From Bacillales bacterium UBA3789 (GTDB lineage Bacteria; Bacillota_I; Bacilli_A; RF39; UBA660), in assembly GCA_002369415.1 (NCBI GenBank), contig DFEZ01000002.1, positions 185,019 to 249,018 of the forward strand: a stretch of DNA of 64,000 nucleotides, read 5' to 3'. The notes below the pieces were generated by a model. The model did not search any database, was not told the DNA's origin, and was given only the letters and a program-made list of their open reading frames with translations. Made by a program: the position numbers and the translations under genes. This document shows, piece after piece, positions 1 to 64,000 of the stretch. Each line of letters begins with the position of its first letter. Positions within the stretch are counted from its first letter, which is position 1.

Positions 1-999
1 CAAACTGTTTGGTATGTAATTGGTTGGATTTTAGTAGTTATTTTATTAAAACTAAAGAATGAATACTTGTATAGAAATTCTTGGGTATTATATATACTTG
101 GAAATATATCCCTACTTGGTTTACTTCTATTTGCAGAGCCTATTAACAATAGTAGATGCTGGTATGTAATTCCTGGTATTGGTAGTATTCAACCTTCTGA
201 ATTTATGAAGATATTTATTATGATTACTCTAGCAACAATGATTCATAATTTTAGAATGAAATATGACAATCCAACTATGAAGGATGAATTTAAGTTTATA
301 CTTAGTACTTTGATTATTGTACTTATTCCATCTATTTTAACTTTCTTACAACCGGATACAGGAAGTGTAATTATTTATTTAACAATATATATTTCTATGC
401 TATTTATTAGTGGTATTAGATTTAGATGGTTTATTATAGGTGGTGTTTTATTAGTACTATTATTAGGTGGAATCTTTGGACTTTATTTCTTTAAAGAAAA
501 TATATTTATAAAAGTATTTGGAAGTTCAATTTACTATAGATTAGATAGAATATTTAATTGGAGTAATGGTTCTGGTTTACAGCTTGAAAATGCGCTTGCT
601 GCTATAGGATCAGCTGGATTATTTGGACATGGATTTAATAATACTCCAATCTATTTCCCAGAAGCATCTACTGATTTCATATTTGCAGTTTTTGCAAGTA
701 ACTTTGGTTTGGTTGGAGTAATTATTCTACTCGCAATCATTATCTTTTTAGATATCAATATAATTCTTTTATCTAGAAAGAAAATAGAAGACACTGATAA
801 ATATATTGTTTCTGGAATAATAGGAATGCTAATTTTTCAACAAATACAAAATATTGGAATGACTATTGGACTATTACCTATTATGGGTATTACTCTTCCA
901 TTTGTTTCTTATGGAGGAAGTAGTTTACTTTCATATATGTTACTTGTTGGAATACTACTTAATATTTCACAAAAGAAAAAAAGAACTTATAAATATTAA
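1..999 (+). CDS. SEDS-family peptidoglycan glycosyltransferase (FtsW/RodA), 5'-partial; the gene begins upstream of the window
   Basis: The frame is open from nt 1 (QTVWYVIGW... precedes the listed TTG start at 67). The protein is polytopic and has the SEDS C-terminal region (GLLPIMGITLPFVSYGGSSLLS). Confidence 0.8.
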   Translation, partial: QTVWYVIGWILVVILLKLKNEYLYRNSWVLYILGNISLLGLLLFAEPINNSRCWYVIPGIGSIQPSEFMKIFIMITLATMIHNFRMKYDNPTMKDEFKFILSTLIIVLIPSILTFLQPDTGSVIIYLTIYISMLFISGIRFRWFIIGGVLLVLLLGGIFGLYFFKENIFIKVFGSSIYYRLDRIFNWSNGSGLQLENALAAIGSAGLFGHGFNNTPIYFPEASTDFIFAVFASNFGLVGVIILLAIIIFLDINIILLSRKKIEDTDKYIVSGIIGMLIFQQIQNIGMTIGLLPIMGITLPFVSYGGSSLLSYMLLVGILLNISQKKKRTYKY

Positions 1000-1007
1000 G
1001 TTCTTTT

Positions 1008-2012
1008 TTATTGTTTTAATACTTCTTCATATACTTCTCTTAGTTGTTTTCCTATTTTTTTGATATCTCTTTCTTCTGCAACTTTATAGGCTTTTTCACC
1101 AAGATTTGGTAATTCATTATTCATTATCTTTTTTATTTTGTCATAGAATTCATCTATATCTTTTGCTTTGTAAACATTAACTCCATCTTCAAGCCATCCT
1201 TCAAATACTGGTATGTCTCTTATGATTGCAGTTGCTTTGCATGCACATGCTTCAATAATTGGAATTCCTTCTGTTTCTTCAAATGTTGGGAACAAGTATA
1301 TATCACAACCATTCATAGCTTCAACTATTACTTCTTGTTCTACATACCCAGCAAACACTAAGTTATCTAGTTTTGTATTAACTGCTTCTCTTACTGCTTT
1401 TCCTGCTGCAGATAAAGGAGAATATCCAAACCAAATAAATTTATATTCAGGTAGTCGTTTTGCTAATTCTACAAAATCAACTATTCCTTTTCTTTCAATA
1501 TATAATCCTATTCCAACAATTACTTTATCATCTTCAGAATAGTTAAATCTTTCTCTAAATCTTTTTCTTGCATCTTTATCACATTTGAATTTATCTAATT
1601 CTATTCCATTTGAAATAGCATATATTTTTCTATCTATTCCATATCCTTCTAATAGTCTTTTTGAATATGGGGTTGGTGTAATAATAACATCTCCTAAACT
1701 ATAACACTTAATTAACCATTTTTTAAAAGCAGGAGATATTTGTTTGCAAAAAATAAAACCATTTTTAAAGTCTTCTTCTGTGGAGTGAGCATGATACACA
1801 ATTTTTTTGCCTTTTTTCTTTTCTATTTTTGCTAATGCAAAGGAGTTTGGGCCATAGAAATTAATATGTACTATATCAAAATCATCATCTTGTAAATCTG
1901 TAGTGTAATCGATTTTTTCATATTCTAAGGCTCTCATTTGATGTTTAATAGCTTTACCTAAACCACTTTTTGAAAATAATTTTTCACCCTCTGTATATAG
2001 TAAAACTTTCAT
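1008..2012 (-). CDS. GT-B fold glycosyltransferase, family 4 type (possible glycolipid or glycosyl-DAG synthase)
   Basis: 334 aa with an N-terminal Rossmann half and a C-terminal GT1/GT4-like half (EGIPIIEACACKATAI...). It is convergent with the SEDS gene. Confidence 0.7.
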   Translation of the reverse strand: MKVLLYTEGEKLFSKSGLGKAIKHQMRALEYEKIDYTTDLQDDDFDIVHINFYGPNSFALAKIEKKKGKKIVYHAHSTEEDFKNGFIFCKQISPAFKKWLIKCYSLGDVIITPTPYSKRLLEGYGIDRKIYAISNGIELDKFKCDKDARKRFRERFNYSEDDKVIVGIGLYIERKGIVDFVELAKRLPEYKFIWFGYSPLSAAGKAVREAVNTKLDNLVFAGYVEQEVIVEAMNGCDIYLFPTFEETEGIPIIEACACKATAIIRDIPVFEGWLEDGVNVYKAKDIDEFYDKIKKIMNNELPNLGEKAYKVAEERDIKKIGKQLREVYEEVLKQ

Positions 2013-2050
2013 TTTCTCATCTCCATTATGATTATTATATCTTACGAATT

Positions 2051-2080
2051 AAAAAAAGACAAGTTATGTACTTGTCTATT
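2051..2080 (-). terminator. Intrinsic terminator at the PrsW-family gene stop
   Basis: On the minus strand the hairpin is GACAAGT-ACATA-ACTTGTC followed by TTTTTTT. Confidence 0.5.
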
Positions 2081-2867
2081 GCTTTGTTCCACAGTTTCCG
2101 CAGAAATCTCCTCTTATTGGAGCTCCACACTTTTTACAGAATTTATTTTGATATCTAAATTTTCTATTAGCTTCTGCCATAAATTTTAATTTTTTTATTG
2201 AAATTACATATAAGAAAATTACAAATACTAAGAATACTATTAGTAAAATATTATAACCAGACATTATACAGAAATCATATATTCCATGTAGAACTGTTGG
2301 TATTAAAATACTTAGTATCATATTTTTTCTTTCTGATTCTTTATCTTTTCTTTCAGCATATTGTTTAGCAATACTTAAATAGTATCCCATGAATACTGCA
2401 TCACATGCATGAGCAGGTACTGCAGAAATTGCTCTTAAGATTGCTGTTGATAATTTAACATTTGACATTACATATAGAATGTTTTCTACAAAAGCAAATC
2501 CTAATGATACAAATATTGCATATACAATTATGTCATATATTTCATCAAATTCTTTATGATTATATCCTATGAATCTTACCATTATCCATTTACTTAATTC
2601 TTCTAATAATGCAACACCTATAAAAGCATAGAACACAACTTGAAGAAATGACATATCGGATAAATCTGAACCCATGAATGGAATGAATTTATCCATCAGC
2701 GCTGATAGTATTAGTACTAAAATACAAGATCCAAATCCGGATACAAACAGTATTAATAACAAGTGTAGTGGTTCTTTTGACTTATCTTTGTTATATACAA
2801 ATACTAGTATTAATATAACCGGTAATATAGCTAAGAAAAGCAACAAACCAATTTTTGTTAAATCCAT
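2076..2867 (-). CDS. PrsW-family intramembrane metalloprotease with a C-terminal zinc-ribbon
   Basis: Multi-TM protein with the EELSKW motif and a C-terminal CKKCG...CGNCG ribbon. I moved the start to MDLTKIG at 2867 because it is preceded by GGTGATGA. The track ORF extends to 2957. Confidence 0.7.
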   Translation of the reverse strand: MDLTKIGLLLFLAILPVILILVFVYNKDKSKEPLHLLLILFVSGFGSCILVLILSALMDKFIPFMGSDLSDMSFLQVVFYAFIGVALLEELSKWIMVRFIGYNHKEFDEIYDIIVYAIFVSLGFAFVENILYVMSNVKLSTAILRAISAVPAHACDAVFMGYYLSIAKQYAERKDKESERKNMILSILIPTVLHGIYDFCIMSGYNILLIVFLVFVIFLYVISIKKLKFMAEANRKFRYQNKFCKKCGAPIRGDFCGNCGTKQ

Positions 2868-2992
2868 TTCATCACCCACTTTTATCCTATAAATAAGTAT
2901 AACACGTTTTTTCTTATATTTCTTTTGTTTTGATTTAATTTCCCCAACTTTACACAAAAAAACTCAACCAATTGGCTGAGTTATTTTTATAA

Positions 2993-3069
2993 TGGTGTCC
3001 GCGAGGCGACTCGAACGCCTGACCGATCGCTTAGAAGGCGATTGCTCTATCCAGCTGAGCTACGCAGAC
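2993..3069 (-). tRNA. tRNA-Arg (anticodon TCT)
   Basis: The reverse complement, GTCTGCGTAGCTCAGCTGGATAGAGCAATCGCCTTCTAAGCGATCGGTCAGGCGTTCGAGTCGCCTCGCGGACACCA, folds as a cloverleaf with a CCA end. The anticodon loop is CTTCTAA. An upstream TTGTTT-N17-TATAAT promoter lies at about 3085-3115. Confidence 0.9.
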
Positions 3070-3137
3070 ATGTTTCAACTGACAACTAAGATTATAATAC
3101 AAAAACCATTGAAAAACAAGTCTTTTTTAATAAAATA

Positions 3138-3170
3138 AAAAAAGAATATTCTTTTTTAGAATATTCTTAA
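3138..3170 (-). terminator. Bidirectional intrinsic terminator after the DUF5684-like gene
   Basis: AAGAATATTC-TTTTTTA-GAATATTCTT palindrome flanked by A and T runs. Confidence 0.5.
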
Positions 3171-3790
3171 TTTAATTTGTTTCCGCATTTTTCGCAGAAT
3201 CCTGAGCCAGCTGGGTTACTTGCTCCACATTGTGGACAGAAGTTTCCTCCTGCTGCTGGTGCTGCAGGTGCAGCTGGAGCTGCTTTATTTGCAGCTAATG
3301 AGCCAAGAATTGGATCTTTCATTGGTTTTGGTCCAACGTATTCAGCTTTTCCAAATCCTAAGATTGGATAGAAAATTACATTTAAGAATAATAATCCAAT
3401 TCCAAATCCGGTATCTTTTCCAAATGATTGAGCAACACTAATACTTAAGATTACTGTATAGTAAATAGATGCTGCATAAGCTGCTAAAGATAGAAGTGAT
3501 CCTACTCCTTCAGCTACTCCACTAACCATTCCAACAACAAAAGAGATACCAAAGATAGCAAGTGGATAGAATTCCCAAATTCCAACTATTTTACATAAAA
3601 CCATGTCACTGTAAATTGGAATGATAGCTTTCCATCCTTCTTCTCCTGCTTTTGTAAAGATTTTCCATCTAGCAATAATAAGAATTACACCTACTATTAT
3701 ACCAATTACTATAATAAATCCTAATACTGCAATTAATCCAGCGATGATTCCTTCAGCTCCTGTTGGTTCATAATTGTAATTATATGTCAT
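3167..3790 (-). CDS. DUF5684-like multi-TM membrane protein with a C-terminal zinc-ribbon
   Basis: The ARWKIFTKAGEEGWKAIIP motif and 4-5 TM helices, an Ala/Pro linker, and a C-terminal CPQCG...CEKCG ribbon. Confidence 0.55.
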   Translation of the reverse strand: MTYNYNYEPTGAEGIIAGLIAVLGFIIVIGIIVGVILIIARWKIFTKAGEEGWKAIIPIYSDMVLCKIVGIWEFYPLAIFGISFVVGMVSGVAEGVGSLLSLAAYAASIYYTVILSISVAQSFGKDTGFGIGLLFLNVIFYPILGFGKAEYVGPKPMKDPILGSLAANKAAPAAPAAPAAGGNFCPQCGASNPAGSGFCEKCGNKLN

Positions 3791-3802
3791 TATTTCACCT
3801 CC

Positions 3803-5068
3803 TTATCCATTTATTTTTTCGATTGCCTTCATCAATCCTAATTTACCATATGGATATGTCAATGATCCTTGCATGTAAGCAATATATGGTTCTCTTATTG
3901 GACCATCACAAGAAAGTTCAATAGAAGATCCTTGAGTGAATGACCCACTTGCCATAATGATCTTATCTTCATATCCAGGCATATCTCCAGGTTCTACAGT
4001 AGCATTTGAATCTATTGCAGATCCTTCTTGTATGCCTCTAGTAAATTCTATAAGTTTATTTGGATCTCTAAATACAATGTTTTGAACAATATCTACTCTT
4101 TCATCATTATATTTAGGTTCCACTTCGTAGCCTAATTCTTCTAGTACTTTACTAGTAAGAACTGCTGTTTTTAAGGCACTTGCAACTACATTTGGTGCAA
4201 GATATATTCCTTGTAATATTAACTTGTTAATTCCTAAAGTTGGTCCTACTTCTCTACCTTCTCCAGGAAGTGTTAATCTTTCTCCACAAAGATTTATTAA
4301 ATCGTGTCTTCCTGCTATATAGGCACCATTTGGAGCAATTCCTCCACCTAAGTTCTTAATAAGTGATCCTACCATTACATCTGCTCCTACTTCAGTTGGT
4401 TCTTTATCACTTACAAATTCACAGTAACAGTTATCTACCATTACTATAACATTACTATCTATTTCCTTAATTAATTTAATTGCTTTCTCTACTTTATCTA
4501 TACTTATACTTTTTCTTGTAGAATAACCTTTACTTCTTTGAATTTCTACAACTTTAACTTTATGAGTAGTTAGATATTCTCTAATACTATTATAATCGAA
4601 ATCATCATTAATTAATTCAATTTGATCATATTTAATACCAAAACTAATTAATGAACTTGGATTTTCTTTTATTCCAATTACTTCGTCCAATGTATCATAT
4701 GGTTTTCCACTTATACTAAGTAATAAATCTCCAGGTCTTAATAATGAAAAGAAGCATACATTTAGTGCATGAGATCCTGATACAAATTGATTTCTTACAA
4801 TTGCATCTTCTGCTCCTAAAACATCTTTAAATATATGTTCAATTGTTTCTCTTCCAAAATCATTATAACCGTATCCAGTTGTTTCATTAAAACATGATTC
4901 TGTTACTCCATTTTTATGAAAAGCACTTAATACTTTTAGACTGTTTTTTTCACAGGATTTATCTATTTTATTAAATACTTCTTTTACCTCTTCTTCACAT
5001 TTATTTACTAATTCAATTGTTTTATTACTAATTCCTAATAATTCATACATTTTAATAACTGCCTCCAT
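3803..5068 (-). CDS. PLP-dependent Cys/Met-metabolism enzyme of the YnbB / aluminium-resistance family
   Basis: 421 aa. The protein shows the characteristic family motifs of this methionine gamma-lyase-like group; the assignment is family-level only. Confidence 0.7.
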   Translation of the reverse strand: MEAVIKMYELLGISNKTIELVNKCEEEVKEVFNKIDKSCEKNSLKVLSAFHKNGVTESCFNETTGYGYNDFGRETIEHIFKDVLGAEDAIVRNQFVSGSHALNVCFFSLLRPGDLLLSISGKPYDTLDEVIGIKENPSSLISFGIKYDQIELINDDFDYNSIREYLTTHKVKVVEIQRSKGYSTRKSISIDKVEKAIKLIKEIDSNVIVMVDNCYCEFVSDKEPTEVGADVMVGSLIKNLGGGIAPNGAYIAGRHDLINLCGERLTLPGEGREVGPTLGINKLILQGIYLAPNVVASALKTAVLTSKVLEELGYEVEPKYNDERVDIVQNIVFRDPNKLIEFTRGIQEGSAIDSNATVEPGDMPGYEDKIIMASGSFTQGSSIELSCDGPIREPYIAYMQGSLTYPYGKLGLMKAIEKING

Positions 5069-5789
5069 CTACTCTGATTATTGAATCATTTACATAATTT
5101 GCTTTTGAACTTGCTAAAAAGACTATTACTTTACTAATCTCTTCTGGTTCAGCAAATCTTCCTAATAATATTTTTTTCTTTTCTTCTACAATTTGTTCTA
5201 TACTTAAATCTTTATTCATATCTGTTTTAGTCCATCCAGGACATACACAATTTACTGTGATAAATGGAGCAAATTCTCTTGCTAGATTGTGAGTTAATGA
5301 TATAACTCCTGCCTTAGATGCATCATAGTCACAACTTTCTGGATAGAATGTATCTATTGCGTTAGTAGATGCAATATTAATAATTTTTCCTTTTTTGGCA
5401 TTTAACATTACTTTTCCTACATATTTACTACATAGATATGTTCCAATTAAATTTACATCTAAAATTCTTTGGAATTCTTTAATGTTTTTATCTAGTAATA
5501 AGCTATCTCTACTTACTCCTGCATTATTTACTAAGATATCTATTCCACCGAATCTATCTACTATTTCATTAACCATTTGCTCTACTTCTTCTTCTTTTGA
5601 AACATCACACTTTACTGTCATAACATTTACATTATATGTTTCACTAATATACTTTTCTAATTTTTCTGCTTCTGCTTTATGATGACAATAGTTAATGACA
5701 ACATCTACTCCTGCTTTAGCAAATTCTTCAATACAGCTTTTTCCTATTCCCCTATTGCTTCCTGTTACTAAGGCAACTATTCTTTTCAT
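5052..5789 (-). CDS. SDR-family oxidoreductase (FabG-like 3-oxoacyl reductase fold)
   Basis: TGSNRGIG glycine motif, NNAG, and the catalytic S...Y...K spacing. Its stop overlaps the start of the following gene by 17 nt. Confidence 0.8.
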   Translation of the reverse strand: MKRIVALVTGSNRGIGKSCIEEFAKAGVDVVINYCHHKAEAEKLEKYISETYNVNVMTVKCDVSKEEEVEQMVNEIVDRFGGIDILVNNAGVSRDSLLLDKNIKEFQRILDVNLIGTYLCSKYVGKVMLNAKKGKIINIASTNAIDTFYPESCDYDASKAGVISLTHNLAREFAPFITVNCVCPGWTKTDMNKDLSIEQIVEEKKKILLGRFAEPEEISKVIVFLASSKANYVNDSIIRVDGGSY

Positions 5790-5810
5790 TTTATCACTCC
5801 ATTTTTATTT

Positions 5811-6242
5811 TTATTCCATTGAAGATAAATTATAATTTTCTAAATATCCTTCCAATTCACTTTTATTATTAATGTTAACCAAACTAGAACGTAATTTTCC
5901 TTTTTCAACGATCATTACTGTTGGTTCAACAATATCATTTCTAGATATTTCTAATTTATGTATTATTGTACCATAATATCTTTCGGAATCCGTCTTTACT
6001 TCTTCAAATTTAATATTATTATCTTTTAGAATTTCTTTTGTTTCTTTACAATAATCACATTCTGTCTTTGTGAATAGAATTACAAATGATTCTTCTTTAT
6101 CAACTTTTTCTATAATCTTAGTTTCTACTCTTCCAAATTTTGTCATAAAAACTGCAAGTCCTGGAATAAAGAATAATATAAAGATAAATATTCCTAAAAG
6201 AATTTTATTTCTTAAACTTCTTATTTCATCTTCTGCTTCCAT
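5811..6242 (-). CDS. Membrane-anchored thioredoxin/glutaredoxin-like protein (CDYC motif)
   Basis: N-terminal TM helix followed by a thioredoxin-fold region with a CxxC motif (TECDYCKETKE). The ATG overlaps the stop of the upstream gene by 1 nt. Confidence 0.5.
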   Translation of the reverse strand: MEAEDEIRSLRNKILLGIFIFILFFIPGLAVFMTKFGRVETKIIEKVDKEESFVILFTKTECDYCKETKEILKDNNIKFEEVKTDSERYYGTIIHKLEISRNDIVEPTVMIVEKGKLRSSLVNINNKSELEGYLENYNLSSME

Positions 6243-8554
6243 TATATCCCTCTTCCTTTAGCGGTTACTGTTTGATCTTCAGATTCTTGTTTTTTCTTGT
6301 CTTCAAGTTCTTGTTTTTTTGCTGCAAACTGCTTTTTAGTCCAACCAAATACTGGATGGAATGTATCATTTTCAGTAACCATGTTTTCACCTAATTCATT
6401 AAGATAGGATTCTCTTTCCACAATTTCAACTACAGATAATCTTAAAATTCCACAACTATTCTTTAAAGTTGGTAAAACCTTTTTACCATTTAAATAACTT
6501 AATACTGATAATAAATGTTTTTTATCACAAATAATAACTAATGGTAAAAGGTATTCATCTCCATAATGTTTTTTTACAAATATAATTGTGTCTTCTAATT
6601 CACTTGCTTTTTTTCTAAAGATTGTTCCTGTTATTTCAATATTATATTTAATACATAATTCTAATATTTTTCTAACTTCATTTGGTTTTTTATTGAATGC
6701 ATTTGGTGCTGGTTTTTGATGAAGAAGTTCCATATAAATATTATTAATATCCTCAATCTCTTTAGGAGTTCTTTTAAATACTGATCCTTTAGGTGGTATT
6801 CCTAATTCATTACATTTATTAACAATATCTATAAACTCTTTAGGTTCTTTTCTAAATGTACTTCCTGTTACAGGAATGTTATTTTCTCTACATATTAATA
6901 TTATTTCTTCTACTTCTTCAGGATGTCTTTTAAACATAGATTCACAATAATCTTCTCCATATTTTTCACAAATATCCATTATATCTTCTATTTCATCTTT
7001 TGTTCTAAAAAGCATAGAAGCTGTTAAAGTAAGATTATTACCTTTACAATAATCGATTATATCTTGTAACTCACTAGAAGTTCTTTGAAAGAATGCTCCT
7101 GTGACTTTAATATTATTTGCCCTACATATATGAATAATCTTAATTATTTCTTGTGGAGGTTGTGAGAACATATTACCTGATAGTTCTACTCCTTCTATTT
7201 GACAAATACTAATAATATTCTTTATTTCTTCTGGTGATTTCATTAGAGCTGATGCAGTAAATGGAATATTGTTTCTTTTAAATATTGTATATACTTGATC
7301 TAACACTTGAGGAGATCTTTGAAAGATTCCACCAGTAATTGGTATTTTTTTCTTTCTACACATATCAACTATTTTCTTTACTTCATCTGGTGTTCTATGA
7401 AACATTGTTATTTCTAGTTTTATTTTTTCATCTTTACAATATAGTACAATATCTTCTATTTCTTTAGCAGTTCTATAAAAGATTGTTCCTTCTTTTTTTA
7501 ATCCGTATTTTTCACATACTTTGAAGGCTTCTTTTAGTTCTTCTACTCCTTTTTTAAAGAAACTTCCTGTTATATCTTTTATTCCTTCTGATTGACATAA
7601 GTCTATTATTTTTTCTACTTCATGTGAATCTTTAGAGAACATTGAATTATTTAATTCTACATGTTTTCTATTACATACTTCTATTATTCTTCTTATTTCT
7701 TCTGGTGTTGTTCTAAACATAGAAAGTGTTAATTCTAAATCAAATTCATCACATATTTCTAATAAATCATTTACATATCCAGGATCTTTTCTAAATACTA
7801 CTCCTGAAACATCTAAATTGTTTTCTCTACAACTTTCTACTATTCCTTTAAATGATTCTAATGAGCAAGAAAACATACTATTAGCAATTGTAATATTATT
7901 TTCTAATGCATATTCATATAATTCTCTTAATGTATCACTATTTTTATGGAATAGACTTCCTGTAATATTTATATTATGTTCTTTAGCAAATCTTATTATT
8001 TTTTTTACTTCCACAGGAGGTTGTTTAAAAATAGTACTTGTTATCTTTACTCCATTATCTAAACATATACCAATGATTTCTCCTATTTCAGATACTGCTC
8101 TATTAGTTATACATGCTCCTAACAAAGTTTCATTATCTAAGTATTTACCATAATGTTCTTTTATTGTTTCTATTCTTTCTTTTGGTATTCTTAATATTGT
8201 TGTATTTCTATTTATACATTCTGCTCCAAAGGTACTTTCTACATAATTATATGTATCAACAAGATCTTCTGTATCCATAGATAATATATGTAGACAGGAA
8301 TCTAAGTTATAACTATATATATCTTTTTGACTTAAAAAATTATAATTTGCTTTTACTGATGATACTTTTCTATATAAAACACTTGGGCATTTTTCTATAT
8401 TTTTTGGGCTGATGTTTAATTCATTAATTAAGTAATCTAATATATAATCCACTTCATAATATCTTGCTTTTTCATCTAGTTGAGATAGTCTTTCTTTTGA
8501 AAAAGATAGATTATATTTCTTTAATACTTTTCTTAATTCTAGGCTATTATTCAT
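6242..8554 (-). CDS. mTERF-like helical tandem-repeat protein (about 24 repeats of 26 residues with a conserved Cys)
   Basis: The N-terminus has mTERF-like motifs (ISPKNIEKCPSVLYRKVSSVKANYNFL). The remainder is the repeated unit [TS]Gx[FM]FxRxPxE[IV]xxI[IV]xxCxxxxIx[VL]. Confidence 0.5.
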   Translation of the reverse strand: MNNSLELRKVLKKYNLSFSKERLSQLDEKARYYEVDYILDYLINELNISPKNIEKCPSVLYRKVSSVKANYNFLSQKDIYSYNLDSCLHILSMDTEDLVDTYNYVESTFGAECINRNTTILRIPKERIETIKEHYGKYLDNETLLGACITNRAVSEIGEIIGICLDNGVKITSTIFKQPPVEVKKIIRFAKEHNINITGSLFHKNSDTLRELYEYALENNITIANSMFSCSLESFKGIVESCRENNLDVSGVVFRKDPGYVNDLLEICDEFDLELTLSMFRTTPEEIRRIIEVCNRKHVELNNSMFSKDSHEVEKIIDLCQSEGIKDITGSFFKKGVEELKEAFKVCEKYGLKKEGTIFYRTAKEIEDIVLYCKDEKIKLEITMFHRTPDEVKKIVDMCRKKKIPITGGIFQRSPQVLDQVYTIFKRNNIPFTASALMKSPEEIKNIISICQIEGVELSGNMFSQPPQEIIKIIHICRANNIKVTGAFFQRTSSELQDIIDYCKGNNLTLTASMLFRTKDEIEDIMDICEKYGEDYCESMFKRHPEEVEEIILICRENNIPVTGSTFRKEPKEFIDIVNKCNELGIPPKGSVFKRTPKEIEDINNIYMELLHQKPAPNAFNKKPNEVRKILELCIKYNIEITGTIFRKKASELEDTIIFVKKHYGDEYLLPLVIICDKKHLLSVLSYLNGKKVLPTLKNSCGILRLSVVEIVERESYLNELGENMVTENDTFHPVFGWTKKQFAAKKQELEDKKKQESEDQTVTAKGRGI

Positions 8555-8834
8555 CTACACTACTCCATAGATTAAAGTCATTAGATAATTCTTCTAAATA
8601 GTTATCTCCTAAACTATTTATTAGTTCATCTACTTTTTCTTTAAAAATATCTCTTTCTTGTAGAAACATATATGGATATAGTTCGATTACATTTAAAACA
8701 TCTTCTATACCTAAATTATATAGATATTTCATGTTTGCTTTTAATTCATCTATGTTATCACTTATTTCATAGATTGAACTGTTACCATATATCTCTCTAA
8801 TCTTTTCTAAATCTATTTCCATGATATACACCAA
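8547..8834 (-). CDS. Small mTERF-like protein, translationally coupled to the downstream repeat protein
   Basis: 95 aa with an mTERF-like motif (LYNLGIEDVLNVIELYPYMFLQERDIFKEKVDEL). Its stop overlaps the next ATG in the sequence ATGAATAA. Confidence 0.45.
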   Translation of the reverse strand: MVYIMEIDLEKIREIYGNSSIYEISDNIDELKANMKYLYNLGIEDVLNVIELYPYMFLQERDIFKEKVDELINSLGDNYLEELSNDFNLWSSVDE

Positions 8835-8870
8835 CCTATAATAATTTTACTATAAAAAGCAAATTCTTAC

Positions 8871-8899
8871 AATTAAAAAAAGGATTATAATAATCCTTT
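8871..8899 (-). terminator. Intrinsic terminator downstream of ileS
   Basis: On the minus strand the hairpin is AGGATTAT-TA-TAATCCT followed by TTTTTTT. Confidence 0.6.
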
Positions 8900-11800
8900 T
8901 TATTTCTTTATTTTTTCTACTTTGATAAATGCTTCTTCATCATTAAGTTCACATTTATATTTATCTTTTAAACTAATATCTTTGATTAGTTCATCTCCTA
9001 ATACTTCACCCATTACGTAATCTTTATAAAGTTTAAACATTTCATCTATCTTATCAGTACCATTATAGTAAACTTTGATATGATCAGTGATTACGAAATC
9101 AGCATCTTTTCTTAGAGATTGTACTTTACGTACGAATTCACGAGCTAATCCTTCTAATATTAATTCTTCAGTTAATTCTGTGTCTAGAACTACTATTGTT
9201 CTATTATTACTTTGAGAAGCATATCCTTCTTTTTGTTTAATTGTGATTAAAGTGTTTTCATTATCAAGTTTGAAGTCTTCTCCAGCAAGTTTTACTGTTA
9301 ATCCTTCTTCAGCAATTGTTTTTATTTCATTACTTGTTAACTTAGATAATACTTCTTGTAATTCTTTAATCTTTGGTCCTAATTCTTTTCCTAATACTTT
9401 GAAATTAGGTTTAACAATATATTCGATATATTCATTCATATCTTCTTTAAACATTATTTGTTTAACATTTAATTCTTCCTCTATTACTGGTAATAAATCT
9501 CCAATAATCATTTCATCACTCTTTGGAAGAATTAGACTATTAATTGGTTGTCTAACTTTAATATTTACTTCTTCACGAGCAAATCTTCCTAATGAACAAA
9601 TATCTCTTACTAAATCCATTCTCTCTTCTACTGCTTCATCTATTAAATCAGTGTTTTCTACAGGGAAATCTGCTAAATGAACTGATTTTTCATTTGTTAA
9701 TTTTTGATAGATTTCTTCAGTCATAAATGGAGTCATTGGAGCACATAATTTACATAGTGCAACTAATGCTTCATACATTGTTAAGTATACTTGTTTTTTA
9801 GACTCTGTTAATTCTGAATCCCAGAATCTTCTTCTATTACTTCTAATATACCAGTTAGATAAATCATCATTTAAGAAAGGTACAATTAACTTAGTTGCTT
9901 TATTTAAATCATATTCAGCATATGCTTCATTTACACCTTTAATTAATTTATTTAATTTAGATATTAACCATCTATCGATTAATTCTCTATCTTTAACTGG
10001 GATATCATATTCTCTTGGATCAATATGATCTGCATTAGCATACATTTCAAAGAATGAATATGCATTCTTAAATGTAGAGATATATTTAGAATAAATTTCT
10101 TTTAATCCATCTACATCAAATTTTAATGGAGTCCATACAGGGGAAGCATATAACATATAGAATCTTACTGTATCTGCTCCATACTCTTCCATAATTTCAA
10201 ATGGAGAAATTGCATTTCCACGAGATTTATGCATCTTTTGACCATTTTTGTCTAATAATAAGTCATTTACTAATACATTCTTATATGGAGATTTTCCAGT
10301 TACGAATACTGAAATTACTAATAATGAATAGAACCATCCTCTTGTTTGGTCAATTCCTTCAGAAATAAAGTCTGCTGGGAATTGTTCATTGAATAATTTC
10401 TTATTCTCAAATGGATAATGATATTGAGCAAATGGCATAGCTCCACTATCGAACCAACAGTCAATAACATCTTTTACTCTTGTCATTTCTTTTCCACATT
10501 TTGGACATTTGATATGAACATCATCTACATATGGTCTATGTAATTCGATTGTTTCATCTATATCTTCAATTGCTTTTTCAACTAATTCTTTACGTGAACC
10601 AATCATTTCTTCATGACCACATGAACATCTCCATAGTGGGATTGGTGTTCCCCAATATCTATTTCTTGAAATAGCCCAATCATTCATATTCTCTAACCAG
10701 TTACCAAATCTTTTTTCTCCAACATAATCTGGATACCAATTAACTTTTTTATTTTCAGCAATAATTTCATCTTTTTTATCAGTTGTTCTGATATATAGTG
10801 ATGGTTTTGAATAATAAACAAGTGGTGTTTTACATCTCCAACAATGTGGATAATCATGGTTCATTTTTTGTTTCTTAAATAATTTATCATTTTCTGCTAA
10901 ATATTTAATAATTTCAACTTCTAGTTCTGGATCTACAACTAATCTTCCTTTCCAAGGTCCTTCAGTATAGCATCCATCTTCTCCTACTGGATTTACCATT
11001 GCTAAATCATATTTTAATCCAACTTCGTAGTCGTCTTGTCCAAAAGCTGGAGCAATGTGTACGATTCCTGTACCATCTTCCATTGTTACATAATCATCAC
11101 ATGTAACAATAAATGCTTTCTTTCCTTCAGGCATTTTTAATAATGGAAGTAATTGTTCATATTCTCTATTTTCTAAATCTTTTCCTTTATATGTTTCTAC
11201 TACTTCATAGTCATCACCTAAGATTTTATTAGCAAGTGCTTTAGCAACTATAAAGTTATATCCTTTAGATAAACATTTAACATATTCTTCTTTTGGATTT
11301 ACACATAATGCTGTATTTGAAAGTAATGTCCATGGAGTTGTAGTCCATACTAAGTAATAAGTATTTTCTTCATCTTTTGCTTTGAATGGAACATATACAG
11401 TATTTACTGATATTTCTTTATATCCTTGAGCAACTTCATGTGAAGCTAGTCCTGTTCCACATCTTGGACACCATGGAACAATCTTTAATCCTTCATAAAT
11501 ATGTCCTTCATCAAATATCTTCTTTAGAATCCACCATTCTGTTTCAATATAATCATTATTATATGTAACATATGGATTATCTAAATCAATAAATTGGCCC
11601 ATTTCTCTTGTAAATTTAGTAAAGTATTCTTCATTTTTCCAAACACTTTCGCGACATTTTTGATTGAATTCTTTGATACCATATTTTTCAATATCACCTT
11701 TATCTTTGAATCCTAATTCTTTTTCTACTTGTACTTCTACTGGTAATCCATGAGTATCCCATCCAACTTTTCTTAATACTCTATATCCTTGCATTACTTT

Positions 11801-12013
11801 GTATTTAGTTACAGTATCTTTTAATAATTTAGCCATCATATGGTGAATTCCAGGCATACCATTAGCAGTTGCTGGTCCATCATAGAAGACATAATTTTCT
11901 CTATCTTTTCTGTTTTTAATAGATTTTTCAAAAATCTTATTCTTTCCCCAATACTCACTGTATTTGTTTTCTACTACACTGATTTTGTCTTGTTCTAATT
12001 TTTTGAATTTCAT
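8900..12013 (-). CDS. ileS: Isoleucyl-tRNA synthetase, long type-2 (eukaryote-like) form
   Basis: 1037 aa. HIGH-type motif PGIHHMMAK, KMSKS as KMHKS, and a CP1 editing domain. The length and the lack of a C-terminal Zn-finger tail point to type 2. The RBS GGGAGGAAAG sits directly after the antiporter stop. Confidence 0.9.
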   Translation of the reverse strand: MKFKKLEQDKISVVENKYSEYWGKNKIFEKSIKNRKDRENYVFYDGPATANGMPGIHHMMAKLLKDTVTKYKVMQGYRVLRKVGWDTHGLPVEVQVEKELGFKDKGDIEKYGIKEFNQKCRESVWKNEEYFTKFTREMGQFIDLDNPYVTYNNDYIETEWWILKKIFDEGHIYEGLKIVPWCPRCGTGLASHEVAQGYKEISVNTVYVPFKAKDEENTYYLVWTTTPWTLLSNTALCVNPKEEYVKCLSKGYNFIVAKALANKILGDDYEVVETYKGKDLENREYEQLLPLLKMPEGKKAFIVTCDDYVTMEDGTGIVHIAPAFGQDDYEVGLKYDLAMVNPVGEDGCYTEGPWKGRLVVDPELEVEIIKYLAENDKLFKKQKMNHDYPHCWRCKTPLVYYSKPSLYIRTTDKKDEIIAENKKVNWYPDYVGEKRFGNWLENMNDWAISRNRYWGTPIPLWRCSCGHEEMIGSRKELVEKAIEDIDETIELHRPYVDDVHIKCPKCGKEMTRVKDVIDCWFDSGAMPFAQYHYPFENKKLFNEQFPADFISEGIDQTRGWFYSLLVISVFVTGKSPYKNVLVNDLLLDKNGQKMHKSRGNAISPFEIMEEYGADTVRFYMLYASPVWTPLKFDVDGLKEIYSKYISTFKNAYSFFEMYANADHIDPREYDIPVKDRELIDRWLISKLNKLIKGVNEAYAEYDLNKATKLIVPFLNDDLSNWYIRSNRRRFWDSELTESKKQVYLTMYEALVALCKLCAPMTPFMTEEIYQKLTNEKSVHLADFPVENTDLIDEAVEERMDLVRDICSLGRFAREEVNIKVRQPINSLILPKSDEMIIGDLLPVIEEELNVKQIMFKEDMNEYIEYIVKPNFKVLGKELGPKIKELQEVLSKLTSNEIKTIAEEGLTVKLAGEDFKLDNENTLITIKQKEGYASQSNNRTIVVLDTELTEELILEGLAREFVRKVQSLRKDADFVITDHIKVYYNGTDKIDEMFKLYKDYVMGEVLGDELIKDISLKDKYKCELNDEEAFIKVEKIKK

Positions 12014-12026
12014 GTTTCTTTCCTCC

Positions 12027-12986
12027 CTAAAATACTATTACGTATCCATAATAAAATATGAATAATAATAAAAGCATAATTCCTTCTTTTCTAGTAATTC
12101 TATAGTCATCAAATGAAAATAGAAATAATACAAATGCACTTACTACCATTACTAATATATCAATATAACTAAATGCAATTGTTCCAATTCCTCCTAATAA
12201 AGCAACTGGTACTCCAACAACTATTCCAATATTGAATATGTTACTTCCTACTACATTTCCTATAGCTATATCATATTCTCCTTTTAAAGTTGCTGTTACT
12301 GATGTAACTAATTCAGGTAAGCTTGTTCCTAAAGCAATTATTGTAAGTGATATTAGTCTTTCACTTACTCCTAATATTTTTGCTATATCACAAGCACTAT
12401 CTACTACAAAGTTACTTCCTAATATTATTCCAGTTATTCCAATAACTGTTAATAAAATTGCTTTCTTTAGACTAATACTTTTTTCTTCTTCTTTTTCTAT
12501 TTCTTCTTCTGATGCTTTTCTTCTTGCCATCTTAATCAAATAATATAAAAATACTGCGAAGAATAATATTAATACTATTCCATCACTTCTTGTAAATGTA
12601 TTTTTAAAATTATCAAATAGATTATCTGAAAGTAATACTCCAAATAGCATTGTTATTAACATTACTATTGGTAATTCTTTTTTAACTGTATTATTTTTAA
12701 CTACTAAACTATGTACGGTTGCACTGCAACCTATAATTAGTAAAATATTAATAATATTACTACCAATTACATTTCCTAAAACTATATCTCCACTTCCTAT
12801 TAGCATTGATTTAATGCTAACAGCAAATTCAGGAGCACTAGTTCCAAATGAAACTATTGTTAGTCCAATTAGCATTTTTGATATTTTTAATTTATTAGCA
12901 ATTCCAACTGCACCATCTACAAAGAAATCAGCACCTTTGATTAGTATAACAAATCCAATTATCAATAATATAATACTTATTAACAT
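12027..12986 (-). CDS. Na+/Ca2+ exchanger (CaCA/YrbG-family) membrane protein
   Basis: Two alpha-repeats with GTSAPE and GTSLPE signatures, about 10 TM helices. I moved the start to MLISIILL at 12986, because the track ORF start at 13043 would run through the T-box terminator. Confidence 0.75.
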   Translation of the reverse strand: MLISIILLIIGFVILIKGADFFVDGAVGIANKLKISKMLIGLTIVSFGTSAPEFAVSIKSMLIGSGDIVLGNVIGSNIINILLIIGCSATVHSLVVKNNTVKKELPIVMLITMLFGVLLSDNLFDNFKNTFTRSDGIVLILFFAVFLYYLIKMARRKASEEEIEKEEEKSISLKKAILLTVIGITGIILGSNFVVDSACDIAKILGVSERLISLTIIALGTSLPELVTSVTATLKGEYDIAIGNVVGSNIFNIGIVVGVPVALLGGIGTIAFSYIDILVMVVSAFVLFLFSFDDYRITRKEGIMLLLLFIFYYGYVIVF

Positions 12987-12994
12987 ACTATTCC

Positions 12995-13240
12995 CCTTTC
13001 TATAGAAATAAAAAAATGACTTCATCCATAAGGACGAAATCATCGCGGTACCACCTTAATTTATAAGTAAAATACTTATCTTAAAAACTATAACGCGTTA
13101 CCGTATTTATCTTATCCATAAATCGCAACTTGAAAGTGATCTAAATATTTTTTCCTTGTCTATTTCCACCCAACATAGACTCTCTATAAATTCCAAAATA
13201 TTCCGTCTTTCGCACATGCTTTCAGGAACTAATATAACAC
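12995..13240 (-). promoter_or_regulatory. T-box riboswitch leader with an Ile (AUC) specifier, promoter and terminator
   Basis: - Promoter: TTGTAA-N17-TATATT.
- Stem I: GAAAG...CTTTC base, AATATTTT/AAAATATT helix, AGAGAG bulge, and a distal hairpin GTCTAT-(GUUGGGUGGAA)-ATAGAC.
- Specifier loop: UAGAUCA, i.e. AUC followed by A.
- T-box sequence: AAGGTGGTACCGCG, visible on the plus strand as cgcggtaccacctt at 13054-13067.
- Terminator: a 12-bp hairpin (ATGATTTCGTCC / GGATGAAGTCAT) followed by TTTTTTTATTT. Confidence 0.7.
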
Positions 13241-13263
13241 ATTATTGTTTTATTTACAACAAA

Positions 13264-13290
13264 AAAGAAACTATTTGTTTCTTTTTTATT
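13264..13290 (-). terminator. Intrinsic terminator after the 13286-14632 gene
   Basis: AAGAAAC-TATTT-GTTTCTT hairpin with flanking A and T runs. Confidence 0.5.
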
Positions 13291-14632
13291 TTATTAGATC
13301 TTCTGATACTTTAAGGAATGGATATGGATCTAGACTAGTTACATTTCCATCTACTTCAAATTTTTCATCTGAATTTACGAATACAAATCTCTTAATTACA
13401 TAATCAGATTTTTCTTTATAGATTTGACTATCAAGAACCATATATCCACTATTTGAATTTAAAACATTCATATTTTTACAATGCCAATATTTAGCATATT
13501 CTATTGCTTCACATTCACCTTCAGATTTTACTGTTATTTTAAATTCACCATCATATGCTGAATCATGGAATTTAGATACATCGTAATTTCCTTCTTCATC
13601 TTTTGTATCATCTGCTAAATAATTTGTAATTGCGACTAAAAGTACTTTTCTTGCAGTTTCCTCAGGTATTTCTTGTAAAAATTTCTCTTTTCTTTCTTTT
13701 GCTGCTTTTTCAGCTTTTTCCATATCTTTTTTTATTTGTTCTTCTATACCATTTTCTAATTTCTTTTTAGCATCTTCTTTAGATATCTTAATATCTTTTT
13801 GCATATCACTAATAGTTATTGCCTTTTCTTCTAATTCTTCTATATCAAGTTTTTTATCAAAATTATATTTTAATCCATATTCAATTATATTTTCATTTTT
13901 ATATTCTTTTGTTATTAAGTAATAACTATATTTATTCTTTACATCTTCTATTTCTATGTAATTACTGTGATTATCTAAAGGTTTTATTCTTATACCATTT
14001 TCTACATACCAATAGAAATTATCATCAGAAATACTATATAGATATCCAATACCTTCTTTAGAATCTAATTTATATGAATTTTCATATGATACTTCATCTT
14101 TTACATTTAGATTTAATAATATTTTATTATTGTTTTCTGATGCAAAAACTACTAAATCTTGTCTTTTATCAGAATCTATATCAATATTTAATAATGTAAC
14201 AGTACTTGCTTTTATTTTATTCTTTTCTAAGTTTTCTTTAATTATTTTATCTAAATCACCTTTTTCTAATGATTTATGTATTGTTTCTCCATATTCAGTA
14301 TATTTAATTCTTTCTACTTTAGGCTTTTCTTCTTTCTTAGGTTTTAATAATAAAAGTAAAACTACTATAAGAACGATTAATACTGCAATAGAAATACCTA
14401 TTATTATAAATAATTTCTTTTTAGATATTTTTTTCTTTTCTTTTTTCTCTACTGGAGGAGTTGTTTCTTCTACTTTTTGTTCTTCTAATACTGGTTCAGT
14501 TTCTTCTTCAACAACTTCTTCATTTAATATTTCTTCTTCACTTACTGTTTCTAGTTTTTTTGTTGGAATATCATCTTCATGTGTTTCTTCTAAATCTTCT
14601 ATCCTTTTTAATTCTTTTGTTTTTTCTTCCAT
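13286..14632 (-). CDS. Hypothetical single-pass membrane protein with an acidic N-terminus and an extracytoplasmic domain
   Basis: N-terminal E-rich segment, TM helix (LFIIIGISIAVLIVLIVVLLLLL), and a 330-aa C-terminal domain with no family I recognise. Confidence 0.45.
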   Translation of the reverse strand: MEEKTKELKRIEDLEETHEDDIPTKKLETVSEEEILNEEVVEEETEPVLEEQKVEETTPPVEKKEKKKISKKKLFIIIGISIAVLIVLIVVLLLLLKPKKEEKPKVERIKYTEYGETIHKSLEKGDLDKIIKENLEKNKIKASTVTLLNIDIDSDKRQDLVVFASENNNKILLNLNVKDEVSYENSYKLDSKEGIGYLYSISDDNFYWYVENGIRIKPLDNHSNYIEIEDVKNKYSYYLITKEYKNENIIEYGLKYNFDKKLDIEELEEKAITISDMQKDIKISKEDAKKKLENGIEEQIKKDMEKAEKAAKERKEKFLQEIPEETARKVLLVAITNYLADDTKDEEGNYDVSKFHDSAYDGEFKITVKSEGECEAIEYAKYWHCKNMNVLNSNSGYMVLDSQIYKEKSDYVIKRFVFVNSDEKFEVDGNVTSLDPYPFLKVSEDLIK

Positions 14633-14671
14633 AAATGTATCTCCTTACAATAAAAGTAGACTTTTGTCTAC

Positions 14672-15106
14672 TTAATTATTAGAATCTAATTCTTCTAGTG
14701 CATCTAAAACTACTTTTTGTTGTTCTAAGATGACTTTTAGTTTTCCTTTTAGAATGGTAATATTCTTTTCTAATATGTTTTTATCATTTTCTAGTTTTTC
14801 AGTAGACAATAATGCTTCATTAATAATTCTACTTGCATTATTCTTTGCTTTACTAATGATAAGTTCACTTTCTTCCCTTGATATTCTTTTTATGTTTTCG
14901 CTTGTTTCTTCAGCTTTATTAATCGTATTTACTAAAGTATCTTCTAATCTTTTATAATAATTAAGTTCTTTTCTTAATTCTTGTATTTCCTGTTTTTGTT
15001 CGTCTACTTTATTTAATAACTTTTCTGTTTCTACTATTACTGTTTGAATAAAATTATTTACTTCACTACGATTATATCCGTTAGCTTCAAAACTAAACTT
15101 GTCCAT
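14672..15106 (-). CDS. divIVA: DivIVA-domain cell-division protein
   Basis: N-terminal F-x-x-x-x-x-GY-x-x-x-EV-x-x-F motif (FEANGYNRSEVNNFI) followed by coiled coil. It sits next to sepF and ileS, as is typical in Firmicutes. Confidence 0.8.
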   Translation of the reverse strand: MDKFSFEANGYNRSEVNNFIQTVIVETEKLLNKVDEQKQEIQELRKELNYYKRLEDTLVNTINKAEETSENIKRISREESELIISKAKNNASRIINEALLSTEKLENDKNILEKNITILKGKLKVILEQQKVVLDALEELDSNN

Positions 15107-15134
15107 ATAATCACCTCAGAAAGTATATTAATTT

Positions 15135-15578
15135 TTAAAAGAAATCTTCCTCTCCATCCTCTTTTTCATCTTTTTTACCTTTTGCTGTTTTAGCAGCATT
15201 TTGATCATCACTTATTTTTCCTTCAACGTTAACATTCTTTGGAGTACATAAGAATATTCCTCCACCTAATTTTTGAATGTCTCCTCCAATGGCATAGATT
15301 GTTCCATATAGGAAATCTACTATTCTTTTAGCTTGATCTGGTGTTACTCTTTTTAAATTAACAACTACTGCACTTCTATTTTTTAAGTAATCAGCTATTT
15401 GTTGACTTTCAGAATAAGCACGTGGTTCTAATAACATCATCTTTGATCCAGCCATACCATTTTGTTCATGATATTCTTCTTTTGAAGTTGTATAGTAATC
15501 GTCTTCTCCAGTTGCTTCTTCTTGTACTTCTCCACCAAAGAATCCTTTGATTTTATCTTTCATACCTTTTTCTCTCAT
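15135..15578 (-). CDS. sepF: Cell division protein SepF
   Basis: C-terminal SepF domain ([43 protein letters not shown]). Confidence 0.85.
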
Positions 15579-15690
15579 ATTTATACCTCCATTATTACTA
15601 ATTAATAACTACTTTAACTACTTTTTATTTTATCACAATATTTTTAAAAGCAAAAGTCAATTATATAATGTTTACACATTATAGACCTTT

Positions 15691-17649
15691 CTATTGTGCA
15701 GGTTGTTGAATATATGTTCCTTGTTGTACTGGTTGAGCTTGTTGTACAGGTTGTGTTGTTTGTTGGGCAGCTGCTATTTGTTGTTGCATTATTTGATTAA
15801 CGTCTTGTCCCTGTTGAATATATGTTCCTTGTTGTACTGGTTGAGCTGCATTCATATCTTGAATCAAATGTTTTGGTGTATTATCTCTATACCAAACATC
15901 TGCAAGATCAACGTTATCAGACAATGGTTGTGGATTTGGCATATCAAAGTACATTACTGTTGGTACTTTAAATGCTGAACCAAAGGCTACACAGTTTCCT
16001 GGTTTTAGGTTTTTCATCTGTAGCATTATTTCTGTTGATACATTTGGAACCATTTCCTTTATGTATTTTAAATCCACAGGGTGAATTGTTCTTAAAATTA
16101 TAAAGTTAGAACATTGAGATACACATGTATCTGATAATTCACTTGGTCTTTGTGTAATTAATCCTAAGAACATTCCATATTTACGTCCTTCTTTAGAGAT
16201 ACGTTCAAATATGTTGTATCCTAATAATTCTATATCTCTATCATGTCTAACATAACGGTGAGCTTCCTCTATTACAACATGATATGCTTCACTACCTCTT
16301 GGTTTTAATGTACTTAGTTTATTAAATAACATTCTAGATACTATTTTTGTAATTACTTTAGCAATTCTATCATCGATATAGTTAATATTAAAGTTAATTA
16401 TTTGAGCTCTAGAATTTGTTCTTTGATCCCATAATAAACTATCTATATATTGGCTTCTTGTTACATATGTTGGATATGTGAAATAAATTGCATTTTCTCC
16501 TGTAACAAGGGAATGTAAACGTACATTCATAATGTTAGCTGTTTCATATACTTTGTCACTCTTTAGGACACCTTCACTAACAAGAGCAAATTCCATTGCT
16601 TCTTCTAGATCTTGTAAAGTATAGAAATAATTTAATTCTTCTTCTGGAACTTCTATTTCATCATCAATGATATATCCTCTAAAGAATTCTACAACTAATT
16701 CCATTTCTTGCATCTTACCAGTTTTATCAACAAATAAACATTGTTTTAATGTTCTTGTATATCCTGGTTGTACTATTTGTGTTTGTAAATTAAGTGTAGT
16801 TGTATTAAATCTAGTTAATACTCCTATTACTTGGTCTCTTATTTTTGTAGATTCTGCTCCACTTAGCATAATATCTTGTAGAGCTCTTGCAATAATATCA
16901 TTTTTTCTTTTTGATACATTTTCACTAGTACCTGTAAGTATAGGAACTAATTTTAATGTTTTCTCTATAATTGGTAATTGAGATGGTGTAGTTGCATCTA
17001 ATAATAATGCTAAATCATCAACATCTAATAACCAAATTGGTATTCTTAATATTTCTGAATCTGGTTCTACTGTATTAGTAGTATATGTTTTATAATTAAG
17101 GGCTGGATTATTAATATGTAACTCTTTAAAAGCATTTGTATACTCTCCATAAGCATCAAAGAAAAAGAATGCTGAATTTGTTGGTGGAGTATTACTTCTA
17201 AATAATTTTTGTAGAATAGATGCTACACAAGAAGATTTACCTGAACCAGAGTTTCCTAATATAGAAAAGTGCGTATTAAAGAAATCATTAATGCTTACAT
17301 TAATTTTATATCCTTCATATACGTTACTTGTTCCAAAGTTTGTAAATCCTTTTGTTAGTTCTTGTCTACCAAATAGTAATTCTAACTCTTCTGATTTTAT
17401 AAGTCTTACATTTGATTTAAATGAAGGTTTTGTTCCTCCACCAGATATAAAACGTCCTTTTGTAATCTCTCCTACTATTGTTACAATCATAGTAGTTTGA
17501 TTAACATTAGCAATCTCTCCTACTACTTTCTTTTCTGTATCATCTTCAAAGATTACGTGATAGTTTACTAAACTAGGCTGTTCATTAATATTAATGCTTA
17601 GTTTGACAGTTACGCTATTATCGATAATTTCTTCTATTTTACCTAGCAT
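15691..17649 (-). CDS. HerA/FtsK-superfamily (DUF87-like) ATPase with an N-terminal HAS-barrel-like domain and a Gln-rich repetitive C-terminal tail
   Basis: Walker A ILGNSGSGKSS, Walker B HVVIEEAHRY, and the HerA-type segment EGRKYGMFLGLITQRP. I moved the start to MLGKIEE at 17649 because it follows GGGTGATTGG. The C-terminus contains duplicated QPVQQGTYIQQ segments. Confidence 0.6.
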   Translation of the reverse strand: MLGKIEEIIDNSVTVKLSININEQPSLVNYHVIFEDDTEKKVVGEIANVNQTTMIVTIVGEITKGRFISGGGTKPSFKSNVRLIKSEELELLFGRQELTKGFTNFGTSNVYEGYKINVSINDFFNTHFSILGNSGSGKSSCVASILQKLFRSNTPPTNSAFFFFDAYGEYTNAFKELHINNPALNYKTYTTNTVEPDSEILRIPIWLLDVDDLALLLDATTPSQLPIIEKTLKLVPILTGTSENVSKRKNDIIARALQDIMLSGAESTKIRDQVIGVLTRFNTTTLNLQTQIVQPGYTRTLKQCLFVDKTGKMQEMELVVEFFRGYIIDDEIEVPEEELNYFYTLQDLEEAMEFALVSEGVLKSDKVYETANIMNVRLHSLVTGENAIYFTYPTYVTRSQYIDSLLWDQRTNSRAQIINFNINYIDDRIAKVITKIVSRMLFNKLSTLKPRGSEAYHVVIEEAHRYVRHDRDIELLGYNIFERISKEGRKYGMFLGLITQRPSELSDTCVSQCSNFIILRTIHPVDLKYIKEMVPNVSTEIMLQMKNLKPGNCVAFGSAFKVPTVMYFDMPNPQPLSDNVDLADVWYRDNTPKHLIQDMNAAQPVQQGTYIQQGQDVNQIMQQQIAAAQQTTQPVQQAQPVQQGTYIQQPAQ

Positions 17650-17725
17650 CCAATCACCCTCTATTCTACATAAGTATATCAAAAAACAATATAAAAAAAA
17701 AGTCGTTAAAGACTTTTTCTTTCAT

Positions 17726-18526
17726 TTACACTTCTTTTACGTATAATGCTCCAGTAGCATTATCTCTTCCTCTAAATGGAATTATATAATTAACATATTT
17801 TTTTCTTAATAATCTTATTGGTACATGTAAGTGTTGATTAATATTAACTGCTTCATTGATAATACTCTTTAATATATCTGGTTTCTTATTTATATTAATC
17901 AGCTTATTTATTTTTTTATCTGTAATTAGATCTGTTACTCCATCAGTAAATAGAAATAACATATCATAATCATTTTTTACTATAGTAGTTGATATTCTAC
18001 ATAGTTCTTCAGATAATCCTATACAGGCATTAATAATATTATTATTTGAAAAGTATCTTAAATCATCTTTTCTAACTCCACCATATTTATAATAACTCCA
18101 GACATCTGAGTCATCTTCTGTTATTTGAATTAATTTATTATCTTTTAAAAGATATCCACGGGAGTCTCCTACATTTAGAAATATTGTTTTTCTATATGTG
18201 ATAAGTGCTAGAGTTAGAGTTGTTCCTATATTATTGATACCAAATTCTTTTATTAAATCATTATTTATTTTCTTTACTAATCTTCTTAATAGACTTTCAG
18301 TTTTTTCTACGTCTTTTAATTCTTCTGATTCTTTATTAAGAAACCATTTTTCTATAGATGAAGTTACATATTTTGAGGCAATTTCTCCATGAGCTTTTCC
18401 ACCCATTCCATCAGCGACTAAAAGTAATTTAATTCTTTTATTCTTTGGATGAGAAATTGCTAAAGCAGCATCTTCATTTTTATGTCTTATTAAACCAATG
18501 TCTGTTTCTGTTTGTAATAATTCCAT
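17726..18526 (-). CDS. PP2C-family Ser/Thr phosphatase with no adjacent kinase
   Basis: Motifs LLVADGMGG, GEIAS and FLFTDGVTD. The start is taken at MELLQTE. The gene ends 43 nt upstream of the HerA-like ATPase gene. Confidence 0.8.
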   Translation of the reverse strand: MELLQTETDIGLIRHKNEDAALAISHPKNKRIKLLLVADGMGGKAHGEIASKYVTSSIEKWFLNKESEELKDVEKTESLLRRLVKKINNDLIKEFGINNIGTTLTLALITYRKTIFLNVGDSRGYLLKDNKLIQITEDDSDVWSYYKYGGVRKDDLRYFSNNNIINACIGLSEELCRISTTIVKNDYDMLFLFTDGVTDLITDKKINKLININKKPDILKSIINEAVNINQHLHVPIRLLRKKYVNYIIPFRGRDNATGALYVKEV

Positions 18527-18607
18527 ATATAACTCCAATCTACTAAATATTATAATCATCATGTCAAATAATGCAAATAATTATACACTTTACACTGTAA
18601 ACTTACA

Positions 18608-18637
18608 CAAAAAAAGATAGGCATTGCCTATCTTATT
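18608..18637 (-). terminator. Intrinsic terminator after asnS
   Basis: GATAGGCA-TTGCCTATC hairpin with flanking A and T runs. Confidence 0.6.
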
Positions 18638-20012
18638 AAAAGTCACAGTTTCCTGGAGTTCTTGGATATGGAATAACATCTCTTATGTTTTCAATTCCTG
18701 TTAAGTACATAATTAATCTTTCAAATCCCATTCCAAATCCTGAGTGAACACATCCACCATATTCTCTTAGTTTTAAATACCACCATAATTCATCTTTAGA
18801 CATTTTTAGATCATCCATACGTTTTTCTAATACATCAAGACGTTCTTCTCTTTGACTTCCTCCCATAAGTTCTCCACTACCTGGAACAAGTAAGTCAACT
18901 GCTGCTACTGTTTCTTTATCATCATTTAATCTCATATAGAATGCTTTAATGTCTTTTGGCCAGTTATATACAAATACTGGACTATTGAATTTTTCTTCAG
19001 TTAAGTATTTCTCATGTTCACGAGCTAAATCTTCACCATATTTTGGTTCAAATTCAAATTTCTTTCCTGATTCAATTAAGTATTTAATTGCTTCATTATG
19101 AGTAATTCTTACTGCTTTTGATGAAACTAATTTTTCTAATTTTTCAATTAATCCTTTTTCTACAAAGCTATCTAAGAATACTAATTCTTCTTTACAATTC
19201 TTTAATACATAGTCAACTACGTATTTAAGCATTTCTTCCATAATATCCATATCATTTTCTAGATCACAGAATGCTATTTCTGGTTCAATCATCCAGAATT
19301 CATTAGCATGTGTCTTAGTATTAGAATTCTCTGCTCTAAATGTTGGTCCAAATGTATAAGTTTTTCCATAAGCTAAGGCAAATGTTTCTGCTTGTAATTG
19401 ACCAGATACTGTAAGTGATGCTTGTTTTCCAAAGAAGTCTTTTGTGTAATCTACTTTTTTATCTTTAGCTACTCTATCTAAATCTAATGTAGTTACTTGG
19501 AACATTTCTCCTGCTCCTTCACAGTCACTTGCTGTAATAATTGGAGCATGGAAATATACATAGTCTCTTTCTTGGAAATAACAATGTATTGCATGAGCAG
19601 CTTTACTACGTATTCTAAATACTGCTTGGAATAGATTTGTTCTTGGACGTAGATAAGCTTGTTCTCTTAAAAATTCTCTTGTATGTTTCTTTGGTTGAAT
19701 TGGATAGTCTTCAGGACAATCTCCTAATAATGCAATACTCTTTGCTTTAATTTCAAATGCTTGTCCATCTTTTGGAGATTCAACTACTTCTCCTTCTACT
19801 TGTATTGATGAACCTATATGATATTTTTGAATATCATCAAAGTTCTTTAAATCTTTTTCATAAACAATTTGAATTGGAGTAAAGAATGTACCATCAGAAA
19901 ATGAAATAAAACCAAATTCTTTTTGTTTACGATGATTCTTTATCCATCCTTCTATAGTAACTGTTTTTCCTATATACTCTTCTGTGTTTTTAAATAATTC
20001 TCTATCTGTCAT
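18636..20012 (-). CDS. asnS: Asparaginyl-tRNA synthetase
   Basis: 458 aa class II aaRS with an N-terminal OB anticodon-binding domain and motifs 2 and 3 (GGSQREER, GFGMGFERL). Confidence 0.9.
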   Translation of the reverse strand: MTDRELFKNTEEYIGKTVTIEGWIKNHRKQKEFGFISFSDGTFFTPIQIVYEKDLKNFDDIQKYHIGSSIQVEGEVVESPKDGQAFEIKAKSIALLGDCPEDYPIQPKKHTREFLREQAYLRPRTNLFQAVFRIRSKAAHAIHCYFQERDYVYFHAPIITASDCEGAGEMFQVTTLDLDRVAKDKKVDYTKDFFGKQASLTVSGQLQAETFALAYGKTYTFGPTFRAENSNTKTHANEFWMIEPEIAFCDLENDMDIMEEMLKYVVDYVLKNCKEELVFLDSFVEKGLIEKLEKLVSSKAVRITHNEAIKYLIESGKKFEFEPKYGEDLAREHEKYLTEEKFNSPVFVYNWPKDIKAFYMRLNDDKETVAAVDLLVPGSGELMGGSQREERLDVLEKRMDDLKMSKDELWWYLKLREYGGCVHSGFGMGFERLIMYLTGIENIRDVIPYPRTPGNCDF

Positions 20013-20020
20013 AAATCCTC

Positions 20021-20416
20021 CTACTCGACATAAAAATAATTTGAATCCATTACAGCAGCCAATTTATTATCATCATTATATATGTCTGCTCTTAGATATG
20101 TTGTATTTTTACCTTTCTTTAATATTGAAGCTTTTGCTGTCATATATTTACCTGTAATTGGTCTTAAATATGATATATTTGCGCTTAATGTTACTGCTGG
20201 TCTACCAGTTGTTCTTGCAAGCATTCCCATTGCTGTATCTCCTAATCCAAAGATTAATCCTCCGTGAGCAAATCCATATGGATTCATTGAATTCTCATTT
20301 AATTCTGCTTTTAGTTCTACAAATTCTTCATCTTTGTAATCAACCAATTTATAATTATTGTGTTTATAGAAACCATTATCATTTTCTAATTGATTTAATA
20401 AATCTATTTGATCCAT
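20021..20416 (-). CDS. Hotdog-fold thioesterase (PaaI/YbgC-like)
   Basis: 131 aa with the HGG motif region (YGFAHGGLIFGLGDTAMG). Confidence 0.7.
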   Translation of the reverse strand: MDQIDLLNQLENDNGFYKHNNYKLVDYKDEEFVELKAELNENSMNPYGFAHGGLIFGLGDTAMGMLARTTGRPAVTLSANISYLRPITGKYMTAKASILKKGKNTTYLRADIYNDDNKLAAVMDSNYFYVE

Positions 20417-20441
20417 ATGTATGCCTCCTTTCGTTATTATA

Positions 20442-21602
20442 TCATTTTTTCTCTAATATGCCACTATAATATTTCCAGGCAATAATTCGTGTTACTGCAT
20501 TATTTATAGTTTCTTCTTTTATTAATCCTTCTTCTACTGATTTTATTACTTCATTTTTCATTGATATGAAATCTCCTGTAATTATCATATCATTTCCTGC
20601 ATTTATTGCCATTGTTGCAGCTTTTCCATCTTCTACATATTGTTTAACTGCATCCATACTTAAATCATCAGTAATTATGATACCAGTAAAATCTAATTTA
20701 TTACGTAATTCACTTATTACTTTTTTACTTAATGTTGATGGATATTTATCATCAACTGAAGTCATAATATTATGTGATACTAATACACATGGAACATTTT
20801 CTTCAATACCAGCTTTAAATGGTAGATAGTCATTTTCAGTAAATGTTTCATAGCTTCTATTATCTATTGCTACTCCTGTATGGGTATCTACATTATTACC
20901 ATAACCAGGAAAATGTTTTAAGCAAGAATTTATTTTATTATTGTTGGCATATTTTACCATATTTTTAATATATTCACTTGTTTCTTTAGCACTTTTTCCA
21001 AATGTTCTATTATTAATAAAATCATTTTCATCAGTAGATACATCAGCTACTGGAGCTAGATTTAAATTAACTCCTATACTTTTTAAAAGAGTTGCTTTTT
21101 CATTTTCTGTTTTTTCTAATAATTCATATCCACCTTGTTCAAAATATTCTCTTGGGGATAGGAACTTTTCATTTCTAAAGTTTTGAAATCTACTAACTCT
21201 TGTTACAAAGCCGCCTTCTTCATCTACTGCGATTATTAACTTATATTTATTTAGAGATTGATCTTTATTTAGTTCTTTCAAAATAGTATCTTTTGTATGA
21301 CCTTGAAAGTCTTTTGCAAATAACAAATATCCTCCTGGATAAAAGTTACTTAAGTATTCTACATCACTTGCTCGATATTGAACTATAAATAATTGACCAA
21401 CTTTTTCTTCTATAGTCATTTCTTTTACTAATTCTTTTGCATCTTTATAATAGTCATTAAAAATACCATAGTTGATTTCTTTTTCTTTTTTATTAGTTTG
21501 TTTTTCTTGTAGATTTAGATTCTTATAAAAATATAAGCCTCCTGCTATTAAAACAATTAATAATACTAAATATAAAAGTTTCTTACTTCTTTTTTTATGC
21601 AT
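20442..21602 (-). CDS. Membrane-anchored glycoside hydrolase family 3 beta-N-acetylhexosaminidase (NagZ-like)
   Basis: N-terminal TM helix and the GH3 N-domain motif KHFPGYG...D. Confidence 0.8.
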   Translation of the reverse strand: MHKKRSKKLLYLVLLIVLIAGGLYFYKNLNLQEKQTNKKEKEINYGIFNDYYKDAKELVKEMTIEEKVGQLFIVQYRASDVEYLSNFYPGGYLLFAKDFQGHTKDTILKELNKDQSLNKYKLIIAVDEEGGFVTRVSRFQNFRNEKFLSPREYFEQGGYELLEKTENEKATLLKSIGVNLNLAPVADVSTDENDFINNRTFGKSAKETSEYIKNMVKYANNNKINSCLKHFPGYGNNVDTHTGVAIDNRSYETFTENDYLPFKAGIEENVPCVLVSHNIMTSVDDKYPSTLSKKVISELRNKLDFTGIIITDDLSMDAVKQYVEDGKAATMAINAGNDMIITGDFISMKNEVIKSVEEGLIKEETINNAVTRIIAWKYYSGILEKK

Positions 21603-21611
21603 AAGTTCACC

Positions 21612-22469
21612 TTAATTCATTATTTTTTTAAATTCATTAGGTGTAGTTGTTTCAAATAATATATCTTTTTTTATTTCTGGATAATACATTTTTAATCTAT
21701 TTGCATGTAAATATAATCTTGTTTCTTTATCATTTTTTAATCCATATTTTTTATCTCCTACTATAGGAGTATCAATACTTGATAAAGCTACTCTAATTTG
21801 ATTTTTTCTTCCTGTTTCAATATTAATACTTAACATTGAATAATCATCATTAGATTTAATTACTTTATAATTAGTAATTGCTTCTTTACCATCTTGATCT
21901 TTAGTTATATATACTAGATTTGTTTTAGTTTCTTTTAATTTTTGAACTATTCTATCTTCATCTTTTTTAGGTTTTCCATGTACAACTGCAACATATTCTC
22001 TTAAAGATACAAAGTCATTCCAATTCTCTTGTAATTTATTCTTAGTTTTTTCGTCTTTTGCAAGTACAACAATTCCACTAGTATCTTTATCTAATCTATG
22101 AACTATGAATACTCTTGCATATTGATTTTTACTTACTAAGTATTCTCTTACTATATGATATAGTGTTTTATCTCTTTCTTTTTCTGTTGCAATTGTTAAA
22201 AGACCACTTGGCTTATTAACTACAATTATATGTTCATCTTCAAATAATATATCAAATGGTAATGTCTTTTTATTTTTACTATCTGTATCAATAACAATAG
22301 TCATTCCTGGAACTACTTTTAGATTATATTTTCTCGTTCTATTATTATTAACAAAAATAGATCCATGAGTTAAATATTGTTTAATACGTTTTTTAGGCAT
22401 ATCTAGATTATTATATAGATAATCTAATAATTCTCCTTCTTTTTTTACTACTAGTTTCATACAATCCAC
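21612..22469 (-). CDS. RluA-family 23S rRNA pseudouridine synthase (RluD-like)
   Basis: S4-like N-terminus and catalytic HRLDKDTSG. Confidence 0.85.
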   Translation of the reverse strand: MDCMKLVVKKEGELLDYLYNNLDMPKKRIKQYLTHGSIFVNNNRTRKYNLKVVPGMTIVIDTDSKNKKTLPFDILFEDEHIIVVNKPSGLLTIATEKERDKTLYHIVREYLVSKNQYARVFIVHRLDKDTSGIVVLAKDEKTKNKLQENWNDFVSLREYVAVVHGKPKKDEDRIVQKLKETKTNLVYITKDQDGKEAITNYKVIKSNDDYSMLSINIETGRKNQIRVALSSIDTPIVGDKKYGLKNDKETRLYLHANRLKMYYPEIKKDILFETTTPNEFKKIMN

Positions 22470-22543
22470 CTCAATAAGTAAATTATATTACAAATACCTT
22501 GTTTTAACAAATAAAAAAAGACTATTTCTAGTCTTTTTATATA

Positions 22544-24904
22544 TTAATTTTGAACGATTTCTGTGTAATCTTCGATGTCATCATCATCGTCTTCGTCTTG
22601 ATCCTCTTCATCATCTTGTCTTCTATAACGTTTTGCAGCAAGTGATGCTCCTAAAACTCCTGCTCCAGCTAAAGCTCCTGCGGCAGCAGCTGCTCCATAA
22701 TGACCTGATGCTCTTCCGCCAACTTTTGTATCTGGAATAACTTCATATTCAGGTACATATTCTGGTGCTGTTGGTGGAACTGGTTTTGGTTCAGTTCTTG
22801 GTTCTGTTCTAGGCTCAGTCTTAGGTTCAGTTTTTGGTTCTGTCTTAGGCTCAGTCTTAGGCTCAGTTTTTGGTTCAGTCTTAGGTTCAGGTTTTGGATC
22901 AGTTTTTGGAGTTGTTGGATCAACTCTTCTTGGTTGTGGATCTGGATCTGGTCCTGGATCAGGCCCTGGTCCTGGAGTTGGTCCTGGATCACCTGTTGGT
23001 GGAACTGGATCTGGTTTTGGATCATCAGTTGGTGGAACTGGATCTGGTTTTGGATCACCTGTTGGAGGAACTGGTTTTGGTTCTGTATCTGGCATTAAGT
23101 CAGGTGGTCCATCATCCTCATCATAGTATTTTCTATTTTCATCAACAAATAATGCTCTTGATAATTTAGTAGGCATACCTAAAGCTTGTGATACATGTTG
23201 TCCAAGTTCTCCAACACCATCTTTTGCCATATTTAATCCAGTATATAGCATAGTTCCATGTGCAAGTTCTCCAACTAAGTTTCCAACCCCCGCTGCTCTT
23301 GTATGAGCAAGTTTATATGAGTGTCTTAATCCATCATCTATATATGTAGGGTTAACATTAGATACTCTAAACATATCTAATCCTCTACTGTTATTTAAAT
23401 ATTTATTAACCGTATTTTGTGCTGCTGCTGGTATTTTTTCACCAGCAGCTTTAGCTGCTTCTACTTCTCTAAGGGCTGCTCTATATTCACTATATGTCAC
23501 TTTCTTATTATTTAAGTAGTCATTAACAATTTTCATATCTGATTTTGATGGTTTATTACCTGCCGCTTTTGCAGCATCAACTCTTCCTAATGCATCTTTA
23601 TATTCATTATAATTTTTCATTCTAGTTTGAACATCTCTAATTGGTTGTGTAACGTTATCAAACTGGCCAACAGTTGCAGCTTTAAATATTCCAGCAGCAC
23701 CTTTTCCAGCATCATTGTATACAGTAATTAAATGATCCATATCATAGAATCCTTTTGTATATGCTTTTGATGTTAATCTATCAGTGTATCCTCCAAGTTT
23801 TGCAATTTCTGTAATTGCTGCATTTTTATTACGTGTTAGCCCATCTATAACCATTTTTTCTGCTTCTGCAGTTGATTTTCCTAGATAATTACCATACGAT
23901 GAGTCTGCAATTGCCTTATAATATTCAGCAGTTCCTTTGCCATATTTTTTAGCGGCTCTTGCTGCAGCACTTTTTGCTGATGCAATTCTTTCTTCTGCTG
24001 TTTTTGTTGCATTTTTAATTCCTTCTTGATAGTTTTGTTCAAGTTGTTTTAATTGTTGACGTTCTCCAAGTTTTCCAGCAGCATATGCCATACCACCTTG
24101 GATTGCAGCATCTTTGATACCAAATAAAGTAGCAGCTCCTAAACCATATCCATGGTCGAAGGCATCTTCGGATCCTGATCCTAAACCTCCAACTGCTGCA
24201 ACTAATGCGTTCGCGTTTGTCGTTGATTGTAGTGCTCCAGCAATTTTTGCCATCTTTGTTCCTTTTCCTGCTACTCTTGCTATAGCATTATTAGCTCCAC
24301 CGACATATCCACCCATAAGGATATAACCTGTTGCTTGTCCTAATCCTCTAAAGACGGACGCCGCTATACTGTCTGGTCCAAATGCTGAGTATTTAGCTAT
24401 ATCTCTATCATAATAAACCCAATCAAATAGTTCTCTTGATAAGTCTCTCTTTTGGAAATTAATAATTGCTTCACTGGCTTTTGTATCAAATATTTTATCT
24501 ATTGGTTTTGCAGCCCATGCTCCAAGCAATAATACAGCATCTCCAATATCTTCAAAAGCTCCTACGAAACCTTCTCCAACTTTTGATGCTGCCATACCAA
24601 CAGTACCAAATACTTTTTTCCATAAAGGTGCATTGTCATAATCTTGATTATATTGAACAATAGCCTGTACTCTTGAATTAATCTCTTTAATTGCATTATC
24701 TATTAATTCTATACAAACTGCTGGTTTATCTTTTACAGTTGCTAAAGAAGAAGCACTTCCTACGTGTTCTATTCCTCTAGCGCCTTGTACTATACTTACA
24801 GCACCAGTTAAATCAGCTTCTGTACCAGATAGTTTAGCTTTTGCTTTATCTAGATAATCTAATACATTATCAACTTTCTTTTGATCATATCTTAGTTTAG
24901 CCAT
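22544..24904 (-). CDS. Large Pro-rich repeat protein with a C-terminal tail-anchor TM helix and no signal peptide
   Basis: 786 aa. N-terminal helical domain and a Gly/Ala-zipper central region. The C-terminal region has PVPPTGDPKPD x3 and TEPK x9 repeats, then a TM helix (AAAAAGALAGAGVLGASLAA) and an acidic tail. Confidence 0.5.
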   Translation of the reverse strand: MAKLRYDQKKVDNVLDYLDKAKAKLSGTEADLTGAVSIVQGARGIEHVGSASSLATVKDKPAVCIELIDNAIKEINSRVQAIVQYNQDYDNAPLWKKVFGTVGMAASKVGEGFVGAFEDIGDAVLLLGAWAAKPIDKIFDTKASEAIINFQKRDLSRELFDWVYYDRDIAKYSAFGPDSIAASVFRGLGQATGYILMGGYVGGANNAIARVAGKGTKMAKIAGALQSTTNANALVAAVGGLGSGSEDAFDHGYGLGAATLFGIKDAAIQGGMAYAAGKLGERQQLKQLEQNYQEGIKNATKTAEERIASAKSAAARAAKKYGKGTAEYYKAIADSSYGNYLGKSTAEAEKMVIDGLTRNKNAAITEIAKLGGYTDRLTSKAYTKGFYDMDHLITVYNDAGKGAAGIFKAATVGQFDNVTQPIRDVQTRMKNYNEYKDALGRVDAAKAAGNKPSKSDMKIVNDYLNNKKVTYSEYRAALREVEAAKAAGEKIPAAAQNTVNKYLNNSRGLDMFRVSNVNPTYIDDGLRHSYKLAHTRAAGVGNLVGELAHGTMLYTGLNMAKDGVGELGQHVSQALGMPTKLSRALFVDENRKYYDEDDGPPDLMPDTEPKPVPPTGDPKPDPVPPTDDPKPDPVPPTGDPGPTPGPGPDPGPDPDPQPRRVDPTTPKTDPKPEPKTEPKTEPKTEPKTEPKTEPKTEPRTEPRTEPKPVPPTAPEYVPEYEVIPDTKVGGRASGHYGAAAAAGALAGAGVLGASLAAKRYRRQDDEEDQDEDDDDDIEDYTEIVQN
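22790..23095 (-). repeat. In-frame coding tandem repeats (12-nt TEPK units and 33-nt PVPPTGDPKPD units)
   Basis: Visible periodicity on the plus strand: ...ggctcagtcttaggctcagtttttgg... and ...ggaactggatctggttttggatca... Confidence 0.7.
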
Positions 24905-24915
24905 ATTGCACCTCT

Positions 24916-25260
24916 CTAATTATTATTATTTTGTTGTTGTTTAAGTTGTTGTTGATAAGCTTGATATTCAGCCATTTGAGCATTATAAACTTGTTGTGCC
25001 TCTGCGATTACTTGATCAGCAATAGCTATATATCCTGCTTTTAACTTTGTAATTTCTTCTCCAATTCCTGTTATAGAATATTGGAATGTATTTTCATCAA
25101 TTGCAAGCGCTTTTTCTGTACAGTTTTCTCCAGCAATAACTACTAGTGATCCACAAGCATCAAAATCTGCAACATATTGTTTTATTTGGTTGCAGCCATT
25201 TTTAATTGCATCAATATCAATTATCTGTGAAGTACTTGTTATTCCATATCCCATAAACAT
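24916..25260 (-). CDS. Small hypothetical helical protein with a Q/N-rich C-terminus
   Basis: 114 aa. RBS AGAGAGGTG lies 11 nt before the next gene. Confidence 0.4.
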   Translation of the reverse strand: MFMGYGITSTSQIIDIDAIKNGCNQIKQYVADFDACGSLVVIAGENCTEKALAIDENTFQYSITGIGEEITKLKAGYIAIADQVIAEAQQVYNAQMAEYQAYQQQLKQQQNNNN

Positions 25261-25276
25261 TCTCCTTTTAATAAAA

Positions 25277-25822
25277 TTAATTTAACATTTCTTTATTAAT
25301 TTCAATTATATTTTCTTCTTTTAATTTAAGTTTAGAATAAATATCTTTCATAATATTTTCATAAGATAATTCTTTAATAGTAATATTTACTCTATCTTTT
25401 TCTTTACTTATATTTAAGTTGAAATCTTCGTTTTTTATAACACTATCAAAAATATTTATCTCGTAAATATCTTCGTCTCTTATCCTATTCTCTTTTATTA
25501 TACCATTTTCTCCAATAAATTTAATAGTCCTATTTTTAAACATTTTACATATTTTATTAATAATTTGCTTACTAAATTTATTATTAATTACTTTTTTACC
25601 TTTTTTTACATCATAAAAGTAATATCCTTTTTCACTTACAATATAATCTATAAATGGGAAATCTCTATTGTAATATAGTAGTTCTTCAAGGTTTTTATTT
25701 GAATGAACAAGCAATAAATATTTCTTATTTTTAATTTTTTCAATGTTTAACATTGTGTTTACAGATATTGCATCTTCTTTTCCAATTAAATCTTCAAATT
25801 TACAGATTGCCACCTTTTTCAT
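25277..25822 (-). CDS. Hypothetical protein
   Basis: 181 aa, K/N/I-rich, with an AAAGGAG RBS. It lies in an operon with the PAP2 and pgi genes. Confidence 0.35.
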   Translation of the reverse strand: MKKVAICKFEDLIGKEDAISVNTMLNIEKIKNKKYLLLVHSNKNLEELLYYNRDFPFIDYIVSEKGYYFYDVKKGKKVINNKFSKQIINKICKMFKNRTIKFIGENGIIKENRIRDEDIYEINIFDSVIKNEDFNLNISKEKDRVNITIKELSYENIMKDIYSKLKLKEENIIEINKEMLN

Positions 25823-26441
25823 ATTTATTCCCCCTATAATACTTATTTACTGTTGTTAAAGTAAAAATAAGTATTGCTAATGATAATAAGTATCCACCTA
25901 AAACATCGCTTGGATAATGTACCCCTACATATATTCTACTTATACCTATACCTAAAATTATCATTACTAGAAGTATAGTTAATATTACCCTTAATATTTT
26001 ATTCTTTATCTTTTTATTAACTAAGTATATTAATAGTCCATATAAACATATTGATATCATTGAATGTCCTGACGGAAATGAATAACCGTGTTCTGTTACT
26101 AATCTAATATGATCTGGTCTTGGTCTACAAATAATATGTTTTAGTAATTGATTAGATCCAACTGTAAGAATTGTGTTTAATCCAATTAGTATTACTTCTT
26201 TTCTTGAAGTTAGTGTTATCATTAAAATCAATATAATTATAATTACTGGAACAGTATTACCAAATTGAGTAATTATTTTCATAAATGTATCCATTCCATT
26301 ACTTCTTAAGCTTATTAAGAAATTATAAATAGTATCATCAAATGATTTTGTATTATTTGTTATTACTAAGATCATTACTATTATGAAAAGTATTAAAAAT
26401 ACTGAACTAGTAATATATTTTATTAAACTTTTTTTATCCAT
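25800..26441 (-). CDS. PAP2-family phosphatase (undecaprenyl-diphosphate / lipid phosphatase type)
   Basis: KxxxxxxRP, PSGH and SRxxxxxHxxxD motifs in a 6-TM protein. Confidence 0.8.
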   Translation of the reverse strand: MDKKSLIKYITSSVFLILFIIVMILVITNNTKSFDDTIYNFLISLRSNGMDTFMKIITQFGNTVPVIIIILILMITLTSRKEVILIGLNTILTVGSNQLLKHIICRPRPDHIRLVTEHGYSFPSGHSMISICLYGLLIYLVNKKIKNKILRVILTILLVMIILGIGISRIYVGVHYPSDVLGGYLLSLAILIFTLTTVNKYYRGNKYEKGGNL

Positions 26442-27642
26442 TTAGTGAATCTCTCACTTCTTGTTTATATACTTCTACTCCTGGTTGATTAAATGGTTCT
26501 ATTCCAAATAAATATCCAGAGAATGCTGCTGATAACATAAAGAAGTAATATAAGTTAGCAATATTTTCTGATGATACTTCATCAATTTCAATCTCTAGAC
26601 ATGGTACTCCTCCTTTATAGTGAGCACGCATTACTGAGTCTTCTACAATATTATTAATTGTATGTAAGTCTTTACCATTATAATCAATATAATTATCTGA
26701 TTCTAATACTTTAATAAATGTTTCAAATATTATATGGTTTCCTTCTTGTAAGAATTGTCCTAAGGAATGTAAGTCTCTTGTTCCTACTGTTGATACTGGG
26801 AATATTCCTGTATTTTCTTTTCCTTCAGTTTCTCCAAATAGTTGTTTTAACCATTCTGAGAAGTAAGACATATTTTCTTCATAAACTGTATAGTTTTCTA
26901 TATATTTTCCACTCTTAAATAATACATTTCTTGTTACTGCATATTCATATGCTAGATCAACAAATCTTTTTCCGTGATAATATCCACTTATTATTTCATC
27001 TAAATCATAGTTAAGTGCTAAAGGTAGGAGATGTGCTGGTGTCATAAATGAATATCTTCCACCAATATTATCTGGAATAATAAATGATTTATATCCTTTT
27101 TCATTTACTTCTTCTCTTAATTTACCTTTTTCTTTATCAGTTGTTACTATGATATGATTCTTTAATTCTTCTTCATCATATTTTCTTTTTAATAAATCTT
27201 TTAATACTTTATAAGTGATATTTGTTTCCATTGTAGTACCACTCTTACTAATTACATTTAAACAGAAATTTTTATTTCTTAAATAGTATGTTAATTCATC
27301 TAGATATTTACTAGATAATGTAGTACCTGCATAGATAACTTCAAACTTATCATCATTAAAATATCTTCTCATCATTTTATCAAAAGCGAAACTACCCAAG
27401 AATGATCCTCCAATACCAATAACTACTAAACAATCGAAATTATTTTTAATATTATAGGCAGTATTTTTAATATCTTCTACTACGCTTTCATCTATTCTTT
27501 CAGTCCATCCGATCATATCACTAGTATGGAATTTTTCTAATACTTCGTTTTTTCTATTCATTAACTCTTCATATTCTTTTTGATCAATGAAACTGTTTAC
27601 ATACGTTTTAAAATCAAATCTTATCATTATCTCACTCTCCAT
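26434..27642 (-). CDS. pgi: Glucose-6-phosphate isomerase
   Basis: SIS-domain PGI family (VVIGIGGSFLGS). Confidence 0.8.
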   Translation of the reverse strand: MESEIMIRFDFKTYVNSFIDQKEYEELMNRKNEVLEKFHTSDMIGWTERIDESVVEDIKNTAYNIKNNFDCLVVIGIGGSFLGSFAFDKMMRRYFNDDKFEVIYAGTTLSSKYLDELTYYLRNKNFCLNVISKSGTTMETNITYKVLKDLLKRKYDEEELKNHIIVTTDKEKGKLREEVNEKGYKSFIIPDNIGGRYSFMTPAHLLPLALNYDLDEIISGYYHGKRFVDLAYEYAVTRNVLFKSGKYIENYTVYEENMSYFSEWLKQLFGETEGKENTGIFPVSTVGTRDLHSLGQFLQEGNHIIFETFIKVLESDNYIDYNGKDLHTINNIVEDSVMRAHYKGGVPCLEIEIDEVSSENIANLYYFFMLSAAFSGYLFGIEPFNQPGVEVYKQEVRDSLNG

Positions 27643-27687
27643 TTTCTTAATTATATCACATTTTCATAATAATAAAAGAACAATAGA

Positions 27688-29019
27688 TTATTGTTTAAAC
27701 TCTATTGTTCCATCACTATCGATATGTAAAACTACTGTACCTTCTGGGGTATAATATGTCTTCTTATAATCATCATTTGCGAATTTTAATCTTCTATTTA
27801 TAGTATCAGATTGTTCTCTAGGATTAGTAATTATAGTGTACTCTGGTTTTAAATTATAAATAACATCTTGATTATTATTAAATGTTACATATCCATGATG
27901 AGATGCTTTATAAATATCTACATCTCCAATTTGTTTAGATAATTCTGATTCTATATTATGACCAAAATAATTACCTATATCTGATGCCATATAAATCTTT
28001 CTATTATTTATTTCTATCATAGTACATAAACTATTAGCATTTTCTATTCTAGATCTATTATATCCATCTATATTTTTTGAATTAATATAATCAATGTTTT
28101 TTAATTTAATATCAAAGTTTCCTAATCTAAAACTTTGGCATATTTCATTTGATACATCACATATTGCGATACCTCTTACTTCTGCTTGTCTTACCATTTG
28201 ATGATAAGTCATTAAATAGCTAGAATTCAAGTTTTCTGGATTCTTTATATATAAAGTATCTACTGGAATATTTCTTATTATTTTACTAAATCCTCCCATA
28301 TGATCCATATGAGCATGAGTAATAATAATAAAATCTAATTTTTCTGCACCTAATTCTGCTAATTGTTTTAATATGAAGTTTGCTTTGTTGTTATAACTTG
28401 TATCTATAAGTCCAAAGTGTCCACTATCTTCAATAATAAAACTTTCAGTAGATGCTCCTACATTTAAAAAATAAATATAATTATCTTTTGATAATTCTTC
28501 TTCCTCTTCTTTTTCTTTTGTTAATAATTCAGAAAAGTCCTTTTCTTTTAATTCTTCATGTTCTTCTTTCTTTTCTTCTTCCTCTTCAGTATCTTCATGA
28601 ATTATTATCTCTTCTCCTTCAATGTTTTCAGGTGATGCTAAAAAAGCATTTGACTCTTCTAATTGTTTTTCTTTTTCTGTTTTAAGAGGTGCTTTTACTA
28701 TTTTAGGATCAAATAAAGTTACTTGTTTATCTAAATACATTAACTCTTCTGGTTCTAGACAATCATTATAATTAGATAATTTATTTGAATAATCTACTAT
28801 GATTAATCCTATAGTACTTAATAATACAATTAATATTCCAACTATAGATAATTTTTTTGCGTATTTATGAACTGGTAAATTCTTTTTTCTTTTCCTTCTT
28901 AGGCATAATAAGAATACTATGAACACTATTAAAATTGGTACTCCTATTTGAAGTATCAATAATGCTTTTTTTAATAATAGTAAATTTTGGTATAGGCTAT
29001 CATCATAGCATATGTTCAT
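27688..29019 (-). CDS. Membrane-anchored MBL-fold metallo-hydrolase (ComEC C-domain-like)
   Basis: N-terminal TM helix, a poly-Glu linker, and the HxHxDH motif as THAHMDHMGG. Confidence 0.65.
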   Translation of the reverse strand: MNICYDDSLYQNLLLLKKALLILQIGVPILIVFIVFLLCLRRKRKKNLPVHKYAKKLSIVGILIVLLSTIGLIIVDYSNKLSNYNDCLEPEELMYLDKQVTLFDPKIVKAPLKTEKEKQLEESNAFLASPENIEGEEIIIHEDTEEEEEKKEEHEELKEKDFSELLTKEKEEEEELSKDNYIYFLNVGASTESFIIEDSGHFGLIDTSYNNKANFILKQLAELGAEKLDFIIITHAHMDHMGGFSKIIRNIPVDTLYIKNPENLNSSYLMTYHQMVRQAEVRGIAICDVSNEICQSFRLGNFDIKLKNIDYINSKNIDGYNRSRIENANSLCTMIEINNRKIYMASDIGNYFGHNIESELSKQIGDVDIYKASHHGYVTFNNNQDVIYNLKPEYTIITNPREQSDTINRRLKFANDDYKKTYYTPEGTVVLHIDSDGTIEFKQ

Positions 29020-29030
29020 AACACTACTCC

Positions 29031-29501
29031 TTATTTTTTATTATTTCCTTCATAAATAATTGCTTCATATATTAAATCAACTATATGAAAAGTAGGTTGC
29101 AAATGATATTTTTCTTTTACTCTATCAATTACATCTGGTCCATTTTCTAATTCAAGATAGTTGAATACTAATTCTTTTTCATTATCCATTTCTTTTAAAT
29201 ATTTTAGAGTATATTCTTCTTCTACTAAATATAGTGGATAATCTTTTGCCCAATGTTTAAATTTTTCAAACATAAAATATATGTTATTAACATATGTAAA
29301 CATTTCTTTATCATATTGAATCATATCTAATATGTAGTCATTATTAACAAATTTATCTTCTACTCTATAATCAAATCTATCTTCTAATTTAATACCATTT
29401 AATTTTAAAGCACTTATTTGTGCAATTATCCCATACTTTGGATCACTTCTTGTTGGTATTAATTCTAAAATTATATATTTGTCTTTTTGTGGATTTAACA
29501 T
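29031..29501 (-). CDS. Hypothetical protein
   Basis: 156 aa ORF with an RBS, immediately upstream of the MBL-fold gene. Confidence 0.35.
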   Translation of the reverse strand: MLNPQKDKYIILELIPTRSDPKYGIIAQISALKLNGIKLEDRFDYRVEDKFVNNDYILDMIQYDKEMFTYVNNIYFMFEKFKHWAKDYPLYLVEEEYTLKYLKEMDNEKELVFNYLELENGPDVIDRVKEKYHLQPTFHIVDLIYEAIIYEGNNKK

Positions 29502-29540
29502 AATATCACCAATATCATTATAACATAATAAAAGGAGATT

Positions 29541-32500
29541 TTAATAATCTCCTTTTGATATTACTTTTAGTTCAATTTCATGTGTTTTACCATCATTGAC
29601 TAAGTTTATTACATTTTTATCTTTCCAGATTCCATCTAATGTTAAGGACTCTTTCTTAGCTTTCATAACTTTGATGTTATAAGTTGTATCCATATAAGTA
29701 TATACTGCTTTGAATGAATCCCAAGCAACTGGCATTCTTGGATCTAATCTTAATTTATCTCCAGATTTATGAATACCAATTATACTTTCAATTCCTACTC
29801 TATAGAACCATCCTGCAGAACCTGTATACCAAGTCCATCCTCCTCTTGCTGGGAAGGATTCAGATGAATAAATATCTGCAGCAATTACATATGGCTCAAC
29901 TTTATACTTATCAACATCTTTTTGTTTCTTAGTTCTATTAGCTGGATTAATCATTTGATAGTAACGGTATGCTCTATCGTAATAACCAGCTTTTATTAGT
30001 GCTAATATATACCATGCAACTGCATGTGTATATTGTCCTCCATTTTCACGAATACCTTCAGGATAATTCATTATATATCCTGGATTATTTAGTGATTTAG
30101 CAAATGGTGGTGTTAATAATTTAATAATCTTATTCTTATCATCTACTAAGTTTTCTTCTACTGAGTTTATTAGTTTTTGAACTCTATCTTTAGGAGCAAC
30201 TTCACTTAGTATAGAGAAACTTTGAGATATTAAGTCAATCTTACATTCACTATTTTCATGAGATCCTAATTTATCTCCATTATCGAAGAATGCTCTTAAA
30301 TAGTAATCTCCATCCCATGTTTTCTTATTAAGATTATCTTTTAATTTTTCATTGAAATCTAAGTATTTATCATAATCAATAGTAACTTTTGCTTTCTTTA
30401 GTACTTCAACGAACATATCAATTACTACATGTAAGAAGAAACCTAACCAAACACTTTCTCCTTTTCCTTTGATACCTACTCTATTCATTCCATCGTTCCA
30501 GTCTCCACCACCCATTAATGGGATTTTGTGTTTACCTAAGGAATCCATAGATAGTTCAAGGGATTTGATACAGTGTTCAAGAAGTGTTGCTCCTCCTTCA
30601 GAATAATTAAATACTATACCTTTTTCATTTTCATAGTCACTTAATTCTTCTCCTACAACAAATGGTATATGTTCATTTAATATTTCTTTATCTCCTGTAA
30701 TATCTATATAGTAAGCAGTTGCATATACTAACCATAAGAAGTCATCTTTATATCTACTTCTTAAACCAAAGTGATTCTTTTCATGCCACCAGTGAAGTAC
30801 ATCTCCTGTTTCAAATTGATGTGCTGCATTAGTTATAATTTGTTTTCTTGTATATGCTGGATTTACTATAGCAATATTCATAGCATCTTGTAATTGATCA
30901 CGGAAACCGAAGGCACCTGATACTTGATAGAATCCTGCTTTAGCATTGATTCTTGATGATAGTGTTTGATATAAGTACCAACCATTAATCATAAAGTCAA
31001 AACTATTATCAGGTGAATTAACTTGAACTACTCCTAATGTTTTATCCCATCTTTCTTTTACTGCTTTTAATTCTTTCTTTGCATTTTGGATATTAGTGTA
31101 TTTCTTAATTAATTCTTTATTTTCATTATCACTTAGGCTACATCCTAAGACAAATACTAATGTCTTTTCTTCTTGCTCATCTAAGTCTAGGTCAAATGTA
31201 ATATTTTTTGTTAACATCTTTTCACAAGTGGCTGAATCAATATGTTCTGATGCTGACATAAATACGTTTACATCTCCATAGTTAATACTATATACATTAC
31301 GCATCTTTAGATAATTATCATCACCCATAAATTCTGTAAGTATATGACGAGATGTTTTTTCTTCAAAGTTTCCGAATGTTGGATTAATCCAGAATTCTAC
31401 ATTTGTTTTAACTTTAGTATTCTTTTTATTTTGTAATTTCATTAAATAGATTTTTACATTATCTTCACATGCAACAAATTCTGTTACTTTATGTTTAAAT
31501 CTATCTGTTTCACTTTCTAAGATTGTGTAACCAAATCCATGAGTACATTTTTCAGGATCAAAGTTTTTACCATCAAATTTAAATCCTTCAGATTTATCAT
31601 TTAATACTATATCGTTTGTCCATGATGTTATCTTAAATTCTCCTGAGTTATAAGCATATGTATAACCACAACCATTATTTGTAATTATAGTACCAAAGTT
31701 TTTATTTGATATTACATTACTCCATGGAGTTGGAGTGTTTTTGTTATAGATAACATATTCTTTACCATTTGGTTTAAATCCTCCATATCCATTATCGAAT
31801 AATAATTTTTCAGTATTTTCTTCTTTAATATTTTCTTCATTTGGATATGTTGGGTAATCACTTACTTTATTCTTTTGTTGCATCTCTTCAACAGCTTCTT
31901 TTAAGCTAATATGATTTTCAACAACAAATCTAATTCTTGGAACTACATCAAGTAAGCTCTTATCTTCTTTAGTAATATTACTACTATTAATTACTGTTAC
32001 ACTTCCAGGAGTATGATAGAAACTATTTAATGTATACATTCTATATAATTCATTATCTATTTGTTTCTTAACAATTCTTTGTGTCTCTCCAGACTCATTA
32101 TTAATAATAATTACATCTACGAAGATTGATTTATTTTTAAAGTATTCAAATGCTTTTAAGATATCATAAACAAAACTCATATCTTCTATATCACTTAATT
32201 CTACTGTGATTATTGGTCTATCTCCAGAAACTCCAAATTTCCATAATCCTGATTGCCCTAAAGCATTCTTTCTTAATAGATCCATTCTTTCATCATTAAC
32301 TGATATTCTTGTTGTTTGATATAAGAAGTTTAACATTATGTTATAAGTTCTCATTTCTGCACCAGTAATGTTTAGTGTCTTAGTATCTATTACATTCATT
32401 AGAGTAGATATTTTAAATTCTCTATCTAATACTGATTTGGAATCATAAGCTTCAATAATATCATTTATTTGCTCTTTACTTCTACCAAAACCAACCAATA

Positions 32501-35500
32501 GATATACAGTCACTGAATCATTTGCAGGAACTACTATTCTATTTCTTAATGACATTACTGGGTCTAAGTTATCTCCAACATAGTTAGTTAACTTAGAGTT
32601 TAATGCTTGAGCAGTATTAATAAGATTATTTCTACCAATAAATGAACTTCTCTCTGTTTCATATGAATATTTTTCTTCAGGATTTTCTATTATTAATCTA
32701 GTTACCATATAACTATTAACATTAGAATCTCCTCTATTTTTTCTCTTAGCAATTAAACTATTTGTTCTTTCATCATATTCTGTTGAAATGAACATATTAT
32801 TAAATACTTTATGAGATATATCATCCATATTCTCTGAAAGAATTGGTTCAGTATAACTTGTTAATTCTAATTCTTTATTAACACTTGATTCATTCTTAAA
32901 TGATATTTTTCTTATTTCAGCATGATGACTCTTACATACAACTATTTCTGTCTTAGTAGAAATATCTGTATCTCTTCTTAAGAATTTTATTTTATCTGCT
33001 GCGAAAACAACTTCATATTTGTCTGGTTTAATATTCATAGGAGCATATGTATTACTCCAAATATATTTATTATCCAAATCTTTTATGAATAAGAAAATAC
33101 CATAATCTTGTTCTGTTACTTTACGATATCTATTTAATTGTTGTGTACGATATCTTGAGAAACTGTTACCTCTATCATTCATGATAAGAGAATATTTCTT
33201 GTTAGATAGTACTGACATTTCTGGTAAGTATGAAATATAATCAAAGGCTCTAATATCATTTTCAATTGTTTCCTTATTGTAGTTATATTTCTTATAACCA
33301 GCCATCTTAAGATCAATACTAGCTTTAATTTGAACTTTCTCTTTAAGTAATAATTCGAATGTTTTTACATTGATATTTGAATGGAATAAGTTTTGAATTA
33401 CACCTTTCTTTAAATAATTAGTTAATCCAAGAAGACTCATTCCTTCATGGTGAGCAAAATATGATCTTACTACACCTTTATTATCATAATCATATGATTC
33501 GTATAAACCATATTCTCCATACATATCTAGTTCTTTAAATTTATTAATATTTTCATATACATCTTGTGGGAACATATCCATTACCATTAAAGATGAATAT
33601 GGTGATAATACTAATCTATTTTCTTTTTCTTCTTTTGCTTTTAAATATGGAGTAGCAAATGCTTGATACTTATAATTTAGTGAATTATCTAATTCATTAT
33701 AAGCAGATTCTGAAATACCCCAAGGCAATTTACGAGAAACGCTATTTACATATTCTTTTTGACATAAATGAACGAAATTATATGTTTCATCAAGCAAAGT
33801 GTTTTGATAATTCTTCATGAATAGTAATGGCATGTAATATTCGAATGCTGTACCACTCCATGAAATTAATCCTTTTCTACCTTTATATGTTGTTAGTGAT
33901 TTATCTAGACAGAACCAATGTTTATTTGGAACTTCTCCTAAACAAATTGCTAAGTAACTTGTAAGACGTGATTCTGATGCAAATTTATTATAGTTATAAT
34001 CTGATAATTTACCTTCATTTTCATCATAACCAATACTAAATACATCTTTCTTAGTATATAGTTTTTTGAAGTTAGTATTTGTAATTAGTTTATCAGCTAA
34101 TTTAACTAATTTATCTTCATTTACTAATTCTAGGAATTCTCTTGCTACTATTAAACAAGCAACTAAGTTTCCAGAGTCTACTGTTGATACAAAGTTAGGA
34201 TAAAGTACTTTCTTTGACTTAATATCATACCAGTTATATAAATGACCGTGCCATTTATCTAGTGAATCAATTGAATCTAGAATTTTTCCTAATAAATCAA
34301 TTGCTTTATCTTTTTCAATAAAGTTCAACTCATAAGCACTAACTACTGCTGTTAAAGAGAATCCTATAGCTGTAGGAGATGTTCTCATATCAAGTTTTTC
34401 TTCTCTATTTTCTTGATAATTATCTGGAATTAAATAGTTATATTCTTCTTTTAAATTATCTTCGAAATATTTCCATGTTCTTAGAGCTAATTCTTCTACT
34501 TCATTAATCTCTTTATCTTTTAATTCTAATTCATGATGATTAATATCTTTACTTACTGCATATAATACAAATGGTGCAGTTGCGAATACAAATGCTATTA
34601 CAAATGTCACAATATTATGTGTAAATATTCCTATTACAACAAATACTATTGCAACAATAATATTAAATATAAAGTTTCTAATATAATTCTTTAGACTTCC
34701 ATTAACTGTCTTTTCTACTTCTTCTGCAGTAATCCAGTTTAATAGATTATCATGACTATAAATTAATCTATATAGTGTTCTAAAGAATGCATCCATATAT
34801 AATTTAGAATAATATGGAATAGTTGCAAACATGATATAAGATCTTAATAAGATACTCTTTCCACCAAAGTATAAGTTCTTATAATAAACTTCTTTGTGAT
34901 TCTTTTCTTTTTTAGCCATCTTACTTCTTAAGAAGAAGATAATTGAAACAGCTATTTCTAGAACAACTACTCCTACCCATAGATATGGATATACTCCTTT
35001 AGTTGTAAATCCTAATAATAATATTAGTAATAACATTGGATTTAAGAACATTCTTATAATGTTATCTAATATTTTATATTTACCTAAGAAATTAATTGGA
35101 TTCTTTACTTTTTTGTTAGCTTTATTTTTTACTTTATTACCTAACCATCCAATAATTTGAGTATCTCCTCTAGCCCATCTATGTTGTCTAGTTACATCTA
35201 TTAAGAATTTTGATGGGAAATCATCTATTACTTCGATATCTGATACGTATCCACATCTAATATAATTACCTTCAAGCAAGTCATGTGAAAGAATTAAATT
35301 ATCTGGGAATGTATTATCTAATACTTTATTAAATATTTCTAGATCATAAATACCTTTTCCAACGAAACTTCCTTCACCAAATGAGTCTTGATATACATTT
35401 GGAATAACTGCAGTATATGTATCAAATCCACCGATACCTGCAAATACTTGACTATATAAACTTTTATTAGTTGCTTCAATATCTAATCCAACTCTTGGTT

Positions 35501-37184
35501 GCATTAAACCATATCCATGAATTACTTTTGTTCCTTCTTTATTAAGTATTGGTTTATTCATAGGATGTGCCATTGCTCCTACTAAGTTAAGAGCAGAATT
35601 TAATACTAGTTTTGTATCTGTATCTAGAGTTATTACATATTTAATACCTAATTTATTATTATGTAACATATTTACATTGAAGTATTTTTCTTCATCTAGT
35701 TTATTTCCTAAAAGGATATTATTAAATTGAAGTAATGCTCCTCTTTTTCTTTCATAACCTAAATACATTTTTTCATGTTCATTCCATAATCTTTTTCTAT
35801 ATATGAAATAGAACAAATCTTTTTTATATTTCTTATTTAAGTTTTCAGCATATTCTCTACCATATTCTGATATTTCTTCATCAAAGTCCATTACTTCTTG
35901 TTGACCTGACTTTACATCTCCTAAAAGAGTAAAGTAAATATTATCACTCTTATTTACTAAGTAGAATGACTCTAATGTATCAAACATTTGCTTAATCTTA
36001 GTCGTTGAAGAAACTATTGTAGGTATAACAACCATTGTTTTAGATTCTTCTGGGATACCTTTAGAATAATCTAGTTTTGGTATTACTGTAGTTGGTACTA
36101 CATTAACTAATATTTCATTCATTATTTGAATAATTAATTGACTAAGTGGAATGAATAAAATAATAAATCCTAATACTCTTATCTTAATAAAATATGCAGA
36201 TAAGAAATATGCTGCTACTCCTGTTAATAAGAATAATACTAATAAATAAACAATTATTCTTGGGGTAGAAGATTTTTCTTTAAATAATTTAAATCCGATA
36301 TGTTCATCTTTAGTAAATATCTTTTCTAAATATGAATATTCATCAGTATGATGCTTTTTAGCTAACTTTAATAATCTCTTACGATAAGATCTTTTTGTCT
36401 CTATTGTTGTTGCTTTATATACTTCGTCAGTTAATAATAATCTTTCTGTTTTAGATACTTTTTCATATAATTCTTCTATAGAAAATTCAAAGAATTCTTT
36501 GAAGTCATTAAATATATTTGATATTAGTACGTTGTTATTAATATTATTTTGATATTCTTCATTAACTAATTCTTTTAAACTAATATCATTATTATTTAAA
36601 TATTCATTTAAAGATTTAAATATATCTCCATTATTCTCAATTCTTGATAATTGATTGTTAATTTCAAATATATAGTGTTTATTTCTTGTTAAATCAAAAT
36701 TTTCAGAGATAAATGCGTTTAATGTTAAATGATTCTTCTTTTCTCTTACTATTAATTCAACATCTTCTTTATCAACTAATTTTCTATACTCTTCTCTACA
36801 TAGGTTATTTAATCTTTCAGTGTATATAAAAATTAGCATTGGTAAAATACAATCTAATTCTATATAAGTAAAATTCTTTTTATTTTGTTTTTGATATGCT
36901 CTTAGTTCTTCAACTATATATTTAAAACTAACATTATAATTTTTCTTGCTTACAATATTTTTTAATAGATAATAATTTTCATTTATTTGTTTTAGATGTC
37001 TCTTTAATTCTTTTTTAGAATTAATAATATTATTTTTATGCTCAACTAACAAATAATAGTTATCAATTAACCATTCATTTGTAATTTCTACATACTCATG
37101 CCTTTTTGTTTTATCCACAAGAAAATTATAATAATCAGTTATGTCATTAAAGTTATTTAAAAATTTTTTAATAATGTTAGCCAT
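29541..37184 (-). CDS. Cyclic beta-1,2-glucan synthase-like giant protein (GT2/GT84-type glycosyltransferase domain plus a C-terminal GH94 phosphorylase-like domain)
   Basis: 2547 aa. TM segments flank a GT domain carrying DTD (VITLDTDTKL) and QHRWARGD (a QxxRW motif). The C-terminal domain has GH94 signatures GGGDWNDGMN, GFRDQLQD and HWWHE. Confidence 0.7.
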   Translation of the reverse strand: MANIIKKFLNNFNDITDYYNFLVDKTKRHEYVEITNEWLIDNYYLLVEHKNNIINSKKELKRHLKQINENYYLLKNIVSKKNYNVSFKYIVEELRAYQKQNKKNFTYIELDCILPMLIFIYTERLNNLCREEYRKLVDKEDVELIVREKKNHLTLNAFISENFDLTRNKHYIFEINNQLSRIENNGDIFKSLNEYLNNNDISLKELVNEEYQNNINNNVLISNIFNDFKEFFEFSIEELYEKVSKTERLLLTDEVYKATTIETKRSYRKRLLKLAKKHHTDEYSYLEKIFTKDEHIGFKLFKEKSSTPRIIVYLLVLFLLTGVAAYFLSAYFIKIRVLGFIILFIPLSQLIIQIMNEILVNVVPTTVIPKLDYSKGIPEESKTMVVIPTIVSSTTKIKQMFDTLESFYLVNKSDNIYFTLLGDVKSGQQEVMDFDEEISEYGREYAENLNKKYKKDLFYFIYRKRLWNEHEKMYLGYERKRGALLQFNNILLGNKLDEEKYFNVNMLHNNKLGIKYVITLDTDTKLVLNSALNLVGAMAHPMNKPILNKEGTKVIHGYGLMQPRVGLDIEATNKSLYSQVFAGIGGFDTYTAVIPNVYQDSFGEGSFVGKGIYDLEIFNKVLDNTFPDNLILSHDLLEGNYIRCGYVSDIEVIDDFPSKFLIDVTRQHRWARGDTQIIGWLGNKVKNKANKKVKNPINFLGKYKILDNIIRMFLNPMLLLILLLGFTTKGVYPYLWVGVVVLEIAVSIIFFLRSKMAKKEKNHKEVYYKNLYFGGKSILLRSYIMFATIPYYSKLYMDAFFRTLYRLIYSHDNLLNWITAEEVEKTVNGSLKNYIRNFIFNIIVAIVFVVIGIFTHNIVTFVIAFVFATAPFVLYAVSKDINHHELELKDKEINEVEELALRTWKYFEDNLKEEYNYLIPDNYQENREEKLDMRTSPTAIGFSLTAVVSAYELNFIEKDKAIDLLGKILDSIDSLDKWHGHLYNWYDIKSKKVLYPNFVSTVDSGNLVACLIVAREFLELVNEDKLVKLADKLITNTNFKKLYTKKDVFSIGYDENEGKLSDYNYNKFASESRLTSYLAICLGEVPNKHWFCLDKSLTTYKGRKGLISWSGTAFEYYMPLLFMKNYQNTLLDETYNFVHLCQKEYVNSVSRKLPWGISESAYNELDNSLNYKYQAFATPYLKAKEEKENRLVLSPYSSLMVMDMFPQDVYENINKFKELDMYGEYGLYESYDYDNKGVVRSYFAHHEGMSLLGLTNYLKKGVIQNLFHSNINVKTFELLLKEKVQIKASIDLKMAGYKKYNYNKETIENDIRAFDYISYLPEMSVLSNKKYSLIMNDRGNSFSRYRTQQLNRYRKVTEQDYGIFLFIKDLDNKYIWSNTYAPMNIKPDKYEVVFAADKIKFLRRDTDISTKTEIVVCKSHHAEIRKISFKNESSVNKELELTSYTEPILSENMDDISHKVFNNMFISTEYDERTNSLIAKRKNRGDSNVNSYMVTRLIIENPEEKYSYETERSSFIGRNNLINTAQALNSKLTNYVGDNLDPVMSLRNRIVVPANDSVTVYLLVGFGRSKEQINDIIEAYDSKSVLDREFKISTLMNVIDTKTLNITGAEMRTYNIMLNFLYQTTRISVNDERMDLLRKNALGQSGLWKFGVSGDRPIITVELSDIEDMSFVYDILKAFEYFKNKSIFVDVIIINNESGETQRIVKKQIDNELYRMYTLNSFYHTPGSVTVINSSNITKEDKSLLDVVPRIRFVVENHISLKEAVEEMQQKNKVSDYPTYPNEENIKEENTEKLLFDNGYGGFKPNGKEYVIYNKNTPTPWSNVISNKNFGTIITNNGCGYTYAYNSGEFKITSWTNDIVLNDKSEGFKFDGKNFDPEKCTHGFGYTILESETDRFKHKVTEFVACEDNVKIYLMKLQNKKNTKVKTNVEFWINPTFGNFEEKTSRHILTEFMGDDNYLKMRNVYSINYGDVNVFMSASEHIDSATCEKMLTKNITFDLDLDEQEEKTLVFVLGCSLSDNENKELIKKYTNIQNAKKELKAVKERWDKTLGVVQVNSPDNSFDFMINGWYLYQTLSSRINAKAGFYQVSGAFGFRDQLQDAMNIAIVNPAYTRKQIITNAAHQFETGDVLHWWHEKNHFGLRSRYKDDFLWLVYATAYYIDITGDKEILNEHIPFVVGEELSDYENEKGIVFNYSEGGATLLEHCIKSLELSMDSLGKHKIPLMGGGDWNDGMNRVGIKGKGESVWLGFFLHVVIDMFVEVLKKAKVTIDYDKYLDFNEKLKDNLNKKTWDGDYYLRAFFDNGDKLGSHENSECKIDLISQSFSILSEVAPKDRVQKLINSVEENLVDDKNKIIKLLTPPFAKSLNNPGYIMNYPEGIRENGGQYTHAVAWYILALIKAGYYDRAYRYYQMINPANRTKKQKDVDKYKVEPYVIAADIYSSESFPARGGWTWYTGSAGWFYRVGIESIIGIHKSGDKLRLDPRMPVAWDSFKAVYTYMDTTYNIKVMKAKKESLTLDGIWKDKNVINLVNDGKTHEIELKVISKGDY

Positions 37185-37282
37185 ATAATCATTCTCCCAA
37201 AATAATTATAACATAAAAATATTTCATATACTATAAAAACAGAAACAAAAAAACGTTGATTTCTCAACGTTATTTTTATAAT

Positions 37283-37372
37283 GGCGGAGTAGGAGAGATT
37301 TGAACTCTCGCGCCAGTTGCCCGACCTACACCCTTAGCAGGGGCGCCTCTTCAGCCTCTTGAGTACTACTCC
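37283..37372 (-). tRNA. tRNA-Ser (anticodon GCT)
   Basis: The reverse complement, GGAGTAGTACTCAAGAGGCTGAAGAGGCGCCCCTGCTAAGGGTGTAGGTCGGGCAACTGGCGCGAGAGTTCAAATCTCTCCTACTCCGCCA, has a long variable arm. A TTGACT...AATAAT promoter lies upstream and an AACGTTGAGAAATCAACGTT terminator lies downstream. Confidence 0.85.
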
Positions 37373-37437
37373 ATTCCTCAAATTGCGTCCGCACATATAT
37401 TATTGCATTTTATAGGTCAAAAGTCAACAAATATATT

Positions 37438-37710
37438 TTATTCTTCCCCTTTTTTCATAGTGTTTATAAATAGTTCTAAATTTTCTGCTTGTTTATTAAA
37501 ATCATCTATAAAAGTAGGTATTTCATCTTTAATAGAATTCCATTTTGTTTTAAAAGTTGCAGCTGAAGGTCCATCCCAAACTCCTGATCCTGTGTTTATG
37601 TTTTCTTCAACTAGATTATTCATTGAAGTTAAAGAATTTTTAACGGATTCAGATATTACTTTTAAATTTGTTAAAGATTTATTTAATTCATCAAAATTAA
37701 CTGTATTCAT
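37438..37710 (-). CDS. WXG100-family (EsxA-like) protein
   Basis: 90 aa helical hairpin with a central WxG as SGVWDGPSAATF. Confidence 0.75.
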   Translation of the reverse strand: MNTVNFDELNKSLTNLKVISESVKNSLTSMNNLVEENINTGSGVWDGPSAATFKTKWNSIKDEIPTFIDDFNKQAENLELFINTMKKGEE

Positions 37711-37718
37711 AAATCCTC

Positions 37719-38018
37719 CTATTGAAATGATCCATTTAAGTTTGCAGTTGCAGACTCATATTCATTTATTTTTATTGATAGATTATTAACAAATTCTTGC
37801 ATAAGAATTACTGCTTCATTTAATCTACCCTCTTTTTCTTCAAATTTTTCTTTAAATGCCTCATATGTTCCTGTATCAGTACTAATCCAATTATCACCTA
37901 TTTTTGTAATTTCATTCTTGACTGAATCAAGGGCTTCTTTGTATTTATTTAGGTTGTCTAAAGCTTGGCTTTTTAATTCATTTAATTTGGCTAAGTTAAA
38001 TGATAATTCATTATTCAT
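37719..38018 (-). CDS. WXG100-like (EsxB/YukE-like) partner protein
   Basis: 99 aa with DNWISTDTGTYEAF in the central turn. It has its own TATAAT -10 element and an RBS AGTAGGTGA. Confidence 0.6.
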   Translation of the reverse strand: MNNELSFNLAKLNELKSQALDNLNKYKEALDSVKNEITKIGDNWISTDTGTYEAFKEKFEEKEGRLNEAVILMQEFVNNLSIKINEYESATANLNGSFQ

Positions 38019-38098
38019 ATAATCACCTACTCTTTTTTTATTATAGCAATTTTTTTATAAAAAGAAAACCATTGCATTGCAATGGTTAGGTTCAAAAT

Positions 38099-38175
38099 TG
38101 GTGACGAGTACGGAATTCGAATCCGTGAATGCTGCCGTGAAAGGGCAGTGTGTTAAGCCACTTCACCAACTCGCC
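38099..38175 (-). tRNA. tRNA-Glu (anticodon TTC)
   Basis: The reverse complement is GGCGAGTTGGTGAAGTGGCTTAACACACTGCCCTTTCACGGCAGCATTCACGGATTCGAATTCCGTACTCGTCACCA. Confidence 0.9.
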
Positions 38176-38184
38176 AAATAAAAA

Positions 38185-38261
38185 TGGCGCCCCAACTAGG
38201 ACTTGAACCTAGGACCCCTTGATTAACAGTCAAGTGCTCTAACCAACTGAGCTATTGAGGC
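38185..38261 (-). tRNA. tRNA-Asn (anticodon GTT)
   Basis: The reverse complement is GCCTCAATAGCTCAGTTGGTTAGAGCACTTGACTGTTAATCAAGGGGTCCTAGGTTCAAGTCCTAGTTGGGGCGCCA. Confidence 0.9.
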
Positions 38262-38269
38262 ATTTAAAA

Positions 38270-38346
<77 letters not shown>

Positions 38347-38363
38347 ATCACATGTACTCATTC

Positions 38364-38392
38364 ATTTTACTATAAAACTGCTGAGTTTGCAA
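38364..38392 (-). promoter_or_regulatory. Sigma-A-type promoter of the tRNA-Ile/Asn/Glu operon
   Basis: TTGCAA-N17-TAAAAT on the minus strand, a few nucleotides upstream of tRNA-Ile. Confidence 0.55.
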
Positions 38393-38553
38393 GGAATTTT
38401 TGAATTTTTTCAATATTTCCCGACTGCAAATATAGAATACTATATATTTTCGCTTAAAGTCAAGTGTTTTTTTAACTAATTAATGCATAAAATCAAAAAA
38501 AAGACTTGATAATAATCAAAAATTGATATAAAATAGTTTTGCAACTTGGAAAT

Positions 38554-38629
38554 GGGGCGTTAGCTCAGTTGGTAGAGCAACTGACTCTTAATCAGTGGGT
38601 CTAGGGTTCGAATCCCTAACGCCCCACCA
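38554..38629 (+). tRNA. tRNA-Lys (anticodon CTT)
   Basis: GGGGCGTTAGCTCAGTTGGTAGAGCAACTGACTCTTAATCAGTGGGTCTAGGGTTCGAATCCCTAACGCCCCACCA, with a TTGATA...TATAAAAT promoter upstream. Confidence 0.9.
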
Positions 38630-38637
38630 TTTAAAAA

Positions 38638-38670
38638 AATAAAAGGACTAGTAATAGTCCTTTTTTTATT
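38638..38670. terminator. Bidirectional intrinsic terminator (tRNA-Lys on the plus strand, ddl on the minus strand)
   Basis: AAAAGGACTA-GTAA-TAGTCCTTTTTTTATTT. Confidence 0.6.
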
Positions 38671-38857
38671 TATGTCCTGTTTTGTGTTCTGGATTTTCTT
38701 CATATTCATAATTATTATCTTTTCTTCTACTATTCAAATGTCTTCTTTCAGCTTGATAATCACACATATTGATGTATTATCTTTGTTAAAATTTTATCAA
38801 CAAATTGTTTGCTCATTTTTAGGTTCATCACCCCTTTTTAATTTAAAGAAAGGAAAA

Positions 38858-40087
38858 TTATCTTAATTTTCCTTTTGCACCTTTCATTCCTTTTACACCA
38901 CCATTATTAGCAAATCCTGCTAAAATGTTTGTTTCAAATGAATGTGTTTTACTAACTCTTTTCTTGTAATCTTTAATACCAATATTAATCATTTCATCTA
39001 ATACATTAGTGAAGTCTACTCCTTTAGCATCCCATAAATAGAAAGCTAAACTTCCTGGTATTGAATTAATTTCATTAATATAAACTTTATTTGTTTTATC
39101 ATCAATTAAGAAATCGATTCTTGAGTTACCTGCACTACCTAATACTTTGAATGCAGTATGAGCTATTTCTTCAATTTCTGTTCTTGTTTTTTCTGGTAGG
39201 TCTGCTGGTACTTTTCTATTAGCAGAAGCCATTCCTTTTGATGAAGTTTTAGCTGGAGCTTTTACGGCTCCTTTCATTTTACCTTTTCCTCCACCAATAT
39301 ATTTATCTTGATATGTTAGGAATTTATTTCCTGATAATACTTCTTCTATTTCACTTAATTTTTGATGTTCATAGTTACCCATTACGGCAATATTTACTTC
39401 TTTTAGATTTTCAACTACTTCTTCTACAATAATCTTACTATCATATTGAATAGCTTCATCTATTCCTTCTAATAATGCTGCTTCATTATCAGCAACACTT
39501 ATACCAACACTTGATCCAGTTGTTGCTGGTTTAACTATTAATGGATATTTTAATTTTGAAATTTTCTTTAATACAGCTTCCCTATCTTGTTTGTAATCTA
39601 CATCATAGAACCAAACATAATCTGTCATAGGAAGACCTGCACCTTTCCATACATCTTTCATGAATGCTTTATCTTGCCCTACAACTGCTCCATATACATC
39701 TGGTCCAACGAATGGAATTCCTATTGTTTGAAGATATCCTTGTAATACTCCATCTTCTACATTTGTACCATGTACAATTGGGAATGCTATATCGATTTCT
39801 CTTACAACACTTTTAAATAATCCTTTTTTCTTTTGTAATACGTAACTTCCATTTTTATAATATAGTACTACATTGCTACTATAATTCTTAATTAAGTTTA
39901 AATCTTGATATACGTCAATATCTCTTAACATATCTCCTGTATACCATTCTCTATCTTTTGTAATATAAATTGGTACTATTTCATATTTATCTTCATCCAT
40001 TTTATTCATGGCTTGAATTGCTGAAATAATACTTACTTCGTGTTCTACTGATTCTCCTCCAAAAATTACACCTACTCTAATTCTCAT
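38858..40087 (-). CDS. ddl: D-alanine--D-alanine ligase with a ~30-aa Gly/Lys-rich insertion
   Basis: ATP-grasp Ddl (MRIRVGVIFGGESVEHEVSIISA...). The extra segment GGGKGKMKGAVKAPAKTSSKGMASANRKVP lies inside the C-terminal domain. Confidence 0.85.
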   Translation of the reverse strand: MRIRVGVIFGGESVEHEVSIISAIQAMNKMDEDKYEIVPIYITKDREWYTGDMLRDIDVYQDLNLIKNYSSNVVLYYKNGSYVLQKKKGLFKSVVREIDIAFPIVHGTNVEDGVLQGYLQTIGIPFVGPDVYGAVVGQDKAFMKDVWKGAGLPMTDYVWFYDVDYKQDREAVLKKISKLKYPLIVKPATTGSSVGISVADNEAALLEGIDEAIQYDSKIIVEEVVENLKEVNIAVMGNYEHQKLSEIEEVLSGNKFLTYQDKYIGGGKGKMKGAVKAPAKTSSKGMASANRKVPADLPEKTRTEIEEIAHTAFKVLGSAGNSRIDFLIDDKTNKVYINEINSIPGSLAFYLWDAKGVDFTNVLDEMINIGIKDYKKRVSKTHSFETNILAGFANNGGVKGMKGAKGKLR

Positions 40088-40099
40088 AATATCACCTTC

Positions 40100-41719
40100 C
40101 TATTTTTCATTAAAAGTATCTGGTAAATCATTTTCAAATAATGCATATACTTCTTCATCTTTTGCTATTTCACCAATAAATGGATAAGCATCTCTAACAT
40201 CATTAAATACTATTATTTTATCTTTGTCAAAGTCCTTTTCTAATAATCCTTCTTTTATTGGTTTTGTTCTTTTTTCTCCAATTAGAACTACGTAATCAGC
40301 AACTTCTGCTATTTGAGTTCCAAATGTTTTATTATACTCTTCTTCTTTATCTCCTAATTCTATCATTCCAGGAGTTACTACTATCTTAGTTCCTGGCATC
40401 ATACCAAGAATTTTACAAGCATTTTCTGCTCCTACAGGATTTGAATTATATGCATCATCTATCATATAGAAGTTATTTATCTTCTTTAATTCTAATCTAT
40501 GTTCTACTGGTTTAACTGTTTTTACTGCTGCGATTAAATCTTCAGTATCTATTCCAAATTCTTTTCCACAGGCAATTGCGGATAAAATATTATATACGTT
40601 ATGATTTCCTAATAATTTTGTTTCAAAGTGATATTTCTTTTCATCACCTTTAAATATTACATCAAATGTTGTTCCTTTATTAGAATATTTAATATTAGTT
40701 GCTCTTACATCAACATCTTCATTATCAATTCCAATCCATAAGATTTTAATTTTATTTTTTAATTCATAACTTACTTGTAGAGGATCATCTCCATTTAATA
40801 CTCCAAATCCATCACTTGGAAGTGACTCTATAAGTTCAAATTTACCTTTTTGAATATTTTCTTGACTACCAAAACTTTCTAGATGAGCTGTTCCAATTCT
40901 AGTTAAGATACCATATTTTGGTTTAACTAATTTACAAAGTCTTCCTATTTCTCCTCTAACATAAGCACCCATTTCTGCAATAAAGATATCTGTAAATTTA
41001 TCTAAATGATTATTAATTGTCATTAATAAACCATTAAATGTATTTAAATTTCTTGGAGTTGGAAGTGCATTATATTTAATATTTAATATATCACTTAATA
41101 TGTTTTTACAACTTGTTTTACCATAACTACCAGTAATACCTATTATTTTTAAATTACTCATTTTCTTTACTTTACTTTGAGCTTGTATTTTAAATTTCAA
41201 ATATATAAGTTTTTCTACTGGTGTATTTATTAACATTGCAATAAATATTACTATTGGATTTAAATATAACATTACACTTTCTATTATGAACATTAACCAA
41301 CATAATTTACTATTATCAATATTAAGTGCCATTAATATTATTGGAATAATATATAAAATAGAAATTGTAAAAATTAATCTTTTTATTCTTGCTGTTACAA
41401 CTAATTTCTTTTTATTTTGATCATTCATTATAGTCTTATTCCAATTGTATCCAATTAATAAACATATTAATGCCATTACTACTAATAAAAGTATTGATAA
41501 CAATTCATAATCAACTATAAATATATAACCTATTACGGCTATTAATATTATTAATAAATCTAGGCTTAAAAAAACTTTTCCATTTTTAAATAACCATTTT
41601 AAATATCTATTGTTTTCATTGTATAAGTTTTGTTGTAACATGTGTAAAAAACGTTTTGATTTATGCACATTAGCATAAATAAAAGCAATTATCAAAATAA
41701 TATATATAAATAAATTCAT
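40100..41719 (-). CDS. murF: MurF-like UDP-MurNAc-pentapeptide-forming Mur ligase with an N-terminal polytopic membrane domain in place of domain 1
   Basis: P-loop GITGSYGKTS at about residue 195, and the Mur-ligase C-terminal signature IDDAYNSNP. The first ~170 aa are 4-5 TM helices. Confidence 0.65.
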   Translation of the reverse strand: MNLFIYIILIIAFIYANVHKSKRFLHMLQQNLYNENNRYLKWLFKNGKVFLSLDLLIILIAVIGYIFIVDYELLSILLLVVMALICLLIGYNWNKTIMNDQNKKKLVVTARIKRLIFTISILYIIPIILMALNIDNSKLCWLMFIIESVMLYLNPIVIFIAMLINTPVEKLIYLKFKIQAQSKVKKMSNLKIIGITGSYGKTSCKNILSDILNIKYNALPTPRNLNTFNGLLMTINNHLDKFTDIFIAEMGAYVRGEIGRLCKLVKPKYGILTRIGTAHLESFGSQENIQKGKFELIESLPSDGFGVLNGDDPLQVSYELKNKIKILWIGIDNEDVDVRATNIKYSNKGTTFDVIFKGDEKKYHFETKLLGNHNVYNILSAIACGKEFGIDTEDLIAAVKTVKPVEHRLELKKINNFYMIDDAYNSNPVGAENACKILGMMPGTKIVVTPGMIELGDKEEEYNKTFGTQIAEVADYVVLIGEKRTKPIKEGLLEKDFDKDKIIVFNDVRDAYPFIGEIAKDEEVYALFENDLPDTFNEK

Positions 41720-41728
41720 GTGTTCCTC

Positions 41729-42448
41729 CTAAAAAAAGTTGTTTAATATATTTACTACTTGTGGTAGATTTTCCAAGTATGCATAGTGTGTTCCAGGAAG
41801 AACTATTAATGCTGCATCTACCATTATCTTTTCTAATTCTTTTGCTTCGCTTAATGGAGCCTCATCATCTTGATCACCCCATATAAGTAAAGTTGGTTCT
41901 TCTATTTCTCTTGCATATTTTGATAAATCCTCATTAACGACTTCTACAAGTGTTTGTCTCATAATTGGACTCGCTGCTTTGTAGTCTCTTGATCCAATAT
42001 ATTTTTTCATGTATTCACCGAAATCATTTAATCCAGGTATTTTCTTTAATCCTTTTAATACTTTTACATGAAATGGCAGTTCTTCATTTATACGAATACA
42101 TGGGCTACCAAATAGTACCAATTTTTCTATTGGGTTTCTTGCACCAAATCTAATTGCAAGTCTTCCTCCAAATGAATGTCCTATTACTATAGGTTTTTTT
42201 ATGTTTAATTCTTTTAAAAATTCTTCTAAAAGTAATTCATATTTATCTATTGTCCATGTTTCTTTTGGTTCTTCACTCTCACCAAAACCTGGTAAATCTA
42301 ATATTGTTATTCTAAATCTATCAGAGAAGTTATCTCCTAATGGTTTCATCATTTCAATATTTTGTCCCCATCCATGTAATAGAATAATATCTTTACCAGT
42401 TCCATATTGGATATAATTTACATTTAAATTATTAATATTAATTTTCAT
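41729..42448 (-). CDS. Alpha/beta-hydrolase fold esterase
   Basis: HGWG oxyanion region and the GHSFGG nucleophile elbow. Confidence 0.7.
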   Translation of the reverse strand: MKININNLNVNYIQYGTGKDIILLHGWGQNIEMMKPLGDNFSDRFRITILDLPGFGESEEPKETWTIDKYELLLEEFLKELNIKKPIVIGHSFGGRLAIRFGARNPIEKLVLFGSPCIRINEELPFHVKVLKGLKKIPGLNDFGEYMKKYIGSRDYKAASPIMRQTLVEVVNEDLSKYAREIEEPTLLIWGDQDDEAPLSEAKELEKIMVDAALIVLPGTHYAYLENLPQVVNILNNFF

Positions 42449-42571
42449 TAAATCACTCCGACTTAATTATAACACAACTACATTGAAATATTGATAAAAT
42501 AAAGACTTTTGACACTATATTACTTTATTATAAAAAATTATTCCGTAAATTTTTGTAAATAAAAAGAGAGC

Positions 42572-43363
42572 TTATTTTCTCTCTATTGAATATAATTTGT
42601 ATCCATTAACATCTAAATTAAATGTATATAGATAAGTTTTCATCTTTGATGCAGTTTTTGCAAATACTTCATCAACACTTAATACTCCATTTTTTAGATT
42701 TAATGTAATTAGTTTTTCTTTCTTATCTCTTGCTTTATAAATATTGGCTCTTGAATATGTTTTTCCATCTCCTGATAATTCATATTCAACATAGAATACT
42801 TTTCTAGTAACTAATATAGTATCATTTTCTATTGTTGTTGATATATTTCTTGCAATATATGCTGGTGCATATGCACTAGTTGGTGCTGGTATTTTATATG
42901 TATATAATTTAGTTGTTTCATCATAGTTAAAAATATATGATGTTCCTGCAGTTACAGTTCCAGCTTTATATTTGGCATTTGTTCCAAATAAATTATTTAA
43001 GTTACTTTTTACTTTAGATTCAGAAATATATTGTTCTGTATCAGAGCAAATCATATCATCATACATAGCAGCATATAATAATTGACTAGTTTCTAATTCT
43101 GATACTTTTGATAATCTTTTTGGTAACTCATATAAATAACCAAAATAAGTAGAATTAGAATCTCCATAAGCTCTATCTAACTTTTCTATTACAATTCCAG
43201 TTTCAAATAAATCATTTACATCTATTGGAACATCATTAATTACTGTTTTTGCACTTTCTTCATTAAAGTATTGTAAATAAACCTTATCATAGGCAATATA
43301 TCCACCTAATGCTAATACTAATAATACAAGTATTACTATTGTTAAAACTACCTTTTTATTCAT
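42572..43363 (-). CDS. Hypothetical exported/anchored protein
   Basis: N-terminal TM or signal sequence, no recognisable domain. A terminator hairpin (AGAGAG...CTCTCT) follows. Confidence 0.4.
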   Translation of the reverse strand: MNKKVVLTIVILVLLVLALGGYIAYDKVYLQYFNEESAKTVINDVPIDVNDLFETGIVIEKLDRAYGDSNSTYFGYLYELPKRLSKVSELETSQLLYAAMYDDMICSDTEQYISESKVKSNLNNLFGTNAKYKAGTVTAGTSYIFNYDETTKLYTYKIPAPTSAYAPAYIARNISTTIENDTILVTRKVFYVEYELSGDGKTYSRANIYKARDKKEKLITLNLKNGVLSVDEVFAKTASKMKTYLYTFNLDVNGYKLYSIERK

Positions 43364-43465
43364 ATTATCATGCTCCTTATTCTATGATAATTATAGTTCA
43401 CTAAATTAAATTATTCAAGTTTATTTTATTAATAGTTCGTGATATACTCTTTCTAGGAGAGTGAA

Positions 43466-44494
43466 ATGATGAAGATAGGAAAGATTATTGCTGTTATAAT
43501 TATATTTTTATTAATTATTGGATTAACTATATATGGTTTTTCTATTAATAATACAGAAATTAGTAAAGATATCACTTATGTAAAACATACAACTAGAATG
43601 CAAGATGAATTTGATAAATTAGGAGAAAAATATATTGTAATTAACGACATGGAGGATTTCAATAAATATGTAAAGACTAAAAAAATAAAACCTGATTTTA
43701 GTAATTATAAATATGTTTATTTTCAAATTGGATTTGATACTTGTAGTGAAGATAATATTAATCCAACTAGTTATGTAATAAAAAATAGAGAACTAAAGAT
43801 TACTGTAAAATATGAAAGAAGTTGTGGACTATGTCCAATAAGTGATTATCAATATTACCTTTTAAAAATAGATAAAGATCAATATGTTAATGATGTTGTT
43901 TTCGACTATAAAGCAATTAATGATCCTCATTGTGATCCTAATGTTGCTTATAAGCCTATTATTTATTTATATCCAACTAATGAAGAGAATGTTACTGTTA
44001 AATTAGGAAATAGTAATTACTTAACTCATACATATCCTAAGTATAATAATTCTTGGAATGTATATGCTTATCCTGATGGTAAATTAATTGATAATAATAC
44101 TGGTAGAGAATTATATGGATTATACTGGGAAGGAAATAATCATTATAGTAAAGTAACTGATGAAGGATTTGTTGTTAAGGGAGAAGACACTTCTAAATTC
44201 TTAGAAGATAAATTAAGTATTCTTGGATTAACTGAAAGAGAAGCAGATGAATTTATAATATACTGGTTACCTATTTTAGAAGAGAATAATTATAACTATA
44301 TTAGATTTGAAACTATAGATGAAATTAATAGTTATATGCCACTTGATATTAATCCTAAACCAGATTCAGTTATTAGAGTATTAATGGATTATAAACCATT
44401 AAATAAAAAAATAAATGTAAAAGAACAAGTATTAGAAACTCCCGAAAGGAATGGCTTCACTGTTGTTGAATGGGGAGGATCATTAATCAAATAA
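43466..44494 (+). CDS. Hypothetical exported/anchored protein
   Basis: N-terminal TM helix, 342 aa. A bidirectional terminator (AGACCA-ATTAAA-TGGTCT) follows. Confidence 0.4.
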   Translation: MMKIGKIIAVIIIFLLIIGLTIYGFSINNTEISKDITYVKHTTRMQDEFDKLGEKYIVINDMEDFNKYVKTKKIKPDFSNYKYVYFQIGFDTCSEDNINPTSYVIKNRELKITVKYERSCGLCPISDYQYYLLKIDKDQYVNDVVFDYKAINDPHCDPNVAYKPIIYLYPTNEENVTVKLGNSNYLTHTYPKYNNSWNVYAYPDGKLIDNNTGRELYGLYWEGNNHYSKVTDEGFVVKGEDTSKFLEDKLSILGLTEREADEFIIYWLPILEENNYNYIRFETIDEINSYMPLDINPKPDSVIRVLMDYKPLNKKINVKEQVLETPERNGFTVVEWGGSLIK

Positions 44495-44518
44495 AAAAAG
44501 ACCAATTAAATGGTCTTT

Positions 44519-44911
44519 TTATTTTACTCTAAATGTTTTAATATCTTCTGAATCAGTTTCAAAAGCAACATACCCTTTTACTGATTCTTCTTTTAGAACA
44601 GTTGTATCTAGTCTTTTACTTGAATATCCTGTAATTGATAATATTGTATCAGATGCCCCTATAGAATTACATGCGATTTCTTTATCATTACTATCATAGA
44701 TACATAATTTCGTTGTATATAGATTTACATCTTCTTTTGAATTATTTGTTATTATTATTTTTACAAGAGCATATGTTTTTCCATCTATTATTACTCCTGT
44801 TTCATTTCCTTCTGTTTCCCATACTAGTTTACTATATGGATTTTCTTCTTTGTTAAAACAACCTGTTATTAATAATGGAATAATTAATAATAAAAGTATT
44901 ATCTTTTTCAT
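44519..44911 (-). CDS. Small lipoprotein (DUF4352-like beta-sandwich)
   Basis: Signal peptide with lipobox LITGC. Start taken at MKKIILL. Confidence 0.45.
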   Translation of the reverse strand: MKKIILLLLIIPLLITGCFNKEENPYSKLVWETEGNETGVIIDGKTYALVKIIITNNSKEDVNLYTTKLCIYDSNDKEIACNSIGASDTILSITGYSSKRLDTTVLKEESVKGYVAFETDSEDIKTFRVK

Positions 44912-44927
44912 ATTATCACCAATATTA

Positions 44928-45554
44928 TTATAACTCAGGAATTGTTTTATCTTCAAATAAAACATCTTTTTTTATTTCTGTATTTTTCTTTTTACATAGT
45001 TCAGCATATTTATCATCCCAAGATAATCTATATGAATCTTCATATTTTAAATTTAATAATTTAACATATTTATCAATTATTTCTTCTTGATTAGAATCTT
45101 TTTTGCTTTCTATTTCTAAAGCTATTCCAAATGGATATTCATCTACTGATATTTCTACTTCATCATTAATAAAATTATTTCTATATCTTTCATATGATTC
45201 TACTCTATTCATTTTTAATACATTTTCTACTACGTAAATAAAATTATCAAAGTCTTCTGGATTAATTCTTGTTTCTTTTTCTTCTTCTTTATTTATTTTT
45301 CCTTTACTAGTATCTTTTAATCTTCTTTTCCAACTAAGCATACTTTTATTTACATTATCACCTTTAGTAATTCTTAATCTAAATCTTCCATCTATTTCTT
45401 TACTATAGAAATCATTATTTGGATCAGTTGTATTATATTGAATAGTTTTTTCATAGAATCTTCCACTATATTTTAATTCTTTTATTTCTTTTAATTTATT
45501 TAATATTTCATTTAATTCTTTTTTACTAAAATAAAATCTAATTTCGTATTCCAT
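44928..45554 (-). CDS. CYTH-like (triphosphate tunnel metalloenzyme / CyaB-like) domain protein
   Basis: N-terminal YEIRFYF (an ExExK-like motif), then FRLR and EYPFG motifs. Confidence 0.45.
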   Translation of the reverse strand: MEYEIRFYFSKKELNEILNKLKEIKELKYSGRFYEKTIQYNTTDPNNDFYSKEIDGRFRLRITKGDNVNKSMLSWKRRLKDTSKGKINKEEEKETRINPEDFDNFIYVVENVLKMNRVESYERYRNNFINDEVEISVDEYPFGIALEIESKKDSNQEEIIDKYVKLLNLKYEDSYRLSWDDKYAELCKKKNTEIKKDVLFEDKTIPEL

Positions 45555-46236
45555 TTTCTCTCCTTTTAATTAATTGTTTTCCTTTAGGTGGATTATAAAT
45601 ATATCCTTCTATATTATTTCTATCTTCTCTATCTATCAATCTTATAGAACAATTACCCATTGTTGGTTCTTCACTATACCACTTTGGTGAATAGTGAAAG
45701 AAATTCATTACTAATGTTTTTATTACTGTTCCATGAGATACAACAAATATGGTATCTTCTTTATCTCTATAAATTGTTTCTAAGAATTGTCTTGTTCTTA
45801 AAGCAACATCAAATGGTGCTTCTCCTTGAGGAAGTCTTGCGTAGAATTTCCCTTCATTTTGATAATAGTTATCATAATGTTGAAATTGATCTGGATATAG
45901 TTTTCTAATTAAATCAATTTCTTTATCACTAAATAATCCATATCTTTGTTCTACTAATGCATAATCTTCTTTTACTCTTGGAATATGTAATTCACCATTT
46001 ATTATTTCTGCAGTTTCTCTTGTTCTTGTATATGGACTTACCCACATTACTGAGTTAGATAAATCTATACCTTCTTCTTCAATATATTGTCTTAGAAACT
46101 CCCCTGCTTCTTGTGCTTCTGCTTTTCCTTTTTCTGTTAGATATACTTTATGATCAGGTAGTCCTATCTCATAATTTTCTTTTGTATTTTGCATTGATTC
46201 TCCATGTCTTATTAAAAACATTTTCATATGCATCAC
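45538..46236 (-). CDS. Histidine-phosphatase (phosphoglycerate mutase family) protein
   Basis: The RHG catalytic motif as LIRHGESMQN, and the downstream SHG region. Confidence 0.75.
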   Translation of the reverse strand: MMHMKMFLIRHGESMQNTKENYEIGLPDHKVYLTEKGKAEAQEAGEFLRQYIEEEGIDLSNSVMWVSPYTRTRETAEIINGELHIPRVKEDYALVEQRYGLFSDKEIDLIRKLYPDQFQHYDNYYQNEGKFYARLPQGEAPFDVALRTRQFLETIYRDKEDTIFVVSHGTVIKTLVMNFFHYSPKWYSEEPTMGNCSIRLIDREDRNNIEGYIYNPPKGKQLIKRRENGIRN

Positions 46237-46312
46237 CTATAGTTATTATATCAGGTTTTACTTAAATTAAATAATATGTTATAATACACCCTATAAAAAG
46301 TGGGGTGATTAA

Positions 46313-47287
46313 ATGGAAAAGAAGAAGTTAATTTTACCTACACTATCTTTATCAGCTTTATTAATAGCTGGTTCTATTACATATGATGCCCATCATCTTT
46401 TTAATAGATATCCTGCTGACTTTTGTGAAGATAATGTGGACTTTTACAGTGAAGAAATTTTTCCTGATGCAATAGAAGATAATCTTCAATATACATTAAA
46501 TCACTCTAATTTTGTTCCACAAGGATTAAGTGTTTCAGATGATTATTTCTTTATATCAATGTATGACTTTCAACATGAATTTAATTCAATGATTAATGTT
46601 TATGATAAAGAAGGTAATCTTGTTAATAGTTGTGAATTACGTAATAAAGCACATGTTGGTGGTATTTCATATGATAAGGAACATCAACTATTATGGGTTT
46701 CATCTTTTTTAGGACATGTAGATGCTTATAGATTATATGATCTTACTCATAAAGAACAAGTTTATCCTTTATATAAAGATTTATATTTAGGTAGAGATTT
46801 AAGAAGTTATAATAGACCTTTTGAAACTGCTGTTTCATATTTAGCTTATGATGATGGTTCATTATATGTTGGGAATTTTACTTTAAATAATAAAGGTACT
46901 GTTAAAAGATTTAAAGTTGATATTGGTACTGATAGAATTGTTAGACTTAAGGAAGAAGGAAGATTTAAAGTACCTAATTTAGTACAAGGAATATCTTTCT
47001 ATAAAAATGAAGATACTAAATATATGATATTAAGTAGATCTTGTGGTATTGATGTTCCATCTATTATTCAAATATATAAATATGATGATAGTATAGATGA
47101 TTATACTAATCCTCTACTAAACTCGAAAGCATTTTATTTTTCTCCTATGATAGAACAAATATCAACTGATGATGATACTTTATATTCATTATATGAATCA
47201 CAAGCTACTCCATATAGAGATAAGTCTGAAGAAGAAAAGACATTGAGAAAAACTAATATAAATGATTTATTAAATTATATGAAATAA
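46313..47287 (+). CDS. Hypothetical secreted protein
   Basis: N-terminal signal/TM sequence, 324 aa. A terminator (AACAAGAT-TTA-ATCTTGTT) follows. Confidence 0.4.
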   Translation: MEKKKLILPTLSLSALLIAGSITYDAHHLFNRYPADFCEDNVDFYSEEIFPDAIEDNLQYTLNHSNFVPQGLSVSDDYFFISMYDFQHEFNSMINVYDKEGNLVNSCELRNKAHVGGISYDKEHQLLWVSSFLGHVDAYRLYDLTHKEQVYPLYKDLYLGRDLRSYNRPFETAVSYLAYDDGSLYVGNFTLNNKGTVKRFKVDIGTDRIVRLKEEGRFKVPNLVQGISFYKNEDTKYMILSRSCGIDVPSIIQIYKYDDSIDDYTNPLLNSKAFYFSPMIEQISTDDDTLYSLYESQATPYRDKSEEEKTLRKTNINDLLNYMK

Positions 47288-47309
47288 AAAACAAGATTTA
47301 ATCTTGTTT

Positions 47310-48977
47310 TTATTTTGGTAATATTAGTTTTGTTATTTCAGGATTATTTGTTAATAATCTTACTCCTCTATTTACATCTATATATCTTGGTCTTATGCCA
47401 CATTCCTTACATAATAATTCTCCAGGCATAATATCCCATGGCTTTTTAGATGAAATAATTAATCCATCAGTTTTACCTGTACATAGATTAGTATAAGAAA
47501 CACAACATGTATTTATATATTCTACGTCAGCAACTTTTAATACATTGCCATCCATAAGTTTCTTTAAACATAATATTTTTGCTTTAGGTGATTTATAAAT
47601 TGATCCACCAAATTCAATTACTGTTTGATTTATTGGAACAATATTTGGAGTAAATAATCTATTATTATTTAGATATGCTCCTATATTTTCACCAGCATAA
47701 TATAATTCATTCTTTTCAGGTAAGTATATTACTGCAAACCTTGTCTTTTTCTTATCATAGAAAGCTAATTGAATACCCCACATACCATCTTTTTTTATGT
47801 AATGGTTTGTTCCATCCATTGGATCTATTACCCATGTTCTATCTTTTAGAGAGTTTCCTGGATAATTTTCTTCTGTAACAAAATGATCTCTTGGATATTT
47901 ATCTTTAATTTTAGATATTAAATATCTTTCTATTGTTAAGTCTGATTCTGTAAGTAATGTTGAATCTGGTTTATTAGCAATCTTGATATTTTGAGAATAT
48001 CTTACTAATTCATATGAATCTTTTACTATTTCTAATGCATAATTTAGTTCTTTACTATAATGGAAATCTTGATTTCTCATATTTCTTATGAATAAATCTA
48101 AATCTTCTTTATAAGGCATTCCTGCTTGAGCAGTCTTCTTCATTAATTTCATTGTAGATGCATACATTGCTTTTCTAAGTGCATGTTGCAAGTCTAATCC
48201 TTCTACTAAGAAAGCTGTTAAGTTACCATTTAATGTATCTCCTGCTCCTGTTGTATCAACAACATCTACTTTAATTGCAGGCATTGCGATTACTTTTTCT
48301 CCATCATAATAAATTAATCCATCTGCTCCTAAAGTTACTATTAATTTATTTGGATATTTTTTAACACACTCTTCTATATCTTCTGTACCAAATATTGTGA
48401 TACATTCTTTTTTGTTACAAGTAATCATAGTAATTTTATCAATTAATTCTAAATTACCTTCATCGGATATTTTTAATTTATCTGGTCTACATGGAGTTAA
48501 TATTAATGTCTTATTATTTTCATAACAGAAGTTTATTAAAGCAATTGTTACTTCTTTTGGGCATTTTAATTGACAAACTATTATTTTAGAACTTAATAAT
48601 ACGTCTCTATTGTTTTCAATCATATCAGGAGTAAAACTATCTATTGCTCCTGTAATTCTTTCCATATTATTATCTTTATCATTTATATCAACATAAATAT
48701 TACATGAGTCATTATTTAATCCATCTACCATTTCAATATGTGATGTATCTACTCCATTTATGTTTAAATTGTCTAATATTCTTTTTCCGATTTCATCTTT
48801 TCCAAGTCTTGAAATCATAGTTACTCTTGCGCCTGCACGTGATGCAGCAACAGCTTGATTAGAACCTTTTCCTCCGGGTGCAATACTATTAGGTACTTTA
48901 TCATAACTACCATCTACATTTTGGAAAAAAGTTTGATCTAGAGAACATCCTCCAAATACACAGATATCATATTTCAT
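47310..48977 (-). CDS. Bifunctional fusion of a PfkB/ribokinase-family sugar kinase with an inositol-monophosphatase-family (IMPase/CysQ-like) phosphatase
   Basis: N-terminal half: GGKGSNQAVAASRAG and DTTGAGDTL. C-terminal half: WVIDPMDGT and the metal-binding region. Confidence 0.7.
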   Translation of the reverse strand: MKYDICVFGGCSLDQTFFQNVDGSYDKVPNSIAPGGKGSNQAVAASRAGARVTMISRLGKDEIGKRILDNLNINGVDTSHIEMVDGLNNDSCNIYVDINDKDNNMERITGAIDSFTPDMIENNRDVLLSSKIIVCQLKCPKEVTIALINFCYENNKTLILTPCRPDKLKISDEGNLELIDKITMITCNKKECITIFGTEDIEECVKKYPNKLIVTLGADGLIYYDGEKVIAMPAIKVDVVDTTGAGDTLNGNLTAFLVEGLDLQHALRKAMYASTMKLMKKTAQAGMPYKEDLDLFIRNMRNQDFHYSKELNYALEIVKDSYELVRYSQNIKIANKPDSTLLTESDLTIERYLISKIKDKYPRDHFVTEENYPGNSLKDRTWVIDPMDGTNHYIKKDGMWGIQLAFYDKKKTRFAVIYLPEKNELYYAGENIGAYLNNNRLFTPNIVPINQTVIEFGGSIYKSPKAKILCLKKLMDGNVLKVADVEYINTCCVSYTNLCTGKTDGLIISSKKPWDIMPGELLCKECGIRPRYIDVNRGVRLLTNNPEITKLILPK

Positions 48978-49104
48978 AAATATCCTCCTATTATCATGTT
49001 CATTTTATATTATATATCTAAAAAATAATAGTTGTAAACTATTATAATATCGCTATAAATTTTCTAAGATGTTGTGATAAAATAATAACAAGAGGTACAA
49101 TGAA

Positions 49105-49995
49105 ATGATTAAAAAAATGGATTTCTCATGCATTGATGAGGTGTTTGAATCAATAAAAAAACTAAGTAAATGTGCTTGTTTTGGTAAAAATGGTAAAGAT
49201 GAGGAAGAAGTAGAAATATGCTTTTTTGATAGTTTTTTTGTTGTTAAACAAAAAAAAGTTATTGGGTTGCTTTTATATAATTGTATTTCAAGTTTTACTA
49301 TTAATGATTGTTTTGCTAATATTATCTTTAATAAAAATATAATTATGATAAACGTAAAAGGATTAGATTCAGAGACAATATTGTTTTTGAATTATTTGAG
49401 TGAAAAATATCAAACTATTAAATATAATTCAGATGAAAAAGAATCTTTATGGGGTATTGTCAACAATAAGTTAAGCAATTTGGCAATAGGCACTATTAAT
49501 CAAATAAACTTTGATTCTTTATCTGCTTACTATAATTTAAAAAAAGTAAAGTATGACATTTTTATTAAATGGTTTTTAATTACTTTTATTACTAGTATGT
49601 TTTTTCTCATCATAACATTCTCATTTTTGTTTGTTTATAATTTAATAAAATTTAATTTATCATGGTTTTTATTCATAACAGCAATAATTGTTGTGAATAT
49701 AATTATTTTTTTTAAAGGACATATTGAAGCAATTATCAAAAAAACGTTGGAGCATAACATTGACTTAACTATTTTTTTGAAAGAGAAAAATTTAATTGTA
49801 AAATCACCATCAGTAATAGTAATGTTAGATAATCATGATATTAAATATATTAAATACCAAAACAATTATTTCTTTATTAAACACAAGTTGATGGGAATTC
49901 CAATTATTATTAATTGTGAGAACAAGACCAGTGATATTTATAAATTATTAAGTTCAATAAAGACTAGTCAATCAAAAAAGGAGAAAAATACTTAA
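49105..49995 (+). CDS. Hypothetical membrane protein
   Basis: 296 aa with 2-3 TM helices in the middle. No recognisable domain. Confidence 0.35.
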   Translation: MIKKMDFSCIDEVFESIKKLSKCACFGKNGKDEEEVEICFFDSFFVVKQKKVIGLLLYNCISSFTINDCFANIIFNKNIIMINVKGLDSETILFLNYLSEKYQTIKYNSDEKESLWGIVNNKLSNLAIGTINQINFDSLSAYYNLKKVKYDIFIKWFLITFITSMFFLIITFSFLFVYNLIKFNLSWFLFITAIIVVNIIIFFKGHIEAIIKKTLEHNIDLTIFLKEKNLIVKSPSVIVMLDNHDIKYIKYQNNYFFIKHKLMGIPIIINCENKTSDIYKLLSSIKTSQSKKEKNT

Positions 49996-50085
49996 TGTAT
50001 ATTTTCTCTTTTCCTTTGATTTACTTATGTCATTGTTTTAACATATTCAAATTAAAAAATCAGCGTTTGCTGATTAATAAACAAA

Positions 50086-50160
50086 TGGAGCGAACGAGGG
50101 GAATCGAACCCCCATCACAGCCTTGGCAAGGCCGTATTCTAACCATTGAACCACGTTCGC
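50086..50160 (-). tRNA. tRNA-Gly (anticodon GCC)
   Basis: The reverse complement is GCGAACGTGGTTCAATGGTTAGAATACGGCCTTGCCAAGGCTGTGATGGGGGTTCGATTCCCCTCGTTCGCTCCA. A terminator (AATCAGC-AAAC-GCTGATT plus Ts) lies downstream. Confidence 0.9.
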
Positions 50161-50166
50161 ATAAAT

Positions 50167-50240
50167 TGGAGGGGCTAGACGGATTTGAACCGACGATCAA
50201 AGTTTTGCAGACTCACGCCTTACCACTTGGCTATAGCCCC
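50167..50240 (-). tRNA. tRNA-Cys (anticodon GCA)
   Basis: The reverse complement is GGGGCTATAGCCAAGTGGTAAGGCGTGAGTCTGCAAAACTTTGATCGTCGGTTCAAATCCGTCTAGCCCCTCCA. Confidence 0.9.
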
Positions 50241-50250
50241 ATGCACAAAT

Positions 50251-50280
50251 ATTATAGCAAAACACCATATAAAAAATCAA
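50251..50280 (-). promoter_or_regulatory. Promoter of the tRNA-Cys/Gly operon
   Basis: TTGATT-N18-TGcTATAAT on the minus strand. Confidence 0.5.
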
Positions 50281-50308
50281 TTGTTTTATATAAAAAATAT
50301 GGAAGAAA

Positions 50309-51475
50309 TTAATTCTTCCATATTCTAACTATATCTTTATAATTATATTTTAATTCATTACTTGATAGAATTTTTACTAAACCTGCCTCATCATTATATA
50401 AATAAACTATTCCATCACTTATTAAAATTATATCTCTATCATATACTTTCCAGTCATTAACTTCACTTAATTCAAATAACAATTCTTTATTACCATTATC
50501 TAGTTTTCTATAGAATTCATCTTTTTCAAAGTAATAACTATAATCATATTCTTTTATTTCTTTACCTATTAAATTATTATTAAATAGTTGTTTTTTTAAG
50601 AAGAAGTCACTTATATTTAGTAATCTTTTTGTTTTATTTTTATAAACAATAAAATCATTTTCTGCATTACCTACTTCTTTTATTTCTTCTTTAGATATAT
50701 TAATTGTATACTGCTTCTTATTTTTATTATCAGTTACATATATTAGATCATTATATATACCATTTATATATGAATCTTTATCTAGTTTCTTTTCTAATTT
50801 AAATGATTTTAATTTATTCTTTTTTAAATCATAATAATATATATTTTCTATACCTGTTACTTTTGTATTTTCAAATAATACAAAGTATCTAGAATTTACT
50901 ATAGACATAATATTATCATAGATATCATAATCTAATATTTTTATATAATCATTTCTATTTTTACCTATTACATAAATACCTTTATAATTCCATATAATAT
51001 ATTTTCTATTATTATCTAGATTATTATAGATAGTTAGTTTTTTATAGTTTGATTCTATCTCTTTCTTTTCTGGTACTTTTATTTTTGCTTTAGATAGTAT
51101 TTCTAAATAGTCAGAATTATTTTCATCTAATAGATAATAATTAGATACTTGTACTTTATCTTTTAAACAATATATTTCTTTACTATTTCCTTTCTTATAT
51201 ATTGGGACAATACAAGATATATTATTCTTTTTATATGTTTTTATATTTTTAATTATTCTTTTATTTTTATTTAAATCTTTAATAATAGTATAAGTATATT
51301 TATTATCTATTCTTATATTATAAGTATGTTTCTTATTATTTATATAGAATTCTTCTTTTATAATATGTTTATCTACTTTATATAGAGTATTAAACTTTTT
51401 TATTGTTAATTTATGGATAAAGATAACTAATAATACTATTACTATTAAAAATAATATATATCTTATTTTTTTCAT
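50309..51475 (-). CDS. Hypothetical N-terminally anchored K/N/Y-rich protein
   Basis: 388 aa with an N-terminal TM helix. Terminator hairpins lie at both ends. Confidence 0.4.
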   Translation of the reverse strand: MKKIRYILFLIVIVLLVIFIHKLTIKKFNTLYKVDKHIIKEEFYINNKKHTYNIRIDNKYTYTIIKDLNKNKRIIKNIKTYKKNNISCIVPIYKKGNSKEIYCLKDKVQVSNYYLLDENNSDYLEILSKAKIKVPEKKEIESNYKKLTIYNNLDNNRKYIIWNYKGIYVIGKNRNDYIKILDYDIYDNIMSIVNSRYFVLFENTKVTGIENIYYYDLKKNKLKSFKLEKKLDKDSYINGIYNDLIYVTDNKNKKQYTINISKEEIKEVGNAENDFIVYKNKTKRLLNISDFFLKKQLFNNNLIGKEIKEYDYSYYFEKDEFYRKLDNGNKELLFELSEVNDWKVYDRDIILISDGIVYLYNDEAGLVKILSSNELKYNYKDIVRIWKN

Positions 51476-51513
51476 ATTATTACCTCTTTTTAATTATAAC
51501 AAAAAAAGAAAGA

Positions 51514-51966
51514 TTAAGCATCTTTCTTTTCTCCACTCATTCCGTATTTCTTTTTTTCTTCCATCATATAATTAGAGATTTCTGTTTCTATTTCTCTTAA
51601 TCCTGATTTGGAAATGTTTGATAGTGTTACAAATTCTTTAATAGTATCAATATATACTTTTCCCCAAATTAGGCCTCCTAATACTTTTAAATCGTTAAAC
51701 ATATCAGGTGTTATTGAACTTAAGAAATATCCGTAGATAATTCTTTTTCTTCCCATAAGAATTCTTTTATTTGTTAATGCAACTACATATGTATTTACAA
51801 TATTGAATGGATTATCATTCTTTTGAGCTGCGAAAGCATATAATACTTCCTCATCTGGATTAAGGTGCATTTCAACTACTGCTGAATTTGCTCTTAATCT
51901 CCATGCTATTGTACCAGGGTGTCTTTGTTTAAATTCTAATACTCTTCTATATACTGATCCTGCCAT
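51514..51966 (-). CDS. Small cytoplasmic protein, possibly a bacterial PH-like domain
   Basis: 150 aa. The resemblance to a bacterial PH domain is weak. Confidence 0.3.
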   Translation of the reverse strand: MAGSVYRRVLEFKQRHPGTIAWRLRANSAVVEMHLNPDEEVLYAFAAQKNDNPFNIVNTYVVALTNKRILMGRKRIIYGYFLSSITPDMFNDLKVLGGLIWGKVYIDTIKEFVTLSNISKSGLREIETEISNYMMEEKKKYGMSGEKKDA

Positions 51967-51978
51967 TTTTATTCCTCC

Positions 51979-52512
51979 CTATTCTATCAAACCATATGTC
52001 TTAAAGAATTCTATGTATCCATATCTATCCATAAGACCATCTATTCCATCTAATACGTCTCCATCTTTTACTACAAATAACATTGGTGTACCAAAACCAT
52101 TTTTAAATCCTTCATAAGAATTTACAAAATTATTTTGATCTTCTCCTTCAAAGTCATCTGTATTTAGATAGTTTAAATCAATATTATATTCATACATTAT
52201 GTTTTGTAATATTGGTTCAGCTATTTGACAATAGTGACATGTTGGTCTTGCGACTAAAATAAACTTATTTTCTGAACTATTTAAATATTCTAAATATGTA
52301 TCTACATTAATGTATGTAAATTCTTTCTTTTCATTTTCTTTTACTGCAGCACTTTCTTTTTCTGCATTTGCAACTACTGTTTCTGCAGTTCTTTCTGTTG
52401 GTTCTTCATTCTTACTTGATGATTTACCACCTACTAGAGCAGCTATTATTAATAATGCTAATAAAACTACTACTACAATTATTGTTATTATTGTTGTTTT
52501 CTTTTCCCCCAT
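51979..52512 (-). CDS. Membrane-anchored thioredoxin-like protein (CHYC motif)
   Basis: N-terminal TM helix and a thioredoxin fold with a CxxC motif as ARPTCHYCQ. Confidence 0.5.
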   Translation of the reverse strand: MGEKKTTIITIIVVVVLLALLIIAALVGGKSSSKNEEPTERTAETVVANAEKESAAVKENEKKEFTYINVDTYLEYLNSSENKFILVARPTCHYCQIAEPILQNIMYEYNIDLNYLNTDDFEGEDQNNFVNSYEGFKNGFGTPMLFVVKDGDVLDGIDGLMDRYGYIEFFKTYGLIE

Positions 52513-52561
52513 AATAACACCTCTTTTCTTTTAGTTTAAACCATTATTTCAAAATATACAA

Positions 52562-54148
52562 TTATTTTTTGTTTTCTATATATTCTTCGTATGGAACTAC
52601 TCTATCGATTATTTTTCCATCATTAGTTATTTCTATTACTCTATTAGCAACTGTTGAGTTTAATTCATAATCACGTGATGTGAATAATATTTCTCCAGTA
52701 AAGTTTACCATTCCTTTATTTAGGGATGTAATACTTTCTAGATCTAAGTGGTTTGTTGGTTCATCTAATATTAAGAAATTAGGTTGTTGTAACATTATCT
52801 TTGATAGCATACATCTTGCTTTTTCTCCTCCAGATAAGACATTAACTTTTTTGAATACATCATCTCCAGAGAATAACATTCTTCCTAAGAATCCTCTTAA
52901 TATTGTTTCATCTTTTATTTCATGATATTGTCCCATCCACTCAATAATATTTTTATCACTATTAAAGTATTCATTATTATCTTGTGGTAAATATTCAGGA
53001 ATAATAGTTTTTCCCCATTCTATTGTTCCTTTATCATATTTTTCTTTTCCACTTAAGATATTAAATAAAGTTGTTTTTGCCATATCATTTTCAGCTATAA
53101 AACAGATTTTATCTCCTTTTAGAACTGTGAATGATACTTTATCTAGAATCTTCTTTCCATCTACTTCTTTAGTTAAGTTTTCTACTTTTAATATTTCTTT
53201 TCCAGCAGGTTTTTCTATCTTAAAGTCAATATATGGATATTTTCTACTACTTGGAATTATTTCATCTAATTCTATTTTTTCTAACATTTTCTTACGAGAA
53301 GTTGCTTGTTTAGATTTAGATGCATTTGCTGAGAATCTTTGAATAAATGCTTGTAATTCTTTTATCTTTTCTTCTTTCTTCTTGTTTGATTCTCTCATTT
53401 GTTTTTGTAATAATTCACTTGATTCATACCAGAAATCATAGTTACCAATATATAATTTAATTTTTCCATAATCTATATCACAGATATGAGTACATACTTT
53501 ATTTAAGAAGTGTCTATCATGTGAAACGATTATTACTGTATTATTAAAGTTAATTAAGAATTCTTCTAACCATTTAATTGCTTCTAAGTCTAGAGAGTTT
53601 GTTGGTTCATCTAGAAGTAGTATATCTGGATTACCAAATAGAGCTTGAGCAAGTAATACTTTAACTCTTAGTTTTACTGGTAATTCTCCCATATTCATAT
53701 AATGGTATTCTTCACTAACACCTAAGTTATTTAATAATTGAGCAGCATCTGGTTCTGCATTCCATCCATCTAAATCCATAAATTCTGCTTCTAGATTAGC
53801 TAATTTCATACCATCTTCTTCAGAAAATTCTGTTTGAGAATACATTTTATCTTTTTCTACCATTATTTCATAAAGTTTAGTATTGCCCATTATTACAACA
53901 TCTATTACTCTTTTATCATCAAATTGATAGTGATCTTGTTTTAATATAGATATTCTTTCATCTTTTGATACTGTAATTTCTCCAGTAGTAGTTTCTAATT
54001 CTCCACTTAGTAGTTTTAAGAAAGTAGATTTTCCACTACCATTAGCTCCTATTAATCCATAACAATTTCCGTTAGTAAATTTTATATTAACATCTTCAAA
54101 TAATGTCCTTTTACCGAATTTTAAACTTACATTTGATACTTGTATCAT
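52562..54148 (-). CDS. ABC-F family ATPase (two ABC domains; translation-factor or antibiotic-resistance type)
   Basis: Two Walker A motifs (GANGSGKST and a second one), the signature LSGGEKAR, and a charged inter-domain linker. Confidence 0.85.
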   Translation of the reverse strand: MIQVSNVSLKFGKRTLFEDVNIKFTNGNCYGLIGANGSGKSTFLKLLSGELETTTGEITVSKDERISILKQDHYQFDDKRVIDVVIMGNTKLYEIMVEKDKMYSQTEFSEEDGMKLANLEAEFMDLDGWNAEPDAAQLLNNLGVSEEYHYMNMGELPVKLRVKVLLAQALFGNPDILLLDEPTNSLDLEAIKWLEEFLINFNNTVIIVSHDRHFLNKVCTHICDIDYGKIKLYIGNYDFWYESSELLQKQMRESNKKKEEKIKELQAFIQRFSANASKSKQATSRKKMLEKIELDEIIPSSRKYPYIDFKIEKPAGKEILKVENLTKEVDGKKILDKVSFTVLKGDKICFIAENDMAKTTLFNILSGKEKYDKGTIEWGKTIIPEYLPQDNNEYFNSDKNIIEWMGQYHEIKDETILRGFLGRMLFSGDDVFKKVNVLSGGEKARCMLSKIMLQQPNFLILDEPTNHLDLESITSLNKGMVNFTGEILFTSRDYELNSTVANRVIEITNDGKIIDRVVPYEEYIENKK

Positions 54149-54213
54149 AAAGTCACCTCTTGTTCTTCAAAATCTATTATATTTTATCGTAAAAACAAAA
54201 AAAAGACAAGTTT

Positions 54214-54885
54214 CTAACCTATCTTCTTTACTAGTTCTTTTAAGTTCCTTTGTCCTTTCATTATTTCTCCAAAATAACTACTACTAGGTTGATCTATATC
54301 TCTTAAACCTAATAATTCTTTTAAATGTTGTATTGAACTATTTGGAACATTTGATTTTCTTAATTCTGATGATAATAATTCAGTAAGAAGTAAATGTAAT
54401 TGGAATTGATTTAATTCTTGCAATCTTTCTACATCAACTGAATCTAGTATTCTATAATTACTTGGATCTACTATATATAATTCTCCATTATATAAAGTAT
54501 ATCCTGGAGTTGCTCCATTAAGTAATACTCTTCTTTGACTTAATGCTTCAATATCTTTTTCAATTACTCTTACATTATTAATAAACTCATCTGTTGGTGC
54601 ATTTGAAATTTTTTTACCTGCACCCTTTTGTGAAACAAGTTTCATTGTATAACCTCTAAAAGCGTTATTATAAAATAATAGTTTTTTTGGAAGAATAATT
54701 CTTTCTGTTCTTATATCTGTTAGGTATTTTGCTGTTTCTTCATCAATTGGTTCTTCCCCTTCATCAAATACTCTTATTGCATATCCTTTATAACGGTATA
54801 CATTTCCCGCTTTTGTATCAGGTTTAAAATTTAATTGTCTAAGACCAGAAAGATCTATACTTTTATTTTCTAAACGATATCCCAT
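54214..54885 (-). CDS. Hypothetical protein
   Basis: 223 aa with no recognisable family. Confidence 0.35.
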   Translation of the reverse strand: MGYRLENKSIDLSGLRQLNFKPDTKAGNVYRYKGYAIRVFDEGEEPIDEETAKYLTDIRTERIILPKKLLFYNNAFRGYTMKLVSQKGAGKKISNAPTDEFINNVRVIEKDIEALSQRRVLLNGATPGYTLYNGELYIVDPSNYRILDSVDVERLQELNQFQLHLLLTELLSSELRKSNVPNSSIQHLKELLGLRDIDQPSSSYFGEIMKGQRNLKELVKKIG

Positions 54886-54926
54886 ATATCAAGACTCCCC
54901 TTGCGGTTTATTATAACATACTTATT

Positions 54927-55523
54927 TTATTTTTTATAAAAATTTGAAATAAATTTAGCAAATTGATATAAAATTATTTCACTCTTATTAATTGCATAAC
55001 TTTTTCCAATAGCTTTTCCACCTATTGTTAGTGATGCTATTACTGCTGCAACTATAAGTCCTGTAACTAATAAATTGAATTTAAAATCTGCTGCTAATAT
55101 TGCAGTTATAGCAGTTCCTGCAGCACCTGAAATAATACCACATACATCTCCAATTACATCACAACAAAAGCTTGATACTTTATCAGCATTCTTTTTAAAA
55201 GCAACTGCAATACTTGCTCCTTTTACTTTTCTAGAATTCATTGAATGGAATACAGCTTCATCTGCAGTTGTTACAGCAACTCCAATAATATCAAACATTA
55301 TACCTAATCCAATAAATAATAATGTAATTATAATACCTAACCATAATGGGAAATTAGGTATTGTCATTTGTGCTATAAAAGATAAGCATACTGAAACTAT
55401 AAATGCAGTTATTGATACGATCGCAATCCATTTAACATTTACTTTTTCTTTTTTTACTTTCTCTTTTTTCTTATCTATTTCTTTTAAACTTTCTAGTTCT
55501 TTATTTTTCTTAAATAAAAACAT
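54927..55523 (-). CDS. Small 4-TM membrane protein with a DxxxD motif (OapA-like candidate)
   Basis: A K/E-rich N-terminus followed by 4 TM helices; CCDVIGDVCG in TM3. It has its own TGTTATAAT extended -10 element and lies directly downstream of the large ncRNA. Confidence 0.4.
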   Translation of the reverse strand: MFLFKKNKELESLKEIDKKKEKVKKEKVNVKWIAIVSITAFIVSVCLSFIAQMTIPNFPLWLGIIITLLFIGLGIMFDIIGVAVTTADEAVFHSMNSRKVKGASIAVAFKKNADKVSSFCCDVIGDVCGIISGAAGTAITAILAADFKFNLLVTGLIVAAVIASLTIGGKAIGKSYAINKSEIILYQFAKFISNFYKK

Positions 55524-55573
55524 AAAAATTCTCCTTTATCATTAATCGATAATTATCGTTTTCATTATAACAT

Positions 55574-55600
55574 AAAAAAAAGTAGATATTCTACTTCATT
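55574..55600 (-). terminator. Intrinsic terminator of the large ncRNA
   Basis: On the minus strand the hairpin is AAGTAGA-ATA-TCTACTT followed by TTTTTTTT. Confidence 0.6.
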
Positions 55601-56200
55601 TTTTATAAATTGCTTGGCTTTCACTATAGTTAACTTTGAGCCTTAGGTCAAGTAGGATTTCCCTAATTTCTACAGGTTCGTTACCAAACTTGCGGTTCCC
55701 CTTTAAAGAAATTAATATGTCGTCACCAATTCATACGACTTGATTACCACTTAGTGCCCACTACAATCCTATAATGATTACACTCTAGGAGATTTCCTCA
55801 CCAGCGCTTTAATATTAGTCCTTTTTTGCAAAAATGATTTCAAGATGCAGTACTTAATATAAGTGGCCGCTTATATAAAGCAAGATCATCTATCCCAAGA
55901 TTTTCACTCAAGACAGGCTACACTGCACATAACTTTCGCCACATACAGGTTCTATCCTATTTCGTAAAAGAATCATCAGAACGAAGTTCGTATAGATTAA
56001 TCCACAAGAATAGGTCTCCACGAAAATTGGGTCGGGATTCGTATGCCATTACGAGTCGCCCAAGATTCTCTCTCCAGCATCCACCCCAAACTGGGCGTAA
56101 GAAGCAGACACCAAAGGTTTCACAGATATGCCCTTTAACGAATTTTTAAGCTCGTCTTCATAAAAAAGCAATTGACTAGAATAATGTGCCATCAATTACG
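55574..56200 (-). ncRNA. Large (~630 nt) ORF-free structured RNA candidate, possibly OLE-class
   Basis: No ORF of 60 aa or more on either strand. GC is about 40-50%, against a ~27% background. It is bracketed by a consensus promoter and an intrinsic terminator. It did not match RNase P, tmRNA, SRP or 6S features that I could check by eye. Confidence 0.5.
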
Positions 56201-56206
56201 TATGTA

Positions 56207-56235
56207 ATTATATCATATTTACGAAAAAATGTCAA
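56207..56235 (-). promoter_or_regulatory. Consensus sigma-A promoter of the large ncRNA
   Basis: Minus strand TTGACA (plus 56230-56235), a 17-nt spacer, and TATAAT (plus 56207-56212). Confidence 0.65.
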
Positions 56236-56243
56236 CTTTACAA

Positions 56244-57332
56244 CTATTTTTTCAATACTGGGTTGACTTCTTCTGATACATTATCTCTTACTGAATCATT
56301 TCCATAAATTAGTTTTAATTTACTTGAGAAATATGCTCTTTCATAATAACCATTCTCATAGATATAATTCCAATACTCTGTATATCTATCTTCACTTGGT
56401 ATTTGAGCAAGCATTCCTCTATAGTAATTATATATTTCCATTTTCTCATTATCATCCGAATATTTATTATTAAAATATGTATCAAGATAATTAATCATAT
56501 AATTATAAGTTTCTGGATCTATTTCTCTACCTGATTCTAATCTTTCAAGTACTCTATCTGATGCATTAATAAATGTAGTTGCATCTCCTGTACCTTCATA
56601 CTTTCTTAATTCATCTTTTATTACATTCATATTTCCTGTTGTATATGCTTCTAATACTCTATCTGGTTCAACCATTTCACATAATAATTTAGTTAATGCT
56701 ACTTCATATGGATAGCTTGATTCTTCTACAAATGGGTTTGGAGTAAAATATTCATTTACTAATATTTCTGTTACACCTTCTGCTAGGAATACTGGTATAT
56801 TAACATTTCTATAATTAGTAAATAAACAATGTAATAATTCATGTATTTGTGTTTCTCTTTTTAATGAATCGCTTTCAGTATATATATTAATTATATCTTT
56901 ATTAAAATTAAAATCTCCTAAGATAGTTTCACTTGTTCCATCAGGTCTTGGTACATAGAAAATATCTACATTACCAATAGAACCATATGCACTATTACTA
57001 TCTATATATGGATTATCATTAATAATATCAGCAAATGAATATACAATAGCTTTTTCTTCATCAGAAAGATTACTATTATTAATAGCAGCATGTATTATTA
57101 CTAAGTTATCATTATTACTTGCTTCAATTCCTGTAATTTGCTCTACTTCTTCTAGCATTGATTCTATATTTGAACCAGCTAATTCATTACTTTTGTCTCG
57201 ATTTAAATTTATATCTTCATTTGAACAATGAGTTAGTGCTGCATAAATCATCATCATGATGATAAAGTACTTTGCTCCTCCTCCAGAAGATCTGTTATTT
57301 CTACCCATACTATAACCCCCTAATCGGGTCAT
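56244..57332 (-). CDS. Secreted/lipoprotein-type zinc metallopeptidase (HExxH)
   Basis: N-terminal hydrophobic signal ending in THC, and a HELLH motif. Confidence 0.5.
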   Translation of the reverse strand: MTRLGGYSMGRNNRSSGGGAKYFIIMMMIYAALTHCSNEDINLNRDKSNELAGSNIESMLEEVEQITGIEASNNDNLVIIHAAINNSNLSDEEKAIVYSFADIINDNPYIDSNSAYGSIGNVDIFYVPRPDGTSETILGDFNFNKDIINIYTESDSLKRETQIHELLHCLFTNYRNVNIPVFLAEGVTEILVNEYFTPNPFVEESSYPYEVALTKLLCEMVEPDRVLEAYTTGNMNVIKDELRKYEGTGDATTFINASDRVLERLESGREIDPETYNYMINYLDTYFNNKYSDDNEKMEIYNYYRGMLAQIPSEDRYTEYWNYIYENGYYERAYFSSKLKLIYGNDSVRDNVSEEVNPVLKK

Positions 57333-57374
57333 ATTATACCATAAAAATGTTATTATTGCAAAGAAAAAGAAATA

Positions 57375-58037
57375 CTAAGTATTTCTTATTTTATTAACAT
57401 ACCAATTAATTTTACCTACCCATGTATTAGATTCTGCATATCTTGGTCCAATTGACTCTACTGTATTTAATCCATGAGCATAATAATTCTTATATAGATT
57501 AGTAATCATTCCTTCTAATCCTTCTTCAATTGAATTATATCTTTTATAGGCTCCACATCCATATCCTTTTTGTCCACCAAAGTTATAGCAATTTCTTGCT
57601 ATATTACTACACTGGCTTTGTCCGCATCCTGTTTCATGCATTATTATTGCTGTTGCAATATATGGATCTACTCCTAATTCAATACATTTATTTGCAATTG
57701 TATAGCCTTGTCCGGCTATTTCATTCTTTAATGTTCTGTTTAGTTTTTCAGCAAGTTCATCTAGTGTCATTCCTTCATATACTTCTTGCCTTAATAGAGA
57801 AGCATTTGCTGTTTCCATTTTTATTTCTGTAAGAAGTAAACTTGTACTTGATGAGTTCTTTTTAGTTTTCTTTTTTACTATCATATTAGCACTTGCAGCA
57901 ACTCTATTCATTTTATATTCTGTATTATCTCTAATAACTCTATTATTAGAATAATCTCCTTGCATTACAAGTCCCATAGAAATCATTATGACTCCTATAA
58001 ATGAAGTAATTATGCAAATAATTCTAGTTTTTTGCAT
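57375..58037 (-). CDS. Membrane-anchored GH73-like glucosaminidase-domain peptidoglycan hydrolase
   Basis: N-terminal TM helix, then IIMHETGCGQS and NCYNFGG, which resemble the glucosaminidase ESGWG and NLFGIK motifs. Start taken at MQKTRII. Confidence 0.5.
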   Translation of the reverse strand: MQKTRIICIITSFIGVIMISMGLVMQGDYSNNRVIRDNTEYKMNRVAASANMIVKKKTKKNSSSTSLLLTEIKMETANASLLRQEVYEGMTLDELAEKLNRTLKNEIAGQGYTIANKCIELGVDPYIATAIIMHETGCGQSQCSNIARNCYNFGGQKGYGCGAYKRYNSIEEGLEGMITNLYKNYYAHGLNTVESIGPRYAESNTWVGKINWYVNKIRNT

Positions 58038-58129
58038 ATATGTCACCTCTACAACCTTGACTAAGATAATTTTATAATATTTTTTTGTATTGGTCAAATA
58101 ATAAAAAAATCTATACTTTCGTATAGATT

Positions 58130-58756
58130 TTACCAATTCACATATATATCAATTATTCCATAAGCACAACCACTATCATATACTTTAGCAGGTCCTAATG
58201 AAGTAATTAGAATTGATCCTTTTGGCATAAATCCAGGATCAGCTGCTACACAAATGAATCCATCTCCATCACGGATTGTTCCATCCTCTGCAGCATGTCT
58301 TCCAGGAATATTTAAACTTGTTCCAGGAAGTACTCTTTCTGAATAATATGTTTCTTTATGTCCATTATAATATTGTGCACCTTTATTTTTACTTAAACGC
58401 TCACCAGAATATGTATATAATCCTGAATATTCCATATGAAGTGTTCCTGCGTATAGAGCTGCTTCTCTTTCAGCAATACTCATACTCTCATAAATTTCAA
58501 GTGGTGTCTTTTGAAGTGTTGCCTCAGTTACTTCCATCTCTAAGGATAGATACTCTTCTAAGTTAACAGGTTCATTTTCTTCACCAATTATTTCCTTTAC
58601 TATTTTATCAGTAAAGTCTTCATTTATAGCCATGCCTACACTAGTAGATAACTCACTAGCGGCAAATGTTTCAGATATTATATCATTATTTAAAGCAAGT
58701 GTTCCTATGATTGCTAATACTCCAAGTATTGTGATGGAGTATAAGATTCTTTTCAT
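58130..58756 (-). CDS. Secreted 3D-domain (YuiC/MltA-like) cell-wall protein
   Basis: Signal peptide, and a C-terminal Asp-rich region GRHAAEDGTIRDGDGFICVAADP. Start at MKRILYS follows GGGGTGA. Confidence 0.5.
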   Translation of the reverse strand: MKRILYSITILGVLAIIGTLALNNDIISETFAASELSTSVGMAINEDFTDKIVKEIIGEENEPVNLEEYLSLEMEVTEATLQKTPLEIYESMSIAEREAALYAGTLHMEYSGLYTYSGERLSKNKGAQYYNGHKETYYSERVLPGTSLNIPGRHAAEDGTIRDGDGFICVAADPGFMPKGSILITSLGPAKVYDSGCAYGIIDIYVNW

Positions 58757-58851
58757 TGCTTTTTCACCCCGCATAAATAAAATGCATAATAGAATTTTAC
58801 TACTTTTTCTTATTATAGTCAAATTTTTGGTATAATGTAGGTGGTGATAGT

Positions 58852-59577
58852 ATGAATAAAATAGATACTTTAATTGACTGGATAAAGGAATCAAAAAGAA
58901 TAGTTTTCTTTGGTGGAGCTGGTGTTTCTACTGAATCTGGACTAAAAGATTTTAGAAGTAAAGATGGTCTTTATAATGAAAAATATGACTATCCTCCAGA
59001 AGAAATTTTATCTCATCATTTTTTTATTGATAAGACTCCCGAATTCTATAAGTTTTACAAAGATAAATTAAATACTAAAGGATGTAAACCTAATATTACA
59101 CATATAGTTTTAGCTGAACTTGAAAAGAAAGGTAAATTAAGTAGTGTTATAACTCAAAATATTGATGGATTTCATCAAGAAGCTGGATCTAAAAAAGTAT
59201 TAGAACTTCATGGTTCTATTAAAAGAAATTATTGTATGGACTGTGGTAAGTTCTATGATGAAGAATATGTTTTCTCAAGTGAAGGAGTTCCTCATTGTAC
59301 TTGTGGAGGTATTATTAAACCAGATGTAGTTTTATATGAAGAAGGATTAGACCCTGATACTATTAGTGAGACTATTAACGAGATTAAAAATGCTGATATG
59401 TTGATTATTGCTGGTACAAGTCTTAATGTTTATCCAGCAGCATCTTTCATCAATTACTTTAATGGTAAACATATGGTTTTAATTAATAAGTCTATTACTC
59501 CATATGATCATATGTGTGACTTAGTTCTTTATGAAAAATTAGGAGATGTATTTAGTGAAATAAAAAAGAAGATTTAA
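58852..59577 (+). CDS. NAD-dependent protein deacylase, Sir2 family (CobB-like)
   Basis: GAGVSTESGLKDFR, the zinc module CMDCG...CTCGG, and the HG motif. Confidence 0.85.
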   Translation: MNKIDTLIDWIKESKRIVFFGGAGVSTESGLKDFRSKDGLYNEKYDYPPEEILSHHFFIDKTPEFYKFYKDKLNTKGCKPNITHIVLAELEKKGKLSSVITQNIDGFHQEAGSKKVLELHGSIKRNYCMDCGKFYDEEYVFSSEGVPHCTCGGIIKPDVVLYEEGLDPDTISETINEIKNADMLIIAGTSLNVYPAASFINYFNGKHMVLINKSITPYDHMCDLVLYEKLGDVFSEIKKKI

Positions 59578-60965
59578 TCTTCTTTTTTTGCATTATGTTT
59601 AGAAATATTAAATTCTAATATATTGAATTTATTTCTTTTATCCATATTATTAAGATATGTTTTTAATGATTCTTTTTCTATTGGAAGTATTTGTCCATCT
59701 TCATTTATTTTCTTTTGTAATTTTCTTAACTGATTAATATTATCATAATTATAATTTTCTAAATAATATAGATCTATCTTTCCAGTTCTTTCATATCTTT
59801 TAATATTATTTTCTGCAATTATTCTTTCAATTGAGAAACAATTTACTAGAGAATAAACTGCTATTGTAATTATTAAATAATAAGAAACTATTTTTACTTT
59901 TTTATTAAATATATAGAATATTGTTGGAATTAATAATAGTACTTCAGTTATTAATATTATATAAACTCCTAATCTTAATACTGTATATCCATAAGCTTGT
60001 TCATATAAGAACATTCTATAGAATGAAGATACTATTATTACTAATGTTAATAATACAGTTAGTAAACTCATTATTTTTGTATAATTCTTTTCTTTTGATT
60101 TTTTAGATAAAAGAATTATTACTATATTAATTACTGATATAAACATTAATTGGAAGAATCCACTTCTTGCATAATCAGCATAATTAAATCCACTTGATAC
60201 TCTATGTAATAATAATGAATTAATTTGAATAATATCAAATACTATATAAATAATGTTTAATGTTGTTAATAGAATATTTATTGTTAATGGATCTTTTAAG
60301 CCTTTCTTTTCTTCTTCAACATTATCATCTTTATATTTTTTAGATATATAGTATAGTGTTCCTCCTAAGTAGAAGAATAATATTACAAAATTAATAATTC
60401 TTATTATTATCTTACCTATAGTTTCATCTTCTATTAATATATTAAATTTAGAAAATAAATTACCAAATATTTGATCTGCACTTATTAATAGTAAAAGTAC
60501 TACTATTACTACTGGTATTACTATAAGAAGTGATTTTAATACTTTCTTTGTATTTTGAGATATTTTACCTTTTGGTAATTCTTTAACTGATTCTTTATAG
60601 AAACTACTTATATAATCTAATGGTTTAAATACTAAGCCTAATATTTCTCTTAATACATCTAAAAATCTTTTTATTTTATCCATAGTAATTGCATACATTA
60701 AAAAATATAATGCTGGTATTACTAATATATTTAATTCATTAAAGATATTGCTATAAATAAAATATGTTGATGATAATATAATTATCGGGATTATTAATAG
60801 TAATCCTTTTTTATTTTTAATTGATTTGTTTTCTTTTAAAAAATAAATAATTGTTCCTAATAATGGAATTGTAAATAGTATTACATTGATTCCTAAACTT
60901 TGATTTACTAATAATATTGAATGTAATAAACATAATATTATTGTCATAAAAAACATTTTCTTCAT
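59574..60965 (-). CDS. Polytopic membrane protein (DUF4153-like)
   Basis: 463 aa with about 10 TM helices. Its stop is 2 nt from the HTH gene. Confidence 0.4.
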   Translation of the reverse strand: MKKMFFMTIILCLLHSILLVNQSLGINVILFTIPLLGTIIYFLKENKSIKNKKGLLLIIPIIILSSTYFIYSNIFNELNILVIPALYFLMYAITMDKIKRFLDVLREILGLVFKPLDYISSFYKESVKELPKGKISQNTKKVLKSLLIVIPVVIVVLLLLISADQIFGNLFSKFNILIEDETIGKIIIRIINFVILFFYLGGTLYYISKKYKDDNVEEEKKGLKDPLTINILLTTLNIIYIVFDIIQINSLLLHRVSSGFNYADYARSGFFQLMFISVINIVIILLSKKSKEKNYTKIMSLLTVLLTLVIIVSSFYRMFLYEQAYGYTVLRLGVYIILITEVLLLIPTIFYIFNKKVKIVSYYLIITIAVYSLVNCFSIERIIAENNIKRYERTGKIDLYYLENYNYDNINQLRKLQKKINEDGQILPIEKESLKTYLNNMDKRNKFNILEFNISKHNAKKED

Positions 60966-60966
60966 G

Positions 60967-61173
60967 TTATTTCTCCTTTTTATAATCCAAGATATCTCCT
61001 GGCTTACACTCTAATACTTCACATATTTTTTCTAGTGTAGAAAATCTTATTGCTTTTCCTTTTCCAGTTTTTAATATTGATAAATTTGCTTGAGTTATAC
61101 CTACTTTTTCAGCAAGTTCTCCAGATGACATTTTTCTTTTTGCCATCATTACATCTAAATTAACTATAATCAT
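60967..61173 (-). CDS. XRE-family helix-turn-helix transcriptional regulator (YozG-like)
   Basis: 68 aa; the HTH is LAEKVGITQANLSILKTGK. Confidence 0.8.
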   Translation of the reverse strand: MIIVNLDVMMAKRKMSSGELAEKVGITQANLSILKTGKGKAIRFSTLEKICEVLECKPGDILDYKKEK

Positions 61174-61183
61174 ATTATTCTCC

Positions 61184-61672
61184 CTATATTGTTAGATCAT
61201 TTTCTTCTTTATATTCTGTTGCTTGTAACCATAATAGACTTAGTGTCCAAAGAGCTATACCTACTCCAAAGAATAAAATGAATAAGAATAATAAAACTAT
61301 TATGTAATTTATATAGGTATTCTTAATAACAAATACCATTATTAATAAATCTATAATCCATAAAAAACTCATAGCAAATGATAAAAATCCAGTTCTTTTT
61401 AAAATATCCACATTTTTATGTGTAAAAGGTTTATTCTTTTCTAATGATTTAAACATCTTTAAGAATTGTATTCCGATTGCAACCATTAATAATCCATTTG
61501 GATATACAATTATCATTGAATAAAGAATACTATAATTATTATTTAATAAAAATGGAATTAGTATTATAACTGGTATTGCAAATACTATTCCTATAATAAC
61601 TATGTTCTTTAATATATTACCCATTTTATCTATTTCTTTTGGAAACATATAATTCCTCCTTCTTAAGTACAA
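61184..61672 (-). CDS. DUF2975-like small membrane protein
   Basis: 4 TM helices, 162 aa, immediately upstream of the XRE HTH gene. This is the canonical DUF2975 / HTH pairing. Confidence 0.5.
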   Translation of the reverse strand: MYLRRRNYMFPKEIDKMGNILKNIVIIGIVFAIPVIILIPFLLNNNYSILYSMIIVYPNGLLMVAIGIQFLKMFKSLEKNKPFTHKNVDILKRTGFLSFAMSFLWIIDLLIMVFVIKNTYINYIIVLLFLFILFFGVGIALWTLSLLWLQATEYKEENDLTI

Positions 61673-61757
61673 TTATAGATCTTAATTTTTGAAAGTCAAT
61701 AATTATTTATCGTTTTACGATAAATTGTGTAAAGTAAAAAAAGTAGAATAATCTACT

Positions 61758-63332
61758 TTAATTTAATTTAAATGTTCTTGGAGCAACTTTATAAACTAGT
61801 AATAAGCTTAATCCTATATAAACTATACAGAATAGAATTCCAAATACTGATAGTTTTAGTGAATCAAGTACTAGATTAAAGAATTGATAAGTTACTATAT
61901 ACATTATTAAGTTTACTATTGAATAAGATGCTTTCTTTACTTCCATATCTTTATTAAATGGCTGTAATAAATAATAAATTACTAAATAGTGAACTGAAAA
62001 GAACACTGATAATAACATTATGAATAAGAATGTTGTTACTAAAGTTAGTACATTATAATTATTAGTTAACATTAATAATGCTACATTACCTACTCCTATT
62101 ACAAAGGCTGGTATTAAGTTAACTTTAATTACTGTTATTAATCTTTTCTTAAATAATGCTAGTAATACTGATGGTTCTCTATAGAAATTAAATCTTAACA
62201 TCGCATGATCACAGTTAAAGAACATTGCTTGTGTTATGATTGCTCCTCTATTTATGAAATACATTATAATTATAAAGATTGCTAAATGTTTATTTAAAGT
62301 TAAGCTTGCTGCATCATAATATCTTGGAGTACTTAATACTAAGTATCCTAATCCCATATAAACAACTGCAGCAATTCCTGCCCATTTTCTAGCACTTCTT
62401 AATAGTATTTCTTTATGTCTTTCAAAGAATATTGTATTAAATAAATCATATCCTTTTTTATTTTCTATAATCTTTGTATCTATCTTTTTATCTTTTTCTT
62501 TTACTTCAACCATCGCTTGTCTTAGATAATCTTTTTCATGTTTTTCATCCATTACGTTTGTTACTCTTGTTAGATTTTTATAAATTAATTTATAATCTTT
62601 TAATCTAATTAAATATAATAATGCAGGGATTGCAATAAGTGCAAATATTGTAGTAAATACAAACATTAATTTAATTGGAATAAATAATTCTATAAATGGT
62701 GAAAAACAAGATCCAAATAGAATTAATACAATTGTAAAGTATAGTGCAGTATTTGTATACCAAATATAATGATACTTCTTATAGAACATTATATTTAATG
62801 CTTCTCCTATTATTCTTACAGATATTGTTAATATTATTAACATTAAAGCATACTGAATATTTGGTGGAGATAACAAGTAATCTATAAAGAAATATATCAT
62901 TATTGTATTTAGAATTGTACTTGTTAATAATTGAAAAAATAAGTTTGCTCTAAAATATTTAGTTCCATCCATATTAAATAAACAGATAGAAAAATATTTT
63001 TGAGTATTTGTATTTAGTTGTTTATTATTAATAAACATTCCTAAGATTGTTAATAAGAAATAAATATGAAAAAATGATTTAACTAAATTATCAGAAAAGA
63101 ACTTATAACAAATAAACATTATTACAAAGAAATACATGAATTTTAAGAATATTGATCTTACTGCAAAAAAGATAAATCCTATTAATTCTATAAATCTTTT
63201 TAGGAACTTAGATGAATAAGCATCCTTTGTTATTAAGTCTCTTAATATTGGTAATTTTCTTAAGAAATATATAAAAGAATTTACTGAATAAGCAATATCT
63301 ATTTGTAATGATTTCTTAAGAGTACTAAACAT
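61758..63332 (-). CDS. Polytopic ABC-exporter permease-like membrane protein
   Basis: 524 aa with about 12 TM helices. Its start overlaps the stop of the ABC ATPase gene. Confidence 0.5.
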   Translation of the reverse strand: MFSTLKKSLQIDIAYSVNSFIYFLRKLPILRDLITKDAYSSKFLKRFIELIGFIFFAVRSIFLKFMYFFVIMFICYKFFSDNLVKSFFHIYFLLTILGMFINNKQLNTNTQKYFSICLFNMDGTKYFRANLFFQLLTSTILNTIMIYFFIDYLLSPPNIQYALMLIILTISVRIIGEALNIMFYKKYHYIWYTNTALYFTIVLILFGSCFSPFIELFIPIKLMFVFTTIFALIAIPALLYLIRLKDYKLIYKNLTRVTNVMDEKHEKDYLRQAMVEVKEKDKKIDTKIIENKKGYDLFNTIFFERHKEILLRSARKWAGIAAVVYMGLGYLVLSTPRYYDAASLTLNKHLAIFIIIMYFINRGAIITQAMFFNCDHAMLRFNFYREPSVLLALFKKRLITVIKVNLIPAFVIGVGNVALLMLTNNYNVLTLVTTFLFIMLLSVFFSVHYLVIYYLLQPFNKDMEVKKASYSIVNLIMYIVTYQFFNLVLDSLKLSVFGILFCIVYIGLSLLLVYKVAPRTFKLN

Positions 63333-64000
63333 TTTCTTCGTCTTCTTTCAATGCTTTAATAATCTTATCTTTATATTTCTTTGTACTTAAATCTTCTTTT
63401 TTCATTAATTCAAATTGTTTATTACTTAGAACTACTATTTCATCACATAAGTCTAATGCTAATTCTAGAATATGTGTTGAAAAGATAATTATATGATCTT
63501 TTTTTAATCCTTTTAATAGATTCTTCATTTCTTCTTGAACTACAATATCAAGTGAAGTTAATGGTTCATCTAATAATATTATTTTTGGATTAGCTATTAT
63601 ATTTATTAATAATTGGATTTTGTTTTTCATACCATGAGAGTACTCTTTTAATAAAATATCTTGATCATTTTTATCTAATTTTACTAAATCAAAATAATAA
63701 TCTATATCTTTTAAATCTGGTATTTTATCTTTATTAATATCAATAAAGAATTGTAAGAATTCTCTTCCTGTTAAGAATTCTGGTACTGTAGGAGTTGATA
63801 CTACATAACCAATATCTTTAGTTTGTAATTTATTTCTACCATATTCATCATTTAAATAGAATACTCCTCTATCTATATCAATGTCTTCATTTAAGGCATT
63901 AAAGAATGTTGTTTTACCAGCACCATTTCTTCCTAATAGTCCATATATTTTTCCTTGTTCAAATTCAAAATCTATGTCTTTTAATACTTCTTTATCTCCA
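63325..64000 (-). CDS. ABC transporter ATP-binding protein, N-terminus beyond the window edge
   Basis: Translating upstream of the track ORF in the same frame gives Walker A GLLGRNGAGKTT, the signature YSHGMKNK and Walker B ILLDEP. The frame is open to nt 64000. Confidence 0.8.
   Translation of the reverse strand, partial: GDKEVLKDIDFEFEQGKIYGLLGRNGAGKTTFFNALNEDIDIDRGVFYLNDEYGRNKLQTKDIGYVVSTPTVPEFLTGREFLQFFIDINKDKIPDLKDIDYYFDLVKLDKNDQDILLKEYSHGMKNKIQLLINIIANPKIILLDEPLTSLDIVVQEEMKNLLKGLKKDHIIIFSTHILELALDLCDEIVVLSNKQFELMKKEDLSTKKYKDKIIKALKEDEENV

Follow-up and report, generated by a model that had tools for sequence, protein, structure and literature searches.

OLE (ornate, large, extremophilic) RNA has reportedly been known since 2006, when it was described by Puerta-Fernandez and colleagues. 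OLE RNAs are characterised by a length of about 600 nt with many invariant nucleotides, by high abundance, and by anaerobic or extremophilic hosts in Bacillota. In a 2024 survey of GTDB, the ole gene was found in about 2,800 genomes, those of uncultured gut Bacilli among them. Binding of the protein OapA to OLE RNA is cooperative and is required for membrane localisation (Block et al. 2011, cited in PMC12265935). The DxxxD motif of OapA corresponds to D100/D104 in H. halodurans, and the PM1 mutant is dominant negative (PMC9723947, PMC11332333); the reported best structural match of the H. halodurans protein is CorB (PDB 7M1U). Several functional sites have been located in the RNA itself. These include (i) the palindromic P9 loop, which acts as the kissing loop in RNA dimerisation (PMC12265935); (ii) the OapB site, determined by a GNRA tetraloop on P13 together with a bulged nucleotide in the stem (PMC7936274); and (iii) a Shine-Dalgarno (SD)/anti-SD mimic in P6, which is the binding site of bS21 in H. 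halodurans.

Within the window (the whole stretch of DNA analysed, 64,000 nucleotides), the region 54927-56208 on the minus strand is almost certainly a canonical ole-oapA locus with a full-length OLE RNA and an OapA gene. As the OLE family has been described since 2006, the locus represents a known RNA class and not a new one. Nothing was found that contradicts the OLE identification. Transcript ends, expression, RNP formation, membrane localisation, and phenotype are inferred here from other species. The features of the locus, in the direction of transcription, are:

56207..56235, minus strand: predicted ole promoter, with -35 box TTGACA (56235-56230), a 17-nt spacer, and TATAAT (56212-56207)
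55574..56201, minus strand: ole, the OLE RNA gene, with a predicted primary transcript of ~626 nt (Rfam match and covariation)
55574..55596, minus strand: predicted intrinsic terminator of ole, with a 7-bp stem, a 3-nt loop, and U8 (folding and conservation)
55564..55572, minus strand: extended -10-like element TGTTATAAT, read from the sequence, with a putative function
55536-55531, minus strand: AAGGAG ribosome-binding site of oapA, likewise read
54927..55523, minus strand: oapA, encoding OLE-associated protein A (198 aa, four predicted TM helices, DVIGD at residues 122-126)
54214..54885, minus strand: gene next after oapA, for a 223-aa orphan whose fold is protein-kinase-like; syntenic neighbour

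The OLE RNA gene and its transcription signals

A search of the window against Rfam returned a match to RF01071 (OLE RNA; gathering score 50 bits) at 55598-56208 on the minus strand. The match is not truncated and spans model positions 1-616 of 616 with 391.3 bits (E = 1.9 × 10−111), a score that is not comparable with the published cut-offs for OLE types, among them 390 bits or more for the full-length type, because the covariance models differ. A first-pass annotation of this DNA had guessed at an ole-oapA locus and had named cmsearch, covariation in homologous loci, and a protein comparison with OapA as suitable checks. The guess proved right for both partners, the RNA matching the OLE model from end to end at 391 bits and the protein being 41% identical to published OapA. 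The only other Rfam matches in the whole window were six tRNAs; no match at gathering score to other large or housekeeping ncRNAs (ROOL, GOLLD, raiA, RNase P, tmRNA, 6S, SRP) was found there.

Two properties of the region 55574-56200 had been read off the sequence earlier, and both were reproduced. It lacks open reading frames of at least 60 aa on either strand, containing only ones of 40 aa and 48 aa, and no translated homologue of it was seen in 50 related loci. It is also enriched in GC (37.6%, versus 26.8% for the window and about 27% for both 2-kb flanks), with individual 60-nt blocks spanning 22% to 55%. As few as 23 of 1268 sliding 627-nt windows were equally GC-rich, and those that were richer all fell within a coding repeat near 22.5 kb that is rich in Pro.

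The 50 related loci come from metagenome-assembled genomes (MAGs) of uncultured gut or rumen Bacilli, which are labelled Bacilli, Erysipelotrichaceae, Firmicutes, Mollicutes, or Tenericutes and were obtained from goat, sheep, rabbit, rumen, and human gut. A few contigs carry the label Bacteroidota, probably through errors in binning. The taxonomy of the window was assigned from relatives that are 93-99% identical to it. Twelve of the most divergent related loci scored 348-421 bits against the OLE model, all at full length. All 50 loci have OLE upstream of an OapA homologue in the same orientation, seven of them with extra genes between ole and oapA.

The TTGACA-N17-TATAAT promoter recognised in the first-pass annotation scored 12/12, a perfect score that no other site in the scanned 3.5 kb reached. 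It starts 9 nt past the stop codon of the upstream gene, and its extended -10 region reads TGATATAAT (56215-56207, with the TG at 56215-56214). In about 45 homologous loci the promoter is found at a fixed distance, while its spacer and flanks diverge. Transcription would run from about 56200 to 55574, giving a predicted RNA of ~626 nt, in line with the ~625 nt estimated before. At the 3′ end, the hairpin AAGUAGA-AUA-UCUACUU (55596-55580) is followed by U8 (55581-55574). This terminator had also been proposed from the sequence; hairpin and U-tract are there and conserved, but the G-C content is weak and the structure is not a textbook one. It was not called at the ole 3′ end by an automatic terminator scan, because the stem has two G-C pairs, fewer than three. 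Its fold has a free energy of -8.8 kcal/mol (z = -3.8), and compensatory changes preserve the helix across the clade, with 90% of cells paired. Directly past the U-tract follows the extended -10 element TGTTATAAT that had been noted in front of the downstream gene.

From these signals, ole is predicted to be an autonomous transcription unit in this clade, with its own sigma-A-type promoter and intrinsic terminator. oapA would be expressed from the -10 element past the terminator, by terminator read-through, or by both. Alternatively, ole and oapA could form one operon, with the RNA mainly acting as its long structured 5′ leader. Hairpin and U-tract would then be an attenuator, leaky or regulated, and oapA would depend on read-through from the ole promoter. 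Such an arrangement would fit the two G-C pairs of the terminator stem and its omission from the scan, as well as the polycistronic transcript in which ole sits in H. halodurans (PMC12265935). It would also fit the several relatives without any -10 element between terminator and oapA (L005, L010, L012, L022, L024, L031, and L044) and the locus L041, which has no terminator and only 24 nt to oapA. We nevertheless consider it unlikely, given that almost every locus keeps the hairpin and U-run, with compensatory changes, that the hairpin is stable for its composition, and that TGnTATAAT stands right past the U-tract in most loci. Autonomous unit and leader are readings of transcript architecture only and are not mutually exclusive; the RNA is OLE either way.

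Structure and conservation of the RNA

The covariation test supported the OLE fold in homologous loci. With the Rfam OLE fold imposed on 46 aligned sequences, 90.1% of cells were paired, compared with 38-46% when the pairing partners were slid. Compensatory double changes were present at 96 of the 158 OLE pairs, and the observed values were reached by none of 500 shuffles. P1, formed by 5′ UAAUU..UGGC and 3′ GCCA..AAUUU, and the long-range helices were paired in 95.2% of cells (32-54% with partners slid). A de novo prediction by RNAalifold recovered the same hairpins plus long-range helices. As a single sequence, the whole RNA was not significantly better than shuffles in minimum free energy (z = -1.6); the structural evidence is therefore covariation and not thermodynamics. 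From P1 to P1, the 46 sequences measure 564-611 nt, and about 240 alignment columns are invariant, a figure that describes within-clade conservation only.

Functional motifs were assessed by the determinants given in PMC7936274, PMC12265935, and PMC12054373; the stem names P4a-P15 were derived from nucleotide numbers in the text of PMC12054373 and PMC7936274 and are tentative. The P9 loop of the window RNA reads GCGGCCAC, and 44 of the 46 sequences share its GGCC (all except L048 and L049). P13 carries a GNRA tetraloop, G-[GUGA]-C, with a 2-nt 5′ bulge, and across the clade its loop stays within GNRA (GUGA, GUAA, GAGA, GAAA, GCGA). The loop of P14.1 is GUAA, and the k-turn nucleotides of J4a/5 and J6/7 are conserved. 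Under the tentative stem naming, P7 (~58 nt) and P8 were both found in the window RNA; in five relatives P7 is truncated to 29-37 nt, versus ~55 nt. A small variable hairpin at Rfam model positions 424-435 is absent from the window RNA. The SD/anti-SD mimic is not evident in P6, whose 3′ strand reads CGACCCAAUUUUCG and has no CCUCC; the host 16S rRNA lies outside the window.

It is highly improbable that the locus is a decayed relic of OLE without function, or what is left of a protein-coding gene. Genomes of the host clade are indeed reduced, shortened OLE variants occur in such gut lineages (PMC11332333), and one small hairpin is missing. Yet substitutions across 46 species are overwhelmingly pair-preserving, the invariant columns are numerous, promoter and terminator are conserved, and oapA is intact and strongly conserved. 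There is also no open reading frame of at least 60 aa, and a protein-coding reading of the RNA region was likewise rejected.

OapA and the neighbouring genes

The gene downstream of ole encodes OapA. The first-pass description of a ~21 kDa protein with four TM helices and DVIGD in TM3 agrees with a calculated mass of 21,453 Da, hydrophobic segments at residues 33-51, 64-82, 127-145, and 149-167, and DVIGD at the start of the third TM helix. Pfam and NCBIfam contain no OapA model, and membership was therefore tested another way. In a BLASTP comparison with the published OapA (the sequence in supplementary table 4 of Kretsch et al. 2025), the protein was 41% identical over 166 aa (E = 3 × 10−28), and the DVIGD motifs of the two proteins align. 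All 36 homologues compared keep D122 and D126. The basic residues R98, K99, K110, K111, and K115 of the TM2-TM3 loop are invariant as well, and K101 is nearly so; they would make up the conserved basic cluster expected on the cytoplasmic face of OapA. In an AF2 model, helices span residues 30-57, 60-86, 113-147, and 151-179, and the best fold match is CorB 7M1U, the very PDB entry reported in the literature for OapA. A sequence search of PDB with the 198-aa protein found no homologue, so no OapA structure has been deposited at detectable similarity. A large protein database held 5,723 homologues, all of them unnamed.

The chance that the protein is an ordinary Mg2+ transporter of the CNNM/MpfA/CorB type, standing beside the RNA by coincidence, is practically negligible. 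CorB and CorC are the top fold matches, and the sole Pfam match is PF01595 (CNNM), which at E = 0.003 and 17.7 bits remains below the gathering score of 28.4; NCBIfam gave no match. Against a transporter of this kind, the protein is only 198 aa long, has no CBS or CorC_HlyC domain, bears a DxxxD motif, which is absent from CNNM domains (PMC11332333), and spans the membrane with four predicted TM helices, not three; the identity to published OapA and the linkage to OLE in every related locus argue the same way. Equally negligible is a new large ncRNA class resembling OLE in size and context only, the fallback of the first-pass annotation, in which OLE consensus nucleotides had not been recognised; the search lent it no support, since the RNA matches the Rfam OLE model over its full length, the conserved OLE nucleotides and helices were all found, and the partner is a bona fide OapA. 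With OLE and OapA tests both positive, this fallback is wrong.

Upstream of ole lie cell-wall hydrolase-like genes and a gene for an HExxH protein; downstream of oapA follow the kinase-fold orphan, an ABC-F ATPase, and a PedC-like thioredoxin. The orphan gene is preceded by its own TGTTATAAT (54918-54910) and is found directly 3′ of oapA in most relatives; homologues elsewhere were not detected among 5.8 billion proteins. With no conservation of the canonical Lys, HRD, and DFG residues, the orphan is probably a pseudokinase or an atypical kinase. Conceivably, the OLE particle of this clade has a lineage-specific component or regulator, for which the orphan would be the candidate; we regard this as rather doubtful. 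If the orphan did bind or modify the OLE RNP, it would offer a new handle on OLE function. Genes for OapB, OapC, and bS21 were not found in the 64-kb window, which is uninformative for the whole genome; tblastn with published OapC and bS21 likewise gave no match in that window.

Proposed function and comparison with known systems

By analogy with the systems of H. halodurans and Clostridium, the OLE RNA would fold as two domains joined by long-range helices and would dimerise, partly via the palindromic GGCC loop of P9. OapA would adopt a four-TM, CNNM/CorB-like fold with a functionally critical DxxxD, and its dimers would bind the RNA near P2 and P4a and so tether it to the membrane. Helper proteins would be OapB, on the GNRA hairpin of P13, and OapC, on the k-turn. 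The resulting particle would help against short-chain alcohols, cold, excess Mg2+, and poor carbon sources, and this stress role may work via divalent-cation flux through OapA.

The identification in itself matters little, as OLE has been in Rfam for years. It provides a clean annotation for ole and oapA, which are both unnamed in the source assemblies. For comparative work, three points stand out: (i) an OLE of the full-length type is kept in a reduced, host-associated, non-extremophilic lineage; (ii) ole has its own conserved promoter and terminator; and (iii) it lies outside the usual isoprenoid/DNA-repair cluster, beside a clade-restricted kinase-fold orphan. An autonomous promoter and terminator would make the clade a clean system in which the primary transcript could be defined. 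For work on the biochemical function of OLE, natural variation can help to tell essential features from dispensable ones; cases seen here are the absent small hairpin, a P7 of variable length, and two relatives whose GGCC loop is lost.

The window RNA is assigned to the full-length type of Fernando and Breaker (2024) by the stems found (P7, P8, P9 with its GGCC loop, and P13 with GNRA loop and bulge), with stem names tentatively mapped from published nucleotide numbers. Like RF01071 OLE, it measures ~600 nt from P1 to P1, has all Rfam helices but one, shares the conserved junction nucleotides and the long P9 with its palindromic GGCC loop, carries GNRA loops on P13 and P14.1 as well as the P13 bulge, P7, and P8, and is immediately followed by oapA in an anaerobic Bacillota host. 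It differs from RF01071 in lacking the hairpin 424-435 and in being AU-rich (38% GC). In H. halodurans, ole is part of a long polycistronic isoprenoid/DNA-repair/translation cluster, whereas the window ole has its own predicted promoter and terminator; the window RNA also has no obvious anti-SD (CCUCC) mimic in P6.

With OLE variant 2 (RF39 gut Bacilli) and variant 1 (TANB77), the locus shares an uncultured, host-associated, low-GC Bacillota host with a reduced genome, represented by MAGs only, and the same conserved core nucleotides. Variant 2 is devoid of P7 and P8, while under the tentative stem mapping the window RNA has both; in variant 1, the P13 site for OapB is often missing, of which the window RNA keeps GNRA loop and bulge.

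The window protein resembles published OapA (H. halodurans WP_010898928.1; Kretsch et al. 2025) not only in its 41% identity, DVIGD motif, four TM helices, and size of ~21 kDa, but also in its basic TM2-TM3 loop, its CorB-like fold, and the position of its gene directly past ole. Its N-terminal 30 residues form a long, strongly charged, Lys/Glu-rich extension that the compared OapA does not have, whereas the latter ends in a longer basic C-terminal tail. MpfA, CorB, and CorC (CNNM family; PDB 7M1U and 7CFG) differ from OapA by their CBS-pair and CorC_HlyC domains, by lacking DxxxD, and by three TM helices rather than four; in the literature, OLE RNA is proposed to stand in for the regulatory domains missing from OapA.

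The OLE RNA gene and its partner protein

The first-pass annotation had proposed an OLE/OapA-type locus, with an undescribed large ncRNA class as the fallback. A cmsearch run with the Rfam 15 models over the entire window was positive for OLE RNA: RF01071 matched the minus strand at 55598-56208 with 391.3 bits (gathering score 50; E = 1.9 × 10−111), spanning model positions 1-616 of 616. Besides six tRNAs, this was the sole RNA match in the window; RNase P, tmRNA, 6S, SRP, ROOL, GOLLD, and raiA gave none. Relative to the model, the window RNA lacks a variable hairpin of 12 nt (model positions 424-435), and its hairpin at model positions 198-256 has 15 extra nt in the loop.

The composition of the region agreed with the first-pass description of a GC-enriched stretch free of ORFs of 60 aa or more. 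The longest ORFs on both strands of 55574-56200 have 40 and 48 aa, and G+C content is 37.6% compared with 26.8% for the whole window and ~27% for each flank. Equal or higher values occurred in just 23 of 1268 same-length sliding windows, the richer ones all inside an unrelated Pro-rich coding repeat at ~22.5 kb. This stretch, which is not an RNA, reaches 43.7% G+C, the highest in the window, and lies in 22544-24904 (minus strand), especially 22550-23200. Within a 786-aa protein that has no Pfam match, it encodes a repeat rich in Pro, Asp, Thr, Glu, and Lys (PKTEPKTEPK...) and, after this, a hydrophobic C-terminal anchor.

The downstream gene, oapA, encodes a 198-aa protein of 21.45 kDa. It has four hydrophobic segments, and its residues 122-126 are DVIGD, as expected for the predicted ~21-kDa four-TM protein. 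Pfam and NCBIfam contain no OapA model. The only match there was sub-threshold, to the CNNM domain (PF01595, 17.7 bits, cut-off 28.4), and the literature likewise places OapA at sub-threshold level against this HMM. The anticipated similarity to OapA was found by BLASTP against the reference sequence (supplementary table 4, Kretsch et al. 2025), with 41% identity over 166 residues (E = 3 × 10−28) and DVIGD paired with DVIGD. Together with the full-length RF01071 match, this supports the proposed ole-oapA locus. D122 and D126 are invariant among 36 homologues, as are R98, K99, K110, K111, and K115, all located in the TM2-TM3 loop. A D100A/D104A aspartate mutant ('PM1') had a dominant-negative phenotype; ole and oapA are nearly always in tandem, and oapA is restricted to ole-containing organisms (PMC9723947). 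Identity as an MpfA/CorB transporter was rejected because the oapA product has neither a CBS nor a CorC_HlyC domain.

Expression signals and related loci

The following elements delimit the two genes:

56235-56207, minus strand: ole promoter, a perfect TTGACA-17-TATAAT with TG extension
55596-55580, minus strand: ole 3′-end hairpin, a 7-bp stem (AAGUAGA/UCUACUU) running into U8 at 55581-55574
upstream of oapA (54927-55523), minus strand: TGTTATAAT, then AAGGAG, as read from the sequence

Thus, the textbook promoter, the hairpin with U8, and the separate extended −10 element of the downstream gene were all present as first described, and the predicted ole transcript of ~626 nt matches the earlier estimate of ~625 nt. 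The promoter was the only 12/12 site among 3.5 kb scanned. The terminator hairpin (−8.8 kcal/mol, z = −3.8 against shuffles) went unreported by the scan tool because its stem holds just two G-C pairs.

Relatives of the downstream protein were sought in one genome per species, yielding 50 loci. All derive from uncultured MAGs (goat, sheep, roe deer, rabbit, rumen, and human gut), labeled mainly as Bacilli, Erysipelotrichaceae, Firmicutes, Mollicutes, or Tenericutes. Bacteroidota labels on a few of them are most likely binning errors. Three Bacilli-type ole-oapA contigs (loci L004, L037, and L023) were filed under Muribaculaceae or Parabacteroides goldsteinii, almost certainly through contamination during binning, in agreement with the remark that the few non-Bacillota OLE matches look like assembly or taxonomy errors (Fernando and Breaker 2024). 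A homologue of the window RNA was detected by nhmmer upstream on the same strand in 50 of 50 loci, incomplete only at contig ends, and the 12 most divergent loci all contained full-length OLE upon Rfam re-scan (348-421 bits).

In essentially all 45 loci with an upstream region, the −35 and extended −10 hexamers were kept at a fixed distance from P1, whereas spacer and flanks diverged. The terminator hairpin and T-run were also kept across the clade, and compensatory changes were seen in the stem (AAGCAG/CUGCUU and GGCAAAGG/UUUUGCUU among them). Most loci have TGnTATAAT directly 3′ of the T-run, ahead of oapA, while several do not; in L041, the terminator is missing and just 24 nt precede oapA. 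These patterns suggest that ole is an autonomous transcription unit in the clade. Expression of oapA might then arise from its own −10 element, from read-through, or from both.

Some related loci carry genes between ole and oapA: (i) a hydrophilic protein of ~103 aa (L008, 5594-5902; L043, 2975-3286); (ii) its distant relative of 131-151 aa (L013, 5584-5976; L014, 3351-3743), with a common C-terminal EEMFKD-D motif; (iii) an unrelated 200-aa protein (L058-L060; L058, 2751-3353); and (iv) insertions totaling 1.8-3.5 kb that hold genes (L043, L047, and L049). The window contains no homologues of these inserted genes.

Conserved structure and OLE type

Covariation was analyzed in an alignment of 46 full-length OLE copies (mean column identity 78%, ~240 invariant columns), onto which the Rfam structure was projected via the window sequence. 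Standard pairs occupied 90.1% of 7116 cells, compared with 38-46% when the 3′ partners were slid by 1-3 columns. Both sides had changed in 96 of 158 pairs, and none of 500 column shuffles reached any observed pairing measure. Blind folding with RNAalifold recovered the same hairpins. It also gave long-range helices (columns 30-42/445-469, 45-52/434-441, and 80-83/321-324) enclosing the 5′ two-thirds of the RNA. P1 pairs 5′ UAAUU..UGGC with 3′ GCCA..AAUUA, the same form as P1 of the C. acetobutylicum RNA (Kretsch et al. 2025). P1 and the long-range helices were 95.2% paired (32-54% when slid), with compensatory changes mostly in the 8-bp helix 45-52/434-441. The single-sequence MFE of the window RNA was not significantly better than that of shuffles (z = −1.6); therefore, the case for the structure rests on covariation.

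Rfam hairpins were tentatively assigned to published stems via quoted nucleotide numbers, not figures: J4a/5 at nt 89-92, the P6 3′ end at nt 188-191, and an SD/ASD mimic inside P6 (PMC12054373); the P13 GUGA loop at nt 501-504 with bulged U498 (PMC7936274). The tentative assignments, in model positions, are:

54-73: P4a
93-139: P5
144-190: P6
198-256: P7
264-288: P8
297-385: P9
436-595: P12-P15

On this mapping, the window RNA is of the full-length OLE type. P7 and P8 are present, and the long P9 carries a palindromic GGCC loop (GCGGCCAC; 44 of 46 sequences have GGCC). G-[GUGA]-C closes the P13 hairpin, which has a 5′ bulge, and clade variation here is confined to GNRA. P14.1 bears a GUAA loop, and the J4a/5 and J6/7 nucleotides are conserved. 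An anti-SD-like CCUCC was not seen in P6 as tentatively mapped. P7 and P8 are absent from the 'variant 2' RNAs common in RF39, and the OapB site is often missing from the 'variant 1' RNAs of TANB77 (Fernando and Breaker 2024); with P7, P8, and the P13 GNRA loop and bulge tentatively mapped, both were ruled out. Variation among the aligned copies concerned columns 204-279 (P7) and 374-382 (P9 loop). P7 was shortened to 29-37 nt, compared with ~55, in five clade members (L010, L050, L002, L012, and L041) and lengthened to 71-75 nt in three copies. The GGCC palindrome, thought to mediate RNA dimerization, was missing from the two most divergent copies (L048 and L049).

Neighborhood and comparison with known OLE systems

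The window is ordinary chromosome, with genes for Ile-tRNA synthetase, a class II aminoacyl-tRNA synthetase, Mur ligase, and D-Ala-D-Ala ligase as well as tRNAs; the host therefore makes peptidoglycan. Rfam placed the six tRNA genes at 2996-3069, 38188-38346, 38554-38626, and 50089-50240; among them are two tandem pairs, both on the minus strand. A 2547-aa protein (29541-37184, minus strand) with glucoamylase-like, GH94 supersandwich, and GH94 catalytic domains is a putative cyclic beta-1,2-glucan synthase or glycan phosphorylase-like enzyme. Gene order is conserved in the clade: ahead of ole are genes for Sir2 (on the opposite strand), a protein of 254 aa, a glucosaminidase-like protein, and a 362-aa HExxH protein; after it come oapA and genes for a protein of 223 aa, an ABC-F ATPase, a PedC-like thioredoxin, and a bPH protein. 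The immediate neighbors are:

56244-57332, minus strand: 362-aa protein directly upstream of the ole promoter, with an N-terminal hydrophobic segment and HELLH (HExxH)
54214-54885, minus strand: 223-aa orphan with a protein-kinase-like fold, directly 3′ of oapA

The 362-aa protein, without a Pfam or NCBIfam match, is kept upstream of ole in 20 loci at 30-40% identity and could be a metalloprotease, either secreted or of the membrane. For the 223-aa protein, just 113 homologues were found in a collection of 5.8 billion proteins, all from Bacilli MAGs and none with a Pfam domain. Its invariant polar residues are E109, D111, N133, and N159; no obvious conservation is seen at the canonical catalytic positions. 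Its gene directly follows oapA in 32 of 50 loci, and likewise in those of its most distant homologues; in at least eight loci, oapA is followed by the ABC-F gene without it. Its linkage to ole-oapA is thus suggestive only.

Here, an uncultured host-associated Bacilli lineage carries an ole-oapA pair of the typical, full-length kind. It is of an already known kind, since Rfam includes the OLE family, and OLE was reported across such lineages in a 2024 survey of GTDB, the database that holds these MAGs. What remains of interest is the apparently autonomous transcription unit, together with the unusual neighborhood and the kinase-fold orphan.

Sequence, structure, and partner of the locus are homologous to those of known systems, and its expression signals are conserved; dimerization, protein binding, and membrane localization would be carried over from published work. 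By that analogy, the RNA would dimerize, OapA dimers would bind it near P2 and P4a and be required for its membrane localization, OapB would bind P13 and P12.2, and OapC and bS21 would bind around a k-turn region. The CNNM-like fold of OapA has been taken to suggest divalent-cation transport, in which the RNA would replace the regulatory domains of MpfA. According to recent cryo-EM models, a long helix may span the membrane. H. halodurans that has lost the complex becomes more sensitive to ethanol and cold, as well as to modest Mg2+ and poor carbon sources.

Genes usually found around ole belong to classes such as isoprenoid synthesis, DNA repair, and translation, whereas none of these occurs in the conserved local order of the window. 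Finally, ole of H. halodurans lies within a long polycistronic transcript, in contrast to the apparently autonomous unit of this clade.
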